DNA from: a virus
DNA: 64,000 nucleotides
Virus record (IMG/VR): IMGVR_UViG_3300028883_000033
Span: 83,645 to 147,644 of that record
Reading direction: 5' to 3' (one strand)
The notes under the pieces: model-generated
The model's database searches: none
Told to the model about the DNA's origin: nothing
The model's input: only the letters and a program-made list of their open reading frames with translations
Made by a program: the position numbers and the translations under genes
Shown here: positions 1 to 64,000 of the stretch, piece by piece
Numbering within the stretch: the first letter of the stretch is position 1
Layout of the letters: each line of letters opens with the position of its first letter

Positions 1-564
1 ACACTTTTCAAACATGAATAGATCAGCGTCTCCGCCCCATTCATCAAGAGTCCTGTTCTTTCCTGTGGCTGGATCAATTAGTACTGTGTTCTTATGTCTG
101 AGGAGCTGGATCATATCCTTATCTCCGCTAACAATAACGAACTCAGCATCATCATCAGTAACACTCAAAGTCTGGACGGCACCAGCGACTAGATCATCCG
201 CCTCTAATCCATCACCAGCCAGAGTGATGATTGTAGTATGATCACGAATCATATCTTCAAAATCCCCGAGATGGCTGAGGAATAGCTCAAAGCGTTCCTT
301 CTCTTTCGGAGTCATTTTTTGACGTCGTGTGCCTTTATACGGCTTTCCAGAAATACACACATCGGATGCGGTATATTCCTTTCGCCATGAGCTGCGGTCA
401 AAGCACATAATGATCTTATGTGGCTTATAGTGCTTGAAGTATTTGTTGATTGTTACTAACGCGGTGTGAGACGCCAGGCCTGCGACCGTGATATCATCTT
501 CAGTTTTATGAGCGAAGAATGTGCGATATAGAATGTTCGTTACGTCGAGAACAAGGTATTTCAC
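1..564 (-). CDS. rnh: T4 RNase H-like 5'-3' exonuclease (partial, runs off window edge)
   Basis: Not in ORF track. Manual translation from GTG at 564 gives MKYLVLDVTNILYRTFF...IMCFDRSSWRK...YKGTRR...LEADDLV...IVSGDKDMIQLL, the FEN/T4 RNase H acidic motifs; open to position 1. Confidence 0.9.
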   Translation of the reverse strand, partial: MKYLVLDVTNILYRTFFAHKTEDDITVAGLASHTALVTINKYFKHYKPHKIIMCFDRSSWRKEYTASDVCISGKPYKGTRRQKMTPKEKERFELFLSHLGDFEDMIRDHTTIITLAGDGLEADDLVAGAVQTLSVTDDDAEFVIVSGDKDMIQLLRHKNTVLIDPATGKNRTLDEWGGDADLFMFEKC

Positions 565-944
565 TGAAACTCCCCATCTCCGTCAGCCTTTTCATCCATC
601 TGATTTGCCATATCATAAAGGAGCATAGCAACCCAACGCTGAACGACTTGATCATCGTCAGCACCAGTTATTCCTTGTGTGCGGAGATATTCAACAAACG
701 CATCATTCCACTCAAGTTCAACTCGAACACCTTGAGCGGTTTCAACCCAACCCTCAATTTCGACCCACGGATCGTCGGATGCTTTCATCATCTCAACGTA
801 CTCGTCGTGTTCCTTCTTTTGTTGTTCGCGGCGAATCTTCGCTTCTTCTCTCTTGCGAGTTTCTTCGCTCTTCATCTCCTGAATGACCTGCGCCTTAATA
901 GCAGCGATCATATCCTGGTCGATTTGTTTGTTGTCTTCGCTCAT
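561..944 (-). CDS. hypothetical phage protein
   Basis: 127-aa ORF with GTGA overlap to rnh; fits operon geometry. Confidence 0.75.
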   Translation of the reverse strand: MSEDNKQIDQDMIAAIKAQVIQEMKSEETRKREEAKIRREQQKKEHDEYVEMMKASDDPWVEIEGWVETAQGVRVELEWNDAFVEYLRTQGITGADDDQVVQRWVAMLLYDMANQMDEKADGDGEFQ

Positions 945-950
945 AATACA

Positions 951-1673
951 TTATACCTGTGGTAGTACGTACACCGTCAAACCGTTAACAGGAAAGCTCA
1001 GAATGCCTTTTTGACCGATACTGAAAGTACCTTCCGGGTTGCTACGGAACAGTGCAAGTAGTGTCTTTGCGGGATATCTATGGGCAAATTTCGTTGTGGA
1101 GGCCACGTTGCCGTCATCATCCGGAACCAATTGAGCATCATCAGCGAATGTATGTTTAAACACATCATTGTTAACATCAACTAGCTCAAACGACACACCT
1201 TCGTTGCTAATGATGGATACGTTCTCGGCAGCCATCGCAGCTGCACCCTTCTGTAAGAGAGTTACAGCTTCGGAAGTTAGGTTCACTTGGTAACGGAGAA
1301 CGTCATTGATTGAACGAGGCGCGTTGATTTTTGAAGGGTCGGCACAGCGATAATCAATCTTAGTGCCTTTGCCTTTCAAAATTAGTGAAGTAGCAAATTC
1401 GCTATCGCCTTCATTCTTCGTGCTGTATTCGACTGAAAAGTTCTGGGTGGAGTTGGCGATTTCATATCGAGCCATCAACACATCAATTCGGTTGATACCG
1501 ATGGAGTTAAACTCCATAGCTGGCACATCTTCATTCTGGAAGACTACAACTGTACGAGCATCATCCATTGCACGCACGGTGTTTGGTTCAATGATGATGT
1601 TGTCAATGCCAACAAGTTTAGCCGTTCTAACAACATTCAGAACGTAGGCAAGAGATTCGGGTTTTAGTTTCAT
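951..1673 (-). CDS. DNA polymerase sliding clamp (gp45-like)
   Basis: 240 aa, MKL...GIDNIIIE...RAMDD N-terminus and two-domain size typical of T4-like clamps; adjacent to polymerase. Confidence 0.65.
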   Translation of the reverse strand: MKLKPESLAYVLNVVRTAKLVGIDNIIIEPNTVRAMDDARTVVVFQNEDVPAMEFNSIGINRIDVLMARYEIANSTQNFSVEYSTKNEGDSEFATSLILKGKGTKIDYRCADPSKINAPRSINDVLRYQVNLTSEAVTLLQKGAAAMAAENVSIISNEGVSFELVDVNNDVFKHTFADDAQLVPDDDGNVASTTKFAHRYPAKTLLALFRSNPEGTFSIGQKGILSFPVNGLTVYVLPQV

Positions 1674-1715
1674 CGGTATTATGTCCTATAGTTATAATTT
1701 TGTGGCGTTATTGTA

Positions 1716-2132
1716 CTAAAAGTCCAGCAGATCGTCAACTACACGTCCCTGCTGCTCTGCAGCTAATTCTGCTTCATTCTTCCATTCCGGTATCCACCAC
1801 CCTGTTCGGTGTTCGATCCATTGAGTAAACAGGTGTCGGTGACAGAAATCGCGAGGCGATTCGTAGCAAAGAAAGAACGTGGGGTCTGGAGTACTATTCA
1901 GCCAAGAGATCAGTTTATCTGAATCGTAATTGAGGTTGGTAAGAAGTTTAAAGTACAACCTTGTATATTCTTGATGATCAATTTTTCCTTCACGTAGGTT
2001 CATTATCATGTCCCACGTGGGAGCAAACTCCGGCATATGCTCGCCTTGAAACCAGTCAGGTGGTTTGCGACTAATTGAAATTGCATTGGGGTGTGACCCC
2101 TTCCGGGCATAATTTGAAGTGTATATTGCCAT
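1716..2132 (-). CDS. DUF488-family protein
   Basis: IYTSNY...ISISRKPP...FAPTW...LCYESPRDFCHRHL motif pattern; ends VDDLLDF. Confidence 0.75.
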   Translation of the reverse strand: MAIYTSNYARKGSHPNAISISRKPPDWFQGEHMPEFAPTWDMIMNLREGKIDHQEYTRLYFKLLTNLNYDSDKLISWLNSTPDPTFFLCYESPRDFCHRHLFTQWIEHRTGWWIPEWKNEAELAAEQQGRVVDDLLDF

Positions 2133-4807
2133 CAGAAATCCAATAAATCATCCACCAGTAATTCTTGTCGGGACGGTGCCTTTTTTCCAATTGCCCTGAA
2201 AATGTTGTTCAGGGGATTATCGACGAGGCGCTGTATATGTGCATCACGGTCGATAGTGTACTTCTCTAAGAACCATTCAGGCACTTGTTCAATATCAACA
2301 GGAATGGCGATGCTCTTGAACTTACCATACTTCTGAGTCAGGTAGAAGACCTTGATCTTCATCCCTGTCATAATTCGCATGCTCTCTTTATCGCCATATT
2401 CATCCAGACATTGGTTATAAAAGATTGATGCAGCTACATGCCCGGGTAACCGAGTACCTTCGCCGTGGATCTTATACTCTTGCGTGTAGTGTTCAACTTT
2501 CTTAACGCCCTTTGGAAGTCCAATGGACATTACGTCATCAGTAGTTTTAATTGAGTCTTTATAGTCGACAATATCTTTAGCAATATCATCCCACTGATCG
2601 CCTTTCAGGTACCGTTCAACAAATCCGTTGAGCACTTTCGATACTTCTTTTGGAAGGGTGGTTTTCTTGGTGTCAAGACCCATTACCTTCATCTTGTCAA
2701 CTTTATCGCCTTCGTTGTCGACGATATGTAAGATGTATCGTTTCTTATCCACAAAGATGCCACGATCGGATACGATCTCACGACCACAGGCAATCTTGTC
2801 GTTGAATCCTTCAGTACTAAGGAATGTGTCTTCCATGAACCCCTGAAACGAATCGCTAACAAGCTCACCAACTTTATCAGCAAATTTTACTGCTTCGTCA
2901 ATGTTCTCGGCGCGTGTAACAAAATAGCTGGAATCGGTATCGCCGTATACGACAGACCATTTATCAGAATAACCAAAATGATCACGACCCTCATCGTCTT
3001 TAACATGAACGTCGGGTAGTGTGTATTCCCCATCAAGAATTTCACATGCCTTGGCGCACTGATGCAGAAGAATCATTCGTCCTGTGCCAGTAGTACTCTC
3101 TCCCATTCGCAGATCATAGAATCGGAAATACGCGTTTGTTAGAGCGCCGTAGAATGAGTTTAACTTGATCTTGTATACGTACTGGAGCTTATCATAATAT
3201 GTTGCTTTAACTTTATCACCAGCTTCTTTTGCTTCGGCTTTCAGCCGCTGATATTTTTTGCGGGTAGCATACCAGTCTTCCAGGATCTTAGGAATAATTC
3301 CTTGCTTTTCTTGGCTGAACACTGTTCCATATCCACTAACAGCCCAGCCTTTCTCGATGAACGTGTCACGCCACTCATCTGCAGTTGCTGTTATGGTTTG
3401 TCCTCGTAATCTTGGAGGAACTTGTGTCGCGTCATCAAACGTACACGTTAATGCAGCAGCGGATCCCTTTGCTATTTCTTCGCACGCTTTGATTCGCTCA
3501 TCAAACTGACCCATTAATGTTTCCGGACTGATGTTGATAGCGCGAATAGCGGAAGGGTATAGAGAGTTGATGTCGATTGAACCTACATTCTCATGTAGAC
3601 CAATCTGTGGTAGCAATACGAATGCGCCTTGGATACTCCCAGAGTCTTCAGACTTATGGAAGTCGTTTACTATCAAACCACCTAGTTCATGATGGCAGTA
3701 GTTGACGGCAGCATATTCAGCGAGCTTCAGGGTTCCTGTGACGTACTTCCAGACGCCAGTAGATAGATGCATCATTTGGTTAGCAAGTTCAACATATCCT
3801 AGACGTTCTTCGAGACCCTGTAGGATCTCAGTATCACGGATGTTGTACCGAACGAACCATGCAAAGTTATCGCGGTATAGTTTGGCTAATGACCCTTCAT
3901 ATTCCAACTTAGGTAAGTCGGTTAACATTTCATCGGCAATAGCTTCCAACTTGTATGATGGGCGTTCAGCCATTTCATACTTACGAAACAGTACCATATA
4001 GTCAGCAGCAATACGTCCAAACGTATCGAGGGTGACGTTGATGTTACCCATCACCTCAACTTCGCGGAATTTTGGATCGGGTGCACCAGGGAACGACATC
4101 TTGCGGAAATACTTCTTGCCGAGTCTAAGCAATCGTTTTGCGATGTATGGGTGGTCAAAGAAGTCTGAGTTCCAACCACATATTACATCACTGTCCTCAA
4201 TCTCATCGATCAAGTACATCAGCAGCTCTGTTTCATTTGCACAGAAGATAATCTCAAGCTCCATATCCGGAGGGAGCTTGGCTATGCTGTGCATCTGCTG
4301 AACGAAATCCTCAGGGGCTTCCCCCGCTTCCCAAGTATCGTCTGTTGGGTTCATTGTTGCAAGGTTTGGAGGAATTGCAAGAACAACATACTTGCGTTTC
4401 CACATATGCACCAATGCCACTGAGTTGATCACTGCATATGGATTTTGTATTGAAGCGAATCCGATTTCGGGTGAGTAATCCACCTCGATATCGAGAAATG
4501 TCATGTTTAACTTTGGTGCAGGAACGTTGTAGTAGTGCTCGGATAGCACTTTCATTTCCATTGGGATGTCAGATTCGAAAAGCTCAATGCCATCTGACTC
4601 AAGCCGCTCACGAGCTTGTTGGAATGTTCTTGTATCAGGAAACTCGTGACGTTTTAACTTATCGCCATACATGCTGGTGTATGGTCCGTCGGGATCGCGG
4701 GTGTAGAAGTAATATGGAGCTCGAAATGTTTTCAGCTCTCTACCTTGATCGGTACGCTCCCAAACGAGAACGTCGTCTCTTATTCTTACGGCGTCTATGT
4801 AACTCAT
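2132..4807 (-). CDS. family B DNA polymerase (gp43-like)
   Basis: Exo motifs DIEVD and GWNSDFFD; pol motifs DINSLYPS, KIKLNSFYG, YGDTDS, KKRY. Confidence 0.98.
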   Translation of the reverse strand: MSYIDAVRIRDDVLVWERTDQGRELKTFRAPYYFYTRDPDGPYTSMYGDKLKRHEFPDTRTFQQARERLESDGIELFESDIPMEMKVLSEHYYNVPAPKLNMTFLDIEVDYSPEIGFASIQNPYAVINSVALVHMWKRKYVVLAIPPNLATMNPTDDTWEAGEAPEDFVQQMHSIAKLPPDMELEIIFCANETELLMYLIDEIEDSDVICGWNSDFFDHPYIAKRLLRLGKKYFRKMSFPGAPDPKFREVEVMGNINVTLDTFGRIAADYMVLFRKYEMAERPSYKLEAIADEMLTDLPKLEYEGSLAKLYRDNFAWFVRYNIRDTEILQGLEERLGYVELANQMMHLSTGVWKYVTGTLKLAEYAAVNYCHHELGGLIVNDFHKSEDSGSIQGAFVLLPQIGLHENVGSIDINSLYPSAIRAINISPETLMGQFDERIKACEEIAKGSAAALTCTFDDATQVPPRLRGQTITATADEWRDTFIEKGWAVSGYGTVFSQEKQGIIPKILEDWYATRKKYQRLKAEAKEAGDKVKATYYDKLQYVYKIKLNSFYGALTNAYFRFYDLRMGESTTGTGRMILLHQCAKACEILDGEYTLPDVHVKDDEGRDHFGYSDKWSVVYGDTDSSYFVTRAENIDEAVKFADKVGELVSDSFQGFMEDTFLSTEGFNDKIACGREIVSDRGIFVDKKRYILHIVDNEGDKVDKMKVMGLDTKKTTLPKEVSKVLNGFVERYLKGDQWDDIAKDIVDYKDSIKTTDDVMSIGLPKGVKKVEHYTQEYKIHGEGTRLPGHVAASIFYNQCLDEYGDKESMRIMTGMKIKVFYLTQKYGKFKSIAIPVDIEQVPEWFLEKYTIDRDAHIQRLVDNPLNNIFRAIGKKAPSRQELLVDDLLDF

Positions 4808-4812
4808 GAATA

Positions 4813-4989
4813 TTAATGCATACTATCTTCGTCTGGATCAATCAACAGCAGTTCCAGACGAGCTTTATAATCCTCAACGATCTGCGAGAGGGTTTTTATT
4901 ATTTCTCGTTGCTCGAGGTAGAGCTCGGCCCATAGTTCGGGATCGAGCTCCATATCCTCGGCAATCTCTTCCTTTGTTTGTGCTACCAT
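4813..4989 (-). CDS. small hypothetical protein (58 aa)
   Basis: Manual translation MVAQTKEEIAEDMELDPELWAELYLEQREIIK...; fills the gap between groES and pol on the coding strand. Confidence 0.6.
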   Translation of the reverse strand: MVAQTKEEIAEDMELDPELWAELYLEQREIIKTLSQIVEDYKARLELLLIDPDEDSMH

Positions 4990-4990
4990 A

Positions 4991-5272
4991 TCAGCCGTGA
5001 ATGGCGAGAATTGCTTCTTCAGTTAGCACTAATAACTTCTCACCATCAACCTCAATCTCTTCAGCATTAGCACTCATGTATGACACATGCTCACCAACTG
5101 CAATGGTTACAGGTGTGAACTTGCCTTTATCGTCATACTTGCCAGGACCGACATGAGTGATTGTTCCTGTGGATACTTTATCGGGAGTGACTAAAGCAAT
5201 GCCACCTTTAGATTCGGTGGCTTCTTTATCAGGACGAATAGCGATTCTATCAGCTAGTAAACGCAAGCCCAT
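4991..5272 (-). CDS. groES: GroES-like co-chaperonin
   Basis: LRLLADRIAI...SKGGIAL...VGPG...GEKLLVLTEEAILA Cpn10 pattern. Confidence 0.92.
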   Translation of the reverse strand: MGLRLLADRIAIRPDKEATESKGGIALVTPDKVSTGTITHVGPGKYDDKGKFTPVTIAVGEHVSYMSANAEEIEVDGEKLLVLTEEAILAIHG

Positions 5273-5273
5273 C

Positions 5274-5570
5274 TTACGCAGCCTCGGAGTCGTTGGTCTT
5301 GCGACCCTCCACTACACTCTCGTACAGGAATTCGAAATGTTCATTTTCAGCCTGAACGTCAGCATAGTTGTGCTTATACATCGTGGAAGCGAGTTTGCGA
5401 GTAACTTTTGCTTTGATCTCGAACTCTTCCTCAACCATCTTGGTGATGTCTTTGATGTGCTCACGCTCATCGTCCATGCGCTGCATGCATGCAGTGATCT
5501 CAGCGAGCGCCTGCTTAAACTTCTGGCGGTCTTTGTCGTTTGTTGGAATTGGTAGGTGATGATCTGACAT
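5274..5570 (-). CDS. T4 DsbA-like double-stranded DNA-binding protein
   Basis: Helical IKDI...EEFEIKAKVTRKLASTMYKHNY...FEFLYE pattern resembling T4 DsbA/GapR-like proteins. Confidence 0.65.
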   Translation of the reverse strand: MSDHHLPIPTNDKDRQKFKQALAEITACMQRMDDEREHIKDITKMVEEEFEIKAKVTRKLASTMYKHNYADVQAENEHFEFLYESVVEGRKTNDSEAA

Positions 5571-5597
5571 TTTTATTATTCTCCGTGTTGTTATACG

Positions 5598-6263
5598 TCA
5601 TTTGTAGAATATGTGATCGTCAATTTGAGCAACCATTTCGTAGTCATCGCTCCAGTACGGTGTCACATAATCAGCATGATAGTGAGTAGCACCTTCCGTG
5701 AAGTCGATGAAATTGTCAAGGGTGGCCCCGGCAAGCATAGCCTCCGCAATCTTGTAAATTTCCTCATATGCAGCTTTGTTGGCGATTTTGTCTGATTTGC
5801 CGTCAAGAGTCCAGGAAAAGTGTGCTGTCATTTTTCCTGTTTTTTTGCTACGTGCTTGGAACCAAACAACCTCACATATGCTATCTTTGAAGTGTTTGCT
5901 CTTGACGCGGTTGATGGTCGTTAGTCCAATTCCAACCTTGCCCTGCATGGACTGATTCCGGCCCTCGAAGTATATGTTGTCTGCGAGACATTTGACCTCA
6001 TCTTTTAGACTATCATATTTCCAACGCGATGCCTCAATAGGCACAGGTTCCCCGAATGAGCCAGGCATATATGGGTGGACTTTGGGGTTGTCTGGAATTG
6101 GAACGATAATCATCGTCGGAGGACCAGCTGGTGGTGCTGAAACAGCAACAGCAATGCCGAACACGAAACCAACGAACATGAAAGCCAAAGCTACTAGGCT
6201 AGCCAATGTCCATTTAAGAGGACGTGAAAGAATCTCGTACCTGATTACAGGGGTCTTCACCAT
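5598..6263 (-). CDS. SleB-like cell wall hydrolase (Hydrolase_2) with N-terminal TM anchor
   Basis: CLADNIYFEGRNQ...INRV...FSW...GATHYHADYVTPYW...IDDHIFY. Confidence 0.93.
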   Translation of the reverse strand: MVKTPVIRYEILSRPLKWTLASLVALAFMFVGFVFGIAVAVSAPPAGPPTMIIVPIPDNPKVHPYMPGSFGEPVPIEASRWKYDSLKDEVKCLADNIYFEGRNQSMQGKVGIGLTTINRVKSKHFKDSICEVVWFQARSKKTGKMTAHFSWTLDGKSDKIANKAAYEEIYKIAEAMLAGATLDNFIDFTEGATHYHADYVTPYWSDDYEMVAQIDDHIFYK

Positions 6264-6290
6264 AGGGGGTCTCCGTCAATATCGGGCCCT

Positions 6291-6319
6291 ATTATCCCAC
6301 GACCCTAATTAAAGTTCAA
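6291..6319 (-). promoter_or_regulatory. sigma70-like promoter upstream of SleB-like gene
   Basis: TTGAAC-N17-GATAAT on minus strand. Confidence 0.5.
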
Positions 6320-6323
6320 CTAC

Positions 6324-6944
6324 TTATAGGCCCTTAAACCACGAGTGGTAATCGCCAGGAAATTGCGAAGGATCATAAAGATACGGCAGTTTTGTTGCCA
6401 TGTGGATACGTGCTTGGAACAGGTCGCCGGAAAGGACCGTCGTTGACGCATTAATAAAATGAGGTCCACTTGGATATACGATCAGAGTTCCACGTTGGGG
6501 GTTGAACCCAAAACCGTGCTGTGGAAATTCCAACTTCCCGCCATAACACTCATATTCGCTATCGAATGGTGGGTTGTCGTTATAGTCGCTAAGAAACAAC
6601 ACGCCAGTAATGTCACGATCTTTTGTTCGTACCCACTTCTTGCGAAGATAATCACTATTCTCGCAAATTGGTTCGGCAGCGACACCAGCGGCAAAGTATT
6701 CGAATTGAATCGTTTCAGTTGCTCGGTACTCCGCCCCGTAATATTCCATCAGGTTAGGAATCAAAGGTTGCAGCCGATTGAAAACAGTCATTTCTGACTC
6801 TTCTCGATATCGGTACATTTTTACTGGATTACCATCCCGATCAAAGTCGGGTGAATAAAAATCGAGGTCATCCACGATCTTCTCACACTGTTTGGGTGAG
6901 AGAAAGTTTTGAATGACATAAAAGGGGGATTTAGCTACTGCCAT
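6324..6944 (-). CDS. 2OG-Fe(II) oxygenase-fold protein (active site looks degenerate)
   Basis: IQNFLSPKQC...RDITGVLFLSD...YGGKLEFP...PQRGTLIVYPS prolyl-4-hydroxylase-like scaffold. Confidence 0.75.
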   Translation of the reverse strand: MAVAKSPFYVIQNFLSPKQCEKIVDDLDFYSPDFDRDGNPVKMYRYREESEMTVFNRLQPLIPNLMEYYGAEYRATETIQFEYFAAGVAAEPICENSDYLRKKWVRTKDRDITGVLFLSDYNDNPPFDSEYECYGGKLEFPQHGFGFNPQRGTLIVYPSGPHFINASTTVLSGDLFQARIHMATKLPYLYDPSQFPGDYHSWFKGL

Positions 6945-7186
6945 TAGTCTGTGAATATCTCTGGCAAACGACCATAACGATCAGAACGATAGTCATGGTC
7001 GTTTGCGTGGTTTTCTAAACTAAACCTAATGATAGACAGACGTCCGAGTTCGCGTGCGAGCTCGTCCGCTATTTCTTCTTGATTCTTTGTCTGTGCTTCT
7101 TTCAGTTGTCGTTTGACTAAGTCTTCACGGCATCTAACAGAGTAGATCAAATCCTCTACTTCTAGTGCGCTGTTTGGTGTGTACAT
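6944..7186 (-). CDS. hypothetical protein
   Basis: 80-aa ORF coupled to neighbours by stop/start overlap. Confidence 0.65.
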   Translation of the reverse strand: MYTPNSALEVEDLIYSVRCREDLVKRQLKEAQTKNQEEIADELARELGRLSIIRFSLENHANDHDYRSDRYGRLPEIFTD

Positions 7187-7187
7187 T

Positions 7188-8129
7188 TTAGTACGTCAAT
7201 TCCTCAAATCTTTCTACTGCTTTCGTGCGAACGTGTCTGAACAGATCGCTTATGGTTATATTGGCGTTATCCAGAGCTTCATACAATTTTGCTACTTCCT
7301 CTGGATCAGGACCATTCCCCAAATCAATCTGCGGGGAGACGTCCTCAACGAGCGACATGATAATATCATCTGTAATTTCAGACAACTCTTCATCTGTTAG
7401 CCACTCTTCATCTTCTTTGATTCCGTCCTGTTTTGGGTTGACTAAGAAATTTGTTTTCTCGAGAACATTCTGACCTATCAGAACAGGATACTCCATCTCC
7501 GAACGATCATTAAGGTTAAACAATGCCTTGGTGACACGTTTTCCGTTTATTTCAATGTCAAGCTCAATAACCGGACGATACTCGGTTCCACCATCAGCTG
7601 ACGACACAGCTTGCTGATCGACTAAGCGTGCTTGAATAGCATTTGGAGAAGCGTTGCGGTTAAAAAATTGAACCACCTGGCCGACAATCTTCGGAGTTCC
7701 GTCAACATGCAAAGAGCTAATTTCCGCTCCAGTATCCACTTTGCCTTTCAGAGCAATGACACCTGAAGGAAGCGCAATCTTGAGGAGAGCGACATCACCG
7801 ATAGTTTCCACTTGTTCGTACATAACCTTCCCGCGCGCAACGGACGTGGTTCGGACGTCGTATGGCATTAAAGTCAAACCATCGGAAGTACCCCACAACA
7901 TCACAATCCACTGCTGAAGGTCTTGCTTCAATGCATCTTCTTTGTTTGTTGCTGCGGTTGTGTAAATTACATATGGATTCCTACCATCACGAACGGCTTC
8001 AGCAAAATCCCATGAAGATGATCTGATATAAGTGTAATGAATTCCACCGATCATGAAGTCTTTTGGGTACTTAAACTCCCCAGAAGCCCAAGCCGATCGT
8101 AGTTCTTGTAAGTCAGCATATTCATTCAT
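7188..8129 (-). CDS. retropepsin-like (RimK-associated 'ATP-dependent Zn protease' family) protease
   Basis: KVDTGAEISSL...YRPVIEL...FNLNDRSEMEYPVLIG...FLVNP. Confidence 0.8.
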   Translation of the reverse strand: MNEYADLQELRSAWASGEFKYPKDFMIGGIHYTYIRSSSWDFAEAVRDGRNPYVIYTTAATNKEDALKQDLQQWIVMLWGTSDGLTLMPYDVRTTSVARGKVMYEQVETIGDVALLKIALPSGVIALKGKVDTGAEISSLHVDGTPKIVGQVVQFFNRNASPNAIQARLVDQQAVSSADGGTEYRPVIELDIEINGKRVTKALFNLNDRSEMEYPVLIGQNVLEKTNFLVNPKQDGIKEDEEWLTDEELSEITDDIIMSLVEDVSPQIDLGNGPDPEEVAKLYEALDNANITISDLFRHVRTKAVERFEELTY

Positions 8130-8794
8130 TTTTGGTGTGCCTTTTCGTATTCTCTAACGCGTTCCAGTAACGGTTTTACGTATTTATCAATCTTTTCTCT
8201 GAAAACCAGCGGAACCATACCTTTCTCAACAGTCATTAGAATAACAACATCTTCTATTGGCTCACCAGTTAATTCGTGCCACATAATAGCGTAAGCAGTG
8301 GTTTGTAGGAAATAATCTTCGATCATGTCCTTATCTTTGTTGTTATTTGACGTTTTGAAATCAATGATTGCTAAAGTTCCGTCGTATTCACCGATACAGT
8401 CAACGCGACCAGCCACTCGCAGTTTATCACTCCAAAGAGCGATTTCTTGGGCGCGAATGTTATCAATGTGATTCACTCGCATCTTTAGCTGGTTGAACCC
8501 ACGAACGTGTTCCTGTGCGTATCCTTTTGTGAAATCATCCTCGTTATTGAGGTAGCGCTCGATCATCTCATGGATTGCAGTTCCACGATCTGCGCAGCGT
8601 TTCTGCTCTTTGGCGGCTTTATCTGGGCCCAGCATATTTTGCCACTCTTTAAGCCACGGCTTTTCTTTATGGCCAAGGACGGTGGTAATTGAAGGGTATA
8701 CAATACCTTCAGGAGTCGTATAGTGTCGGACGCCCGTGGGTGAAGTATTAGACTTTAAGTCAGGTAAGTTAGGTGCACCTTGGTGTATAAACAT
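8126..8794 (-). CDS. PD-(D/E)XK exonuclease (RecB/Cas4-like, T4-like phage exonuclease)
   Basis: YPSITTVL...RGTAIH...AGRVDCI...IIDFKTS...YFLQTTAY; ATG at 8794 chosen because it lies downstream of the promoter. Confidence 0.9.
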   Translation of the reverse strand: MFIHQGAPNLPDLKSNTSPTGVRHYTTPEGIVYPSITTVLGHKEKPWLKEWQNMLGPDKAAKEQKRCADRGTAIHEMIERYLNNEDDFTKGYAQEHVRGFNQLKMRVNHIDNIRAQEIALWSDKLRVAGRVDCIGEYDGTLAIIDFKTSNNNKDKDMIEDYFLQTTAYAIMWHELTGEPIEDVVILMTVEKGMVPLVFREKIDKYVKPLLERVREYEKAHQK

Positions 8795-8802
8795 AGCAGA
8801 AG

Positions 8803-8810
8803 TATTTATA
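8803..8810 (-). promoter_or_regulatory. T4-type late promoter TATAAATA (overlapping TTGAAT-N17-TATAAA)
   Basis: Exact TATAAATA 8 nt upstream of the exonuclease ATG. Confidence 0.7.
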
Positions 8811-8836
8811 CACAAAAATTACACAAAATTCAACGG

Positions 8837-9100
8837 TTAGTCGAATTTTCCGCCTTCGTATTCATACCCCATTACAAGGTCACTAAGGTGTTGATATACT
8901 ATGGATTTTGCGTGCTCTTTGCCGGCAATTTGAGATAGGCGGTCTATAGTTGCTGCCACCACATGATCAATATCATTGAATTGGCGTTCTTTCGCCTGCT
9001 GAATTTGCTTATTAGTGTCGGAAATCTGCTGTTCGTGCTTCTTATGACGAAACGCGCCGATATCTGTAACGTCAGCTTCGGTGATATCTCTGAATCTCAT
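8837..9100 (-). CDS. hypothetical, putative head/internal protein
   Basis: N-terminus MRFRDITEA resembles a prohead-protease leader. Confidence 0.6.
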   Translation of the reverse strand: MRFRDITEADVTDIGAFRHKKHEQQISDTNKQIQQAKERQFNDIDHVVAATIDRLSQIAGKEHAKSIVYQHLSDLVMGYEYEGGKFD

Positions 9101-9429
9101 TACGCTTTTCCGGACAGGCGTTTGTTCATCTTTGCTACTAACCGTGAGATGGACTTACGCTTCGTGATACCAGCTTTGCGTTTGATCGTACCTTTCTTTG
9201 ACCGCATGACTTTACGGCCGCGACGCACGTTCTTAGGATCTTTACGAGTAGCGCACTTTCCAGGTTCGGAAACGAGTTTGCCAGCCTTTGGGCCACCTAC
9301 GCAACGGTACCGCTTTTTAATTTCATTACCAACGCGCTTGAACTGACGTTTTGCTGCTTCGTTGAGAATGTTGCCATCCTCATCTAACCAAACTTCTTCG
9401 CATTCATTAATTACTTCAAACAGTTTCAT
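9100..9429 (-). CDS. basic prohead core protein (gp68-like)
   Basis: Acidic leader ending ILNE-A followed by a very K/R-rich body, as in T4-like gp68. Confidence 0.55.
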   Translation of the reverse strand: MKLFEVINECEEVWLDEDGNILNEAAKRQFKRVGNEIKKRYRCVGGPKAGKLVSEPGKCATRKDPKNVRRGRKVMRSKKGTIKRKAGITKRKSISRLVAKMNKRLSGKA

Positions 9430-9682
9430 CTTGCTGATCTCCAGCCATCAGTTCCTTGATGCGGCGTTGGATGTCTGCTTTCGCGCGTGGGTCGGCTGTG
9501 TTTTGAAGTCGCTTACGCAAAGCCATCATTTGCTTACGTTTTGCCATTTCAGGATTGTTGCGCTTCAGTTGAGCCAGACGACGCATTTCCATTGACTGTT
9601 TCTCCATTTCTTCTGGAGGCATATCTTCTGGATCGTTCTGATCGGGAGCGCCTTCAATCAAATATTGTTTGAACGTTAACAT
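9416..9682 (-). CDS. putative internal head protein
   Basis: MLTFKQYLIEG closely resembles the T4 capsid-targeting sequence MKTYQEFIAE. Confidence 0.6.
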   Translation of the reverse strand: MLTFKQYLIEGAPDQNDPEDMPPEEMEKQSMEMRRLAQLKRNNPEMAKRKQMMALRKRLQNTADPRAKADIQRRIKELMAGDQQDETV

Positions 9683-10815
9683 TATCGAATACTTCCTTGT
9701 AGTCTGCGGATTAACTCATCGGCCAATGATTGGACGGAAATTGGCTGTGTCTGCTGAGCCTGATTAGCTTCGCGTTCCTGTCGAACAGTTTCCTCTTCTT
9801 CAGCCATTTTGACCTCAGCTGATTGAGCCTGGTCATGCTTCCACTTGGCAAGTTGTGCTAAGCGTTTGGCTTCCTCTTCTTCAGCCTTCTTTTGCTCGTT
9901 ATATGCTTCCATATCGAGCACTTGTTCTTCTTGTTTGACTTTATTAGCAGCGGCGTTTGCGTTTGCTTCAGCGGCGCGTGCTTCAGCTTCCTTAGCGCGT
10001 GCTTCGGATTCTGCCTTGCGTGCTTCTGCATCTGCTTTTAGCATGTCGATAACTTGTTGCAGAGCAGACTCAGTTCCGCCTTCGGGTTCCATTTCCATAT
10101 CACCCTCGCCTTCCATGTCACCACCTTCGAGATCACCAAGGTCTTCCATGTCACCGCCTTCCATGTCGCCTTCGGCTCCACCTTCATCGCCACCAACAGC
10201 ATCCATGAAGCTATCGCCGCCTTCCATGTCGCCTTCGGCTCCACCTTCAAGCTCTTGCTCTTCTTCTTCGTCGCCTTCGATTTGTGGCCATTCGACATCA
10301 ACAATGTCAAACTTATCTTTCAACTGGAAGAGAACTTCAGCGATCTCAACTCCTTCAAGAGCACCATCCTCATCCTCATCAGCGTCTTCGCCAGCTAGCA
10401 TGGATGCTAGAGTGCTTTCGAATTCATCCGCTTGTTCGGCACGAACGTAAACTTTTACGAGGTTGCCGTCTTCGTCTTCCATACCAAAAGGAACAGTGTC
10501 GTCTTCTGCTTTTACGCGGCTTTCGGCATCTTTGAGTTTGGAGATGACGTCAGCTGGATCAAAAGTCGTTTCTTCGCGCTGGCCTTTACCCATTTCCATC
10601 ATTTCGCCGATCACGCGCCAGCTCCAAGCGTTCTTGTGCTTTGGCAGAGTAACTTCGGCTGGGTCGAGGCGGTACGCCTCTTTGACTTTCTTCCTTTTCT
10701 TATTGCGCTGAACGACACCACCGCCAAAAAGCGAGCCGTGAGTGGCTGCAACCGCACCTGCGCTTGTAGCACCAGCAGCGGCCATTTCTTTTAATAGATC
10801 CTGAAGTAAAGACAT
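9682..10815 (-). CDS. acidic coiled-coil protein, putative prohead core/scaffold
   Basis: 377 aa, E/D/G-rich repeats plus coiled coil; TAAATA late-type promoter at 10848-10853. Confidence 0.6.
   Translation of the reverse strand: MSLLQDLLKEMAAAGATSAGAVAATHGSLFGGGVVQRNKKRKKVKEAYRLDPAEVTLPKHKNAWSWRVIGEMMEMGKGQREETTFDPADVISKLKDAESRVKAEDDTVPFGMEDEDGNLVKVYVRAEQADEFESTLASMLAGEDADEDEDGALEGVEIAEVLFQLKDKFDIVDVEWPQIEGDEEEEQELEGGAEGDMEGGDSFMDAVGGDEGGAEGDMEGGDMEDLGDLEGGDMEGEGDMEMEPEGGTESALQQVIDMLKADAEARKAESEARAKEAEARAAEANANAAANKVKQEEQVLDMEAYNEQKKAEEEEAKRLAQLAKWKHDQAQSAEVKMAEEEETVRQEREANQAQQTQPISVQSLADELIRRLQGSIR
10154..10249. repeat. 33-bp exact direct repeat within coding sequence
   Basis: ccgccttccatgtcgccttcggctccaccttca at 10154-10186 and 10217-10249, encoding EGGAEGDMEGG. 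Confidence 0.85.
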
Positions 10816-10853
10816 AGCATTTTCCCTTTGTATTAACGCTTTAGCGTTATTTA

Positions 10854-12086
10854 TTAGTCTGGGAAGGCTAACTGCATTTGTTTTCCGTATATGGCCCGTG
10901 CTAACTCATTCCAATTGGTGGATTGTGCAATATTTTGTCGTATCACATTCAATTCACGGAGGATTTCGGCAAATACTACCAAAGTTCTCTTGTAAATCTC
11001 TTCCGTGTATCTAATGACCTTTCCTGATGTTAATACGAGTTCATATGTTGTCCACTGTCGTTTAAAAGCACCTCGGGCTGTATCTAACCGACCCAACGCA
11101 CTATTGACGGCATGATCAAACACAGCCTTTGCAGCATCAAGGTCATATAAATTCCAGTCCGCGAGAAATTGTTCGACCGTTTCGTACTTTTTAAGTGTAC
11201 GAGTAATCGTCATATATTTCCCAAGGCCCGTAATGCCAATCAGCTCTGCAATCTCTGATAGCATGTTATCGTATATTGATGTTTTTTGATACCCAACAGT
11301 GGCCGCAAACGTGTCATACAGATGTTTGTTGTTTGCTGGATTGAATCGAGGACCAGCCGACTTGAGCTCATTGCGGATAGCAAAATTGAACTGATTGATT
11401 AACGTAAATGTATGTTTATCAACCAGCTTTACAGTTACTCCCGTCTTTGGGTCTTGTATTACAATTCCTTCTACTCCAAAATCTTCGTGCGGCTCTACAT
11501 TCGCGGCGTCGCGGAAGACAGGTTTGATGTTACGGAGAATTTGATCCACGAGCATGGTTTTTAGTTCGTCCTTGGAAGTACTATCGCTGATGTATACGTT
11601 ATCCACCATGATTGAAGGAACATCATGAAACGTCCATGAAGAGGTCACGCGTTCACTGTATGTCTCAATCCCATCATCTGAGAATATCATATTCGTACTA
11701 ACTTCCACGGGTCCTTTGGGAAGGGGCTTTGGATATTTGTTGATGAACACTATACGATTTGAACCATACACCACAGCATTTGGCTGACGTCCATATAGGA
11801 TTTCAATCTCATACTGCGTTCCGGGGATGGGCTGTCGACTCAACTTGGCTGATAATGCAACATGCGCTGCTTTGAACGTATTGTTGACGGGAATGTCTTC
11901 ATAGTCGGCATGCGTGTAATATAGCTCGGCCCGACCCTTGTTCATGCGTGTTGTATAAAATCTACCACTGTCATCAAAACCAAAGACTAGATTCGAACCG
12001 TCAATCTTTTCAGTAACCCTCATGTTGCGGAGGTTCTTCACCATATGCATCATCTGATCTTTGGGTAATTCTTCGATATGCTTCAT
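10854..12086 (-). CDS. ligase-like nucleotidyltransferase-fold protein
   Basis: VTEKIDGSN (KxDG motif I), EIEIL, VEGIVI (motif IV), VKLV (motif V). Confidence 0.55.
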   Translation of the reverse strand: MKHIEELPKDQMMHMVKNLRNMRVTEKIDGSNLVFGFDDSGRFYTTRMNKGRAELYYTHADYEDIPVNNTFKAAHVALSAKLSRQPIPGTQYEIEILYGRQPNAVVYGSNRIVFINKYPKPLPKGPVEVSTNMIFSDDGIETYSERVTSSWTFHDVPSIMVDNVYISDSTSKDELKTMLVDQILRNIKPVFRDAANVEPHEDFGVEGIVIQDPKTGVTVKLVDKHTFTLINQFNFAIRNELKSAGPRFNPANNKHLYDTFAATVGYQKTSIYDNMLSEIAELIGITGLGKYMTITRTLKKYETVEQFLADWNLYDLDAAKAVFDHAVNSALGRLDTARGAFKRQWTTYELVLTSGKVIRYTEEIYKRTLVVFAEILRELNVIRQNIAQSTNWNELARAIYGKQMQLAFPD

Positions 12087-12105
12087 TTATTATTGTCCTT
12101 AAACG

Positions 12106-12131
12106 AAAAAGCCCGGCAGGCGCCGGGCTTT
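12106..12131 (-). terminator. rho-independent terminator
   Basis: AGCCCGGC/GCCGGGCT stem followed by a T run on the minus strand. Confidence 0.8.
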
Positions 12132-12156
12132 ATTCTACGTTGGTTCAATGAAACAG

Positions 12157-12474
12157 TCAATCAAGAATTTCAGTGTTGTCTTTCTTGAACGTCCGCCACT
12201 TTGCGGAAACAGTCTTGCCGGTAGAATGTTCTACCCACGTTTCGAAATCGAACAGTGCAGCAACAGCAGTCTGGTAGTATGACTGATAGTCAGCCCAAAG
12301 CTGCTGAAACTCATCTCGCTCTTCTTCCGTTAGGGTTGTAACATCAATTGCCTTGATGTTGTCCTGTGGGATGAAGGTCGGAATAATGTACCGTTCGGTG
12401 ACTTCACCTTGTTCACCACCTCCTAGGCTGGTGGCTCTTTTATACTTGATATGCGTTATTTCGTTCTGTTTCAT
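12157..12474 (-). CDS. hypothetical protein (weak WYL-like N-terminus)
   Basis: IKY...GEVTERYIIP pattern. Confidence 0.6.
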   Translation of the reverse strand: MKQNEITHIKYKRATSLGGGEQGEVTERYIIPTFIPQDNIKAIDVTTLTEEERDEFQQLWADYQSYYQTAVAALFDFETWVEHSTGKTVSAKWRTFKKDNTEILD

Positions 12475-12482
12475 CTCAAGGA

Positions 12483-12773
12483 TTACTCACCGTCTGGCGA
12501 GGCCTCGGTTGTAGCTTCTACTGCTTCCTCGGCTGCTGCTTCAGCATCCCCTGCTTCAGCTTCTTCCTTCTCCTTGCGGACCTGAAGAATGATCTGACGG
12601 GAGAGATCGTTCTTTGCTGCACTGATCTGCATCAGGCGGCCGCGGGCATCAGCTTCATCCTGCGCCCACTCATTAAAGATCTCGACCATTGCCTTAACTT
12701 CATTAGACATACCGTCGACTGCGTAAGGGGTTCCGTCGATGTTAAGAACCTTGATATCTTCTACTTTTGGCAT
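12483..12773 (-). CDS. hypothetical protein
   Basis: 96 aa, AGGAG SD, coiled coil with acidic tail. Confidence 0.75.
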   Translation of the reverse strand: MPKVEDIKVLNIDGTPYAVDGMSNEVKAMVEIFNEWAQDEADARGRLMQISAAKNDLSRQIILQVRKEKEEAEAGDAEAAAEEAVEATTEASPDGE

Positions 12774-12826
12774 TTTAGTTTCTCCTATTGCTAGCTATAG
12801 TTGTAGTTATAAAACTCAGACCTGCG

Positions 12827-14155
12827 TCATACCGAGGACATCAGATCCAAGAGTGAGTTTCCACCATTTGTGCTGGAAGAGTCAACGAAGTCGCTCTTAT
12901 CGTCTTTCTTTTTGAATTCCAATTTGTTGGGGGTGCCCCTGTCATCTTCGTCGACAATTCGTAGGTGACTGCCAATCCATTTCATATAAACGGTTTGACC
13001 GACACCATCACTGTTACGTGTTTTCTGGAACGTAAACGCACAAACGCCTTGCGCCTTCATTGCTTCGGTTAGCTGAATGGTCCACCAAGTGTCACATTCG
13101 TTAATTTTACTAACACCTCCAGCAATGTGTTCATGACCGACGCGTGTTGCTTTATGTGCTTCTCTATTTAGCTGTGAAGCTGTCGCGATTGCCATATTGT
13201 ATTCAATACCCAAATCGCGGGCCTGTTCAGATACGAGTTTGTCCTTTGTCCACACGTCGCTCATGTCAATGTTTTGATTCGGACTCATTTTATCAATATA
13301 GTCAATGATCAGAACATCAGGCATGATACCGTAGTGTAAACTGTATTCTTTCAGATACGCTTTGATCTGGTTTGCTTTAGTTCCTGAAGGCATTAACTTG
13401 ATATCGAGTACCCCAATGCCCTCGGTTTGTTCAGCCATTGCCAAACGGGTGGTAATTTCACTAACGTGTTGTTTCCATACCTTACGGCTGACACCTGTAA
13501 ACATGGTATCAAAGCGTTGAGCAACAACATCCTCTGCAAGCTCAAGCGATAGGTACAGAATGTTATACCCTTGATGTATCATGTTGAACGCAAGGTTGGA
13601 TAGGGTGATAGATTTACCACCACCTGATGTTGCGGATACCAACAACAGTTCCTTGCGAGAAATTCCACCAAACAACATTTCGTCAACATCTTTCCAACCT
13701 GTTGATAGTACAGGACTCTCTGTCAGCATGCGTTGCAGTCGAGCTTCTGGATCTTCAAAGTATCGTAAACCGAGGTTTCGGTTGAGAGATATCAGGACGG
13801 CATCGCGTATAATGCTCTCCATTTTACCATAATCGCCTTCCTCAATTAACTTAGGGGTTGCGAGCACGGCTTTTTCGATTGCACGTCGCCTACAGAAAGT
13901 CTCAATTTCGTTTGTTGTGTATTCTAGTTGGTCTTTTGTTACTTCTTTCTTCGAGAGATGAACACCCGTTTCTGCTTCCACCTGCGATGGATCTGGCGTG
14001 GTGTTATACTCTTCGAAGTAGTCCTTCATGAATCGAACAGCATTCTTATATTCCGGATCAAAATAATCCGGTTCAACAATAGCCTGACAGATGCCAAACG
14101 TGTCGGTGGAAGAGATGAGATATTCGATTAAGAGTTTCTGCTTATTATTATCCAT
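12827..14155 (-). CDS. DnaB-like replicative helicase (gp41-like)
   Basis: Walker A ATSGGGKS, YLSLE, IIDYID, TASQLNR, QKTRN. Confidence 0.96.
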   Translation of the reverse strand: MDNNKQKLLIEYLISSTDTFGICQAIVEPDYFDPEYKNAVRFMKDYFEEYNTTPDPSQVEAETGVHLSKKEVTKDQLEYTTNEIETFCRRRAIEKAVLATPKLIEEGDYGKMESIIRDAVLISLNRNLGLRYFEDPEARLQRMLTESPVLSTGWKDVDEMLFGGISRKELLLVSATSGGGKSITLSNLAFNMIHQGYNILYLSLELAEDVVAQRFDTMFTGVSRKVWKQHVSEITTRLAMAEQTEGIGVLDIKLMPSGTKANQIKAYLKEYSLHYGIMPDVLIIDYIDKMSPNQNIDMSDVWTKDKLVSEQARDLGIEYNMAIATASQLNREAHKATRVGHEHIAGGVSKINECDTWWTIQLTEAMKAQGVCAFTFQKTRNSDGVGQTVYMKWIGSHLRIVDEDDRGTPNKLEFKKKDDKSDFVDSSSTNGGNSLLDLMSSV

Positions 14156-14163
14156 AGAACGGA

Positions 14164-14193
14164 ATTATAAAGACAATTTGTGGTGAACGTCAA
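14164..14193 (-). promoter_or_regulatory. sigma70-like promoter of helicase
   Basis: TTGACG-N18-TATAAT, 8 nt before the ATG. Confidence 0.65.
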
Positions 14194-14196
14194 CCG

Positions 14197-15198
14197 TTAT
14201 ACGGAGCGAATAAGAGGGTAAACGTCGCGAGGAACCTCTGGCACAACAAAAAATTCGCCGTTGTTGTAATAGAATCCGCTTGGATTCTTTTCGGAGGTTA
14301 CATCCGTTACATCGACGTACTGGTTGAGAATCTTATCAACTGGCTGATACGGCGACCCAGCGAGGAGAACAAGTATATCCCCAGTTGCTATGGGAGATGG
14401 TGTTCCTGTTCCCCCGGAACTATCAACGCCGGTAAATTTGAAAGTAGACCCAGATCCGATTGCTCCGAATGTCATCTCGGGGACGATTCCATTGAATGAC
14501 CGAACACTGTAGATTTGTCCCTTAACAATGACTCCTTGGTCGTAATCCACCCATGGTGATGCGAGAGATGGCTCAGTATCGATTGAGTACTGAACAGTGT
14601 CAGTGATACCTGATGGTGTTGTAAATTCAACTTCCAGCGAAATCGCTGAAGTAGCATTAAATGACCCAATCCTTGTTGCAATGGAGATTTCACCTCCACT
14701 GGAGAATTGTATTGGGGATTCCACTTCAACGGCCTCTCTGATTGTGGGTTTAAACAGATCAGGATCTGATTGTCTGGCAACGAGTTGAGCAATACCTGAC
14801 CACGACCTACTAAAGACCAACCTGATTGTGTTGTCGTTGACGATAATAATATCGTCTGGTGTAATCTCTTCGCGGTTGTCTAGGTTACCCTCAATCGGGC
14901 GGTCAACGAAAACGGATACGATGGGAACAGCGCCCATGTTATGAACAATGATCCACTCGTCACGCTCGACAGCCTGAGCGTGATTGTGTAATACTTTTCG
15001 GCTTTTCCAATCATCTAACCCCGAAACAGGATCGGGAATTGTTCCTCTGATGTAATCAGGCAACAGTCGTACTTGGTATAGTTTACCACGACACCCATGA
15101 GTGATATTGCAGCGACCTACGTGCTCCAACCCCTCTATGTTGCGTTGTAATTCAATTTCACGCTTACACGTGTCGCATTTGTAAACTACGATTGCCAT
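14197..15198 (-). CDS. putative virion structural protein
   Basis: CxxC N-terminus, WIIVHNMG motif, beta-rich body. Confidence 0.55.
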   Translation of the reverse strand: MAIVVYKCDTCKREIELQRNIEGLEHVGRCNITHGCRGKLYQVRLLPDYIRGTIPDPVSGLDDWKSRKVLHNHAQAVERDEWIIVHNMGAVPIVSVFVDRPIEGNLDNREEITPDDIIIVNDNTIRLVFSRSWSGIAQLVARQSDPDLFKPTIREAVEVESPIQFSSGGEISIATRIGSFNATSAISLEVEFTTPSGITDTVQYSIDTEPSLASPWVDYDQGVIVKGQIYSVRSFNGIVPEMTFGAIGSGSTFKFTGVDSSGGTGTPSPIATGDILVLLAGSPYQPVDKILNQYVDVTDVTSEKNPSGFYYNNGEFFVVPEVPRDVYPLIRSV

Positions 15199-15204
15199 TT
15201 AGTG

Positions 15205-15492
15205 TTACAGTCCTGTTGCTAACTGGATGCCTGAAGTCTGCTGCAGGTACCCATCTTCCAATTCCTTTGGAACATTCGTTGCACGGTGCATAATATCAAC
15301 CTTTCGTAGTGGAATTTCATCGTCCGGTACGGTAGCCATCCATGGAACCATCACGAGGCCTACTTGCCCCGGCCCGGTCGGTTGCATAATCAGCACCCGT
15401 GCATTTTTTATGGTTAGTGTGTTTTCGGTGTTTTCGGTTACTTTAGCGATAACTTCTTCGCCACTAACCAGTTTCATTAGTGCTATTTCCAT
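15205..15492 (-). CDS. Sm-like small beta-barrel protein common in T4-like phages
   Basis: MKLVSGEEVIAKV...MVPWM...YLQQTSGI. Confidence 0.6.
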   Translation of the reverse strand: MEIALMKLVSGEEVIAKVTENTENTLTIKNARVLIMQPTGPGQVGLVMVPWMATVPDDEIPLRKVDIMHRATNVPKELEDGYLQQTSGIQLATGL

Positions 15493-15742
15493 CTTTATCT
15501 CCTATCTCTTTATTTAGTCTGATGTATATTGCGTAAAAATCCACGAAAATGAACGAGACGTTGAGCCATAGTAGGGCCCATTCTTTCATCTGCCACGAAG
15601 CGACTGACCAAATAATATGACCAACAAGAAAACCAACATATGCCCACCACTCAGTCGCCCACCGTATATTAAACGATACTAGAATGGCACTGATAGTAAT
15701 GAACGCGGTGGCGCTCCATTTAAAAATCTCAAATTCACTCAT
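15464..15742 (-). CDS. small multi-pass membrane protein (PnuC-like)
   Basis: Three hydrophobic W-rich helices. Confidence 0.6.
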   Translation of the reverse strand: MSEFEIFKWSATAFITISAILVSFNIRWATEWWAYVGFLVGHIIWSVASWQMKEWALLWLNVSFIFVDFYAIYIRLNKEIGDKDGNSTNETG

Positions 15743-16385
15743 CGGTGAAAATCTTGTGGTTGTTTTCGTGTCTGTAGCAGAAAGGTAGCAACACAGGGAC
15801 TTGAACAGTCTGCCCTAGTTTCGGTGGTAGTGATTCCACATTAATGCGAGAAAATTCATATACCAGTTTATCAATCACCTGCCGGCTAACGCTCATGTCA
15901 TTGTATAGACGAATCACAGCTTCGATGGTTTCGTTCGGACGTGCAAACGTATACGGGTACAGACGAACGCTAAGGGCTCCCAATTTTTTGACTGGAGGTT
16001 TGTTATCCTCGGGGTCCGGTTCCGGTTTAGCCGGTTCTGGTTTTGGCTCAGGCTCCGCTTCGGTTGGTTTAACTTCTCGGGTTACTTGAGGTTCTGGTTT
16101 TGGCTCCTCGACCGGCGGCAACTCTTCTTTAATTTCAACCGGTTTTTGGGGGACGAAATCTTCTCGTGATAATAGATCGCTGTGATTTTTATGAAACGGT
16201 GGTAAGATGGGAATGTAGACCTCAGTTCCCGGAACCACTCGTAGGTGCTTGTTCGATCGATTGAACTCTTCAACAATTTTTTCTACTATACTGCCTGGCA
16301 GTTTTGGATTGTTAAAAGCAGCTACTTGGGTGTTCACTGGTTCGCTAGTAAACGTAGCCTGCTTATATTTGAAGTCAATCGACAT
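15735..16385 (-). CDS. protein with two LysM-like repeats and a P/E-rich linker
   Basis: Two related segments ending PGTEVYIPILPPF and LGQTVQVPVLLPF. Confidence 0.55.
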   Translation of the reverse strand: MSIDFKYKQATFTSEPVNTQVAAFNNPKLPGSIVEKIVEEFNRSNKHLRVVPGTEVYIPILPPFHKNHSDLLSREDFVPQKPVEIKEELPPVEEPKPEPQVTREVKPTEAEPEPKPEPAKPEPDPEDNKPPVKKLGALSVRLYPYTFARPNETIEAVIRLYNDMSVSRQVIDKLVYEFSRINVESLPPKLGQTVQVPVLLPFCYRHENNHKIFTDE

Positions 16386-16986
16386 TTTGTAGTTCCTCAA
16401 TCTCTTTTAGAAGATTTTCGTAATTATCAACGGTTGATGTGCGGATGGCGTAGAAGTACGGTATGTTGTACAGGATGATTTCGGATCCGGATTCTATTCC
16501 TTCGTGTAGTTTCTCGGAAGTGTATGTAAATTTCAACAGATCTGTTATTACGCTATTTCCCCGATCCGACCCAAACTCTTCGAATATGGCATCAAAAACA
16601 GTTTTGTAATCTTGGCTGGAATTCTCGACTTCACGCGAATACATGAACTGATAACCGTCGATGGGGAATACGTAAAAGGGTTCAAGATCATCATGGTCGG
16701 CTGGTTCAAACGATAACTCACCATTTGCGAATATCGCTCGTTCGCGTAAGTTTCGCATCTCGTTTTCGAATGCTTCATTGAATGCTTCCGAGAATTCACC
16801 GGATGGATCGGATTTCCGTTGTTTGCGCTTTCGCACCTTTACTTTATGAAAATCACCGTAATTGCTCGAGAGATTTTTGAGCAAAGCACGACCTTCAGCC
16901 TCCTCGAAGAATTGGGAGCACCGTTCAGCGAGAATCTGAAGTTCTTCGCGAGAATCGTCGGTTTGTATTAGATCATCTACACGCAT
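16375..16986 (-). CDS. hypothetical late protein
   Basis: 203 aa; TAAATA 5 nt upstream of the ATG. Confidence 0.7.
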   Translation of the reverse strand: MRVDDLIQTDDSREELQILAERCSQFFEEAEGRALLKNLSSNYGDFHKVKVRKRKQRKSDPSGEFSEAFNEAFENEMRNLRERAIFANGELSFEPADHDDLEPFYVFPIDGYQFMYSREVENSSQDYKTVFDAIFEEFGSDRGNSVITDLLKFTYTSEKLHEGIESGSEIILYNIPYFYAIRTSTVDNYENLLKEIEELQNVD

Positions 16987-16991
16987 GGGTA

Positions 16992-17024
16992 TATTTAGAC
17001 GTCATCAAGCCGAAGGAATAAATA
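16992..17024. promoter_or_regulatory. divergent pair of TAAATA late-type promoters
   Basis: TAAATA on minus (16992-16997) and on plus (17019-17024) strands between divergent genes. Confidence 0.6.
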
Positions 17025-17055
17025 CACGAAAATCATATATTGGAGAGAATGCACC

Positions 17056-20000
17056 ATGAAGCATTACGGTTTTGAGAACCCTGAAGGCAGTAGCCTAAAA
17101 AATATAACAGCCCCTAGCGGAACGGCGTTTCCTAGTGGAACGGAGAATGCTGGTGAATTATTTTTCCGAACCGACGAAAGCAAACTGTATTGTTATAATG
17201 GGTCTGGTTGGGTAGATTTAGCTGCAAGCGCTGTTGGAATTTCGGACATTGTTAGTGATACAACACCACAACTTGGTGGTGATTTGGACCTCAATGGGCA
17301 TAATATTACAGGTGACGCCACCTTTACTGGTGTTGTGACCATTGAACAGGCATCTCCTGCAATCAAGATTATTGATACAGACAACGCAACTGCTGGGTAT
17401 CACACGATCAATACTACTGGTACGAATGGGCAGAACTTTAACATTTCTATCGACCCTACCAATGAAGAAACGAATTCAAAACTCAACGTATGGATCGATG
17501 GTACAACAGTATTCACCATTGCGAATGACGGTACCCTCGAAGCAGTAACTCCCACATACGAAAACCTTGTACTGGACGATAATGATATTCCGAACAAGAA
17601 GTACGTTGATGATAAGGTTATATCAGGAGCTCTGCAGAACGTCGTAGAGGATACCAGTCCACAGCTTGGTGGTGACCTGGACGTAAACGGAAATTCAATA
17701 ATTAGTTCTCTCCAGGGCGGCAATATTGCAGTTGTAAGTGGTGATAATGCGAGCGGATCTGCAGGAAGTGTTATAATTTCAACGGGCTTTGGCACTGCGG
17801 ATAATGGAACGATTGAGTTTAATATTGGTAGCACATTAGCACTAGAAATCGAAACCGACGGAACCCTATCTACAAATGTTGTTTCGTATGAATCGCTAAT
17901 CGTTGATAACAATGACATACCAAATAAAAAGTATGTTGACGATGCTATTGACACTGCTGTTGACACTGCCGTAACTGCAAATCCATTTGTTATCAGCGGT
18001 CTTATCCCCACTTTGAAAATTATCGAAACTGATGCAACAGCCGATAATAAGAATTGGTCATTGAAAGCCAACGACGAGGAACTATATTTCCAAGCTCTTA
18101 CTGATGCTGACTCTGGTGGTGGAAATGTTATTGCAATTACGCGGGCTGCGCAGCAAATCAACACACTCGAATTCCGCCAGGCTGGTGTTACTTGGGCCAA
18201 ATTTGACAACGTGGATAAAGAGGTCACAATTACGGGGTCTGTTTGGATAGATGATCCAAACGTTCTGTTTAACCTAGATGATATTGTTGCACCAGATGGA
18301 TATGCGTTTAAACGCATAACAACAAATGATGGCGGTGGCAACCTCAATATACGTAACGGTATCTACTACGATGGTGGGTTCAAATACGCTACAGCAGCAG
18401 ACGGTGGAGCGTTTTTAACTCTTGGTGGTGAGCTTGCCACCGGAGATGATCATGGAACGGTAACGCTTGGTGCATACAAAGCCAACACAGGGTCGGCAGG
18501 TGATGCTGCCGGGAACCCAACAACCCGCTTGTCGCTTCGTGACGTTATTCGAATGAGTATGGACGACACGGATGTGTTCAAAGTTGATACTGACGGAACA
18601 ATATCTGCAGGCGACACGGTAAACTACAAAGACCTTGTTATTGATGATAATGATATCCCAAACAAAGCATATGTTGATGCTGTGGCTCAGGGATTAAGTA
18701 CTCGCGCCGCAGCTAATGCAGCGACGACGGCAGCAATAACCGCCACGTACAGTGCTGGAACTGGCTCCCCCGAAATTGGTATTGGTTCTACACTAACAGG
18801 AACGAGCAACGGAGCACTCCCAGCACAAGACGGTGTTACGCTTGGACTGAATGATCGCTTGTTGGTCAAAAACCAAGGTGGCGGTTCGCCTGACCTAAGC
18901 TACCAGAACGGCATCTATTACTTGTCGCAAGTTGGTGATGCTGGCAATCCATTTATCCTAACGCGATGCTTATGCACCGATGAGAATGATGAAGTGTCGG
19001 GAGCATATACGTTTATCCAGGATGGTAACACATACCAGAGCACTGGATGGGTTCTGCAAGTCGATGATCCCACAACGTTCCAAATTGGAACTGACGCAAT
19101 TACTGCTGTGCAATTCTCGGCTGCTGGTTCATACACGGCAGGGTCGAATATTGATATAACAGGCAACGCTATCAGCGTTGTGGATGGTTCTGGTTCTGGT
19201 CTTGATGCTGATACTGTTGATGGTATTGAAGCAGCATCATTCTTGCGTTCTGATACTTCCGACACTGCAATAGGCACTCTAACGTTTACCAACACGGTTA
19301 GCTTGGAACGTGCTAATCCGTTCATACAGTTTGTTGATACCGATGGGGTGGTTGATGATAAGACGGCTAGACTGTACTGGTATGAGAATGGTTTCCTGTT
19401 CCGTTCAATGTACGACAACAACACAACCAAAGCCAACATACTTAAACTTGATGATAGTGCTTTTCTATACCTAGACAATGTAATTTGGCACGCTGGTAAT
19501 GATGGTTCTGGTTCTGGTTTGGATGCTGATACCGTTGATGGTCTGGAAGCATCACAACTCGTTCGTGGAGATGCTGTAGATCACGCCGCTGATGTAATCA
19601 TTCGTGTTGATGACGCAGACTTTGCTGTTGAAGATAGTACAGAAACGACATTCAAATATATTTTCCGCGATCATTCTGCTGGCCTTCTGTATCTTGGCCT
19701 AGAGCCTAGTGAGAGTGTGGGTACTGGCGCCTTCTTAACATTCCGCTCCGGTGTTGATTTTGGTGGGTATGATTCATATGGAATGAACTTCCTAACTTTC
19801 ACCAACAGTGAGCCATCACAACTAACAGCGGACGGTCAAGTTGGATTCGATAGTTCTCGGGGACTCATACTCTATCGCACACAGCACGTGGGCCAAGAAT
19901 CTGGTGATGGTGGTTACACGGTTCTCGATACTTCAAATATTACTGGTGGGACAAACATCGAAATCACCAACACAGCAGCTAACACAGCTGGTACAGAAGC

Positions 20001-21099
20001 GATCACTTTCAATGTAACTCAGGGTTCCGGTTCAGGTCTTGATGCTGATACGGTTGATGGTGTTGAAGCAGCTGATATCGCACAACTGGATGTGGCAAAC
20101 ATATTCACTGAAGACCAGGCAATCAGAAACACATCTCCGGAGTTGAAACTTCAGAATACCGACGTAACCGGTAACTCTGTCATTTGGTTCCAAGACGCTA
20201 CGGGGGCGGTGGCTGGTGATGCAGCGATTTTCTACAATCCTCCTGGAGATTTCTTGCGCGAACAAGTATATACATCTAATCATACTGACCTGGCGACATA
20301 CATCACGCAGTACAGGTCTGGTATTATTACGTTCGGCGCTGGTGGGTCGAACGGATCCAATGCTACTGAAGTAATGCGGATCAACGCCAATGGTGAGCTG
20401 CAGATTGGTAACGCCACTGACCTGGGCGATTACAAACTCCAGGTTACAGGCGATATCTACTCCACGACCAATGTGCGCACTAATAACTATGCGATGATCG
20501 GATCGGATAGTGGTAATGGGTTCCACATGGAATGGGATACCACCAATTCTCGCTTCAAGCACCACTTGACGTACAATGACGGTGGCGGTAACTGGAATAT
20601 GCGCATTGGTCACATATACTCCGGTGGCTTGGTTTGTACTGAAGCATCATACCCGTTCGCTATGGTTCATAATCAGACCAACGGCAATATGATCTTCTAT
20701 ACTACCAGCACAGCATATGCTGTTAACGATTCCGTAGCATTTAACAACACATTTACGTTTGCCCCCACTGGTGACTTTACGGCATCGGGCAACGTAACGG
20801 CTTATTCTGACATTCGTCACAAAACAGCAATTGAAAACATCGACAATGCGTTGGATAAAGTCAAAGCTATCCGTGGCGTCACGTATGAACGTATTCACGG
20901 CAACAAAGGCGAAAGAGAAGCAGGTGTTATTGCTCAGGAAGTCGAGAAAGTGTTGCCCGAAGTCATCCGCGAAGATGGAGATGGCATGAAGTCAGTTGCT
21001 TATGGCAATATGGTTGGTTTGCTAATTGAAGCAATCAAAGAACAGCAGGAACAGATTGACGCATTGAAAGCAGAAGTCGCCTCTCTGAAAGGAGAATAA
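17056..21099 (+). CDS. long tail fibre with C-terminal intramolecular chaperone (peptidase S74)
   Basis: Repeats PQLGGDLD x2, DNDIPNKxYVD x3, GSGSGLDADTVDG x3; ends YSDIRHK...GVIAQEV...VAYGNMVGLLIEAIKE plus coiled coil. Confidence 0.92.
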   Translation: MKHYGFENPEGSSLKNITAPSGTAFPSGTENAGELFFRTDESKLYCYNGSGWVDLAASAVGISDIVSDTTPQLGGDLDLNGHNITGDATFTGVVTIEQASPAIKIIDTDNATAGYHTINTTGTNGQNFNISIDPTNEETNSKLNVWIDGTTVFTIANDGTLEAVTPTYENLVLDDNDIPNKKYVDDKVISGALQNVVEDTSPQLGGDLDVNGNSIISSLQGGNIAVVSGDNASGSAGSVIISTGFGTADNGTIEFNIGSTLALEIETDGTLSTNVVSYESLIVDNNDIPNKKYVDDAIDTAVDTAVTANPFVISGLIPTLKIIETDATADNKNWSLKANDEELYFQALTDADSGGGNVIAITRAAQQINTLEFRQAGVTWAKFDNVDKEVTITGSVWIDDPNVLFNLDDIVAPDGYAFKRITTNDGGGNLNIRNGIYYDGGFKYATAADGGAFLTLGGELATGDDHGTVTLGAYKANTGSAGDAAGNPTTRLSLRDVIRMSMDDTDVFKVDTDGTISAGDTVNYKDLVIDDNDIPNKAYVDAVAQGLSTRAAANAATTAAITATYSAGTGSPEIGIGSTLTGTSNGALPAQDGVTLGLNDRLLVKNQGGGSPDLSYQNGIYYLSQVGDAGNPFILTRCLCTDENDEVSGAYTFIQDGNTYQSTGWVLQVDDPTTFQIGTDAITAVQFSAAGSYTAGSNIDITGNAISVVDGSGSGLDADTVDGIEAASFLRSDTSDTAIGTLTFTNTVSLERANPFIQFVDTDGVVDDKTARLYWYENGFLFRSMYDNNTTKANILKLDDSAFLYLDNVIWHAGNDGSGSGLDADTVDGLEASQLVRGDAVDHAADVIIRVDDADFAVEDSTETTFKYIFRDHSAGLLYLGLEPSESVGTGAFLTFRSGVDFGGYDSYGMNFLTFTNSEPSQLTADGQVGFDSSRGLILYRTQHVGQESGDGGYTVLDTSNITGGTNIEITNTAANTAGTEAITFNVTQGSGSGLDADTVDGVEAADIAQLDVANIFTEDQAIRNTSPELKLQNTDVTGNSVIWFQDATGAVAGDAAIFYNPPGDFLREQVYTSNHTDLATYITQYRSGIITFGAGGSNGSNATEVMRINANGELQIGNATDLGDYKLQVTGDIYSTTNVRTNNYAMIGSDSGNGFHMEWDTTNSRFKHHLTYNDGGGNWNMRIGHIYSGGLVCTEASYPFAMVHNQTNGNMIFYTTSTAYAVNDSVAFNNTFTFAPTGDFTASGNVTAYSDIRHKTAIENIDNALDKVKAIRGVTYERIHGNKGEREAGVIAQEVEKVLPEVIREDGDGMKSVAYGNMVGLLIEAIKEQQEQIDALKAEVASLKGE

Positions 21100-21119
21100 G
21101 GGGCCGAAGCCCCTTATTC
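21094..21119. terminator. hairpin terminator between convergent genes
   Basis: GAATAAGGGGC-CGAA-GCCCCTTATTC perfect stem (UUCG loop on minus strand). Confidence 0.75.
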
Positions 21120-21122
21120 CGA

Positions 21123-21371
21123 TCATTTCTCGTTTTCGAGCTTTTCGATCAGTGCGTTAGCTTCCTGGATCGTTTTAGGAGTGCTATACGCAGGATCGCA
21201 TTGAATGCTATTGATCAAATAGCAGAAGTCTACTTGGTAGTCGTAGAACACCGAGCCTTTGGGTTCAGACATTTTCCCGCCGGCCTTGTAAAGTGCGTTA
21301 GCAAACGCACGGTTGAGATATTCGACAACACGATCGGTGTCGATTTTCTTTTCGCCTCTGTTCGGCTTCAT
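21123..21371 (-). CDS. hypothetical protein
   Basis: 82 aa with AGGAG SD. Confidence 0.65.
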   Translation of the reverse strand: MKPNRGEKKIDTDRVVEYLNRAFANALYKAGGKMSEPKGSVFYDYQVDFCYLINSIQCDPAYSTPKTIQEANALIEKLENEK

Positions 21372-21404
21372 ACCGAATCTCCTTTTGTTTAGAGGTGAGT
21401 GGGA

Positions 21405-21572
21405 TTACCAGAAGAATTTCTTCAGGCGGTGAAGCGGTTGGTATTTTCCGTCTTCTTTTTCGCCAAAGGCAACGATCAGAAGCACCGAGCCGATGACGGC
21501 CCCGAAAAATAAACCCATGTGACCAGCAATAAACGCACCAGCTTGTGCATCGGTGAAAAGTAGGTTCTCCAT
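21405..21572 (-). CDS. small membrane protein (55 aa)
   Basis: Manual translation MENLLFTDAQAGAFIAGHMGLFFGAVIGSVLLIVAFGEKEDGK...; one TM helix. Confidence 0.55.
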   Translation of the reverse strand: MENLLFTDAQAGAFIAGHMGLFFGAVIGSVLLIVAFGEKEDGKYQPLHRLKKFFW

Positions 21573-21652
21573 CTATATGTTCCTATGTGATTATGAACCC
21601 TTGACACTAGTGGTAGTGCCCCCAACGCGCCATTCGCGCGATATATCTATTA

Positions 21653-21901
21653 TCAGTTTTTCTTATTCGATGTCAACGGCTTTCTGTGTTCCAAAAACAT
21701 TTGTGTTTCAAGGGTATTCTCAAAATCCGCAAGGATTGCATAGGCCCTATCATACATGTCCCCTATAACATCGGGGTCAGAAACCACTTGTTCTGTTTCT
21801 TCCACGAATGTTAGAAGATGGAACTCTAGGTAGCCGAGAAAGGCTTCAATTTGATTTGCATTCATGTAAAGTACATTACTCAAAATTATATTAGTGTTCA
21901 A
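21653..21901 (-). CDS. hypothetical protein
   Basis: ORF track; true start may be the internal ATG (MNANQIE). Confidence 0.5.
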   Translation of the reverse strand: MNTNIILSNVLYMNANQIEAFLGYLEFHLLTFVEETEQVVSDPDVIGDMYDRAYAILADFENTLETQMFLEHRKPLTSNKKN

Positions 21902-21915
21902 CGATCACAATACCG

Positions 21916-21972
21916 TTGATTAAAAACACAAAAATATTTATCATTGACAGATATAACAACAATAAGTAAATA
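21916..21972 (+). promoter_or_regulatory. tandem promoters of the dCMP deaminase-nrdABC operon
   Basis: TTGATT-N17-TATCAT and TTGACA-N17-TAAATA. Confidence 0.6.
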
Positions 21973-21987
21973 GGACTCACGCATCAT

Positions 21988-22401
21988 ATGAAAGAAAAGC
22001 ACAAACATGCTCACATGCGTTCGGCGTTTGTATATGCTGACCTATCCTACTGCAAAAGAAAGCAGGTAGGATGTGTGATTGTTAAGGATGACAATCCAAT
22101 TGCAGTGGGCTACAACGGTACACCATCAGGAGAGGAAAATGTCTGCGAGGATGATGAAGGATTCACTAAACCAAACGTTATTCATGCAGAGGATAACGCT
22201 CTTCGTAAACTTACCCGAAGTCACGAATCTTCTGTAGGCGCGCACGTGTTTATCACGGCAGCGCCTTGCATTCGTTGTGCTGAAAAACTGAAGGATGCTA
22301 AAGTAGCAAAAGTATATTACGCCGAGGTATATGGAGGCCACACGGAAGGGCTGGTATATCTCGAGAAACACAACATAGAAACTGAATTAGTAGAACAATA
22401 A
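21988..22401 (+). CDS. cd: dCMP deaminase
   Basis: VGCVIV...GYNG...HAEDNA...PCIRC zinc motifs. Confidence 0.95.
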   Translation: MKEKHKHAHMRSAFVYADLSYCKRKQVGCVIVKDDNPIAVGYNGTPSGEENVCEDDEGFTKPNVIHAEDNALRKLTRSHESSVGAHVFITAAPCIRCAEKLKDAKVAKVYYAEVYGGHTEGLVYLEKHNIETELVEQ

Positions 22402-22420
22402 TAAAACGGGAGCCGCATAG

Positions 22421-24763
22421 ATGGTATTTGATGACTTGACCGTCACTAAGCGTGACGGGCGCGTTGAACCTTTTGACCTAGAAAAGATTCACAAAGTGTT
22501 ATTCTGGGCATGTGAAGACATAGCCAACGTGTCCGTATCGGAAATTGAAGTCCGAACGCACATGCAACTGTACAACAAAATCCCCACTTCTGAGATCCAT
22601 GAAACTATTATCAAGTCGGCCGCCGACCTGATATCTGAAGAATATCCTAATTATCAATTTGTAGCAGCACGTTTGGTTCTGTTTACGCTGCGCAAACAGG
22701 TATATCATAGGTTTGAACCCCCATATCTCGTTGATCATGTTAAGAAGAACGTAGGCCTTGGAGTGTATGATGGGGCACTGTTGGACAAATACGATGAGTC
22801 TGAATGGGAAAAGCTCGATAAGATAGTAAACCACAATCGTGATTGGTTGTTGACATACGCCGCAACAGAACAATTCCGAGGAAAGTATCTTGTTCAAGAT
22901 CGTACGACACATACGTATTATGAAACCCCTCAGATGGCGTATATCTTAATTGCAGCCACCCTTTTTGCTGATTATCCTAGTGACATTCGGCTGCAATATA
23001 TCAAAGATTATTATGATGCAATCTCTAAAGGACCAAAGTCGACAATTACACTACCTACGCCAATTCTCGCCGGCGTCCGCACGCCAACGCGTCAATTCAG
23101 TTCTTGTGTGTTAATTGAATCTGGTGACAGCCTTGACAGTATCAACGAAACTGCATCGGCTATTGTGGATTATGCATCGCGCCGTGCTGGCATTGGCATT
23201 AACGCTGGTCGGATTCGCGCAAAAGGATCCAAAGTGCGAGGGGGTGAAATCTTTCACACAGGTAACATTCCATTCTACAAATATTTCCATGCGGCACTGA
23301 AGTCCTGCTCACAGGGCGGTGTGCGTGGAGCTTCTGCCACTACATATTACCCTTTGTGGCACCTGGAAGCTGAAGATTTAATCGTTCTAAAGAACAACAA
23401 AGGAACAGACGAATCTCGTGTTCGTCACATGGACTATGGTGTTCAGCTGAACGGATACCTGTATCAGCGGTTGATCAAGAATGAACAAATTACTTTGTTC
23501 AGTCCTAATGAAGTTCCAGATCTGTATGACGCATTCTTTACTGACCAGAAAAAATTTGCCGAACTGTATGAAAAGTATGAGCGAGCGCATTCAGTCCGTA
23601 AAAAAGTAGTTCCAGCGCTTGAACATTTCAATAACATGTTAATAGAGCGCAATAATACAGGCCGCATTTACATCCACAATGTTGATCATACAAACGAGCA
23701 CGGCGCCTTTTTGGACACCAGCCCGGTCCGTATGTCCAACCTATGTGTTGAAATTACCCTACCAACCGAACAGCTAACACGCAAGAGTCGTATTCCGTTC
23801 ATCAAGAAATTTGTAGAGGATGTGTGGGATCTGTCTTGTCAGGATTTTCGTAAGGAATACGGTGAGATCGCTCTCTGTACCCTAAGTTCCCTCAACTGGG
23901 GCGCAATGTCTTCACCGGCTGATTTCGAAAAGCCAGCTGAGTTAGCAGTAAGAGCTCTTGAAGAGTTGTTGGATTATCAGGACTATCCTATGCTCGCAGC
24001 AGGTGTTCCAGCCAAGAAACGCAGATCGTTGGGGGTTGGCGTAAGTAACCTAGCGTACTTCCTTGCTAAGCATGGCCGCAAATATTCTGATGGATCTGCG
24101 AATGACTTGGTTAATGAATATGCTGAAGCAATGTCGTACTATTTGATCAAAGCATCCGTCACGCTTGCCAAAGAAAAGGGCGCATGTGATTGGTTTGATG
24201 AAACCAAATATTCTAAGGGTATTCTTCCAATTGACACATATAAAGCGGCAGTTAATGACATAGTCGGTTCTGAGCTAAAATGTGATTGGGAGGCTCTCAG
24301 AAAAGATATTGCCGAATTTGGTATGCGGCACTCAACACTGATGGCACTAATGCCTGTTGAATCTAGTTCACAGGTTATCAACGCTACAAACGGTATGGAG
24401 CCACCTCGAAGCATGGTATCAATTAAGGGATCTAAAGACGGAACACTCCGTCAAGTTGTTCCGGAGATTATGCGACTAAAGAACAAGTATGAGTACCTGT
24501 GGGATATGCCACATACTCGTGGCTACTTAGAAATCGCCGCTATATTCCAGAAATATACTGACCAGTCGATTTCCACCAATACATCATATAATCCAGCAAA
24601 TTATCCAGGAAACAAGGTCCCGATGTCTGAACTAATAAAGGACCTAGTTTATGCATACAAGCTGGGCATTAAAACATTATATTACCAAAACACAGACGAC
24701 GGCTCTGGCGACGTGTGGGATCCTGATAAGAAACAGGATGACTGCGAATCGTGCAAGCTGTAA
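22421..24763 (+). CDS. nrdA: class Ia ribonucleotide reductase alpha subunit
   Basis: ATP cone VTKRDG, FSSCVL, SQGGVR, SNLCVEI, KTLYY, C-terminal CESC. Confidence 0.98.
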   Translation: MVFDDLTVTKRDGRVEPFDLEKIHKVLFWACEDIANVSVSEIEVRTHMQLYNKIPTSEIHETIIKSAADLISEEYPNYQFVAARLVLFTLRKQVYHRFEPPYLVDHVKKNVGLGVYDGALLDKYDESEWEKLDKIVNHNRDWLLTYAATEQFRGKYLVQDRTTHTYYETPQMAYILIAATLFADYPSDIRLQYIKDYYDAISKGPKSTITLPTPILAGVRTPTRQFSSCVLIESGDSLDSINETASAIVDYASRRAGIGINAGRIRAKGSKVRGGEIFHTGNIPFYKYFHAALKSCSQGGVRGASATTYYPLWHLEAEDLIVLKNNKGTDESRVRHMDYGVQLNGYLYQRLIKNEQITLFSPNEVPDLYDAFFTDQKKFAELYEKYERAHSVRKKVVPALEHFNNMLIERNNTGRIYIHNVDHTNEHGAFLDTSPVRMSNLCVEITLPTEQLTRKSRIPFIKKFVEDVWDLSCQDFRKEYGEIALCTLSSLNWGAMSSPADFEKPAELAVRALEELLDYQDYPMLAAGVPAKKRRSLGVGVSNLAYFLAKHGRKYSDGSANDLVNEYAEAMSYYLIKASVTLAKEKGACDWFDETKYSKGILPIDTYKAAVNDIVGSELKCDWEALRKDIAEFGMRHSTLMALMPVESSSQVINATNGMEPPRSMVSIKGSKDGTLRQVVPEIMRLKNKYEYLWDMPHTRGYLEIAAIFQKYTDQSISTNTSYNPANYPGNKVPMSELIKDLVYAYKLGIKTLYYQNTDDGSGDVWDPDKKQDDCESCKL

Positions 24764-24775
24764 GAGGATAGAGAC

Positions 24776-25897
24776 ATGACAAGTGTAGTTTTTAATCAGG
24801 ATGCTACTGACCATCTCAAGGCAAAATTATTCCTTGATGAAGGTGGAAACCCTGAAATTCAGCGGTACGAACAAGTACGCTACGACACGTTGGAAAATTT
24901 TGTTGATAAGCAGCTGAGTTTTTTCTGGCGCCCTGAAGAAGTCGACCTATCGAAAGATAAGAACGACTTCCGTGATTTGCCGGAAGCTCAACAGCATATT
25001 TTTACGTCGAATCTATTCCGTCAGATCCTCCTAGACAGTGTCCAGGGCCGCGGCCCTAATATGACGCTGTTGCCGATCTGTTCTCTGCCAGAAATGGAAG
25101 ATTGGATCACGAACTGGTCCTTCAATGAGACGCTACATTCGCGTGCATACACCCACGTTATCCGCAATGTATATTCAAACCCATCGCAAGTGATTGACGA
25201 AATTACGAAGATTCCCGAGATCCTGCAATGTGCCGCTGCTGTATCCAAGCACTACGATCAGCTGGCATATTGGAACGCAATCTGGCAAGCACGCCGGTTG
25301 GGCGTTGATGTTAATTCAGCATATGACGAATACGAACACAAGAAGTCGCTGTGGATGACTTTAAATTCTATCAATGCTCTGGAAGGTCTTCGGTTTTATG
25401 TATCGTTCGCATGCTCGTGGAATTTCGCCGAACAGAAAAAGATGGAAGGAAATGCAAAAATTATCCGATTGATTTGTCGGGATGAAAATCTGCATCTCGG
25501 CAGCACACAATATATACTACGTACCCTTCCTAAGGATGACAAAATATACAAGGATATTGCTGCAAAAACAAAAGATGATGTAATGCAGTTATTCTTGGAT
25601 GTTGTCCAGCAGGAGAAGGACTGGGCCACATACCTGTTCAAGTACGGCTCGATGATTGGATTGAATGCTGAGATTCTTCATCAGTACGTGGAGTGGATTG
25701 CTTCTCGCCGTATGAGAACAATCGATTTGGACGTACCGTTCAATCATCCAACATCTGATCCACTACCTTGGACGAAAAACTGGATTTCTGGCAAAGAAGT
25801 GCAGTATGCCCCACAAGAATCGGAGATTGCGTCCTACTTGATCTCCGATGTTGAACAAGACGTTGACGCATCCACACTGGATGGACTAAGTTTATAA
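24776..25897 (+). CDS. nrdB: class Ia ribonucleotide reductase beta subunit
   Basis: FWRPEEVDLSKD, LDSVQGR, ETLHSRAY, LEGLRFYVSF, RDENLH. Confidence 0.98.
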   Translation: MTSVVFNQDATDHLKAKLFLDEGGNPEIQRYEQVRYDTLENFVDKQLSFFWRPEEVDLSKDKNDFRDLPEAQQHIFTSNLFRQILLDSVQGRGPNMTLLPICSLPEMEDWITNWSFNETLHSRAYTHVIRNVYSNPSQVIDEITKIPEILQCAAAVSKHYDQLAYWNAIWQARRLGVDVNSAYDEYEHKKSLWMTLNSINALEGLRFYVSFACSWNFAEQKKMEGNAKIIRLICRDENLHLGSTQYILRTLPKDDKIYKDIAAKTKDDVMQLFLDVVQQEKDWATYLFKYGSMIGLNAEILHQYVEWIASRRMRTIDLDVPFNHPTSDPLPWTKNWISGKEVQYAPQESEIASYLISDVEQDVDASTLDGLSL

Positions 25898-25911
25898 GGA
25901 GATTAACACAA

Positions 25912-26172
25912 ATGGATATCACTGTTTTCGGAACCCCTATTTGCCCCAACTGCAAGAATGTAACATCATTCCTCGATTCCGCTGGTGTAGGATACAAATA
26001 CAAAACGATTGGTGAGGATGTTGATAAATCGGATGTTGATGCGTTGGTGGGCCGTTCTGTGCGATCCGTGCCTGTGATTGTCTCTAACGGTTCTGAAGTG
26101 TCATTTGAGGACCTACGCCGCCAGGTTTCAGTGTCTGAAATGACGAGTACGTTAGCTGCATTGGAGTTATAA
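25912..26172 (+). CDS. nrdC: glutaredoxin
   Basis: CPNC active site, RSVPVI. Confidence 0.9.
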   Translation: MDITVFGTPICPNCKNVTSFLDSAGVGYKYKTIGEDVDKSDVDALVGRSVRSVPVIVSNGSEVSFEDLRRQVSVSEMTSTLAALEL

Positions 26173-26691
26173 TCCAATTTCCTTTAATTGACGTATGGTG
26201 TCCTCAGCTGATGTGTGGAGGACACCAATCCCTCCAGCCTCCATCCAAGGATTGATAGCTTTCATTTTATCGTCTATGAGGATGTGATTAGGCGCGGCGT
26301 GTTGAGCCTTCTCCGCAGCACGTATGGTCGTATTGACGACAACGTCCTCGCCAAGATAGTTATTGACCCATCGACGCTTTTGGTCATGCCCTCCGAACTT
26401 TGGATCGCCTGTGGCTGACAAAATTTCAGCAGGCCCGTGTGGAGAAATATATTCCCACAACTGGAAAGCGTCTTCCATAGGCTGAGCATCATACCACAAT
26501 TCCCCTCCGTGGGTGAATTGGTATTCGGTGGCGACGTGCCACATCATATCTCGAGTGGCTTGATCTGTTTCGTATAGTTTTTCTGAATACGGAAGACGGT
26601 AGCCGAGAACAACATCCATAATGCGGCCGACCCCGCCCGCGAAGTCCACAAGGACTCCGTCCATATCACAGAAAATTTTATACTGCATCAA
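26167..26691 (-). CDS. HAD-family 5'(3')-deoxyribonucleotidase
   Basis: FCDMDGVLVDF...ILIDD...GGIGVLH. Confidence 0.9.
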   Translation of the reverse strand: MMQYKIFCDMDGVLVDFAGGVGRIMDVVLGYRLPYSEKLYETDQATRDMMWHVATEYQFTHGGELWYDAQPMEDAFQLWEYISPHGPAEILSATGDPKFGGHDQKRRWVNNYLGEDVVVNTTIRAAEKAQHAAPNHILIDDKMKAINPWMEAGGIGVLHTSAEDTIRQLKEIGL

Positions 26692-26939
26692 TAATAGTCG
26701 TCGTATGTTTGCTTTCCGTGTCCGAAACCTTCGGTGTAATCCATTTCGTCCTGTTCGAAGCTGAAGTCAGCCCACTCTCCTATGGAGATGAACGAACGAT
26801 TATATGTTGGATCGAAGACTGAACCGTCCTCTTTGATTTCGATACCGTAAATTCTTTCTACTTCATCACGAGAAAGATTTTTTACGTCATTGACCACATG
26901 CGTCACTTCGTGCGCGTGAATGTGGTGGTGTCGGCTCAT
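26688..26939 (-). CDS. hypothetical protein
   Basis: 83 aa, GAGG SD, ATGA overlap. Confidence 0.7.
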   Translation of the reverse strand: MSRHHHIHAHEVTHVVNDVKNLSRDEVERIYGIEIKEDGSVFDPTYNRSFISIGEWADFSFEQDEMDYTEGFGHGKQTYDDYY

Positions 26940-26965
26940 TATGCACCTCTGCGTTAGCCTTAGGG

Positions 26966-27223
26966 TTACAGTGCCAGGATCGTTAGGATTCCGGCGGATA
27001 CGGCAAGGTTGATGATACCCAAAATGAGGTTAACAGTCAACAGCTTGCGGTTTTTGGAAAGTAGTTCAGTGGTCTCAATGTGGCGTGCCTCTGAGTTCCG
27101 GGCTAGGTCCTCGGCAACAGCCAGTGTTGTTAGTGATACGTCGACAGCTTCGCGAGCTGTATTCGCAGCACGTTGAACTTCTTCTTTAGTGACATTCGGT
27201 AGGTCGTCCGAATATGATTTCAT
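26966..27223 (-). CDS. hypothetical protein with C-terminal TM helix
   Basis: Hydrophobic C-terminus. Confidence 0.65.
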   Translation of the reverse strand: MKSYSDDLPNVTKEEVQRAANTAREAVDVSLTTLAVAEDLARNSEARHIETTELLSKNRKLLTVNLILGIINLAVSAGILTILAL

Positions 27224-27465
27224 TTTGCGAGTACTCCAACTATAGTCTTTAGTATATTGAATGCTTGTATGATTTTTATCTTGCGTTCTAACGTGTCCGA
27301 CATCCGTCGAACTTCGTCCACTTCGAGTAGATCGTTGACCAACTCTTCGAACTGTTCTTTTGACAGATCGTCGTTATATAGGCCATCATTTAAAACAGAA
27401 ATTTGTTGCGCAGCTTCGCGTATAATAGGGTCTTCGTGATTGAGAAAATCTTCTAAACGTTCCAT
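27220..27465 (-). CDS. hypothetical protein
   Basis: 81 aa, coupled ORF. Confidence 0.65.
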   Translation of the reverse strand: MERLEDFLNHEDPIIREAAQQISVLNDGLYNDDLSKEQFEELVNDLLEVDEVRRMSDTLERKIKIIQAFNILKTIVGVLAK

Positions 27466-27471
27466 GTTGAC

Positions 27472-27867
27472 TTACCTCGCCTTTTGGGCAACAGCTTCCA
27501 GAGCCGTGCGAACTTTCTTCAAGAACAGCTGAGATTTTAGCGTGCAGTAGGTCTTGGTGGCTGCGTCCTTTTCGTATTGCGCCTTGAACTCTAAAACATC
27601 ACCCTTGAGAATGTCAGCAATTCCATAAACTTCAGTGTTTCGGGGGGTGTAGAAAGTATATGTGTGGAGCAGGCGAGCGTTGTATTCAAGCTCGGGAATA
27701 TAAGACCGCACGACATCGTTATTGCCGCAGTTCTCGTTAATTAGAACCACCGAAGTTTCTAAACGAGCGAGAATTTCATACTCGTTGTTATCGTAGCTCT
27801 GCGGGACCATAGCACATCCCGATAGCACTGTAACCGCTAGAATGGTGGAAAGTAGTATGTTCTTCAT
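27472..27867 (-). CDS. predicted lipoprotein
   Basis: Signal peptide with lipobox LSGC; TAAATA 5 nt upstream of the ATG. Confidence 0.75.
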   Translation of the reverse strand: MKNILLSTILAVTVLSGCAMVPQSYDNNEYEILARLETSVVLINENCGNNDVVRSYIPELEYNARLLHTYTFYTPRNTEVYGIADILKGDVLEFKAQYEKDAATKTYCTLKSQLFLKKVRTALEAVAQKAR

Positions 27868-27875
27868 ACAACTAT

Positions 27876-28094
27876 TTAGTCGATTCGATTACCATCTTCA
27901 TCGTAATGTCCGAGAACTTGCTGTTTTCCCGCCAGAACGGCACTTCGCAACTTCATCTCAGCGCGGTTTAGGTTCCCATCACAATCATCCAGATCGATAA
28001 AGAACACCCATCTCCACTCCCCATCAGACAGAATCTGTTTCTGCGCGATCAGATCGCCGTTACCATCTTCGACTATACGGTAACTATACATCAT
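27876..28094 (-). CDS. hypothetical protein
   Basis: Start trimmed to the ATG at 28094 (MMYSYRIVED). Confidence 0.6.
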   Translation of the reverse strand: MMYSYRIVEDGNGDLIAQKQILSDGEWRWVFFIDLDDCDGNLNRAEMKLRSAVLAGKQQVLGHYDEDGNRID

Positions 28095-29430
28095 ACTTTT
28101 TCTTCCTGTAGTTTGTAAGAACGTCTTTGAGTTCTTCAACGTAGACGTCCTTTCGCCTTTTTGGTGACTTGAGCAGCGACCGGTATTCCTTCATCAGAGC
28201 TTCAGCATCTTTCAGTTTCTGCTCCACCTTATTCTTCTCTTCTTCGGTGAAACGGTAAACAGGAAGATCGGCGATGTAGTCAATATAAACAATACCAATT
28301 TCCGTCAGGAACTCTTTGAGTTCGGACCGCGACCCAATTTTCTTCGCAACACCGCCCACGTTGCGGTTAATGGCTCGAAGTACATCTTTGTAGCGTTGGA
28401 TATCAATTTCCAAAAGCCCGGCCAATCGTTCGTATCGTTTGACATACCAGCTTAACCTCCAATCACAGAAATCTTGAATGATTTCTTGATAGTTAGTTGA
28501 CCATACACTCTCGCCGTCAAAGTTAATGACGTTCATGTTTTCGCCAACGTTGTTTAACAAACCCAAATAATTCAGAACGCCCATCTCATCTTTCATGGAT
28601 TCATGTGATAGTGTTCCTTTTTTAAAGCGAACCTCGATGTTGTATGAGTCTCGAGAGTTGTCAGTATATTCCTGAATCTTTCCATCTTCCTCGAGCTTGT
28701 TGAGTTTCTCAACGTACTTTTCGTGAGTGGTTCCGTATGGAAGATTGGTAATACGAATGGTTGTTGCATTAACCTTTTCATATTCGCCCAGGAAGGTATA
28801 CTTGTACCCGCCAGTGCCAGTTTCTACCCAATCAACCGCCTTCTGTTTAATCGGAACGAGCTCGGGCAGGTCTTCGTAAAAATCTCTACCTTCAAGATAA
28901 TCTATTTGAGCCTTAATGATGCTGGGGAGGGAACGGGGGAGAATGCTCGAAGCAAAACCTACTGCGATACCGTCTTGCGGATTCAGGAGGACAATAGGGA
29001 TAAGCGGTAGGAAATGCTTCGGCTCCTCTAAAGTGCCATCATAATTTTCTTGCAGGGGAACTATTTCAATGTCACGAAAAACAACATCCTTTGTAAACTC
29101 ACTAACCTTGACGCTAGTGTATCGAGCAGCACCATATGCTGTGGGCGCGAGCAGCGTACCGAATGCACCATCTCCATTAAGGAGTGGAATGTTGTTGCCG
29201 TAGGGAGCAGCTAATGTGTTAACAGCCCCCTCAGGAGATTGGTGAGGATGGATAGGCATTGTTGCGCCAGCAAGCGTTGCAGACTTGAACTTGCTTCCGT
29301 TTCTAGCTGTCCACAGCACTCTTCGCGCAGCAGCCTTTAGTCCATCCGCTGCGTGAGGAATAGCTCTCGATTGTAGAACGTATAGTGAATAATCTCTACG
29401 TTCATTGTTCACATATTCAGAACTTTTCAT
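28084..29430 (-). CDS. type II DNA topoisomerase medium subunit (gp52/GyrA-like)
   Basis: RAIP..ADGLK...GAFG...AARY catalytic Tyr, NYDG..EP, GIAVGF. Confidence 0.95.
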   Translation of the reverse strand: MKSSEYVNNERRDYSLYVLQSRAIPHAADGLKAAARRVLWTARNGSKFKSATLAGATMPIHPHQSPEGAVNTLAAPYGNNIPLLNGDGAFGTLLAPTAYGAARYTSVKVSEFTKDVVFRDIEIVPLQENYDGTLEEPKHFLPLIPIVLLNPQDGIAVGFASSILPRSLPSIIKAQIDYLEGRDFYEDLPELVPIKQKAVDWVETGTGGYKYTFLGEYEKVNATTIRITNLPYGTTHEKYVEKLNKLEEDGKIQEYTDNSRDSYNIEVRFKKGTLSHESMKDEMGVLNYLGLLNNVGENMNVINFDGESVWSTNYQEIIQDFCDWRLSWYVKRYERLAGLLEIDIQRYKDVLRAINRNVGGVAKKIGSRSELKEFLTEIGIVYIDYIADLPVYRFTEEEKNKVEQKLKDAEALMKEYRSLLKSPKRRKDVYVEELKDVLTNYRKKKYDV

Positions 29431-29621
29431 AAGATTGTCATAGCTCTATCATAATCATCTTCAGGATCGTGCGAATGTTGCCTGAGGTACCTAGTCAGCC
29501 GATCAGCCATTTCGGCATGCTGTTCATCTCGAACTTCTTCGATAAATTCAAGAACATCATCAGGTACGTGGTCGACACCATTCAATTCAATTTCGGTTGA
29601 GATAACTAGTTTAACTGACAT
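29427..29621 (-). CDS. hypothetical protein
   Basis: Start at ATG 29621 (MSVKLVIS); ATGA overlap with gp52. Confidence 0.55.
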   Translation of the reverse strand: MSVKLVISTEIELNGVDHVPDDVLEFIEEVRDEQHAEMADRLTRYLRQHSHDPEDDYDRAMTIL

Positions 29622-30285
29622 GTTCCATACTCTCCCATCGCGTTCTTGCAATTTCTATCAAGCGGTGCCAATGCATTGGCTTATATTCGATAACCTCTAC
29701 GCTAACATTTATGTGTCGTAGGCTGTTGGTGTCATACGCGTTGTGGATGTGTCCATGAACATTAATCCAATCAGCTGGGCAGGTTTCGAACGGGAAGTGC
29801 GTAAACACCAAAGGTGGGCTCAACCCAGGGAGTGCGTAGATTAGATGTTTTTCCTTGAAGTGAAGATTCTTAACTTTACCTTTATTGATATCGTGGTTGC
29901 CAATAATAAGGATTCTATCGCCGTTGAGATTAGCAAGGATTTCATTTGCCCGCTGATCCCCCATAAACGCAACGTCGCCAACCCATATGACAAGATCATC
30001 ATCTCCAACCGTTTCGTTGTGATTTGTAATCAGTTGTTGAGACATATCATCTAAATCGCAGAAAGGACGGTTGCAGTACTTGATGATATTTTTGTGTCCG
30101 AAGTGAGTATCACTCCACACCCAAATATTTTCATATTGAGGAGTGTGGTCAGCTTCCATTAGAGGAATTTGTTCGTAATGTGATACCTTTCGTACGCGCG
30201 GTCGCTTAGTCTTTCCACCATCATAAGAAACAAGTTTCTTTAGATCGTCTATGTATAACTGACGTAAATGTTCAATCTCGTTCAT
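29611..30285 (-). CDS. calcineurin-like metallophosphoesterase
   Basis: SDTHFGH, VGDV, IGNHD, THFP, VHGHIH motifs. Confidence 0.92.
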   Translation of the reverse strand: MNEIEHLRQLYIDDLKKLVSYDGGKTKRPRVRKVSHYEQIPLMEADHTPQYENIWVWSDTHFGHKNIIKYCNRPFCDLDDMSQQLITNHNETVGDDDLVIWVGDVAFMGDQRANEILANLNGDRILIIGNHDINKGKVKNLHFKEKHLIYALPGLSPPLVFTHFPFETCPADWINVHGHIHNAYDTNSLRHINVSVEVIEYKPMHWHRLIEIARTRWESMEHVS

Positions 30286-30287
30286 TG

Positions 30288-30995
30288 TTATGACCAATAA
30301 GTGTATATCATTGGTTGAAGCTGCCATATTGTTTTTTCGTCAGTGAACATTTCCGTATACCGGAAGAACTCAACCAAAACTTCGGGGATGACAACGTTGT
30401 ATTTCTCAGTCCAGTGCAATTCGCACCCAAGTTTTTCTAAGGCCACTAATTGCAAATCAAATTTATCTTCCCCGGCTGCGTTTCGGTACAAGTAAATTAA
30501 CTGTTCGATTGTCCGATCAGCACGTTCGCCAGTTTCGTTGTTAATGTACCCATCGTAAGGGTATAACGGAACGTCGAGAACCTTCACTGAAGGCTCAATA
30601 CCAATCCCAGCGTCATAGTAGTCGATGGTATCGTCGTATCGAGTCCACCTATTATCCGTGAATGGGGTAAAAGTTACAACATCCGGCAGCCCGCCTTCGT
30701 TTTCATATGATACGCAGTAGTGAATGTCTCTGAAGTGGCTCTCTTCGAAATCTCTTTGGAGCATTAATGCTAACGCGAAATGTTCGTATGGATCACTTTC
30801 ATCGACTAATCGTTGGCAGTGTTGTTTAAACCCTTCTGTCGTCCAACGGTCTTCCCTCTCGGACCAGTCTGTGTGCCACCAACCATTGGGATTAAAGCGA
30901 GGGTCGTCAACTTCTCTTGTTCCGTACTTGTCGACCTCTTTGGTTTTTAGGTCAACTAACCCATACCCAAGAACTTTATGAATTCGGATTCCCAT
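30288..30995 (-). CDS. hypothetical protein
   Basis: 235-aa ORF on the coding strand. Confidence 0.75.
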   Translation of the reverse strand: MGIRIHKVLGYGLVDLKTKEVDKYGTREVDDPRFNPNGWWHTDWSEREDRWTTEGFKQHCQRLVDESDPYEHFALALMLQRDFEESHFRDIHYCVSYENEGGLPDVVTFTPFTDNRWTRYDDTIDYYDAGIGIEPSVKVLDVPLYPYDGYINNETGERADRTIEQLIYLYRNAAGEDKFDLQLVALEKLGCELHWTEKYNVVIPEVLVEFFRYTEMFTDEKTIWQLQPMIYTYWS

Positions 30996-31161
30996 CTTTT
31001 TCTTTTAGCCTCTTTTCCAGTTGTCGAATTCTCCAATACATCCACACTGCACAACTACGGTCGTGGAAATGGGGGTCGGGTGTTTTTGTCAAACAAGTAC
31101 AGCCGCCGACGGGGTATTCGGGATCCTCATCTGGTAAATCTTCGTAGTCAATTTTCTTCAT
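30976..31161 (-). CDS. small Cys/His-containing hypothetical protein
   Basis: CTC...H...C pattern; start at ATG 31161. Confidence 0.55.
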   Translation of the reverse strand: MKKIDYEDLPDEDPEYPVGGCTCLTKTPDPHFHDRSCAVWMYWRIRQLEKRLKEKDGNPNS

Positions 31162-33031
31162 TTGTTTGTAGCCACTCTTTTCTGGCATCGGAATCGTTGC
31201 TAAACAACAACTTCAACGTATCTTGCATTTTACCATCATCGGTAATTGGTATCAAGGTATTAGTTTCGCCTGAAAGAATCATCTCCCAGTCTTTCTGGAC
31301 CATACTGCCAAGACCCTTATAGTAGCTTATCGACCAGCCCTTGTGTTTAGATTTTGCTTGTTCGAATTCATTCCGTGTTGGGAAGTGAATCCTTTTATCT
31401 CCTTTCACTGCACATACGTTTGGTGCTACCAACCGATAGACGAAAGGATCGTAGTTGGGGTCGAATAGTTCAGGCCAATACGTGTAGAATAGATTAACAA
31501 GAAGGGTAAAGATATCACCACCGTCTACATCAGCATCTGTGGCGATGACGACCCGCCCATAGTTCAACTCACTCCTCAATGCTCGCTGGCCAGGAACCAA
31601 ACCAATGGCAGTAATCAGGTCAGTAACCTTACCCATCTTCAATAGCTGTGCTACAGTAGACCCATATACGTTATTAATCTTACCTGTTAAAGGGTAGGAT
31701 GCGTGTATCCTAGGATCTCTCGCTTGGGTAATCATACTGGCCGCAGAAAGCCCTTCCGTAACCAACAATTGAGTTTCCCACCGGTTCTTGCTTGTAGCAT
31801 CAATCAAACCTGGAACTTTTTTCTTGAGGTTCTTTTGGTGTTCTTTAACGGCTTTCTTGTTGGCGTTAGCGTGGTACCGAACCATCGCCCGTTCGAGAAC
31901 GGTTGATAGCCAGTCCTTATTCTTGCGCATAAAGGATGCCCACTGAGCATCAATCATGTCACTAACTTCTTTGCGTAAGTTAGGACCCGTTAGTCGCGTT
32001 TTCGATTGTGCGTCGTATTGAGGGTCCGACAACCGAAGATTTCCGATGACCAGTAAGTGGTTACGGACATCGTTCTTGGTAACTTCGCATTTTGCTTTTT
32101 TTGCTTCTCTTGAGAGCTGGTTGATTGTTCTGTCGTAGAACGCATTAAGAAATTGCGTGTTACATAATCCACCATCGAAGAGAAGCGAGCTGTTAACCCA
32201 CGAATATACTTGTTCATCCAATCCCTCGTTTACGTCGAACACGACGTAGAATTCCATTCCATCTGCTTCGAACTTGAAATAGTCCTTTGAAATCTTTTTG
32301 ATAATTTCCTCGAAGCCCTTTCGGTACTTATATCGTTTGCCGTTGTATTCGGCTGTAACGCCTGGGTTGGTTAGAGCGATTTCGATCGCCCTATTTTCCA
32401 TCAACTGCTCTGGTAGTGTAATATCGTCAAATACCTCAGGGTCGAGCTGAAACTCGATCGTGGTACCAGACTTTGCGCTTCCTTTGCGAATTGAGGGCTT
32501 GGTGACGTGATTCGCTCCGTTGCTAAACGTTTGGCGGTACCGCTTATTGTCGCGATGAATGTCAATCTTGAATTCAGTGCTACAGAAATTAACACAAGCG
32601 GATCCGACGCCATTCTGACCAATAACTCCAGCCTCTTTATCATCGTCAAAGTTGCGGCCAGAACGCAATTGACCAAATACTACTTCTGGTGTGTGTGGTC
32701 CAGTTTCGTGCTTGCTAATTGGAACACCTCGACCATTGTCAGAAATTGTGTACATCCCAAGAACTGGATGAGCATCGATCGTAATGTGTTTGCCAGCTAG
32801 AGACGTCTGAGCGAATTCATCCAAGCAGTTATCAATGATTTCGCCGACCGCTTTATACACGGCAGGAATGAATGTGATGTTTTGAACAGAAAACGTGTTG
32901 TTGAGAAACGACGGGACGGAGTAAGTCGTCTCTTTCATATTCCCAAGATAAATTTGTGTCCGCAATCTGACGTGATCGCGATCCGACAACACCTTAATGT
33001 CGTCTGCGGTATAGTTATTTTTGCGAGCCAT
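31148..33031 (-). CDS. type II DNA topoisomerase large subunit (gp39+60/GyrB-like)
   Basis: GHKL EIIDNCLDE, DNGRGVP, GQNGVG; TOPRIM TEGLSA, TDADVDG, YYKGLG. Confidence 0.96.
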   Translation of the reverse strand: MARKNNYTADDIKVLSDRDHVRLRTQIYLGNMKETTYSVPSFLNNTFSVQNITFIPAVYKAVGEIIDNCLDEFAQTSLAGKHITIDAHPVLGMYTISDNGRGVPISKHETGPHTPEVVFGQLRSGRNFDDDKEAGVIGQNGVGSACVNFCSTEFKIDIHRDNKRYRQTFSNGANHVTKPSIRKGSAKSGTTIEFQLDPEVFDDITLPEQLMENRAIEIALTNPGVTAEYNGKRYKYRKGFEEIIKKISKDYFKFEADGMEFYVVFDVNEGLDEQVYSWVNSSLLFDGGLCNTQFLNAFYDRTINQLSREAKKAKCEVTKNDVRNHLLVIGNLRLSDPQYDAQSKTRLTGPNLRKEVSDMIDAQWASFMRKNKDWLSTVLERAMVRYHANANKKAVKEHQKNLKKKVPGLIDATSKNRWETQLLVTEGLSAASMITQARDPRIHASYPLTGKINNVYGSTVAQLLKMGKVTDLITAIGLVPGQRALRSELNYGRVVIATDADVDGGDIFTLLVNLFYTYWPELFDPNYDPFVYRLVAPNVCAVKGDKRIHFPTRNEFEQAKSKHKGWSISYYKGLGSMVQKDWEMILSGETNTLIPITDDGKMQDTLKLLFSNDSDARKEWLQTNEEN

Positions 33032-33034
33032 GTA

Positions 33035-33457
33035 TTAGTCGTCTATGTATTCTGATAATGGTAGGTTTAGTTCACGCTTTATTAGTGGTGCCCATTCATA
33101 AAAATTTTGTCCGTGTGACATTCTTCGGTGATACACCCATTCATATTGATGAACCATCTCATGAACCAAGACGGTAATAAACTGTTTTCGATCTTCCAAC
33201 TGTCGCCGGACACCCATGATAACATCATCAGTTCGAAGGACTGGCGATGTCCATCCGTATGAACCATCACGAAAGTTTCTGCACACAATATCTTTCGGTG
33301 GGTAGAGTATACCTCTGAAAACTGCGTGGTTCAACTGATACCACCAATGCAGTACGAACGTAGGGGTGACGTCGAGAAGTTCTTCCCCCCGTTTCTTGAG
33401 GTGTGATTTAATGCGTTTCCTGGCCGCTATTGTTTTTGTTGTGGCCTCGTTCGTCAC
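33035..33457 (-). CDS. SprT-like zinc metalloprotease
   Basis: LVHEMVH...SHGQNF. Confidence 0.85.
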   Translation of the reverse strand: MTNEATTKTIAARKRIKSHLKKRGEELLDVTPTFVLHWWYQLNHAVFRGILYPPKDIVCRNFRDGSYGWTSPVLRTDDVIMGVRRQLEDRKQFITVLVHEMVHQYEWVYHRRMSHGQNFYEWAPLIKRELNLPLSEYIDD

Positions 33458-34482
33458 TCTTTGCAGTATATCCTAGCGTTCAGCTCAGCCTCAAACCCCG
33501 AAGCTGTGTGTTGAGCAAGTGTCTGCATTACATACAACTTGCCATACTTTTGGACTGCCGCGCTAACATCTTTACAATCACCGAAGTCTGGTGTGCTTAT
33601 ACTCCAGCCGGCATCGATAGCCTGTTTCGCTGCACGGAATCCATCTCCGAATTGGTCTGGGATGTACACTTTCTTGCGCCTGGAACGATTTAACCATTTG
33701 ATTTTCGTAGAAGAAAATTCGTTTCCGAATATTGCAACTCCATCTATAACGAAAGCATCAAACCAGCCCTCTACTATGTATAGGGGGAGGTCATTATTTT
33801 CAAAAAGTTTGTCAAACCCATAAATGACGCGATCTCGACTAACTGCCGGACTTTCGTACTTTTTCAGTGCTTTTCCAGTTAAATCTCGACCAGTGTAAAA
33901 GATCACCTTATTGTCTTTGTAAATTGGGATAATTACACGTCCAAACCATTTCTTTAAGTGTGGGATGTCTGTCTTTTTGGACAGCATAAAGGGGTAACTG
34001 CTGGGATCTATCTCCCGGTCTTCGAGGTAGTATCGAGCAATCATCGCCCACTTATCATCTTCGGTGGCTTCAGTAAGTGGGTAAAATGTATCAGGAAGTG
34101 GGACTTCCATGGGCTCGATTGACGTTTGGACTTCGCTAGCTTTTGCCGGTACAACTCCACTATCACGGTTCTTTAGCGCAGACCACAGCACTTGTTGCCA
34201 TTCATCTTCGGGAATATTGAAATCCGCCATCACCTGCTGCATGTTGTTTGACATCAACGGCTGCCCTTCTCGTCCTATGTGATTAGGATCATAAACAGCT
34301 TTGAGGGGGCAGTTGAAACAGTGGAATGCGACTTTATCGCCATCAAACTTGAATGCTGCTCGAGGGCCTTTCTTTCCATGATCGCAAGCAGTATGGAGCA
34401 CAGGATACCATCCAGTGCCTGAAGGCATAGACGGTAGATGAACATATTGGCGAATTAGTTGTTCTAGGGTTACAGAGTCCAT
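33454..34482 (-). CDS. DNA primase (gp61-like)
   Basis: Zn-ribbon H..C / FHCFNC, RVIIPI, TGRD, VEGWFDA, PD, KDVS. Confidence 0.92.
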   Translation of the reverse strand: MDSVTLEQLIRQYVHLPSMPSGTGWYPVLHTACDHGKKGPRAAFKFDGDKVAFHCFNCPLKAVYDPNHIGREGQPLMSNNMQQVMADFNIPEDEWQQVLWSALKNRDSGVVPAKASEVQTSIEPMEVPLPDTFYPLTEATEDDKWAMIARYYLEDREIDPSSYPFMLSKKTDIPHLKKWFGRVIIPIYKDNKVIFYTGRDLTGKALKKYESPAVSRDRVIYGFDKLFENNDLPLYIVEGWFDAFVIDGVAIFGNEFSSTKIKWLNRSRRKKVYIPDQFGDGFRAAKQAIDAGWSISTPDFGDCKDVSAAVQKYGKLYVMQTLAQHTASGFEAELNARIYCKE

Positions 34483-34488
34483 CCGGTA

Positions 34489-34517
34489 ATTATACCGAAC
34501 GCAGAAAAGACAATCAA
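34489..34517 (-). promoter_or_regulatory. sigma70-like promoter of primase
   Basis: TTGATT-N17-TATAAT, 6 nt before the ATG. Confidence 0.65.
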
Positions 34518-34615
34518 CTCACTCCCAACTATCATCCATAAACCGGTAAATCCACATATAACGATTTTTTGTACCCTTCATTTAGTACAATGTTTTTATT
34601 ATTTGCATTTATCTA

Positions 34616-34963
34616 TCAACTTGGCCAATTGACGTCGGTTGAAGGGTCGTAAGCCTCGACCTGTGCAATTGGTACAGTCTGTACCTGATTGATCTTGTTT
34701 TTTGCATAAAGGTAAATGTCTTTTACCAGTGTGCCAGTTGCTGTTGGCGTAAATAACGGAAAGATCATTTTCAACATCTTCACCTCCTCAAAGGTATCTA
34801 CGTCTGGTAATACTGCTTGAATGCGTGTTAACGCATTAACCTTTATCTCTAATTTCTTTTCAGCACGGATACTTTCTTCCATGTCCGCTGCTATTTGAGC
34901 TAACTCCTCTGCTGTTTCTTCTACGAGTGTACTAGAGCCATCTTCATTAATTATTTGTTTCAT
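34616..34963 (-). CDS. putative tail fibre assembly/chaperone protein
   Basis: Directly downstream of the fibre gene; ETAEELAQI N-terminus and WP C-terminus. Confidence 0.55.
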   Translation of the reverse strand: MKQIINEDGSSTLVEETAEELAQIAADMEESIRAEKKLEIKVNALTRIQAVLPDVDTFEEVKMLKMIFPLFTPTATGTLVKDIYLYAKNKINQVQTVPIAQVEAYDPSTDVNWPS

Positions 34964-34974
34964 ACCATATTCTC

Positions 34975-37900
34975 CTATATTCCTGCTGTTTTAATGCCAT
35001 ATAAATAGTAATTTCCACTCACAAAATTGCCGCTACTCCATAGTAATTGGCAACCATCAACCTTACCATTTTGTGGTGAAGCTATACGTTTTCCCCACAT
35101 ATGGGTAGCTGCTTGGGCGCTATTGAAGGCGGTCTCGTAAGAACTATACGACCACCATGTTGATGATATACCATTTACATCAGCAGCATGGCAATGTATA
35201 ACCGCATTGGTTCTGTCACCTGTATCTGTGCCTGCCCCAGTAGTTATCTGGAACGCGGTCTGGTTTGTGGAGTAAGTTGGTGCTGTCGCTACACTCTGTT
35301 CAGTATAGTCGTAAGTGGAAAGTGTTTTCACAGTACCGTTCTCTCGCGTTCTTAACAGCAACTTAGCATTATTGGATGATGGGTGTGCATTGATTATTAC
35401 GATCTTTAGCTCTGTGTAATCAGATGGGAAGGGGATAGTAATTGAAGATACTGCTCCTATCGCACCACTAGATATTACCTCCCATGCACCACCGCCACCA
35501 GATGATACTGCATCATCAACATATTTCTTATTAGGGATGTCGTCATCATCAGTAACAAGTGTTTCATAGTCAGTTGTACCTGAAACATTTAATGTTCCAT
35601 TATCCTCAATTATTAACGCTGTAGTTAAACTGCTACTAGTTTTAAAATGCAACTGTCCTTGAGTAGAACTTGCACCACGATAACTTGTGATTTCTGCCAT
35701 AGAGTTGCCAGCAAGATCACGGAAGCGAATTGCAGCTTTATCAGAACTGTTTGCATTGTTAGCACCATAAAGGTCTAACTCTCTTGCAGGACTTGCAATA
35801 GCACCTATAGCACACCTACTAGCAACGGCTATTTGCTGCGAACTATTAATTACTAATGCTTCGGTTTTAGTACCTGTTCCAGTATAGAAGGTTGCATTGC
35901 CAGCCGATTCATCCCACTTAAAGAAGACATCAGCACCATTTCTCAACAGTAGATCGCCACCATTAGTGTGTGATGCACCATACGCAACCATATTCGCACC
36001 AGCTGCAGAACCACTTCCACCTGACAGTACTATTGCCGCATCACCATCTCTATGTACTATAGAAAAGGTTCCACCATTACCAACATCCAATATGCTACCA
36101 GATAACTCAAACATAGGAGTCTTAGCAGCAGTACCAGTAGATATAGTTAAGGAGCCAGCTGACTCATCCCATTCAAAGAAAGGATTGTTGTTAGCTTGCA
36201 GTATGACATCATTCGCCAGCGTAGCGTGGGTGCTACCATACATGATAAGGCTTGATGAGTTTGCTGAACTTCCTCCACTTCGAATAGTAAGAGACCCATC
36301 ATTGACATACTTGTTGATGACAGTTCCACTTGCAGCGGTTAGCCCACCGACCGAGATAATGTTATCAACAACCTGTATCATTTCAAAAGTAGCATTATCA
36401 TCTATACCAATTGAAGTGAATGTTCCTGTTGATAACGAAGTGGTTACCAAATCAGGATTAACTCTCAACCCAGCAGTTGAATTTTGCAATAATGTGCTAT
36501 CAGTTTTAATATACAACTTAGCGTCTGTTCCGGTACTTGATGCGGAACCGTTTTCAGTTAATATCAAACCACCATTAGTTGCATCATATAAATCAATTCC
36601 AATCTCATCGCTCGGAAGTTCTTTAATACCGGCGCCAAGATTTGCGTTGATCGTCTCGCCGCTAATTTCTAAACCAACACCTGCTGTGATTGTACCAGGA
36701 CCAGAAATAATTACCCATACGTCAGTATCATTGTGATACAAGTACGACTGACCGAAATGAGAACAATCAGAGTTGTTACATAATACTGTAATACCGTCAC
36801 GGATTTCTGGTTCCGCTGTACCGCCTGTAGAAACAACAGTTGCCTCTTCGACAGTAACAGTTGCACCTGAAACGTTGGAAATAGTATACACACCGTTGCC
36901 AGCAGAACCACCAGCATATGTGAAAGTATTACCGACTTTCATCGAACGTGACTGATCTGCAGCCATCGTAAAGTTGCTCGATGCATCGACAGAAGTTACA
37001 GCAAATGTAACTCCACCGGCACGACCGTGTGGGAAATCCCAGTTTGCAATCTGTCTTGGATCAGCACTAGTAGCACCAACGTAAACAGCAATGTCATCTT
37101 TGACCATACCAGAAGGAAGGGTTCCTTCGTTGTCTACAGATGCAACGTTGAACCCAACGCCAATGCGTGTTTCGACGCCATCAATGTTACCATCAACTTC
37201 CCAGTGATAACCACCAGCACCGTCTGATGTCCAGTGAACCATGTCATATTCATTAACTGATACACCACCAGTCCATGTTTGTGAATATGTACCACCATAA
37301 GCAATGTACATACCAGAAACGATAGGAGTTGATGGTTCTGATGAAACGATATCAACTAAATCAGGCTGTGCAACAGGATCTTGCCATACCACACTACTTG
37401 AAACTAATGCATCAACATATGCTTTTGACGTTGCAGATGTAGCTCCTGAAGGAGTTGTAGGAAGACCGCTTACTTCACCACCACCTGTAAAGATCAAATT
37501 TGCGGCTGAATTCATAGTATCGCCAGCCTTCTCGACCCATACGTCACCAGCACCACCTGCTTCTAACCCAGCGAGTTTTGTTTCCTCGGCAGATGTATAT
37601 GATGCTGTAGTGTTTTGAAGAATCGTTGAGAATGCTTGGATTGTAGATCCGATATCAGCATCTTTGAGAATTGTGGCATCAGCTGGCTCGTAGTTGCTTG
37701 CAGCCGCTGCAATACCATTATCCACATATTGTTTGGTTGCAGCATCGTTGTTTGATGCGGGGGCGGCAAGACCTGTGATTGATTCGCCGTTCATATTGAA
37801 ACCGACCTGAACCTGGATTGGATTCGCGTCGGATGATGTCAGGTTATTTCCCGCTTGCAGTGAAAGAGTACCCTTCATTTGAATGATACCTGTTCCATCT

Positions 37901-38247
37901 GGCAAGAATTCAATATCTCCAGACCCTTGTGATTTTACCTGGATATTCTGATCATCATCCGCAGATAGTACGATCGTTCCAGAACTCTCTTCGATAACCT
38001 TCTGGCCATTAACATATAACGATCCTGGGCCGATGAACACGTCCTGCCACATATGAGTAGCAGATCCTAGAGATCTGGTGTTATCAACATCAGGGATGAT
38101 GTCCTGGCTTACCGCTGACAGATCCAACGCGTTGCTGATATCTGATATTGTTGTTTTGTAGGTAGTGCCGCCCTGGACTATTACAAGTTCTTCTGTTCCT
38201 GAAAGGGTACCGGCAGCCGGCAGCTCACTAATTTTTTTAGATGCCAT
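34975..38247 (-). CDS. tail fibre / receptor-binding protein
   Basis: KKISELPAA anchor, LGSATHMW, DAATKQYVD, DDDIPNKKYVD, G/S/T-rich beta repeats. Confidence 0.88.
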   Translation of the reverse strand: MASKKISELPAAGTLSGTEELVIVQGGTTYKTTISDISNALDLSAVSQDIIPDVDNTRSLGSATHMWQDVFIGPGSLYVNGQKVIEESSGTIVLSADDDQNIQVKSQGSGDIEFLPDGTGIIQMKGTLSLQAGNNLTSSDANPIQVQVGFNMNGESITGLAAPASNNDAATKQYVDNGIAAAASNYEPADATILKDADIGSTIQAFSTILQNTTASYTSAEETKLAGLEAGGAGDVWVEKAGDTMNSAANLIFTGGGEVSGLPTTPSGATSATSKAYVDALVSSSVVWQDPVAQPDLVDIVSSEPSTPIVSGMYIAYGGTYSQTWTGGVSVNEYDMVHWTSDGAGGYHWEVDGNIDGVETRIGVGFNVASVDNEGTLPSGMVKDDIAVYVGATSADPRQIANWDFPHGRAGGVTFAVTSVDASSNFTMAADQSRSMKVGNTFTYAGGSAGNGVYTISNVSGATVTVEEATVVSTGGTAEPEIRDGITVLCNNSDCSHFGQSYLYHNDTDVWVIISGPGTITAGVGLEISGETINANLGAGIKELPSDEIGIDLYDATNGGLILTENGSASSTGTDAKLYIKTDSTLLQNSTAGLRVNPDLVTTSLSTGTFTSIGIDDNATFEMIQVVDNIISVGGLTAASGTVINKYVNDGSLTIRSGGSSANSSSLIMYGSTHATLANDVILQANNNPFFEWDESAGSLTISTGTAAKTPMFELSGSILDVGNGGTFSIVHRDGDAAIVLSGGSGSAAGANMVAYGASHTNGGDLLLRNGADVFFKWDESAGNATFYTGTGTKTEALVINSSQQIAVASRCAIGAIASPARELDLYGANNANSSDKAAIRFRDLAGNSMAEITSYRGASSTQGQLHFKTSSSLTTALIIEDNGTLNVSGTTDYETLVTDDDDIPNKKYVDDAVSSGGGGAWEVISSGAIGAVSSITIPFPSDYTELKIVIINAHPSSNNAKLLLRTRENGTVKTLSTYDYTEQSVATAPTYSTNQTAFQITTGAGTDTGDRTNAVIHCHAADVNGISSTWWSYSSYETAFNSAQAATHMWGKRIASPQNGKVDGCQLLWSSGNFVSGNYYLYGIKTAGI

Positions 38248-38262
38248 GTGAAAGTTCCTGAA

Positions 38263-38367
38263 TTAATAGATTAAAAGATCACCGGATTCTGTCGTTAACA
38301 TGAAACCGTCTTCGGTTAGCAGAATGAGCTCACCGTATCCCTGCTTATATTGAAAAATTAAAAACAT
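38263..38367 (-). CDS. 34-aa peptide with LLTEDG..LTTESG motif
   Basis: Manual translation MFLIFQYKQGYGELILLTEDGFMLTTESGDLLIY; GGAG SD and TAAATA at 38397-38402. Confidence 0.6.
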   Translation of the reverse strand: MFLIFQYKQGYGELILLTEDGFMLTTESGDLLIY

Positions 38368-38497
38368 TATAAATGCTCCAAACGAATAGTTTAGGGTATT
38401 TATTGTATGTTAAATTGTGGTCGGTAATATACGTTAAACGCGTGTTAAATCTCGTAAAATACTGCTGCTACTTGAACTTGTGCGGCACTTAGCACAA

Positions 38498-39163
38498 TTA
38501 TACCTTTCTGCTGCTGCTTTTTTTCTTAGCAACTCGTTTTTTGCGTGGTGTTTTTGGTTTGTGATCGACGCCTTCAGCAGCTGCTTTTTCTTCAGCTTCC
38601 TGTTCCGCTATCATGATCTCAACCATATTAACAAGCCTTTCGCGGATTTCTGGGGGATGCATATAAACATCCGCTCCAGCAATCACCCTATCAACTTCCT
38701 CTTCGGAAAGGAATGGGATGTACATTCGATGCATAAAATCACGCGACCATGTTGTTGCAGATTCAAGTGCAGCGATTTGCTCATGTCCCTTTCCAAACAC
38801 CCCACCGGAATAGTTGTGGATCATCATTGAACTATTGTCATGGACAATAAATTCATCTGCAGCAAGGAAAATAAAAGTTCCCATCGACGACACCTCGCCT
38901 TCGATTGAGGCGATGACGTGAGCGTTGGACGACTTCATTGCGTTTATGATTTGAATTCCGGCGTCCATATACCCACCAACGGTGTTCAAATGCATAAAAA
39001 TTACATCATCAGGTCCAGCAGTTTGGATCCTGAAAACCATGTCCGTATACTTCAGAGCTTCTTCGATTAAACTGCTGACGTAGAAGTGGTGAACGGTTCG
39101 AACAATCTGTTGTTGCTTGTATGCGTAAGGTAAGTATTCCAGCTCGTCGTCTTTTTCTGCCAT
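38498..39163 (-). CDS. ClpP-like serine protease
   Basis: LNTVGG, VSSMG (Ser), MMIHN (His), DVYM (Asp); basic C-terminal tail. Confidence 0.85.
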   Translation of the reverse strand: MAEKDDELEYLPYAYKQQQIVRTVHHFYVSSLIEEALKYTDMVFRIQTAGPDDVIFMHLNTVGGYMDAGIQIINAMKSSNAHVIASIEGEVSSMGTFIFLAADEFIVHDNSSMMIHNYSGGVFGKGHEQIAALESATTWSRDFMHRMYIPFLSEEEVDRVIAGADVYMHPPEIRERLVNMVEIMIAEQEAEEKAAAEGVDHKPKTPRKKRVAKKKSSSRKV

Positions 39164-39167
39164 GTGA

Positions 39168-39308
39168 TTATTCTTCTGTGTTGGTTTTGCCTGTGAAGGC
39201 TTTCCACTTATTTACGATCCAATCTTGTACCCATTTTGCATAGAAAGGTTGAGGGAAATTCCATCCAATAAAGGCGCCAACTGCAATCCAGAATAGTGTG
39301 TCTAACAT
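39168..39308 (-). CDS. small membrane protein
   Basis: MLDTLFWIAVGAFIGWNFPQP; AGGAG SD; TAAATA at 39338-39343. Confidence 0.7.
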   Translation of the reverse strand: MLDTLFWIAVGAFIGWNFPQPFYAKWVQDWIVNKWKAFTGKTNTEE

Positions 39309-39351
39309 TATCATTCTCCTGTGTTGATTGTGTGTATTATTTATGGAAAAC

Positions 39352-39378
39352 AAAAGAGGCGCCGAAGCGCCTCTTTTT
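39352..39378 (-). terminator. rho-independent terminator after tmRNA
   Basis: AGAGGCGC-TTCG-GCGCCTCT stem flanked by A/T runs. Confidence 0.85.
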
Positions 39379-39379
39379 A

Positions 39380-39688
39380 CGGTTTGTTAACAAGGCCTAT
39401 TTGCCCCGTACGCGACTGTTTCTTAGGCAGCCATTGCGTAGTCGTAGTAATCGTCGTTTGCGTTTACTTTAATTTGTGCTGATTACGTCAGTCACCTGTC
39501 GATCATCTCGTCTCATCTTCGCCCGCCCCGTCGAAACTGGTTCGGGCCCATCAAAAGTCCTCTCGGCGGTATAAGGAAATGAAATGCTCACATTTCCCCA
39601 GTGTCCGGAGCATCGGAGTAGGACTTTTGGTGGACCCGGCCGGCACTGCCCCGGCGTCCGCAACGTCTCCAACTTGAGTCATCAACGA
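39380..39688 (-). ncRNA. ssrA: two-piece (circularly permuted) tmRNA
   Basis: Acceptor piece ending CGGGTCC-A-CCA (39638-39628) precedes the coding piece starting GGGCCCG (39549); G3:U70 pair; tag ANDDYYDYAMAA* at 39461-39423. Outer ends approximate. Confidence 0.93.
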
Positions 39689-39694
39689 TAGTGT

Positions 39695-39725
39695 TATTTA
39701 TACGCGAACTGCGTTAAAAATTCAA
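39695..39725 (-). promoter_or_regulatory. composite sigma70/late promoter of tmRNA
   Basis: TTGAAT-N17-TATAAATA. Confidence 0.7.
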
Positions 39726-39730
39726 CAGGT

Positions 39731-40087
39731 TCAATATCCGTTGTGGAGGCAAGCTGCTATTTCCTGTATAGCCTCTTCCTCGGCCGCTTCTAGTGAGATT
39801 GGGTCCTCACGGTAAGCATCACGGACGATTCGCTGCATGTCAATATACGTAGCTCGTTTGATCCCTTTTAGGGAATAAGATTCCTTCCAATCCCGTTCAA
39901 GAACTTGTAGAGCCTTTTCTAGTGGAATCTTATCGCGGTATTGTTGTGTGAACAGTACAGCATCTCCTTTGGCGAAACATGCAGGAGGGATGATAATGTT
40001 TCCGTTTTCATCCGTAGGGTACGCAAATACTGTTGAGGTTATTAGCAGTAAACTAGCTAGCGTCCAAATCTTCACTGTACTCTCCAA
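39731..40087 (-). CDS. secreted hypothetical protein
   Basis: Signal peptide ending VFA; start uncertain. Confidence 0.65.
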   Translation of the reverse strand: MESTVKIWTLASLLLITSTVFAYPTDENGNIIIPPACFAKGDAVLFTQQYRDKIPLEKALQVLERDWKESYSLKGIKRATYIDMQRIVRDAYREDPISLEAAEEEAIQEIAACLHNGY

Positions 40088-40514
40088 TGATCTTAATCTT
40101 ACTTTTGAACTCAGGCAAAGACTCTAAGTCGATATCTTTTGCGTCGTATGATAATGTGACGTGGGGCTCATACAAATCAAAGTCATATGTAGCTCCGTGC
40201 TGCTGCATCAGTTTGTGGTGGCGTTGATACAATTGCGGACAAGAAAATTTCACAACAAGCGCATTCTTTTCGGGGCCAAATAAGTCTAGTCCTATTGGCG
40301 TACCTATAAATGGTTTTGTGTATTTTTCGATTGGTTGATAGTTTGGCAGGTGTTTTCTGCTATAGAGCAGGGTGGCATGCCAGTTATCATAATCACCAGC
40401 GACGCCAACCTTTTCGGCAAACTTCTTTAGTGCGTTGATTGTGCGTTTATCGAAACGGACCGCTGCGTAGGTCCCCGGTTCGCCCTCTTTCTCTATAACT
40501 TCGCTCAGTTTCAT
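40053..40514 (-). CDS. acb1: 2H phosphoesterase, Acb1 (T4 57B)-like anti-CBASS nuclease
   Basis: GTYAAVRF, WHATLLYSR, ALVVK, GATYDF..YEPHVTLSYD, EYSEDLD match the 57B/Acb1 pattern. Confidence 0.82.
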   Translation of the reverse strand: MKLSEVIEKEGEPGTYAAVRFDKRTINALKKFAEKVGVAGDYDNWHATLLYSRKHLPNYQPIEKYTKPFIGTPIGLDLFGPEKNALVVKFSCPQLYQRHHKLMQQHGATYDFDLYEPHVTLSYDAKDIDLESLPEFKSKIKIIGEYSEDLDAS

Positions 40515-40662
40515 GTTCTATCCATTTTGATGCGGCCTTCCAAGTACCGAATGTTTGTTCTTTATTATTTACAGTGGCTTTAATTTCGCCGTTTTGTTTT
40601 TCCATGATAAAGAACAGTGCTCCCTTGCACCATCCAGAACTTGCAGTCAATGTCACTACCAT
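40447..40662 (-). CDS. hypothetical protein
   Basis: Fills the DHFR-acb1 gap but overlaps acb1 by 68 nt. Confidence 0.4.
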   Translation of the reverse strand: MVVTLTASSGWCKGALFFIMEKQNGEIKATVNNKEQTFGTWKAASKWIEHETERSYRERGRTGDLRSGPFR

Positions 40663-41192
40663 CTTCTCCTTTTGTATGTTACAAATTTGAGACCATCGCC
40701 GAGTTTTCCATCAACGATAGCAAACTTTTCGAGTGTTTTGATGGGAAAGAACCTATCACAATCATAATCACCGTCCATGATGGTCATGTGTATAGTTTCA
40801 GTCCAGGCCAGGGCCTCTATGAACAGCTTCTCTCCGCCGAGAACAAATACGGGGCGGTGATCATTTCCGTCAAGAGATTGAACAGCGGCACGCAGCCCAT
40901 TAACTACGGTTGCGCCAGGTGCTTCAAACTCGTTATTACTTGTAACGACAAATGATTGTCGGCCAGGAAGGATCTCTTTAATATTGTCCTTATCTTTTTT
41001 CATGGCCAGCATATCCTCGTAGGTCTTACGACCCATAACACAAGGATGTCCTTTGGTGACCTCTTTAAAGTGTGCAAAATCTTCCTTGCTGTGCCAAGGA
41101 ATCTTTCCATCTTTACCAAAACCACCGGACTCATCAACAGCAACAATGATTGCCATTGGCCTCATATTTTCTCTAAAGCTCATATATATCAC
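40656..41192 (-). CDS. frd: dihydrofolate reductase
   Basis: IPW..ED..HFK..T, VMGRKTY, LPGR, VLGG, CDRFFP. Confidence 0.95.
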   Translation of the reverse strand: MIYMSFRENMRPMAIIVAVDESGGFGKDGKIPWHSKEDFAHFKEVTKGHPCVMGRKTYEDMLAMKKDKDNIKEILPGRQSFVVTSNNEFEAPGATVVNGLRAAVQSLDGNDHRPVFVLGGEKLFIEALAWTETIHMTIMDGDYDCDRFFPIKTLEKFAIVDGKLGDGLKFVTYKRRRW

Positions 41193-41659
41193 CCATAGCG
41201 GTACTCTTGATTTCTCAGATTAATTTCAAAGAGTTCGCGTTCATAATCCCATTCTGTGTCTGGCGTAAGGTCAACAAAGATTCGGCTAAACATGTACCCA
41301 TAGAACCTCCGCTCGAATCCTCTATACGGATGCGCGAATGTGAACGTCATATCAGTATTTTCGATATGCAACTGTTGCCTCTGCCGCCTCGGTTTGACGG
41401 TGAACCCCTCTTGGGTTAGAACATTGTACATTGGGCGGATAGCATATAACTCGGTTGCAATATCAGTCTGGCCGATGTATAGATAGTGGTTACCATGATC
41501 CCCTTGAAGCACCTCGTGGATCATGCGTATAAACACACCGAACGTATTACCAGCACCACGAACCCACTTATACCTGCCCTCTATCACCGCATGGAGGCGA
41601 TCGATATCCATCTTGCGGTCAAGCCACAGTTCCTCGAAAGAGTGTGTTTGTGGTAGCAT
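41189..41659 (-). CDS. hypothetical protein
   Basis: 156 aa, coupled to neighbours. Confidence 0.7.
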   Translation of the reverse strand: MLPQTHSFEELWLDRKMDIDRLHAVIEGRYKWVRGAGNTFGVFIRMIHEVLQGDHGNHYLYIGQTDIATELYAIRPMYNVLTQEGFTVKPRRQRQQLHIENTDMTFTFAHPYRGFERRFYGYMFSRIFVDLTPDTEWDYERELFEINLRNQEYRYG

Positions 41660-42009
41660 TACATTACAAAATCGATGGTTAAATCACCATCATCTTCAAT
41701 TTCGTAGTGGAGCGTTGTTGTGTTAAGACAGTGGCGCTGTTTATATACAACATCCATTACATATTTTCCGTTACTCATATCGGATGCTTTGTTGTTGCGG
41801 CCATCGCAGCGAACGTCCCATTGTTCGATTTTACCTTCATCAGCAAGCTCCATCATGTAGTCTTCAATAAACTCCACAAACGAATCGCGCTGAACATCGC
41901 TACTCCAGTTGACGCCGGTTTCGGTCATTCCCTCGACAACAATTTCGTGGACCTCCGCTAGCAGTGATTTGCTATTCACTGCTTTGCTCGTGAGCTTCCA
42001 GTTTATCAT
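41659..42009 (-). CDS. hypothetical protein
   Basis: 116 aa; VRCDGRNN is reminiscent of the tail-sheath C-terminal domain. Confidence 0.65.
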
Positions 42010-42986
42010 ACAGCAACCTCCATTTTAATTGTTGGGTGGTAGTTATCATAGCCAACAATCTCGATGTCTTCAAAGGTGAAATCATCAATCTCTTCGACTT
42101 TGGGATTCAGTCTTAGGGTTGGTGATGGATATGGCGTCCGATCGAGTTGTTCATACAATTGTTCGCGGTGGTTATTGTAGATATGAACATCGCCACCAGT
42201 CCATACAAATTCAGTTGCTACATGATTAGTCACATGAGCAATCATGTGTGTTAGTATGCTGTACTGAACTATATTGAAAGGAACTCCCAGACCAACATCG
42301 CAGCTTCGTTGGTAGAGATGACATTTTAGGCCACGCGTTGGGATGTTGTAGTTATCCAACAACTTTTCTACCTTATAGAATCCAGTATGGTCGGGATCAA
42401 TAGTAGGAAACCGCTCTCTCATTACGGTTTTCCGCTGTTCCAATGTTAATTCAGCGGACCAGAACTGAAATGCCATATGGCACGGCGGAAGTGCCATTTC
42501 ATCAAGTTCACCGACGTTCCAGGCGTTGACTATGATACGCCGATCATCAGGATTGTTTCTTAGTTGATCGATAATCTTTGCAATTTGATCAATCTCATCC
42601 CAATGAATTAATGCTCGCGAAGGATCATATGTGTAATCAACGTAAGCGTATTGAGGGGTTTTCCAACGCCGCCACTGAGCACCATATACTGGCCCCAGTT
42701 CACCATCTTCATTAGCCCATTCGTCCCAGATAGTAACGTTATTGTCATTGAGGTACTTAATGTTCGTGTCGCCGCGAAGGTACCATAAAATCTCGTAGAT
42801 GATACTTCGTGTGTGCATCTTTTTGGTGGTGAGGAGGGGAATGCTACCGCCGCCAAGATCGAACCGCATTTGTTGTGCGAATGTGCTTAGAGTTCCAGTT
42901 CCAGTACGGTCTGTCTTTTCAGTACCGAACATCAACACATTATCTACAAGTCTGAGATATTCGTTGTCGTGATATTTTTCACTCAT
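42006..42986 (-). CDS. thyA: thymidylate synthase ThyA
   Basis: [48 protein letters not shown]; no intron. Confidence 0.98.
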
Positions 42987-43263
42987 TTTTCATCTTCCCC
43001 TTCTCTACAGCTTTCTTTATTTCTTCCAACAATCGCTCACTCGTCGGTGGCGCTTGTGAATGGTGTATTTCATATAATTCGTCCAATCGAACCCATCGTC
43101 TCATTGGATCGTTAAGATTAGTTGATCTAACCTCAAAAAGCAAATTTTCTTTGCGGCGCGAAGTAACTTTACTGGCCGTCCTCCCGGTCAGCATCACTTC
43201 CTTCTTCTCCAAGAGAAATATTCTCTTTCGGAGCTGTTCCATCGTTATCTGATTTTGGCTCAT
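42979..43263 (-). CDS. hypothetical protein (paralog of 43169-43459)
   Basis: EVMLTGRTA...[10 protein letters not shown]. Confidence 0.75.
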
Positions 43264-43459
43264 CTACTATTTCATAAAGCTCGTCTTTACGAACCCACTT
43301 TTTCCATGAACCATCTTCGTTGTTGGTAGGCGTAATCTCATACAAGATATCTATGCGTCTTACGGTTCGCCCGCTCCTGGTGGCCACAGAATTTCCTTCC
43401 TTCCTGGCCGTTCGTCCGGTCATCATGACCTCAGAACCATTCCACACATATGCCGTCAT
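43169..43459 (-). CDS. hypothetical protein (paralog of 42979-43263)
   Basis: EVMMTGRTA...WVRKDELYEI. Confidence 0.75.
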   Translation of the reverse strand: MTAYVWNGSEVMMTGRTARKEGNSVATRSGRTVRRIDILYEITPTNNEDGSWKKWVRKDELYEIVDEPKSDNDGTAPKENISLGEEGSDADREDGQ

Positions 43460-44286
43460 AACATCCCCTCAATATATCTACGGTCTTTGGTGAATATTGG
43501 GATTTCTTCATCAATCACAATACGGCTTCGTTCGACAGTCTCAACATCTGTTACAAGCGATTGATCGCCATCAACGTACCTCCAATCAGTCGCAATGAGT
43601 TCTGTTTTGCGAACAACACAAGTTCCACGCTTCTTCCAAGTATCCATATCATTCCAGTTCACGCCCTTTTCCAACATGAGCATGTCTTGAATCTGACTAT
43701 TGTTTTTCTTGTGAAGTTCCTTGTGTGAGAAATACTCACGACCCAGCATTTGGACGCTATTGCGGGAGGCGTCTTGTTGGCGCCAGATGAAGTAGTTAAC
43801 CACCTCCTCTCGAGGAATGTTGAAAACCCGCGCGTCGAAGAATGCTGTTTCGTGAAGGAAATTTACTTGACTTTCGGCGTGACTGTCGCAGTGCGTATGA
43901 TACAGCGCGTTGAAATACCCAGTAGCCAAGCTGGCAGATACTGATGCCATTTTCTGAACCGCACCGCCGAACCATTGATCGGTTTCTAACGTTTTCCAGT
44001 CATTCAATAGAATAGAAATTTCGTCAGACTGTGTGTATCCGAGTACGGCGTTCTGTACGCTGCTGCAGAGTAGCTCGGTTGTTCCGACCATCAGCTCGTG
44101 CATCGTGTCGTTGAACGATCCGTGGAACCGTTTGGTGAACGTGTGGAAAGCCTTCCCGTCGATCCTAATAATGACAGGAGTTCGACGAAGCAATTTAGTC
44201 TTTGAAGTCGCTTCGTATTGTTTCATACGATCGCCAAGAGTTGTCTTATCCACCCAGGAATCTCCTAAACCATGATTTCTTTGCAA
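43456..44286 (-). CDS. Thg1-like tRNA(His) guanylyltransferase / 3'-5' polymerase
   Basis: IRIDGKAFHTFT, YTQSDEISI, FDARVF, YFIWRQQDA.RNS, KRG; start may be downstream. Confidence 0.95.
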   Translation of the reverse strand: MQRNHGLGDSWVDKTTLGDRMKQYEATSKTKLLRRTPVIIRIDGKAFHTFTKRFHGSFNDTMHELMVGTTELLCSSVQNAVLGYTQSDEISILLNDWKTLETDQWFGGAVQKMASVSASLATGYFNALYHTHCDSHAESQVNFLHETAFFDARVFNIPREEVVNYFIWRQQDASRNSVQMLGREYFSHKELHKKNNSQIQDMLMLEKGVNWNDMDTWKKRGTCVVRKTELIATDWRYVDGDQSLVTDVETVERSRIVIDEEIPIFTKDRRYIEGML

Positions 44287-44512
44287 TGTCGCTCATGACA
44301 CCTTCACTGATCTGAATACCTCTCCGTTCCCCCTGAATCGTACTCAGTATAAGTTGATGGAATTCTTCTGGAACGTTGGACAGGTCAAATGTAGCTTCGA
44401 CGGTACCGAGAACCGTGCTACCATATCTGATAGTGTAATGGTCCTGACTAACCAACTTGGGTTCGGTTTCGACGACGAATTGTTCCGTTTCGTCTGTGCT
44501 GATGTTAATCAT
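44246..44512 (-). CDS. hypothetical protein
   Basis: 88 aa, ATGA overlap, amphipathic C-terminus WFRRFLGG. Confidence 0.65.
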   Translation of the reverse strand: MINISTDETEQFVVETEPKLVSQDHYTIRYGSTVLGTVEATFDLSNVPEEFHQLILSTIQGERRGIQISEGVMSDIAKKSWFRRFLGG

Positions 44513-45039
44513 CTCGCTAACCCATAATTGTTTAATCGGCAGATCAATTCAAACTGCCACTTGGAAATATCTTTACGGACAACCTGTGGAATCAAGTTAA
44601 CCAGATAGCTTTTGTCCTCAAACATGACATATCCCCTTTCGCGCAACTCCTCAGTTGCATTCGGCCCTCCCTCGCGGATCTGTTTTGCACCTTCGTAGAT
44701 GTATTCAGGAAGGATGATGCTGACGGTAGTAATGGCGCCGTCGAGTGAGGCTTCTTCTTCGGAGAAAGGAGCGAATGGGTAGGGGTTTTCGTCGTCGTTG
44801 AAAAATTTAACGAGGTCATGGATCTCAGATCCAAATCCCGCGTTAAGGAGAATCATTGTTTTGTGATTACTGGCCCATTCGGTTAGCATGCGATACGCGC
44901 TTGATGACTCATCACATTCTTCGTCAGTATAGAATGGTTGATATTTGACGAACATGTCGGCGGTGGCGTGGGCAGCTTGAATCCCCTGTTGAATAGAGGA
45001 AAGGTACATGTTGCCGAAATAATAAGCGCGCAGATCCAT
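44509..45039 (-). CDS. PTH2-like peptidyl-tRNA hydrolase
   Basis: LSSIQQGIQAAHA...W...KTMILL...F.E..L....T pattern of the PTH2 fold. Confidence 0.65.
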   Translation of the reverse strand: MDLRAYYFGNMYLSSIQQGIQAAHATADMFVKYQPFYTDEECDESSSAYRMLTEWASNHKTMILLNAGFGSEIHDLVKFFNDDENPYPFAPFSEEEASLDGAITTVSIILPEYIYEGAKQIREGGPNATEELRERGYVMFEDKSYLVNLIPQVVRKDISKWQFELICRLNNYGLAR

Positions 45040-45071
45040 AGGATTCTCCCAAGAAGGTTAATGCGCTTATT

Positions 45072-45431
45072 TTACCGAATCGTAGCGTGTTCGTCAACCT
45101 CTACGGAATTGAGTTTATGCAGTCGTTTCCAGTGTTTGTACCCGATTTCGGTCATATATCCTAATAATGGGATAAGACCTATTCCAACAAACGCGACGGT
45201 GGAAGGGATCATATGAATCAGACCAGGCCATATGAATACTACAATAAATGTAACGATTGTGGCGACCGCGGTTACTAGAAACACAAGGATGTCAGATGTT
45301 CTTGCAGCCCCTCGTAGTTGTCTAGCTTCAACTATTATACGTCCAGTAATGAGAGCAATTCCACCTGCCCACACCCCCAGTGTGATAACCATATACGTTA
45401 TAATGCTAATTATTAGTGGATCCATGATCAC
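45072..45431 (-). CDS. three-TM membrane protein
   Basis: Three hydrophobic segments. Confidence 0.7.
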   Translation of the reverse strand: MIMDPLIISIITYMVITLGVWAGGIALITGRIIVEARQLRGAARTSDILVFLVTAVATIVTFIVVFIWPGLIHMIPSTVAFVGIGLIPLLGYMTEIGYKHWKRLHKLNSVEVDEHATIR

Positions 45432-45450
45432 CCCCTGAATTCATGACCTT

Positions 45451-45462
45451 TATTTATAAATA
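45451..45462. promoter_or_regulatory. palindromic bidirectional late promoter TATTTATAAATA
   Basis: Perfect palindrome giving TATAAATA on both strands between divergent genes. Confidence 0.7.
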
Positions 45463-45489
45463 TATAGCAACTTTCAGGGAGAATGAATA

Positions 45490-45897
45490 ATGGTTGAAAA
45501 CACCACAGCAAAAGAACGTCGTGGGATAATCCAGACGCTGGTAGATCCTAAAACACTGCCGACGTTGATTCCTATTCTCCTCGCAGTCGGTTCGGCCTTT
45601 ATGGTTCATGATCGGTCAATTAATACGTTGCAAGTTACGGTTCAGCAACATGAACGTATAATAGGCACCAACACAAACCGTGCTGAAACTGTACGTGATA
45701 TTCAAAGTCGACTTGGAATTCTGGAGAGTGCTATCTCTAACTTTGCTGCTGATCACCGCGAGTTTAGTGAAGAGATACGGGAATTGCATAAATTAACGAC
45801 CTCTCTACAACAGTCGGTAATGTTTGATGAACGTCAGGTTGGGGATATTCTCGTTCGTCTCCGAGCATTGGAAACAAAAGCGAACCACCATCCATAA
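45490..45897 (+). CDS. membrane-anchored coiled-coil protein
   Basis: One N-terminal TM segment then heptad repeats; GGAG SD. Confidence 0.7.
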   Translation: MVENTTAKERRGIIQTLVDPKTLPTLIPILLAVGSAFMVHDRSINTLQVTVQQHERIIGTNTNRAETVRDIQSRLGILESAISNFAADHREFSEEIRELHKLTTSLQQSVMFDERQVGDILVRLRALETKANHHP

Positions 45898-45925
45898 AAA
45901 AGGGCTGTTAAAACAGCCCTTTTTT
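45896..45925. terminator. bidirectional rho-independent terminator
   Basis: AAAAAAGGGCTGTT-AA-AACAGCCCTTTTTT between convergent genes. Confidence 0.85.
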
Positions 45926-45948
45926 AACCTTCGGCGAAAGGTTAGTGG

Positions 45949-46710
45949 TTATGCAACTCGCTGACAAGCCATAATCCAGGACTTGACGAGGTCGCCTCTT
46001 ACGATATCATGAACGTTAAATTCAATGCAGGAGAACTCCTCCATGTTCTCAAAGACCTGCATTGCAGTAGAAAGCCCTTCCTTGCCGAGTTTTTTCGAAC
46101 CGTCAAGGTCAGTTTGTTTTGTATCGCCGGTGAGAATGATGCGGGTGTTTTGACCAAGACGTGTCATGACGTTGTCAATCTCATGCATAGTCAAATTCTC
46201 TGCTTCATCCACAATTACGATAGCATTATCCCATGTCAATCCACGCAAGAATGATGTGCTGTGAAATTCGATCTTACCAGCTTCCTTCATGTCCTTATAC
46301 GTCGACGGGCGACCCATCAGTTCCCAAAGGATATCTTCGTAAGGTGCTTCGAATTGCATTAGCTTCTCTTCCAGCGTCCCAGGCAAGTGTCCGACTTCAC
46401 GTGTAGTGACTGCCGAACGAACAACAATGATGCGTTGGTAGCGCTGCGAAAGAACTTCCTCAAGGGCGAGGTAAAATGCTAGGAAAGTTTTGCCTGTGCC
46501 AGCTGACCCATGCGCGCATAGGTTGTAGCCGTTTATCCAGGCGTGGAAAAGGTCTTCTTGTGTGGGGGTTAGTGGTCTAATAGATTTCAGATCGTGCATA
46601 CTCCAATGTTTCCGTTGTGGGCCCTCCTGTTGTGCGACTCCGTTTAGACATAATGCTAATTCCAAGTGCTCGAGTTCGGCCTTGCGGCCAGTTCTACGCT
46701 TCTTTGGCAT
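45949..46710 (-). CDS. phoH: PhoH-family ATPase
   Basis: GSAGTGKT, GHLPG, FLRGLTW, VDEAEN, TRLG, GDTKQTD, DIVR; ATG 46710 with AGGAGG SD. Confidence 0.95.
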   Translation of the reverse strand: MPKKRRTGRKAELEHLELALCLNGVAQQEGPQRKHWSMHDLKSIRPLTPTQEDLFHAWINGYNLCAHGSAGTGKTFLAFYLALEEVLSQRYQRIIVVRSAVTTREVGHLPGTLEEKLMQFEAPYEDILWELMGRPSTYKDMKEAGKIEFHSTSFLRGLTWDNAIVIVDEAENLTMHEIDNVMTRLGQNTRIILTGDTKQTDLDGSKKLGKEGLSTAMQVFENMEEFSCIEFNVHDIVRGDLVKSWIMACQRVA

Positions 46711-46865
46711 AGAATTCCTCCTAGTTTTCAAAAAGCCGAAGGTACTACTACATTGCGTCTCACATTGCAGTAGTCTTGGTATTTAGCAGAAAAAGAGAGG
46801 GGGCGTTACCCTAAAGGTAACACCCCCTAAACACGCAGGATTTTCTGATGGTTTACGTTCTAATT

Positions 46866-48413
46866 TTAAGCATCGTCCAAGAATATATCGAACAGAGTTT
46901 CTTGATCCTGCATATCAAACACCGCTCTGGTTTTTCCTTCCGAATCAACCGACTCCAACTTAACATTATATCCCCACAGGTAGGCTAGAAAGTTCAGTGT
47001 GTCGACGGTTTGTTCCGGATTGAGCGGAATATTATTAACCATGAAGTGTCTGAGAGTCATGGTGCGATCGCCCCACCGGTCAACGTCTACCACCTGAATA
47101 TCAGGAATCATGTACCCGATGTTGTACTGCGTTGACAGGTCGTTGCGAATCCGTTTGTACCCCTGACGATTATGAATAGCAGCAACTTCCAGTTTTGGAT
47201 CATCTTCATCGTCGTGGATGTTGAATAGCTTAAAGTCACGAATGACCTTTGGTGTCAGGTATTGTTGGATAAAACTCTCATCCTTGAAATTAGCCCATGC
47301 GTGATGCAACGCGCTAACATAGTCGCCAGATCCAACCCATTCTTGATTGCCAAACCAGTCACGGTCTTCGTCTGTTGGGTTAGTAGCAACACGCTCAATA
47401 TCTTGCATCATTGCAAAACCGAGGGCATAGGGATTGATACCACTGTAACGAGGATCATCAAAGTCTGGTTGAAGGATTACGTTGGTGTGTGACACCAAGA
47501 ACTCTTTATATGCGCTATCGTCAATAATGCGTTCGTCATAAAGATCACGCATGATCTTGTAATGCACATATGTGGCACACCCTTCGTTCATTACCTTTGT
47601 TTGCATTTGTGGGTAAAAGTATTGACCCATCTTACGAACGATGCGAATGATTTCACGCTTCCAAGGTTCAAGACGAGGAGCATTCTTTTCAATAAAATAC
47701 AGAAGGTTTTCCTGAGGCTCTCTAGGAAACTTATCTGCGTTGTCATTGTCTGCTGATTCAGACTTCGTGCGTGGAATTGTATTCCAGATTTCATTAACCT
47801 GGGATTGAATATAAGCATCGCGCTCTTTGCGTTGCTTTTCCTCTTCAGCTGCAGACATGCGTGGTGGACGTTTGTACTTATCCACTCCATGGTGCTGCAG
47901 AGAGTGAGCTGCGTCAAGCACCGCTTCCACTTCATCAATACCATATCGCTCTTCACACTGACGGATGTACTTCTTGGCAAATGCAAGATAGTCGATAATG
48001 GCTTCAGCGTCAGTCCACTGCCTGAACAAGTAGTTGTTCTTGAAGAAGTGGTTGTGTCCAAAAGACGCATGTGCGATGACAAGCGTTTGCATCATCATCG
48101 TATTCTCTTCCATCAAGTAAGCAATGCATGGGTCGGAGTTGATAACAATTTCATATGCCAAGCCCATGTATCCACGTTTATATGATTCCAGCTGTTTGAC
48201 AAATGCCTCACCAAAAGACCAGTGAGCATACGACAATGGCATACCCACGCTAGTGTATGCGTCAAGCATCTGTTCAGAAGTAATCACTTCTAGCTGGTTG
48301 GGATAGAAGTTTAGACGGTACTTCTCGCGAGCTATACGGTCAATGTGACTGTATACCTCTTCTACGAGATCAAACGTCCAATCTTGCCCTGATGTTACAA
48401 TCGGTCTAGTCAT
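46866..48413 (-). CDS. ycgB: SpoVR/YcgB-family protein
   Basis: DWTF...YPNQLEVITSEQMLDAY..VGMP..Y.HWSFG...GLAYEIVINSDPCIAYLMEEN...QTKVMNEG; ATG 48413. Confidence 0.95.
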   Translation of the reverse strand: MTRPIVTSGQDWTFDLVEEVYSHIDRIAREKYRLNFYPNQLEVITSEQMLDAYTSVGMPLSYAHWSFGEAFVKQLESYKRGYMGLAYEIVINSDPCIAYLMEENTMMMQTLVIAHASFGHNHFFKNNYLFRQWTDAEAIIDYLAFAKKYIRQCEERYGIDEVEAVLDAAHSLQHHGVDKYKRPPRMSAAEEEKQRKERDAYIQSQVNEIWNTIPRTKSESADNDNADKFPREPQENLLYFIEKNAPRLEPWKREIIRIVRKMGQYFYPQMQTKVMNEGCATYVHYKIMRDLYDERIIDDSAYKEFLVSHTNVILQPDFDDPRYSGINPYALGFAMMQDIERVATNPTDEDRDWFGNQEWVGSGDYVSALHHAWANFKDESFIQQYLTPKVIRDFKLFNIHDDEDDPKLEVAAIHNRQGYKRIRNDLSTQYNIGYMIPDIQVVDVDRWGDRTMTLRHFMVNNIPLNPEQTVDTLNFLAYLWGYNVKLESVDSEGKTRAVFDMQDQETLFDIFLDDA

Positions 48414-48423
48414 GCTTTCTCCG

Positions 48424-49713
48424 TTACACGTTGCCCGGCTTCTTCTCAAACAAGCCTCGGAACACTGGATAAATTTCCGCGACGTCTGATATCACTTGAG
48501 TTGCGAAGTTGTCGTTCGAAGTTCTGAGTTTCTCATAGTATGGCCACAAATCGCTGTCTTTGCCACCACGACGATCAATCTCCACATATGCATAGTACTG
48601 AATGTATCGTAGCATATGTTGTAGCAGATCCACCGCCACTTCTGAGTCAGCTCCCCAGTTATCTCCATCCGATGCCTGACAAGCAAAGATGTTCCACTGC
48701 TGAGGGTTGTACCGCTCTTCGATGATTTCCTTCATGAGCTCGAGGCTTGTTGATACTAACGTACCGCCCGTTTCTCTTGAATAGAAGAACTCTTCTTCGT
48801 CAACCTCTTTGGCGGAGGTGTGATGTCGAATGAAAATGATGTCAACTCGCTCATAGTTGCGGAACAAGAACATGTACAGCAACATAAAGAAGCGTTTAGC
48901 CATCTCTTTTTCCCACTCTCCCATACTAGCCGAGACGTCCATGATGGCAAACATTACAGCCTGTGTGGCTGGAATGGGAACCTTCTCCCAACGGTTGTAG
49001 CGAAGATCAACATCATCAATAAACGGAATAGCTTTGATTTTGCGCTTGAGAGCAGCAATCTCCTCTTCGAGTTCGAAGATGCGTTTATGATTGTTCTCTT
49101 TGTCGTCCTGTGCCAGCAAAAGCTCGAGTTCTTCTTCCAATTCTCTTAGCTTTTTCTTCTTCGGCGAACGAAGAGCAAGTCGCCGAGTCTTAGACTGACG
49201 CATTGAGCGTTCAATGTTCAGCCTGGATGGGTTGCCGTCCACAGCGAATCCTGCTCGACGATTAACCCACTCATCTACTTTCGAGATCTCTTTCTTCACG
49301 AGATCGGGAAGTTCAAGATCCTCAAAGAAGAGGTCAAGAAATTCTTCTCGAGTTAGGTGGAATTCGAAGCTATCATCGCCTTCACCATCAGGAGAGGCTT
49401 GATTACCACCGCCACCGCCACCACCTTGAGGTGGTCGGTTAATACGATCGCCTTGTGTGAACTCCTTGTTACCAGGGAAAACTCGATCAGTTACACCACC
49501 TTTATCTTGTTGGAACGTAGGTTGCTTCAATCCCTTTCCAGGAATCTTGATCTTCTTACCATCTTTACTGGTAATATCTTTGATGTTACCATCACGGATA
49601 GTTTTCTTTACAGCTTCGCGGACTTGTTCTTTGACACGACGGACGTACCGCTGACGGTTTACGGTGCTTTTACCTTTGTCGTTTTTTCTGCGGTCGATAA
49701 TAATATGTGCCAT
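48424..49713 (-). CDS. yeaH: YeaH/YhbH (DUF444) vWA-domain protein
   Basis: IIDRR.N.KGKSTVNRQR, LFFEDLELP, MDVSASM (MIDAS), ETGGT.VS, QASDGDNW. Confidence 0.95.
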   Translation of the reverse strand: MAHIIIDRRKNDKGKSTVNRQRYVRRVKEQVREAVKKTIRDGNIKDITSKDGKKIKIPGKGLKQPTFQQDKGGVTDRVFPGNKEFTQGDRINRPPQGGGGGGGNQASPDGEGDDSFEFHLTREEFLDLFFEDLELPDLVKKEISKVDEWVNRRAGFAVDGNPSRLNIERSMRQSKTRRLALRSPKKKKLRELEEELELLLAQDDKENNHKRIFELEEEIAALKRKIKAIPFIDDVDLRYNRWEKVPIPATQAVMFAIMDVSASMGEWEKEMAKRFFMLLYMFLFRNYERVDIIFIRHHTSAKEVDEEEFFYSRETGGTLVSTSLELMKEIIEERYNPQQWNIFACQASDGDNWGADSEVAVDLLQHMLRYIQYYAYVEIDRRGGKDSDLWPYYEKLRTSNDNFATQVISDVAEIYPVFRGLFEKKPGNV

Positions 49714-49777
49714 AATTAGTTCCTGTTTGTTAGTTCGATATTATGGGGCCCGAAGGCCCCACCTTCGTGACTCACAA

Positions 49778-51736
49778 TCAGTTATGCTTACGATAGCGCA
49801 TGTACCATTCGACCAGCAAGCGAACTTGCTTCTTCGTGTAGCCCTTCGACATCATACGTGATACGAACTCGTTGTGTTTCTTCTCTTCATCTTCCGTCTG
49901 CTTCTTGCTGAACGAAATGACTGGGAGCAGATCTTCGGTGTTCGCGAACATCTTCTTCTCGATGACCTCACGCAACTTCTCATAGCCAGTCCAATCAGGA
50001 CTCTTACCGCCATTGTCAGCGCGGAAGCGGATGACGTAACCGACAACTTCGTTTCGGAAGTCTTTCGGGTTGCCGATACCAGCAGCTTTTTCGATCTTTT
50101 CCAACTCACTGTTCAGTGAATCGCGATCAAACATCTCGCCAGTATCTGGATCGCGGTAATCCTTATCCTGCAGCCAGAAGTCGGCGTACATGATGTAACG
50201 ATCGAACAGGTTCTGGCCATACTCGTGATATGACTCGAGGTACGCTTTCTGCAATTCATCACCAAGGAACTCAGCAAAATCTGGTGCCAGGATTCCCTTG
50301 ATAAACGAGATTCGCTTTTCCTCTTCTTCGGAACCTAACTCTTCGTGTTTCAGAGTCTTCTCGAGGATGTGCATCAAGTGAATTGGGTTTGCGGCCAGTT
50401 CACTTGGATCGTAGTTGTATACCTTCGACAGGATCTTGAATGCGAAGCGAGTGGATGAACCATTCATCCCTTCGCGAACCCCAGCGTCTTCGCGGTACTC
50501 CTCAAGCGACTTCGCTTTTGGATCTTTATCTTTCAGGTTCTTGCCGTCATAGATTTCCATCTTTGAGAACAGGCTGCTGTTGTCAGGCTCGACGAGACGT
50601 GACAGAACTGAGAAACGAGCCATCATTTCCAGCGTTCCTGGTGCGCATGGGGCCTCAGACAGTTCGCTGTTTGCAATCAGCTTCTCGTAGATTTTCACCT
50701 CATCAGAAACACGAAGGCAGTAAGGGACCTTGATGATGTTAACACGATCGAGGAACGCTTCGTTGTCTTTGTTGTTGCGGAACTTCGTCCATTCAGACTC
50801 GTTTGAGTGAGCCAGAATAACACCCTGGAAAGGCATTGCTCCAAAGCCAGATTCGGTACCGTTGTAGTGACCTTCCTGTGTGGCGGTCAACAGTGGGTGC
50901 AACATCTTGATGGGAGCTTTGAACATCTCAACGAACTCCATCACGCCCTGAGTTGCGATATTCAGACCACCGGAGAAACCATATGCGTCAGGATCATGCT
51001 GGTCATACTCTTCCAGCATGCGGATATTGACTTTACCGACCAGGCTGGAAATGTCCTGGTTGTTTTCATCACCAGGTTCAACCTTTGTAATACCAACCTG
51101 TTTAAGGATGTCGGGCCACATTTTGACGACTTTGAATTTACTCAGATCGCCTTCAGCCTCTTCCATACGCTGGACGGCCCATGGCGAAATGATGTACTTC
51201 AGGTAGCGACGAGGAATACCATACTGCTCCTCGATTTCAGGACCATCTTCATCTGGATCGAACAACCCAAGAGGAGACTCATAGATAGGAGAAATTTCCC
51301 ATTTGTCGGTCCTGGCATTATATGCCTTCAGTACATAGATAGGAACACGCTGCATCAGCTGCTTCAGCCTTTCTGACAGAGACGATTTACCACCACCAAC
51401 AGGGCCCAAAAGGTAGAGAACCTGCTTGGATTCCTCCAAGCCCTGAGCAGCGTGTTTAAAAAATGATACGATTTGCTCAATCGTTTCTTCCGCACCATAA
51501 AAATCCCCAAATGCTTGTGGGTAAATTTTGATTTTGCGGTTAGAAAAGATTCGACTGAGACGGTCATCTCTGCGGGTGTCGATCACTTCTGGCTCTCCAA
51601 TTGCCATCAACATACGCTCTGCAGCGTTGGCATAGAAGCCCCGATCTTCTTTACATCCTTCGAGGTATTCCTCAATGGACATTTCTTCCGCTTGGTACCG
51701 TTCGTACCGATTTTGGTATTTCGAAAAAATACTCAT
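49778..51736 (-). CDS. yeaG: PrkA/YeaG AAA+ serine protein kinase
   Basis: KQVLYLLGPVGGGKSS, EPGDENNQDISSLVGKV, EFVEMFKAPIK.LHPLLTATQE, AHSNESEW. Confidence 0.97.
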   Translation of the reverse strand: MSIFSKYQNRYERYQAEEMSIEEYLEGCKEDRGFYANAAERMLMAIGEPEVIDTRRDDRLSRIFSNRKIKIYPQAFGDFYGAEETIEQIVSFFKHAAQGLEESKQVLYLLGPVGGGKSSLSERLKQLMQRVPIYVLKAYNARTDKWEISPIYESPLGLFDPDEDGPEIEEQYGIPRRYLKYIISPWAVQRMEEAEGDLSKFKVVKMWPDILKQVGITKVEPGDENNQDISSLVGKVNIRMLEEYDQHDPDAYGFSGGLNIATQGVMEFVEMFKAPIKMLHPLLTATQEGHYNGTESGFGAMPFQGVILAHSNESEWTKFRNNKDNEAFLDRVNIIKVPYCLRVSDEVKIYEKLIANSELSEAPCAPGTLEMMARFSVLSRLVEPDNSSLFSKMEIYDGKNLKDKDPKAKSLEEYREDAGVREGMNGSSTRFAFKILSKVYNYDPSELAANPIHLMHILEKTLKHEELGSEEEEKRISFIKGILAPDFAEFLGDELQKAYLESYHEYGQNLFDRYIMYADFWLQDKDYRDPDTGEMFDRDSLNSELEKIEKAAGIGNPKDFRNEVVGYVIRFRADNGGKSPDWTGYEKLREVIEKKMFANTEDLLPVISFSKKQTEDEEKKHNEFVSRMMSKGYTKKQVRLLVEWYMRYRKHN

Positions 51737-51780
51737 GTTATATTATCTCCTGTGGTGTACTTCTGTGGTATCGTCTCAAG

Positions 51781-51809
51781 ATAGTAAGGTTTTATGCGTT
51801 GACTGTCAA
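51781..51809 (-). promoter_or_regulatory. sigma70-like promoter of the yeaG-yeaH-ycgB operon
   Basis: TTGACA-N17-TACTAT. Confidence 0.7.
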
Positions 51810-52384
51810 GGGTTATTCCCCTCTTCAAGCACTTCTCTCTCGGCGTCAAGGTCGCGGTTGTTTGCTTCATCTGCAGAGAAGCCGTCTTTGTACCGTGCTT
51901 TGTCGCTCTTTGAAAGTTTGTTAATATTTGTTTCCATTACTGATGCGAATGAACTATCAACTGCGTCAATGCCGATGGCCTGGTACCAGTTTAAGTCACC
52001 CAGCTCTTCGATGAAATTAACTTTATCGAATTCGGGTTGTGATAGAGCTTCGAGTAGTTCGACAGATTCTGTAGTTAGACCGACGATCGAGTGAAAGATT
52101 CTGGGATCAAAAGTGGTTACACCTTCAACTGCATTGCCTTTTTGAATGTCTTCAAGTGCGGGCTTGAGATAGTCGAGAGCATTAATGATATTGAAAAATT
52201 CATTGACCAGTTTATCGAAGTCGTAGTCGCGCTGATAGAAAACGTGTTTCTTGATTTGGTCAAGCATGTTGCCACTCGAGATCATGATCTCGAATACTGC
52301 TCCAAGCAGCGCTGGGTTAACAACAACTTGATCTACCTTGCTTTCTGTTTTTAGTGCCTCTGTAATGTATTGTTCTGTATCCAT
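51806..52384 (-). CDS. MazG-like nucleotide pyrophosphohydrolase
   Basis: GLTTESVELLE...IEELGDLNWY...NINKL..RY..GF; degenerate first repeat LDQIKKHVFY. Confidence 0.85.
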   Translation of the reverse strand: MDTEQYITEALKTESKVDQVVVNPALLGAVFEIMISSGNMLDQIKKHVFYQRDYDFDKLVNEFFNIINALDYLKPALEDIQKGNAVEGVTTFDPRIFHSIVGLTTESVELLEALSQPEFDKVNFIEELGDLNWYQAIGIDAVDSSFASVMETNINKLSKSDKARYKDGFSADEANNRDLDAEREVLEEGNNP

Positions 52385-52395
52385 ATTGCTCTCTA

Positions 52396-52698
52396 TTATG
52401 CTAATAATTTTGATTGTGTTGCATCCTCGTCAACAACCATTGGCGTGCGTCCAAGAAGACAGTCGATTGCATACCGCCTAACATCTTTTGGCACACGTCC
52501 TGTATGCCAAAACCTGGCAAACATATGGTCGATGTGGTTAGCGTATGCACTTCCTCGCTTGATCAACAATGCCGCGAAGATCACCTGATAAACACTAACA
52601 TCAAAAGTTCTTGATGCAAGATCGAGCACGAACTCGTCGTTTAATTCGCTATGCGATAACGTATCGAGTTCGTCTCTGGTGATATGCTCGCCGGGCAT
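52396..52698 (-). CDS. hypothetical protein
   Basis: 100-aa ORF in operon. Confidence 0.65.
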   Translation of the reverse strand: MPGEHITRDELDTLSHSELNDEFVLDLASRTFDVSVYQVIFAALLIKRGSAYANHIDHMFARFWHTGRVPKDVRRYAIDCLLGRTPMVVDEDATQSKLLA

Positions 52699-52703
52699 TT
52701 ACA

Positions 52704-53015
52704 TCAGGCGATTCTTTTATTTCGACCTGAAGGTGACTTCTGGCCTTTGTACCCGTTTTTGCGAGTAACAGCTCGAGCCCGCTGTTGCGCTTTGCGTCTT
52801 GCTTTGCGTTGCTTGCTCGTGGTTTTCTTTTTGGTGAAATCACTACCGAAGATACCCATCTCTGCTCGCATGCCAGCAGCTTGACGAGAACTGATGCTAC
52901 CAATTTTTAGAGCGTTGGAAATGATTTGGAGGATATCGCCTTTGTTCAGTTTGGTTTCAGTGGTAGGCGCTTCTTCGGTTACTTCTTCGACGTTGTCGAC
53001 TTTTGACTCTTCCAT
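52704..53015 (-). CDS. hypothetical protein with very basic C-terminus
   Basis: K/R-rich tail; possible nucleic-acid binder. Confidence 0.7.
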   Translation of the reverse strand: MEESKVDNVEEVTEEAPTTETKLNKGDILQIISNALKIGSISSRQAAGMRAEMGIFGSDFTKKKTTSKQRKARRKAQQRARAVTRKNGYKGQKSPSGRNKRIA

Positions 53016-53024
53016 AGGTTCCCC

Positions 53025-53591
53025 TTATGATTTGTTCAGTTGTGCTTTAATTGATTCAAGATTGTGGCGCTGTTTCTTTTGAGCTTTACGAATCTTTTTC
53101 TTGATTCTATTCTCCTTGAACCAGGACGAACCGTCAACGAATACCTTGCCTTTAAGGTGATCGATTTCGTGCAAAATAGCGAATGCGTATAAGTCACGAA
53201 ACTCGACAGTGTGCTCTTCACCAGTAGTGTCTTTAAACTTCACGACTATAAAATTAGGACGTTTACGTTTTTCGAAATACCCAGGAACGGATAAACACCC
53301 TTCTTCCCATTCAAACTCTTCTTCGCTAACTTCAACCACTTCGGGGTTGATCAGAGCGAGAGGATTTGAGTTCTCAAGTCGGATAACCAGCACGTTGCTA
53401 AGTTCACCAATCTGAGGCGCAGCCATACCCACACCTTCATTTGCAACCATTGTTACAAACATATCAGCGACGAGGTGTTCTAGGTCTTCGTTGAAGTCGA
53501 CAATATCATGACATTCCACATGCAACCCATCATCGGGCCATACGAGAATGTCGCGGATTTGGGGGGTATATTTTTCTTTTGTAGTATCCAT
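53025..53591 (-). CDS. def: peptide deformylase
   Basis: GVGMAAPQIG, EGCLSVPG, HEIDHLKG; ATG 53591. Confidence 0.96.
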   Translation of the reverse strand: MDTTKEKYTPQIRDILVWPDDGLHVECHDIVDFNEDLEHLVADMFVTMVANEGVGMAAPQIGELSNVLVIRLENSNPLALINPEVVEVSEEEFEWEEGCLSVPGYFEKRKRPNFIVVKFKDTTGEEHTVEFRDLYAFAILHEIDHLKGKVFVDGSSWFKENRIKKKIRKAQKKQRHNLESIKAQLNKS

Positions 53592-53638
53592 ATTATCTCT
53601 TTTATATTGAAAACGGCCCACCGGAGTGGGCCGTTACG

Positions 53639-54223
53639 TTACGCCAATAACAGGCGGCTTTCTTTTGGAACCTGCTTCATCAGAAATTCCATCTGGTCTG
53701 CCAGAATCCTACGATTCCTCAGAATCAGATATTCAGCACGGTTTGGCACGTATGGCACAAACAGCAACTGCATTCCTGCTTCTTCAGGCGTACGGTCGTC
53801 CTTATGCTTGTTGCAGTGGTGGCAAGCAGTAACGACGTTCATCCAAGTGTTTGGACCGCCACGAGATACAGGCAGGATATGATCACGTGACAACTCATGT
53901 GACGCAAAGGTATTCCCGCAGTAACCACACACGTGCTGATCGCGACGGAACAATGTGTCGTTTGTCAGCGGGACGCGATTCATCTGCTCAAGCTGCTTTG
54001 AGTTCACTTTGCCTTTGATCGCGATGATTGTATCCATGGTTAGCGTGGACTGTTCACCTGTCATGCGTGACGTTCCGCCGTGCAAAGTGAAGTCCTCCGC
54101 TTGCATTGACCATGCAACCAGATCTTTTGTGTAGTAGTATGCTGCTTTCTCGTGCGTAATCCACGTGTGTGGGTTACCGGCAACGTCCAGCTGCAACACG
54201 AGTGGTAATTCCCTCATTTTCAT
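53639..54223 (-). CDS. HNH endonuclease (McrA-like)
   Basis: RRDQHVCGYCG...DHILPVSRGG..W.NVVTACHHCN. Confidence 0.92.
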   Translation of the reverse strand: MKMRELPLVLQLDVAGNPHTWITHEKAAYYYTKDLVAWSMQAEDFTLHGGTSRMTGEQSTLTMDTIIAIKGKVNSKQLEQMNRVPLTNDTLFRRDQHVCGYCGNTFASHELSRDHILPVSRGGPNTWMNVVTACHHCNKHKDDRTPEEAGMQLLFVPYVPNRAEYLILRNRRILADQMEFLMKQVPKESRLLLA

Positions 54224-54259
54224 GTCCTCCTGTATGACATTTTCTCTATACGCTCTAGC

Positions 54260-54306
54260 TATTTAGAGCACCCGCCGATTATAACTCATTCCCCTATGCG
54301 AGGCAA
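54260..54306 (-). promoter_or_regulatory. sigma70-like plus late-type promoters of the HNH/def operon
   Basis: TTGCCT-N17-TATAAT (54306-54278) and TAAATA (54265-54260). Confidence 0.55.
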
Positions 54307-54312
54307 CGCGTT

Positions 54313-54708
54313 TTACTCGTAAAGGTCTGCGATATCTACCGGTTCGTGGGGTTTGGGTTCTTCATAATCTTCCAACCAGAATTCATACTCTTCGAAGTTA
54401 TCGTAAACCTTCTGAACCACTTCCCGCCAGATATCATACCGCCCAGCAACCTGCCGAGCAATATACTCACATTGATCGACCCTAGGCATGCAATCCTGGC
54501 ATGCGCAGAAGTCCGGGTAATCCTCCCAATCATTTTCCCAATATACCTTTCGATGGTCCCGACATGCATCCTTCCCGCAGAAGCTGCATCTCATGATTCG
54601 AGATGTCCCGCAACATCCTGAGTTATGGTCAGTTTGTGTGTCGCAGAAGTCACACTTCCATGTGGTGACTTCTTTCTCGACCATAACCTTTCTCTTGGTT
54701 ATGCTCAT
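54313..54708 (-). CDS. Cys-rich (zinc-finger-like) hypothetical protein
   Basis: CDFC, CSFC, CRDH, CQDC. Confidence 0.75.
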   Translation of the reverse strand: MSITKRKVMVEKEVTTWKCDFCDTQTDHNSGCCGTSRIMRCSFCGKDACRDHRKVYWENDWEDYPDFCACQDCMPRVDQCEYIARQVAGRYDIWREVVQKVYDNFEEYEFWLEDYEEPKPHEPVDIADLYE

Positions 54709-55160
54709 GCGACCTCTCCTTCGAACTTTGCTTTTAGTTCGAGGTACTTCTTGCGCTCACGCTCTTCATTTTCACGCTTGCGCCTAGCAGCTGCTTCTTC
54801 AGCCTTGCGTTTCTTTTCTTCTTCCATTTTACGAATCTTCTCTTTGACATCGTCGAGATAATTCTCATCGAAGAAGTAAGACAGGGGAATGTCAATTCCG
54901 TGTGTTTCCCATTCACTACACCCGAGATACTCTTCATATTCGGCTGTAATACTTCCATTCTCGAACGAGATTTCCTCACTGTCAATTGAGTACTTGCCAC
55001 CCTTGAGCTTAACCATCGCTGTAGCGATTTCAGCTGCACGTTCCTGAAGTTGTTGAATAATCTCTAGCAGTTCATACAACTCGTTGGCATTGTTAAATTC
55101 GAGAGTGATTGGTTTGACCTTAATGCCTTGGTAGTCATCACCAGTGCTCTGAAGTTTCAT
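54705..55160 (-). CDS. hypothetical protein
   Basis: 151 aa with coiled-coil C-terminus, ATGA overlaps. Confidence 0.75.
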   Translation of the reverse strand: MKLQSTGDDYQGIKVKPITLEFNNANELYELLEIIQQLQERAAEIATAMVKLKGGKYSIDSEEISFENGSITAEYEEYLGCSEWETHGIDIPLSYFFDENYLDDVKEKIRKMEEEKKRKAEEAAARRKRENEERERKKYLELKAKFEGEVA

Positions 55161-55639
55161 GCTGCGTCCTCCACATCCAGCGCAAAGAGCTCAGCGAACG
55201 TATTTGGACGCGCTCCATTAAGGATTTTCTTCTTCAGACGCAGCCCCTGACCATAGTCTGCCCAGAGGGTTTCAACCTTCTCAACCTCGATCCACTGAAG
55301 GTCGTCTACAACCAGGGTTCCTTCGAATGGCGCAATGAAGTCATTGACCCAGCCCTGCCTAAAATCATTGACCCAGCCTTCGCTTACCATGCGGCTAGAC
55401 CAGTCAGCAATCCTCATGTACTCATTGACAGCGTCGACGAATCCGTGATTCAGACGAGTTCCGTTATTCAGTTTGTTGTGGTTCGTAACAGGCGTGAAGC
55501 CGTGGTCCAGATCCTTACCGCGAATGGCATTATACATTACCATATGTGCTGCAGTAATTTTACCAGCCTGAGCAGCTTTAGCCCATGCGTTACGGAATGC
55601 GATGAATTGTTCTTTAGTTTCGAAATATTTGGTAGTCAT
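55157..55639 (-). CDS. hypothetical protein
   Basis: ATG 55639 with AGGAG SD; internal GWVNDF duplication. Confidence 0.75.
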   Translation of the reverse strand: MTTKYFETKEQFIAFRNAWAKAAQAGKITAAHMVMYNAIRGKDLDHGFTPVTNHNKLNNGTRLNHGFVDAVNEYMRIADWSSRMVSEGWVNDFRQGWVNDFIAPFEGTLVVDDLQWIEVEKVETLWADYGQGLRLKKKILNGARPNTFAELFALDVEDAA

Positions 55640-55766
55640 TGTAATCTCCTTGAGTAATAAAGTTATTTCGTTTGAAAAGTGAGGTTCAAACGTTCTCAAG
55701 GAGGTCCACGGGCGTGGATCTACCAGAATGGGAGCTTAGTTATCTACAAGCCAGGTTTTACGTCTT

Positions 55767-56054
55767 TCATATGCCTTTCTCAATTAACACAGTGAATTTA
55801 TCACCAATATTTAGCGACGTGCCGCAAAAGAAGGAAAGTTTTTTGTTATCTTCGCGTTGAGCGATGTAAAAACCAACCTTACCAGTTCCAGTACATCTAT
55901 CTAGTTCATACCTATCAGTACTTAGGATCACAGTCATTTCGACTATTTCCTCGCCAATCCTGAGGTCACGAGCTTCCGCTGGTGAGTAGATCAGACTGTC
56001 GGCAGTAACAATAGTACTTATACTTAGCAACAATGTCAACAAAAATACTCTCAT
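55767..56054 (-). CDS. secreted hypothetical protein
   Basis: Signal peptide; TAAATA 5 nt before the ATG. Confidence 0.7.
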   Translation of the reverse strand: MRVFLLTLLLSISTIVTADSLIYSPAEARDLRIGEEIVEMTVILSTDRYELDRCTGTGKVGFYIAQREDNKKLSFFCGTSLNIGDKFTVLIEKGI

Positions 56055-56071
56055 TGGAGTATTTAGGGTGT

Positions 56072-56147
56072 TGGTGCCCCGTGCAGGAATCGAACCCGCG
56101 ACACAGAGATTTAGAGTCTCCTGTTCTAACCGCTGAACTAACGGGGC
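56072..56147 (-). tRNA. amber-suppressor tRNA, anticodon CUA
   Basis: GCCCCGT-TA-GTTC-AGCGGTTA-GAAC-A-GGAGA-CT-CTA-AA-TCTCT-GTGTC-GCGGG-TTCGATT-CCTGC-ACGGGGC-A-CCA; canonical 76-nt cloverleaf. Confidence 0.93.
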
Positions 56148-56423
56148 CTAACTTGAATAATGCCACGATCCATCATCGTTCGTATACACTTCAACGGCCT
56201 TATCGTACAACATATTTGCTGCCTGAGCAGGCGTCAACTTATTGTGATAGCACGTATTAATGATGGTTTTGAAATCAATGGCCGCAACTTCTGCCGGACG
56301 CAGCGGAACGCCTTTTTTGATCAAAAAAGCCACAACGTCCTCTTTATAATCCCACGAACGGTGGTCAACGTGACCAATATTGCGAGGATTGTTAGGGTTG
56401 GTTAGATTGGATGAAGTTGCCAT
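56148..56423 (-). CDS. hypothetical protein ending in TAG abutting the tRNA
   Basis: ATG 56423 (MATSSNL); stop TAG at 56150-56148. Confidence 0.65.
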   Translation of the reverse strand: MATSSNLTNPNNPRNIGHVDHRSWDYKEDVVAFLIKKGVPLRPAEVAAIDFKTIINTCYHNKLTPAQAANMLYDKAVEVYTNDDGSWHYSS

Positions 56424-56459
56424 AATGGGTATTATCCCAAAATGGGTGGGTGATGGCAA

Positions 56460-56624
56460 CTAGTCGTCGGACTTATCGCACCCGCGTTTGAAAATGCAGC
56501 ATTTGAAGGAGCATGCTTTTTGGCATACGGCCATCAATAGAACGACGGCAGCAGAAATACCTGCCCAGCCACCAAGTAATATCGTTCCGCTGTCAAAACT
56601 GGCAGCCGTTTCAATACCAAACAT
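56460..56624 (-). CDS. small membrane protein with Cys-rich tail (54 aa)
   Basis: Manual translation MFGIETAASFDSGTILLGGWAGISAAVVLLMAVCQKACSFKCCIFKRGCDKSDD, TAG stop; GGGAG SD; TAAATA at 56663-56668. Confidence 0.65.
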   Translation of the reverse strand: MFGIETAASFDSGTILLGGWAGISAAVVLLMAVCQKACSFKCCIFKRGCDKSDD

Positions 56625-56696
56625 TTTAGTTCTCCCGTAAATCAGTAGATGGTAATATCCACTATTTACGCGGAAAAGACAACGGAAAAAATTTCC

Positions 56697-56966
56697 CTAC
56701 TGGTTCGGGCATTTATCCTGCCAAGTTTCCAACTTGTATTTGTAATACTCAGAGGTTGGGTCCTCTCTAACCTTATCTCTGTACCATTTGAGCTTAGTTC
56801 CACAGCGGTCTTGCTGTTCTTCTTGGATCTTCTGATATTGTTCTTTTTCAATGCGCAGCTCGTACACATTATCCCACCAATCTTTAACCCAAGTATCAGT
56901 TCCACCATCCATGGCGAAAGCGGTAGGTGCAAACATCAAAACAATGATTATTGATATTCTTTCCAT
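56697..56966 (-). CDS. secreted hypothetical protein
   Basis: Signal peptide ending AFA, two Cys; TAG stop. Confidence 0.7.
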   Translation of the reverse strand: MERISIIIVLMFAPTAFAMDGGTDTWVKDWWDNVYELRIEKEQYQKIQEEQQDRCGTKLKWYRDKVREDPTSEYYKYKLETWQDKCPNQ

Positions 56967-57298
56967 CTTTCTTTTATCTCAGTTAGTTGATCACGGTACG
57001 TTTCCAATTGAAGCCATTTCCGCTCTGGGACAACCTCGCCGTTCTTTAACGCGGTGTCAATTTCGCGTTCCATTATACGTATACGCAAGGCCAAATCATC
57101 TTTGTGGAGCTCAATCACATCAAATGTGGATCGTTTGATCTCTTTTGTTATCTGAACAGTACTAGCTGTGACTGCACTCTTAATCTGTTTATCAATCGTG
57201 AACCACAGACCTAAAGTTGAAGTTATAAATGCAACAATCGCACCGCCAGTAGCTAGTGCAACCTTCAGGTTAAATTTATTTGGTGTATCATCACCCAC
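56948..57298 (-). CDS. membrane-anchored hypothetical protein
   Basis: GTG at 57298 after GGAGGGAG SD; one TM segment then coiled coil. Confidence 0.65.
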   Translation of the reverse strand: MGDDTPNKFNLKVALATGGAIVAFITSTLGLWFTIDKQIKSAVTASTVQITKEIKRSTFDVIELHKDDLALRIRIMEREIDTALKNGEVVPERKWLQLETYRDQLTEIKERWKEYQ

Positions 57299-57434
57299 TT
57301 TTAACTCCCTCCCTCCCTGAGGTGTTTGGTTCCTCAAACTGTTTGTCCTTAATCGAGCGAAGCGAGCGCGACTTTTTAAGGCCACGCTCATACTTTGCTT
57401 TCGTTTTAGGATCCTTTAACTCAAACAGTTTCAT
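57291..57434 (-). CDS. small basic protein (47 aa)
   Basis: Manual translation MKLFELKDPKTKAKYERGLKKSRSLRSIKDK...; TAATG overlap with the upstream gene. Confidence 0.55.
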   Translation of the reverse strand: MKLFELKDPKTKAKYERGLKKSRSLRSIKDKQFEEPNTSGREGVKSG

Positions 57435-58435
57435 TAGTCGATAGGGAAAGATTTAGTTTCACCATCCTCAAACTTAATACCAGCCTGCTGGTCAGCTAGC
57501 TTCCAGCCACCATCCATCCAATACATCAGCTGCCATGAGCGCGGAGCTGTTTCTGTCTTGCGAGCGGTGATTGTATATTCAGCGACATTCGGATAACGGC
57601 TAGGATCGCCAACCCAGAAAGTATACTGAAGAGCCAGTGGACTGCGCTGAGTAGGTGCGCGTCGTGATTTAAACCAAGATGCTGCGTTACCGTCGAAAGC
57701 GACGACTGCTGCACGGTTTGGAATTAACTCACTTGGTGGGATTGCATCACCTGGGCGATCGTTAGCGACAGTATCAAAAGAACTACCAATAATGGTAGCT
57801 GCACCAACAACCGGCTCTGGGAACACAATTTCAACATCATTGTTAGCGGCTGCTCCACCAGTAGCAGGAAGGCCAGCTCCAGTAACCATCGTTACCGAAG
57901 TAGCTTCAATTGCATTTGGCTGAGGTAGTGCCGCTGTTGTTGTAGAAACAGTCATTGCAACCCATGCACCACCATCCCATTGAGTAAATGCATCACCTAC
58001 CACCGAATACCACACATCACCAATTTCTGGAGTGGCTGGTGCTGGATCGCCGGAAAAATATTCAACTTCTTCCCACGCCAGGTGCGAACGATAGCTCAGA
58101 ACCATTGTATTTGTGTTCAGATAATATTCGCCTGGAGCAACAACGTCAACGTCGTATGCGATAATGCTAACGTCTGAGAACTTGCTCTGAATGCCCATGT
58201 TGTGAGAAATTGACCAAGTGGCAGCGCCAACTGCTGCAGTTTCTTCGTGGGTATATGAACGAATCAGATCAAGAACACTTGCGTCGGAACTGTCCAGCAA
58301 GTCGATTTCAGGAACTTCTACAATTCCTTCCTGGCTTGCAGTAATTTCAAGACGCCAAATCTGTGCTGGGCCAGCTGCGAACGCAGACCCTGCAAAAAAT
58401 GCCGCGAAAATGACGGCAAGTAGAGGTTTAAACAT
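57434..58435 (-). CDS. signal-peptide protein with discoidin/F5-8-like domain
   Basis: WRLEITA..., AFDGNAASWF, APRSWQL; inserted WSISHNMG segment. Confidence 0.65.
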   Translation of the reverse strand: MFKPLLAVIFAAFFAGSAFAAGPAQIWRLEITASQEGIVEVPEIDLLDSSDASVLDLIRSYTHEETAAVGAATWSISHNMGIQSKFSDVSIIAYDVDVVAPGEYYLNTNTMVLSYRSHLAWEEVEYFSGDPAPATPEIGDVWYSVVGDAFTQWDGGAWVAMTVSTTTAALPQPNAIEATSVTMVTGAGLPATGGAAANNDVEIVFPEPVVGAATIIGSSFDTVANDRPGDAIPPSELIPNRAAVVAFDGNAASWFKSRRAPTQRSPLALQYTFWVGDPSRYPNVAEYTITARKTETAPRSWQLMYWMDGGWKLADQQAGIKFEDGETKSFPID

Positions 58436-58480
58436 GACAAAATACTCCTATAGTAAATTATAGAAGTATTTATTAGAAAG

Positions 58481-58557
58481 TGGTCGGAGTGGAGGGATTC
58501 GAACCCCCGACCCACTGCTCCCAAAGCAGTTGCGCTACCAAGCTGCGCTACACTCCG
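58481..58557 (-). tRNA. tRNA-Pro(UGG)
   Basis: CGGAGTG...ACTGC-TT-TGG-GA-GCAGT...TTCGAAT...CACTCCG-A-CCA; TAAATA 8 nt upstream. Confidence 0.96.
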
Positions 58558-58568
58558 AGTATGAGTAT

Positions 58569-58784
58569 TTAGTGTTGTTTGGAGGGCAATTGGCCTTCTT
58601 GTGACTGTCGTTGCGCACGCTTTTTGGCAGCAGCACGTTCGCGTTTGCGCAGAGCACTTGGTTTTTCGTAGAATTCGTGTTTACGAAAATCCTGCATAGT
58701 ATTTGCTTTCTCTACCGATTTCTTCCATCGGCGCATTAGGCTTTCAAATTTTTCGTGGGCGTGTTTCAGGGTTACTCGTGGCAT
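58569..58784 (-). CDS. rpsU: ribosomal protein bS21
   Basis: FESLMRRWKKSVEK...RKHEFYEKPS..RKR..AAAKKR. Confidence 0.93.
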   Translation of the reverse strand: MPRVTLKHAHEKFESLMRRWKKSVEKANTMQDFRKHEFYEKPSALRKRERAAAKKRAQRQSQEGQLPSKQH

Positions 58785-58850
58785 TAAAATTTACCGTTGT
58801 GTTGATTAAAAGGATGGGTGGGTAAGAGTTCCTACCCACCGTACTCCTAT

Positions 58851-60350
58851 TTACTCAGCCCGGATAGCGGCGTACCGCTCCTGGTTGAGCACTTCCAGCA
58901 TGAGATCATACGCGCTGGTTGCCTTGTTAGACAACAGGCTCGTGAAGATGCTTGGGGAGCATCCACTCACCAACTGGAAGCCGCGCTGGTCCATAGACAT
59001 TGGCTGCTGGTCGTTACGGGAATCAACGTTCCAGAATACCAGGAATGGCATTTTGTAACCAGCCTCAGTGTAACGACGCTCGATTGTCTGGAACAGACGC
59101 TCGTCAACGTTGCCACGAGAGTGCCAGCCGTCACCAGTTGCTGCATCGAATTCCATGTCGGAGACGATGTACAGGTGAGTTGGTAGCTCGTCCTGAGACG
59201 CACCAGTTTTCTGTGCTGTCTTCAAAATCAAGTTGAATACAGCTTCAATGTCGGTGTTCATATCCCAGGCAGCGCGAGAAAGGTTACGAACCTTTTCTGC
59301 AATGTCGCTGCCCTCAACCGTCTGAAGGGTTGGGCGTGCGCTGAAGGTAATGAACTTACCAGCAAACGGACCACTGTTACGCTCTGCAGTGTAAATGGCC
59401 AGAGAGATAGACACGTCCATTGGACGGCCACTCATAGAGCCAGATACGTCTGCTACTACGAGACCACGAACTTCGTTGTCGCCAAAGTAGTTAGGCAGTG
59501 CGTTCCACATTGCATCCAAAGATGCGTCATCCGCGCTTTTACCGCGGCCATAACCATAGCCACCGCACTTTTCAACGATCTCGTATGGGTACAGGGTACC
59601 CGCGTTGATCGTCTTCGTACCAGACTTAACTTCCTCCAGGAAGTGAGCGTAACGCTCTGCATCGTGGCGGTAGAAAGCCTTACGGTACTGCAAGCCTGCT
59701 TTTGAAGGCAGCTTGTCATACTGGATTTCACTCCAGTTGTTTTCAGAAATTGTCTGCTCCACCAGCCCGATCTTTGAACGGATCGCAGACAGAGTCTTAC
59801 GATACTGACGTGGGCTCATGTTTAGAGCCTGACGGGTCTTACGGCCATAGCGCTTGGTGGTAGAAGAACTTGCGTTCTCACTAGCCAGCCACTTCGCGAG
59901 CAGAGACGGATTGTCACTGTTCATGTCTTCAGCGAGCTGAACGTCGATCACAGTGAACATATCTTCTTCCAGATCGGTATCGATCAAGGAATACAGGTCG
60001 TCCCAGCGACCATACTCTGCAATCAAAGGCAGATTGGCGCGGACAACTTCCGGACGGTTTACCGCAAGGTGGTTCAACAGGATACGGAACGTACGACGCT
60101 CGCCCTGACCACCGCGGATATCCCGGAAATAGAACATGGCCTTTGTGGCCAGCAGAGGGTTCTCTGCATATGCCTTCTCGAATACGTTGACGATGCTGGA
60201 CTCATCGCGTGAACGCAAAGCTCCACCATTGGCGAAGAAGTCCAGAACGGAGCTATTCGTTGAAGCGAAAGCTACCGCACCATTTTCCGTGAACGCAACG
60301 TTGCCGTCGCCGTTCATTGTGGTTTCCAATTCATCAAGATAATTTACCAT
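58851..60350 (-). CDS. DUF2828 / TROVE(Ro60)-like protein with vWA domain
   Basis: TENGA, RDIRGGQGER, YGRWDD, LAKW, LYPYEI, VADVSGSM (MIDAS), FITFS, SDMEFD, FWNV. Confidence 0.88.
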   Translation of the reverse strand: MVNYLDELETTMNGDGNVAFTENGAVAFASTNSSVLDFFANGGALRSRDESSIVNVFEKAYAENPLLATKAMFYFRDIRGGQGERRTFRILLNHLAVNRPEVVRANLPLIAEYGRWDDLYSLIDTDLEEDMFTVIDVQLAEDMNSDNPSLLAKWLASENASSSTTKRYGRKTRQALNMSPRQYRKTLSAIRSKIGLVEQTISENNWSEIQYDKLPSKAGLQYRKAFYRHDAERYAHFLEEVKSGTKTINAGTLYPYEIVEKCGGYGYGRGKSADDASLDAMWNALPNYFGDNEVRGLVVADVSGSMSGRPMDVSISLAIYTAERNSGPFAGKFITFSARPTLQTVEGSDIAEKVRNLSRAAWDMNTDIEAVFNLILKTAQKTGASQDELPTHLYIVSDMEFDAATGDGWHSRGNVDERLFQTIERRYTEAGYKMPFLVFWNVDSRNDQQPMSMDQRGFQLVSGCSPSIFTSLLSNKATSAYDLMLEVLNQERYAAIRAE

Positions 60351-60369
60351 TTTCTCTATCTCCTATAAC

Positions 60370-60491
60370 AAGACGCGATTTTTCATATCGCCTGAATGAT
60401 AATAAGTTGCTGTTAGCGTCTTTAAACAGTCAAGGCACAATTTTGTTTCAGTTTCAAATAACAGAATTTTTAAGGTTGCTGTTAGTGCCTT
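60370..60491 (-). ncRNA. two tandem stem-loop elements with conserved TAACAGCAAC
   Basis: AAGGCAC(60491-60485)/GTGCCTT(60438-60432) and AAGACGC(60422-60416)/GCGTCTT(60376-60370), with compensatory changes. Confidence 0.7.
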
Positions 60492-60524
60492 TAAATCGTG
60501 GAGGCCGAAGCCTCCGGCTGATAC

Positions 60525-60803
60525 CTAGATATCAGCGTAATCCCATTCTACGTACATATGATACTTTAAAAAGTGATCTAAAGCCAACTGGCTTTCCGCT
60601 GTTACTTCATGTTCGAAGTTTCCCTCGATTTTTCCGTACACCGGATGAGTCGCAGTAAAGTCATTAACCCACTCATAATAGTCTTCACATACAACGCCTT
60701 CGATTGTCCATCCATCGTCGTGGGTTCCTATGTCACCAGGCGATAGTGTACGAGCCGACCACATTGCATTTTGTACTTCTTGGGAATAGTCTACAGTTAT
60801 CAT
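60525..60803 (-). CDS. hypothetical protein
   Basis: 92 aa, GAGGA SD, TAG stop followed by a UUCG hairpin (60500-60515). Confidence 0.7.
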   Translation of the reverse strand: MITVDYSQEVQNAMWSARTLSPGDIGTHDDGWTIEGVVCEDYYEWVNDFTATHPVYGKIEGNFEHEVTAESQLALDHFLKYHMYVEWDYADI

Positions 60804-60877
60804 GATGAAGTCCTCCTCTGTTGGTCATCAGGACTTCACTCAGATTGTTCATCACAATCGCTGTAACGTATTCAAAC

Positions 60878-61056
60878 GAGACACAAGATCGAATAGGCTC
60901 GTTCCAACACCCTCCGATATATCCCTCGCCAGTACGGGTCACCGAAATTTTCAGCCTCGGTAATCACGGCCTGTTTGCTTTTCTGCCCGAGGGCCTTCAT
61001 GTCCGAAGACATCCGCAAACTTCTCATAGTAGTAGTTGGTTTGCTGTATGTGTCTC
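60878..61056 (-). ncRNA. long form of the ACAGCAA stem element (about 179 nt)
   Basis: GAGACAC-ATACAGCAA...GTGTCTC closing stem, internal cUUCGg hairpin; TTGACT-N17-TAAAGT promoter at 61100-61072. Confidence 0.55.
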
Positions 61057-61206
61057 AACAACTGAGGAAGCACTTTACTCATGCGCTCCCTAAAAGTCAA
61101 CATTAGTGTCTCTTGATCTCCCCAGATAAAAGACATAGGTATATAGGAAGGGGAGGTTAACCTCCCCTAACTACTTGATTTTAGGTAGGAAATTTGTAGC
61201 TAAAAG

Positions 61207-61659
61207 TTAGAACGTAATGATGTTTTCTGTTGCTGGCCACGATGGAGTATATGTGACAGAATATATCGTTGTCCAATCAACAGCATTGTCGGAATACTGA
61301 AGATCGACTTGCGGTAGAGCATATGCACTATTTTGCCAGAATTTCATCTCAACAATTGCTTTCTCATTTCCAGCACCAAAGTCCTGACCTACCCACTCCC
61401 CAACATCAGGACCGGCAGGCTCCCAATACTCACCACCGGAAATGCCAACACCGGTGTTGTTGAATGCCTCTTGTCCAGTTCCACTACTTGCAATAGCAAA
61501 GCTCGTTGAGGTCACATCAGGGCCTCCCACACTTTCTCTCATTTCGATTTCACAAATGATTGCTCGTGGATGGTTCATTGCTGTTATTAACATGCGCCAA
61601 TACCGGTGCGTGGCCGACGCACCTGTTCCTTCAACATATCCCATTACCAAATATGGCAT
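61207..61659 (-). CDS. discoidin/galactose-binding-like domain protein
   Basis: HRYWRMLIT, EWVGQDFG, LQYSDNAVDWT. Confidence 0.7.
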   Translation of the reverse strand: MPYLVMGYVEGTGASATHRYWRMLITAMNHPRAIICEIEMRESVGGPDVTSTSFAIASSGTGQEAFNNTGVGISGGEYWEPAGPDVGEWVGQDFGAGNEKAIVEMKFWQNSAYALPQVDLQYSDNAVDWTTIYSVTYTPSWPATENIITF

Positions 61660-61671
61660 AATTATTTCCTG

Positions 61672-62355
61672 TTAATATGGTGCTGCAGGTGGTGTGAAAT
61701 TCTCCGTCCAGGCAGCACCCGATGCGTAACGAAACTCGTCGATATAAATGTTGCTGGCCGGGAAATTCCCTGTTCCGTATCTTGCACCAATAGCAAATTG
61801 GGTAGATGCAGCATCTCTAGTGCTGTGACCTACCCACTGTGGTCCGAACACTCCATCAACAGCAACGTTGATAAATCCATCGTCGCGTCTAATGAATGCG
61901 TAGTGTGTCCATGTATTGGCCGGAATGGTGGTATTAAGAATACCACCACCGTTAGAAGCGCTACTCCATACGTTCCACGATTGGACAAGGTCAGTTCCTG
62001 ACGTATGGGCCTGTGGACCATATGCACCGCCAATAAGACCACCTGAGAACAACCCCGCAGTTCCCAACGATCCAGTCCGATAAAGCCAAAAGTCTATAGT
62101 GAATGCGCCAAATCCAACAGCAAGTGATGCATCACTCACCAACAGCGCACCAGCTGTAAATTTCAAACTAGAAGTTCCAAATTTTGATTGTTCGGTGCTA
62201 TGAACTACTGTTCCAGTTGTAGAGATAGTAAGACCGCTAGCAGAACTGTCAGTGAATGTTGTGCTACCATTCGTAGTATCCGAATGAACAAGTAACAGAT
62301 TGGTAACTGGGTTAGTTCCCAGACCTTGCGTTAGTCCTAAAACCAAATATGGCAT
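61672..62355 (-). CDS. LamG/concanavalin A-like lectin-domain virion protein
   Basis: NGSTTFTDSS, SKFGTSSL, FTIDFW, WTHYAFIR, YIDEFR, NFTPP. Confidence 0.85.
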   Translation of the reverse strand: MPYLVLGLTQGLGTNPVTNLLLVHSDTTNGSTTFTDSSASGLTISTTGTVVHSTEQSKFGTSSLKFTAGALLVSDASLAVGFGAFTIDFWLYRTGSLGTAGLFSGGLIGGAYGPQAHTSGTDLVQSWNVWSSASNGGGILNTTIPANTWTHYAFIRRDDGFINVAVDGVFGPQWVGHSTRDAASTQFAIGARYGTGNFPASNIYIDEFRYASGAAWTENFTPPAAPY

Positions 62356-63431
62356 TACATACCTCCACCAAAAATTGCCACTGCCGCAATGACTACAACT
62401 ATCACGACGGCTATAATGATTTTCTTCTTATCTTTTTTCTTACCGTCATCGTCGTCATCGTCATCAGGCTTGCTTGGAGCGGGGCCTTCAGGATCCGTAT
62501 CAATTACCGGTGGGTTTGGTTCTGGTTGTGATGGGGTAGATGGCTCCTCAACAACAGGCTCTTCTTCCTCTACCCCTTCAGGTTTTTTTCCGCCAAGAAA
62601 CTTCTCCTCAAACAGAGCGGCACTACCGTTCAATTCAGGACGCTGCGAGAAACGATTGGTGACCATAAACTGGTTCATCTCATCGACGAGCTGCTTGTAT
62701 GAGACGTCATAATTGTGACGCTTCAGTGTGGAGATCAGAGAGTATGTAGCAGCTCCACAATACATGTTACTGATCCACGCATCTGCTGAAGTCTGGTTAG
62801 ACTGACATCCTGTAACCAGCATACCTGTTGTATCAACATCACGAGCTACTGGTAGCTTGCGAGTACTCAGATCTAGGCCCATTCCGCGGTTAGCAATATC
62901 TGCAGGCATTGGAAGCATACGAGAGCGGTTTGGACTATCTGGACCAAACTCACGAGCTTCGCCTATGCCAAGAGGCTGATACTGGTTTGCGTGGTCGAGT
63001 ATGGAACCACTGTGGCAGCAATCAGTAACGACTGTTAAGTGAACACCAGCAGGAACTTTGTTGAAAATAGACTTCAGCATGTCGTCTGTGATAACCTTAT
63101 CACGCCAGTTCAAATCAACCGGACATAGGATTTCATCAAGACCATCCGGCTCTTCGTCGGAGTCGTATTTGCTGTCAATCATCTGAGAACCGTGACCGGA
63201 GAAATGGAAGAACAGGGAGTCGCCTGCTTTTGCATCCTTTACCAGCCAGTCGAGGCGTTCGAGAATATTCGCAGTAGTTGCCGCCTCATCGGTCAGCATG
63301 CGTTTTTCTTTTGTTGAAAAACCGAACTGCTTTGTCAGCATTTCGGACATCATGTTTGCATCATTTACGCAACCACGTAGTGGTGCTGAGGGATATGCGT
63401 TAATCCCGACAATAAGAGCTTTCTTAGCCAT
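62355..63431 (-). CDS. caspase-family (C14, metacaspase-like) protease with C-terminal TM anchor
   Basis: KKALIVGINAY, LRGCVND, HFSGHG (His), DCCHSG (Cys), QTSAD, QRPEL; hydrophobic tail. Confidence 0.93.
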   Translation of the reverse strand: MAKKALIVGINAYPSAPLRGCVNDANMMSEMLTKQFGFSTKEKRMLTDEAATTANILERLDWLVKDAKAGDSLFFHFSGHGSQMIDSKYDSDEEPDGLDEILCPVDLNWRDKVITDDMLKSIFNKVPAGVHLTVVTDCCHSGSILDHANQYQPLGIGEAREFGPDSPNRSRMLPMPADIANRGMGLDLSTRKLPVARDVDTTGMLVTGCQSNQTSADAWISNMYCGAATYSLISTLKRHNYDVSYKQLVDEMNQFMVTNRFSQRPELNGSAALFEEKFLGGKKPEGVEEEEPVVEEPSTPSQPEPNPPVIDTDPEGPAPSKPDDDDDDDGKKKDKKKIIIAVVIVVVIAAVAIFGGGM

Positions 63432-63465
63432 GACAAATCCTCCTTGATTAGGGGCGCATGACTAT

Positions 63466-63648
63466 TTATTCTTCTTCGATGATTCCTAGGGTCTTCTTCA
63501 AGTTCTTAGCTTCTTCAAGCATCCGTTTTGTGTGTTCTTTATTTAACTCACCAGTTTCGCGGGCTTTTTTGATTTTCTTGCACAGTTTATCTAGCTTATG
63601 TCGGAATACCTCTAGGTACCCCTCAATTTTGTGTTTTTTCTTGCTCAT
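63466..63648 (-). CDS. small basic hypothetical protein
   Basis: TAAATA 5 nt upstream of the ATG. Confidence 0.65.
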   Translation of the reverse strand: MSKKKHKIEGYLEVFRHKLDKLCKKIKKARETGELNKEHTKRMLEEAKNLKKTLGIIEEE

Positions 63649-63656
63649 TCGAGTAT

Positions 63657-63968
63657 TTACCGAGGTACTGTTGGGTCGTTAACGGGACATTTGATTGCGA
63701 ACGTGTTGTATAGGAATGTGAGATCAGCGTCCCTCATGGCTTTCCCGGATTCATGAGGTGGATAGAACCATGATACGTATGTAATCCCGTCCCTCGCACC
63801 ACCTACTGGGATCTCAAACACAATACTGTATGTGTCTTCAGATGATCCTGCTGGGTAAAAGGTCTTCACGAGATCCATATTGACTGGTTTGTTTGGCTTC
63901 TTACCGTCACGGCGCTGGATTGTGGTATAGTTGTTAACTGGATTTGTTACGGTGTACTCACCACCCAT
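63657..63968 (-). CDS. hypothetical protein
   Basis: 103-aa ORF near the window edge. Confidence 0.6.
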   Translation of the reverse strand: MGGEYTVTNPVNNYTTIQRRDGKKPNKPVNMDLVKTFYPAGSSEDTYSIVFEIPVGGARDGITYVSWFYPPHESGKAMRDADLTFLYNTFAIKCPVNDPTVPR

Positions 63969-64000
63969 AACTTGATCGACTTGTGATCTCGCAAAATTCT

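Follow-up and report, generated by a model that had tools for sequence, protein, structure and literature searches.

A conserved two-UAG leader and a 400-codon amber frame at a phage suppressor-tRNA locus

Beside an amber-suppressor tRNA gene, tRNA(CUA), in the window (the whole 64,000-nt stretch of viral DNA analysed, part of a 147.6-kb record) lies a short leader ORF whose UAG codons are conserved in related loci. Judging from its sequence, this leader probably switches on the gene behind it, gene X, only when tRNA(CUA) works. The tRNA also sits inside a 400-codon frame formed by four small genes, g1 to g4, which is most likely a lineage-specific juxtaposition of independent genes. Taking frame and leader together, we lean towards reading the locus as a suppressor-tRNA module, in which g1 to g4 are separate genes, their fusions would be by-products, and the leader would be the conserved UAG-dependent switch.

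The tRNA(CUA) gene and the frame that runs through it

The genes and signals from g1 to g4, all on the minus strand, are as follows.

56697..56966 (-): g1, an 89-aa secreted-type small protein with an N-terminal signal-like segment and two Cys; TAG stop
56663..56668 (-): TAAATA motif resembling a late promoter, in the g1-g2 linker; the Shine-Dalgarno sequence of g2, GGGAGA, comes after it
56460..56624 (-): g2, a 54-aa single-pass membrane protein with a Cys-/Lys-rich tail; TAG stop
56431..56459 (-): sigma70-like promoter, TTGCCA-17-TGnGATAAT, occupying the g2-g3 linker
56148..56423 (-): g3, a soluble protein of 91 aa from a small phage family, with a TAG directly next to the tRNA
56072..56147 (-): amber-suppressor tRNA(CUA), class I, A73, encoded CCA; ARAGORN and Rfam, 66.8 bits
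56060..56065 (-): TAAATA late-promoter-like motif 12 nt from the g4 ATG
55767..56054 (-): g4, a 95-aa protein with a signal peptide; its TGA stop overlaps the leader ATG (ATGA)

Translation of the minus strand from 56966 to 55767 gave, as the preliminary description of this DNA had claimed, a single frame of 400 codons with three TAGs and neither TAA nor TGA before the terminal TGA. Its proposed segmentation was exact: 89 aa and TAG, 24 open codons, 54 aa and TAG, 12 open codons, 91 aa and TAG, 31 open codons, then 95 aa and TGA. Read-through of this frame would be expected to leave linker peptides, of which APLVQRLEQETLNLCVAGSIPAR is an example. The contact between the third TAG (56150-56148) and nucleotide 1 of the tRNA was also borne out, since both ARAGORN and Rfam bound the tRNA at 56147-56072 (-). 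TAG had been called a rare stop here, and it ends 10 of the ~88 ORF-genes in the window and 11-12 of the ~150 genes in the whole 147.6-kb record. Past the three TAGs of the g1-g4 frame the open runs are 78, 103 and 126 codons; all remaining TAG-ended genes, six of which had been said to close early, reach another stop within 0-18 codons. Finding a run of at least three TAG genes anywhere in the record has a chance of 0.055, and finding all three genes directly upstream of the tRNA ended by TAG a chance of 3.7e-4 (200,000 label shuffles). Same-strand adjacent genes are in frame with an open linker in 20 of 120 cases. The naive joint chance of the whole g1-g4 pattern, a post hoc figure, is ~1e-6, which makes coincidence an uncomfortable reading of the window's own locus.

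The tRNA folds as a canonical cloverleaf with the CUA anticodon in a 7-nt loop, according to ARAGORN, the Rfam tRNA model and the MFE fold. It occupies the same place in eight relatives, and in an alignment of seven copies 98.6% of cells are paired, 11 of 21 pairs show a compensatory change and the anticodon loop CTCTAAA is invariant. Because of this synteny, the covariation and the invariant loop the tRNA appears functional, and on sequence comparison it looks like a genuine suppressor under selection, kept across the clade. Closest to it in sequence are a phage tRNA-Met(CAU), at 84% identity, and E. coli tRNA-Phe, at 75%; the exact tRNA pattern had no match in IMG/VR.

The record is part of a large phage genome that uses the standard code. 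Retranslation with TAG as sense, proposed in the preliminary description, opens the frame but does not raise coding density across the genome (0.954 under code 11 vs 0.953). These results bear on the idea that TAG is a sense codon, as in code-15-like recoding, and that the 400 codons are one gene or a recoded block. Such recoding would suit an open frame in a phage that carries tRNA(CUA), but the tRNA gene itself lies inside the frame, every segment comes with a start, a promoter and a signal sequence of its own, and the segments are separate TAA/TGA-ended genes in relatives. Across the 147.6 kb no other bona fide gene was found with an internal TAG, and this locus holds the sole multi-gene TAG frame; we regard recoding as barely credible. 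PTH2, RF-1 and Gln/Glu tRNA synthetase families (PF00472 and PF00749 for the latter two) were absent from the 147.6-kb record. One TAG-linked ORF pair, at genome positions 554-1348, was rejected as an antisense artefact of a collagen-like gene.

The preliminary description had also taken two of the genes, each with a TAAATA promoter, to be independent, and the promoters agree with independence of the four pieces: TAAATA motifs precede g2 and g4, and g3 has its own sigma70-like promoter. TAAATA occurs within 60 nt upstream of the ORFs of 38 of 150 genes vs 2.1 expected, an 18.5-fold enrichment; over the window as a whole the hexamer is no commoner than expected by chance, which makes the signal one of position. 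A TATAAATA-like core is thus concentrated upstream of genes, and we take it as a predicted T4-type late promoter. The sequence TAAATAC.TC.AAT follows the tRNA in L018 and L019 as well (L numbers designate loci in other genomes). The sigma70-like promoter ends 7 nt from the g3 ATG, so that the g3-tRNA transcript should be leaderless, and the promoter's layout recurs in L010 (TTGCCC-17-GATAGT-6-ATG), L018 (TTGAAC-16-TATAAT-8-ATG) and L013 (TTGTAT-17-TATACT-7-ATG). The start of g1 overlaps the stop of an upstream 147-aa membrane/coiled-coil gene. No Pfam or PHROG family matched g1, and for g1 to g4 nothing usable came from Pfam, PHROGs or the ESM Atlas (all Atlas scores <0.9).

The frame in related loci

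Neither the frame nor the identity of the TAGs is conserved across eight related loci. Among the closest relatives, TAA or TGA stands at the TAG positions, frames are shifted, and g4 is missing or truncated. In L010, g1 ends in TAA, g2 in TAG and g3 in a TAA 1 nt before the tRNA, and g4 is absent. L018 has TAA at g1 and TGA at g2, its g3 ORF ends on the T8-A9-G10 of the tRNA, and its g4 is cut to 35 aa; there g1 lies in a different frame from g2 and g3, and the g2-g3 linker holds an in-frame TAA. On the contig with the closest homologue of the anchor protein (68% identity), gene coordinates place g1, g2 and g3 in three different frames. Homologues of g1 are found in all relatives and end in TAG in L012, L013 and L014 and in TAA also in L011 and L019. 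Those of g2 end in TAA in L011 and L019, and those of g3 in TGA in L012 to L014; in all of L011 to L014 a TAA or TGA stands ahead of the tRNA. Homologues of g4 follow the tRNA in L012 and L013.

These differences weigh on the alternative that the suppressor yields a fraction of functional g1-g2-g3(-g4) polyproteins as programmed read-through fusions. Such a product would have a periplasmic g1, a membrane helix from g2, a cytoplasmic g3, the g4 signal segment as second helix and a periplasmic g4, and the signal/membrane/soluble order seen in the translation is topologically coherent, in a pattern improbable by chance in this genome. The stretch g2-TAG-g3 is open and in frame in both the window and L010, the g1-TAG of L013 continues for 96 open codons across the g3 homologue, and g1 keeps its TAG in four of eight genomes. 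The database ORF P0033 even joins g1, linker and g3 in a single ORF, but there g3 would be periplasmic, vs cytoplasmic in the window, and 75 of the 78 representatives of the g3 family recovered by profile search, almost all of 80-100 aa, stand alone. The linkers are promoters, variable in length and sequence (the g1-g2 linker of L010 has 12 nt only), and the stops and frames of L018, L010 and the contig just described do not fit a maintained fusion. We consider programmed fusions unlikely. Under the preferred reading, g1 to g4 would be secreted, membrane and soluble small proteins with their own starts and promoters, packed round a clade-conserved tRNA(CUA); an active tRNA would give rise to some g1-g2, g2-g3 and g3-(tRNA-encoded linker)-g4 fusions, which would be by-products rather than a conserved device.

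The ORF directly in front of the tRNA is where autoregulation of the suppressor would have to act: when the suppressor is abundant, ribosomes would enter and unfold the pre-tRNA, RNase P would be blocked and tRNA output limited. The stop of this ORF lies at most 10 nt from the tRNA 5' end in seven of nine loci, yet tight packing also occurs at tRNA-Pro, 11 nt after a TAA. The stop is TAG in four of nine loci and TAA or TGA in five. In the window and in L019 the TAG touches or overlaps nucleotide 1 of the tRNA and the frame is open across the whole tRNA; however, two of the four TAGs are the tRNA's own T8-A9-G10, followed by TAA at nucleotides 35-37. L019 independently has two in-frame TAG-ended genes abutting the tRNA, and these show no homology to g2 and g3. 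In relatives, the last gene ahead of the tRNA is TAG-ended in 3/8 cases vs 12/124 elsewhere (p = 0.047); when the last three genes ahead of it are counted, the enrichment is not significant (5/24 vs 10/108, p = 0.11). In a wider phage survey of 80 other tRNA(CUA) loci TAG was not over-represented ahead of the tRNA, the abutting ORF being TAG-ended in 3/23 cases vs 12/44 at other tRNAs, and no other multi-TAG frame occurred among 48 tRNA(CUA) loci. Autoregulation of this kind we judge distinctly unlikely. As a conserved design, the claim that ribosomes enter the pre-tRNA in a feedback loop is not supported, for the preliminary description had itself counted TAA, TGA or frame breaks in relatives against it, and these are what the relatives have.

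We read the long frame as a lineage-specific juxtaposition because the relatives differ, the linkers hold promoters and the survey is without a TAG excess. The other part of the earlier proposal, a suppressor-gated element, is not supported for read-through fusions of g1 to g4, and its general idea does stand at the leader described below, at 55770-55696 and in eight of nine loci. Megablast and tblastn searches of GenBank phages with the locus and the anchor returned no relatives, and scans of IMG/VR, JGI metagenomes and GTDB with the anchor protein returned none beyond one already known contig. In L003 to L008, found via a DUF2828 protein, tRNA(CUA) was absent from the 17.5 kb examined per locus.

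The two-UAG leader and gene X

Just downstream of tRNA(CUA) and g4 lie three further minus-strand features, of which the leader is in a different frame from the 400-codon one.

55696..55770 (-): leader ORF, MKDVKPGL-UAG(55746-55744)-ITKLPFW-UAG(55722-55720)-IHARGPP(RGPP 55710-55699)-UGA
55646..55704 (-): predicted fold of an anti-SD, CCUCCUUGAG (55704-55695), an internal hairpin and the Shine-Dalgarno (SD) sequence of gene X, CUCAAGGAG (55654-55646)
55157..55639 (-): gene X, 160 aa, phrog_22448; the putative gated gene

The leader has 25 codons and was found in the window and in L010 to L015 and L018. In all eight of these loci the two TAGs are invariant, and the spacer between them, of 4, 6, 7, 8 or 9 codons, always keeps the frame. 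Across 12 core codons the variable columns number 1, 2 and 6 by codon position and fall mostly at the third. UAG identity and frame are thus conserved with coding-type substitution, the pattern looked for in a UAG-gated leader. The conserved LPFW is flanked by the two UAGs. The C-terminus reads RGPP in six loci and RAPP in two (L011 and L015), with the stop directly after it in seven of eight, and within the 147.6-kb record the leader is the one place where a stop immediately follows RGPP. The ORF is thus short, ends in R-(A/G)-P-P and lies upstream of the gene it would regulate, as do known arrest leaders. It has no hydrophobic or signal segment of the kind looked for in a monitoring substrate.

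The predicted arrest site overlaps the sequence that would sequester the SD of gene X: the RGPP and stop codons are predicted to pair with it. The fold has an MFE of -35.8 kcal/mol (z -3.9) in the window and -37.1 kcal/mol (z -3.5) in L013; pairing of CCUCCUUGAG with CUCAAGGAG appears in the single-sequence MFE structures of both, and the RNAalifold consensus agrees. RNAalifold found one compensatory pair, in L011, where a change of TGA to TAA is matched by CTCAAGG to CTTAAGG; the covariation is thin because the sequences are similar. The pairing is weaker in L012, L014 and L015, by RNAalifold and by eye.

Gene X overlaps the start of the next gene (54705-55160). Its AF2 model is all-helical with a pLDDT of 87.6, and comparison with the PDB gave no convincing match (Foldseek E > 1; best VIA-align Z 3.8, with several bL17 rows far below significance).

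From this arrangement we infer read-through, arrest and SD unmasking, in that order. In a cell without suppression, ribosomes would halt at the first leader UAG, and the SD of gene X would remain paired with the leader's last codons. Once tRNA(CUA) is active, both UAGs would be read and ribosomes would get to RGPP; a ribosome arrested there would occupy the anti-SD and free the SD, permitting translation of gene X and of the genes coupled to it. A far-reaching alternative takes the 1.3-kb stretch as one integrated amber-read-through relay, in which the level of the suppressor sets both its own production and the downstream operon. Ribosomes would pass the UAG ends of g1, g2 and g3 and the tRNA precursor, damping tRNA maturation, then enter g4 and be handed, via the ATGA overlap, to the two-UAG RGPP leader, so opening gene X. 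We think this very improbable; if it were true, L019 would offer another case, with its two-TAG frame next to the tRNA.

A leader of similar build was seen in an unrelated phage locus (L076), where MRNKQL-UAG-QVRGPP-stop begins 20 nt after tRNA(CUA) and leads on to a hairpin, an SD and a gene; comparison of that gene with gene X did not establish homology. A degenerate pattern of the leader family had no match in IMG/VR. When the 80 survey loci were searched under relaxed terms for leaders with UAG plus R[AGDS]PP, three hits came up vs 1-2 in TGA/TAA controls, so the commonness of such leaders outside the clade is not confirmed.

Comparison with known systems

Programmed stop read-through gives, for example, the A1 coat extension of Q-beta and retroviral gag-pol, systems that keep stop identity, frame and the coding nature of the extension. 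In the g1-g4 frame, too, in-frame continuation past a leaky stop would extend the C-terminus, but stop identity, frame and extension are not conserved. A striking read-through frame may be a local accident, and comparison of stop identity and frame separates the two cases, frame and leader, at one locus.

The leader is closest to the RAPP/RGPP arrest leaders, among them ApdA, ApdP, ApcA and the RGPP/RAPP leaders of Streptomyces lividans, which are related to the RAG-P of SecM (PMC7897499, PMC10951233, PMC12992588). Arrest at RAPP/RGPP is robust and is not relieved by EF-P (PMC12992588). Like these, the phage leader is a short ORF ending in R-G/A-P-P just upstream of the gene it would regulate, with its arrest site, here predicted, lying on a stretch that base-pairs with the following ribosome-binding site. 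Unlike them, it is phage-encoded, beside tRNA(CUA), and needs two UAGs to be read; the input it would sense is suppressor-tRNA activity and not protein export, and it lacks the signal or membrane segment of the monitoring substrates. No paper describing a UAG/RGPP leader was found in the literature. If our reading is true, the leader is a natural switch built from a known arrest motif, with stop-codon read-through as input and translation of a downstream gene as output.

Stop-recoded phages with their own suppressor tRNAs, in which TAG encodes Gln (code 15), include crAss-like, Lak and other phages (10.1101/2021.08.26.457843; PMC9523058). This phage shares with them a phage-borne tRNA(CUA), the rarity of TAG as a stop and the idea that suppression times a set of genes. 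It differs in keeping the standard code, in having UAG in one short regulatory leader and not in structural or lysis genes, and in that a search of the 147.6-kb fragment found neither release factor nor Gln/Glu tRNA synthetase genes. Suppressor tRNAs occur in many standard-code phages without a known target, and the leader would be a concrete, conserved target for the tRNA(CUA) of this clade. Synthetic circuits, in turn, use a suppressor tRNA to control amber-bearing genes (PMC7969014). As in those circuits, we propose, expression would occur only when the suppressor tRNA decodes UAG; unlike them, the phage arrangement is natural, and control would come from a leader and the unmasking of the SD instead of from UAGs within the controlled gene.

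The 400-codon frame in its genome

Translation of the minus strand from the ATG at 56966 to the TGA at 55769-55767 gave 400 codons with no TAA or TGA and three TAGs. This frame joins four small genes and wholly crosses an amber-suppressor tRNA gene, called cleanly by both ARAGORN and Rfam:

56966-56697, minus strand: gene g1, 89 aa, ending in TAG, followed by 24 open codons
56624-56460, minus strand: gene g2, 54 aa, ending in TAG, followed by 12 open codons
56423-56148, minus strand: gene g3, 91 aa, ending in TAG, followed by 31 open codons that cross the tRNA
56147-56072, minus strand: tRNA(CUA)
56054-55767, minus strand: gene g4, 95 aa, ending in TGA

The frame claimed in the preliminary description is therefore real, with the same segment lengths on retranslation, and the ARAGORN and Rfam placement confirms that the third TAG abuts nucleotide 1 of the tRNA.

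The host record, an IMG/VR virus of 147,644 bp of which the window is the 3' part, was judged 43% complete and thus covers part of a large phage. Its coding density is 95% with table 11, with no gain when TAG is taken as sense, no internal TAG was found in bona fide genes of the record, and the genome reads in the standard code. An apparent internal-TAG exception at the contig start was rejected: a collagen-like gene bearing GPQ repeats occupies the minus strand there (C1:1-1450, outside the window) and continues past the contig edge, and the ORFs called opposite it on the plus strand, including a TAG-ended one, are antisense artefacts. Genes for release factor or Gln/Glu tRNA synthetase (PF00472, PF00749) were not found in the 147.6-kb fragment, nor was a Pth2-family gene in this record. 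Only two tRNAs are present, CUA and Pro(UGG). The latter (58481-58557, minus strand) lies directly downstream of a bS21 gene (58569-58784, minus strand), with TAAATA before each. A permuted, two-piece tmRNA at 39351-39738 (minus strand) scored 127.6 bits with Rfam tmRNA_permuted and 110.2 bits with beta_tmRNA, with no ARAGORN call there. Genes for a PrkA/YeaG-type kinase and for a DUF2828/DUF7788 (TROVE-like vWA) protein lie at 49778-51736 and 58851-60350, both minus strand; among the closest relatives of the kinase in phages are those of Enterobacter phage LAU1, of 0.6-Mb uncultured phages and of Ralstonia phage RsoM2USA.

TAG ends are rare (11-12 of ~150 ORF-genes in the record), and the frame stays open past TAG for 78 to 126 codons in g1-g3, with every other TAG-ended gene meeting a stop within 18 codons. 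On a naive model, the probability that all three genes directly 5' of tRNA(CUA) end in TAG is 3.7e-4, and that of a TAG run of at least three genes anywhere in the record is 0.055; among 120 adjacent same-strand gene pairs, 20 share a frame and have an open linker. The three-TAG pattern thus exceeds chance within this genome on a naive, post hoc model, and because these figures are post hoc, an independent test was sought in relatives.

Related phages: the tRNA is kept and the frame is not

A 333-aa protein encoded 1.3 kb upstream of the locus served as anchor, with ~15 homologues across Logan, ENA, JGI and NCBI assemblies; through it and a g3 homologue we obtained the DNA of eight syntenic loci and of L016. 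tRNA(CUA) lies downstream of the anchor in 8/8 syntenic loci and is absent from the 5.9 kb covered in L016. In an alignment of seven copies, 98.6% of cells are paired, 11 of 21 pairs show compensatory change, and the anticodon loop CTCTAAA is invariant. Synteny, pairing and the invariant loop together indicate that the suppressor is a maintained gene of this clade.

Stops 5' of tRNA(CUA) in related loci
L010: g1 stop TAA; g2 stop TAG; g3 stop TAA, 1 nt 5' of the tRNA; no g4
L018: g1 stop TAA; g2 stop TGA; g3 stop is the tRNA's own T8-A9-G10
L011, L013: TAA 6 nt 5' of the tRNA
L012, L014: TGA 74-78 nt 5' of the tRNA

In L018, g1 is also out of frame with g2 and g3, a TAA stands in frame within the g2-g3 linker, and g4 is truncated to 35 aa. 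On the contig with the closest anchor homologue (68% identity), gene coordinates give each of g1, g2 and g3 a frame of its own. Conservation of frame and TAG identity around the suppressor tRNA, the test set by the preliminary description, thus fails for the 400-codon frame. Among relatives only, the gene directly 5' of the tRNA is TAG-ended in 3/8 cases vs. 12/124 elsewhere (p = 0.047), two of the three using the tRNA's own TAG, and the three upstream genes in 5/24 vs. 10/108 (p = 0.11). A broader survey, of 80 IMG/VR loci with tRNA(CUA), shows no TAG effect in front of this tRNA: abutting ORFs are TAG-ended in 3/23 cases vs. 12/44 for other tRNAs, and a long TAA/TGA-free frame with at least two TAGs ending at the tRNA was found in 0/48 loci.

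Programmed read-through fusions of g1-g4 would account for the open g2-TAG-g3 frame in both the window and L010, for the frame of L013, which continues past the g1 TAG through the g3 homologue, and for P0033, a database protein of 232 aa (Logan contig, 1,115 bp) in which a single ORF, read as protein, links a g1 homologue through 21 aa to a g3 homologue that has its own Met. However, of the 78 representatives of the g3 family, 75 stand alone, at 66-116 aa. The linkers themselves are regulatory DNA, as judged from the promoter elements in them. TAAATA and a Shine-Dalgarno (SD) sequence lie between g1 and g2, and a second TAAATA between the tRNA and g4, kept 3' of the tRNA in L018 and L019, which bears out the TAAATA promoters proposed for two of the genes; this hexamer is concentrated 18.5-fold upstream of ORFs, consistent with a T4-like late promoter core. 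Between g2 and g3 (56431-56459, minus strand) stands a sigma70-like promoter, TTGCCA-17-TGnGATAAT, whose end is 7 nt from the g3 ATG. Equivalent boxes precede g3 homologues at L010:1967-2008, L018:1840-1878 and L013:6804-6848, the -10 box ending 6-8 nt before ATG, which suggests that g3-family mRNAs are leaderless and that in three genomes the transcript extends into the tRNA.

The other proposal, autoregulation of tRNA(CUA) by ribosomes entering the pre-tRNA, finds a parallel in the distant member L019 (4077-4756), where a 138-aa TAG-ended gene precedes, in the same frame, a zinc-ribbon gene of 62 aa, also TAG-ended; this second TAG overlaps nucleotide 1 of the tRNA, and 29 open codons then span it. 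Neither gene is a homologue of g2 or g3. The anticodon loop of the L019 tRNA appears enlarged. ORFs running 10 nt into tRNA(CUA) and stopping at its T8-A9-G10 occur at L015:5640-5649 and L018:2151-2160, and also in L042 and L090; their next in-frame stop is the UAA at nucleotides 35-37, in the anticodon loop, and RNase P cleavage of such transcripts would leave an mRNA without a stop. With stops and frames varying among relatives, neither proposed meaning is supported as a conserved mechanism. The long frame is best taken as a by-product peculiar to this lineage, and a local function keeps a modest residual probability.

A two-UAG leader beyond g4

Alignment with L010 and L018 revealed a strongly conserved block in the non-coding stretch 3' of g4, which becomes a short ORF once TAG is kept open:

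55770-55696, minus strand: leader, MKDVKPGL-UAG-ITKLPFW-UAG-IHARGPP-UGA, its ATG overlapping the g4 stop
55704-55695: G-P-P-stop codons of the leader, CCUCCUUGAG, the complement of CUCAAGGAG
55654-55646: CUCAAGGAG, SD region of gene X
55157-55639, minus strand: gene X (phrog_22448), ATG at 55639

This design is present in 8/9 loci (the window, L010 to L015 and L018); in the ninth, L019, the contig ends before the position could be read. Both TAGs are invariant in the eight loci, separated by 4, 6, 7, 8 or 9 codons depending on the genome and always in frame. LPFW and V/I-H-(RS)-R-G/A-P-P are kept, variable columns number 1, 2 and 6 at codon positions 1, 2 and 3, and the leader is the only place in the 147.6-kb record where RGPP/RAPP immediately precedes a stop. 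Invariant TAGs, in-frame spacers, the excess of third-position changes and the unique RGPP/RAPP-stop all argue that the leader frame is read across its stops. Conservation of frame and TAG identity thus holds for the leader in 8/9 loci. As judged from sequence, the locus does contain a conserved, probably suppressor-dependent leader of a previously unpublished kind, just outside the frame first described. The Pro codons of its arrest motif are CCU, and the record's other tRNA is Pro(UGG).

Folded as a single sequence, the leader region of the window pairs CCUCCUUGAG with CUCAAGGAG, a hairpin being enclosed between them (-35.8 kcal/mol, z -3.9); in L013 (-37.1 kcal/mol, z -3.5) the start codon is also paired. 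RNAalifold recovers this anti-SD/SD helix, with one compensatory change (L011, leader TGA to TAA with CTCAAGG to CTTAAGG) and weaker pairing in L012 and L014. At L076:1137-1330 (minus strand), an unrelated IMG/VR phage has tRNA(CUA) 20 nt ahead of MRNKQL-UAG-QVRGPP-UAA, beyond which come a hairpin, an SD and a gene starting MKNFKTIFKTKAQ, so the leader logic recurs with a different sequence; relatedness of that gene to gene X could not be shown.

Gene X has a confident all-helical AlphaFold2 model (pLDDT 87.6) with no convincing match in the PDB, the top weak VIA rows being ribosomal protein bL17 at Z 2.5-3.8, far below significance. HNH endonuclease and peptide deformylase genes (53025-54223, minus strand) follow 3' of the putatively gated genes on the same strand, and both are kept in relatives.

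Proposed gating and known systems

No arrest motifs of their class are more robust than RAPP and RGPP, which are also refractory to EF-P (PMC12992588), and we therefore infer a UAG-gated unmasking of gene X. Where suppression is absent, ribosomes would terminate at the first UAG of the leader and gene X would remain masked. With tRNA(CUA) active, both UAGs would be read, and ribosomes pausing at RGPP would cover the anti-SD and so release the SD of gene X. The next gene would probably be co-translated, as the gene X stop overlaps its start.

Full-text literature searches turned up no account of a natural arrest leader that is gated by UAG and lies next to a suppressor tRNA of a phage. The module would work like RAPP/RGPP arrest leaders, but their secretion-monitoring features are absent here, and it would sense read-through instead. 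A phage-encoded suppressor is shared with code-15 phages, which, unlike the genome here, are recoded. A synthetic analogue of UAG gating exists (PMC7969014), whereas the system here is natural.
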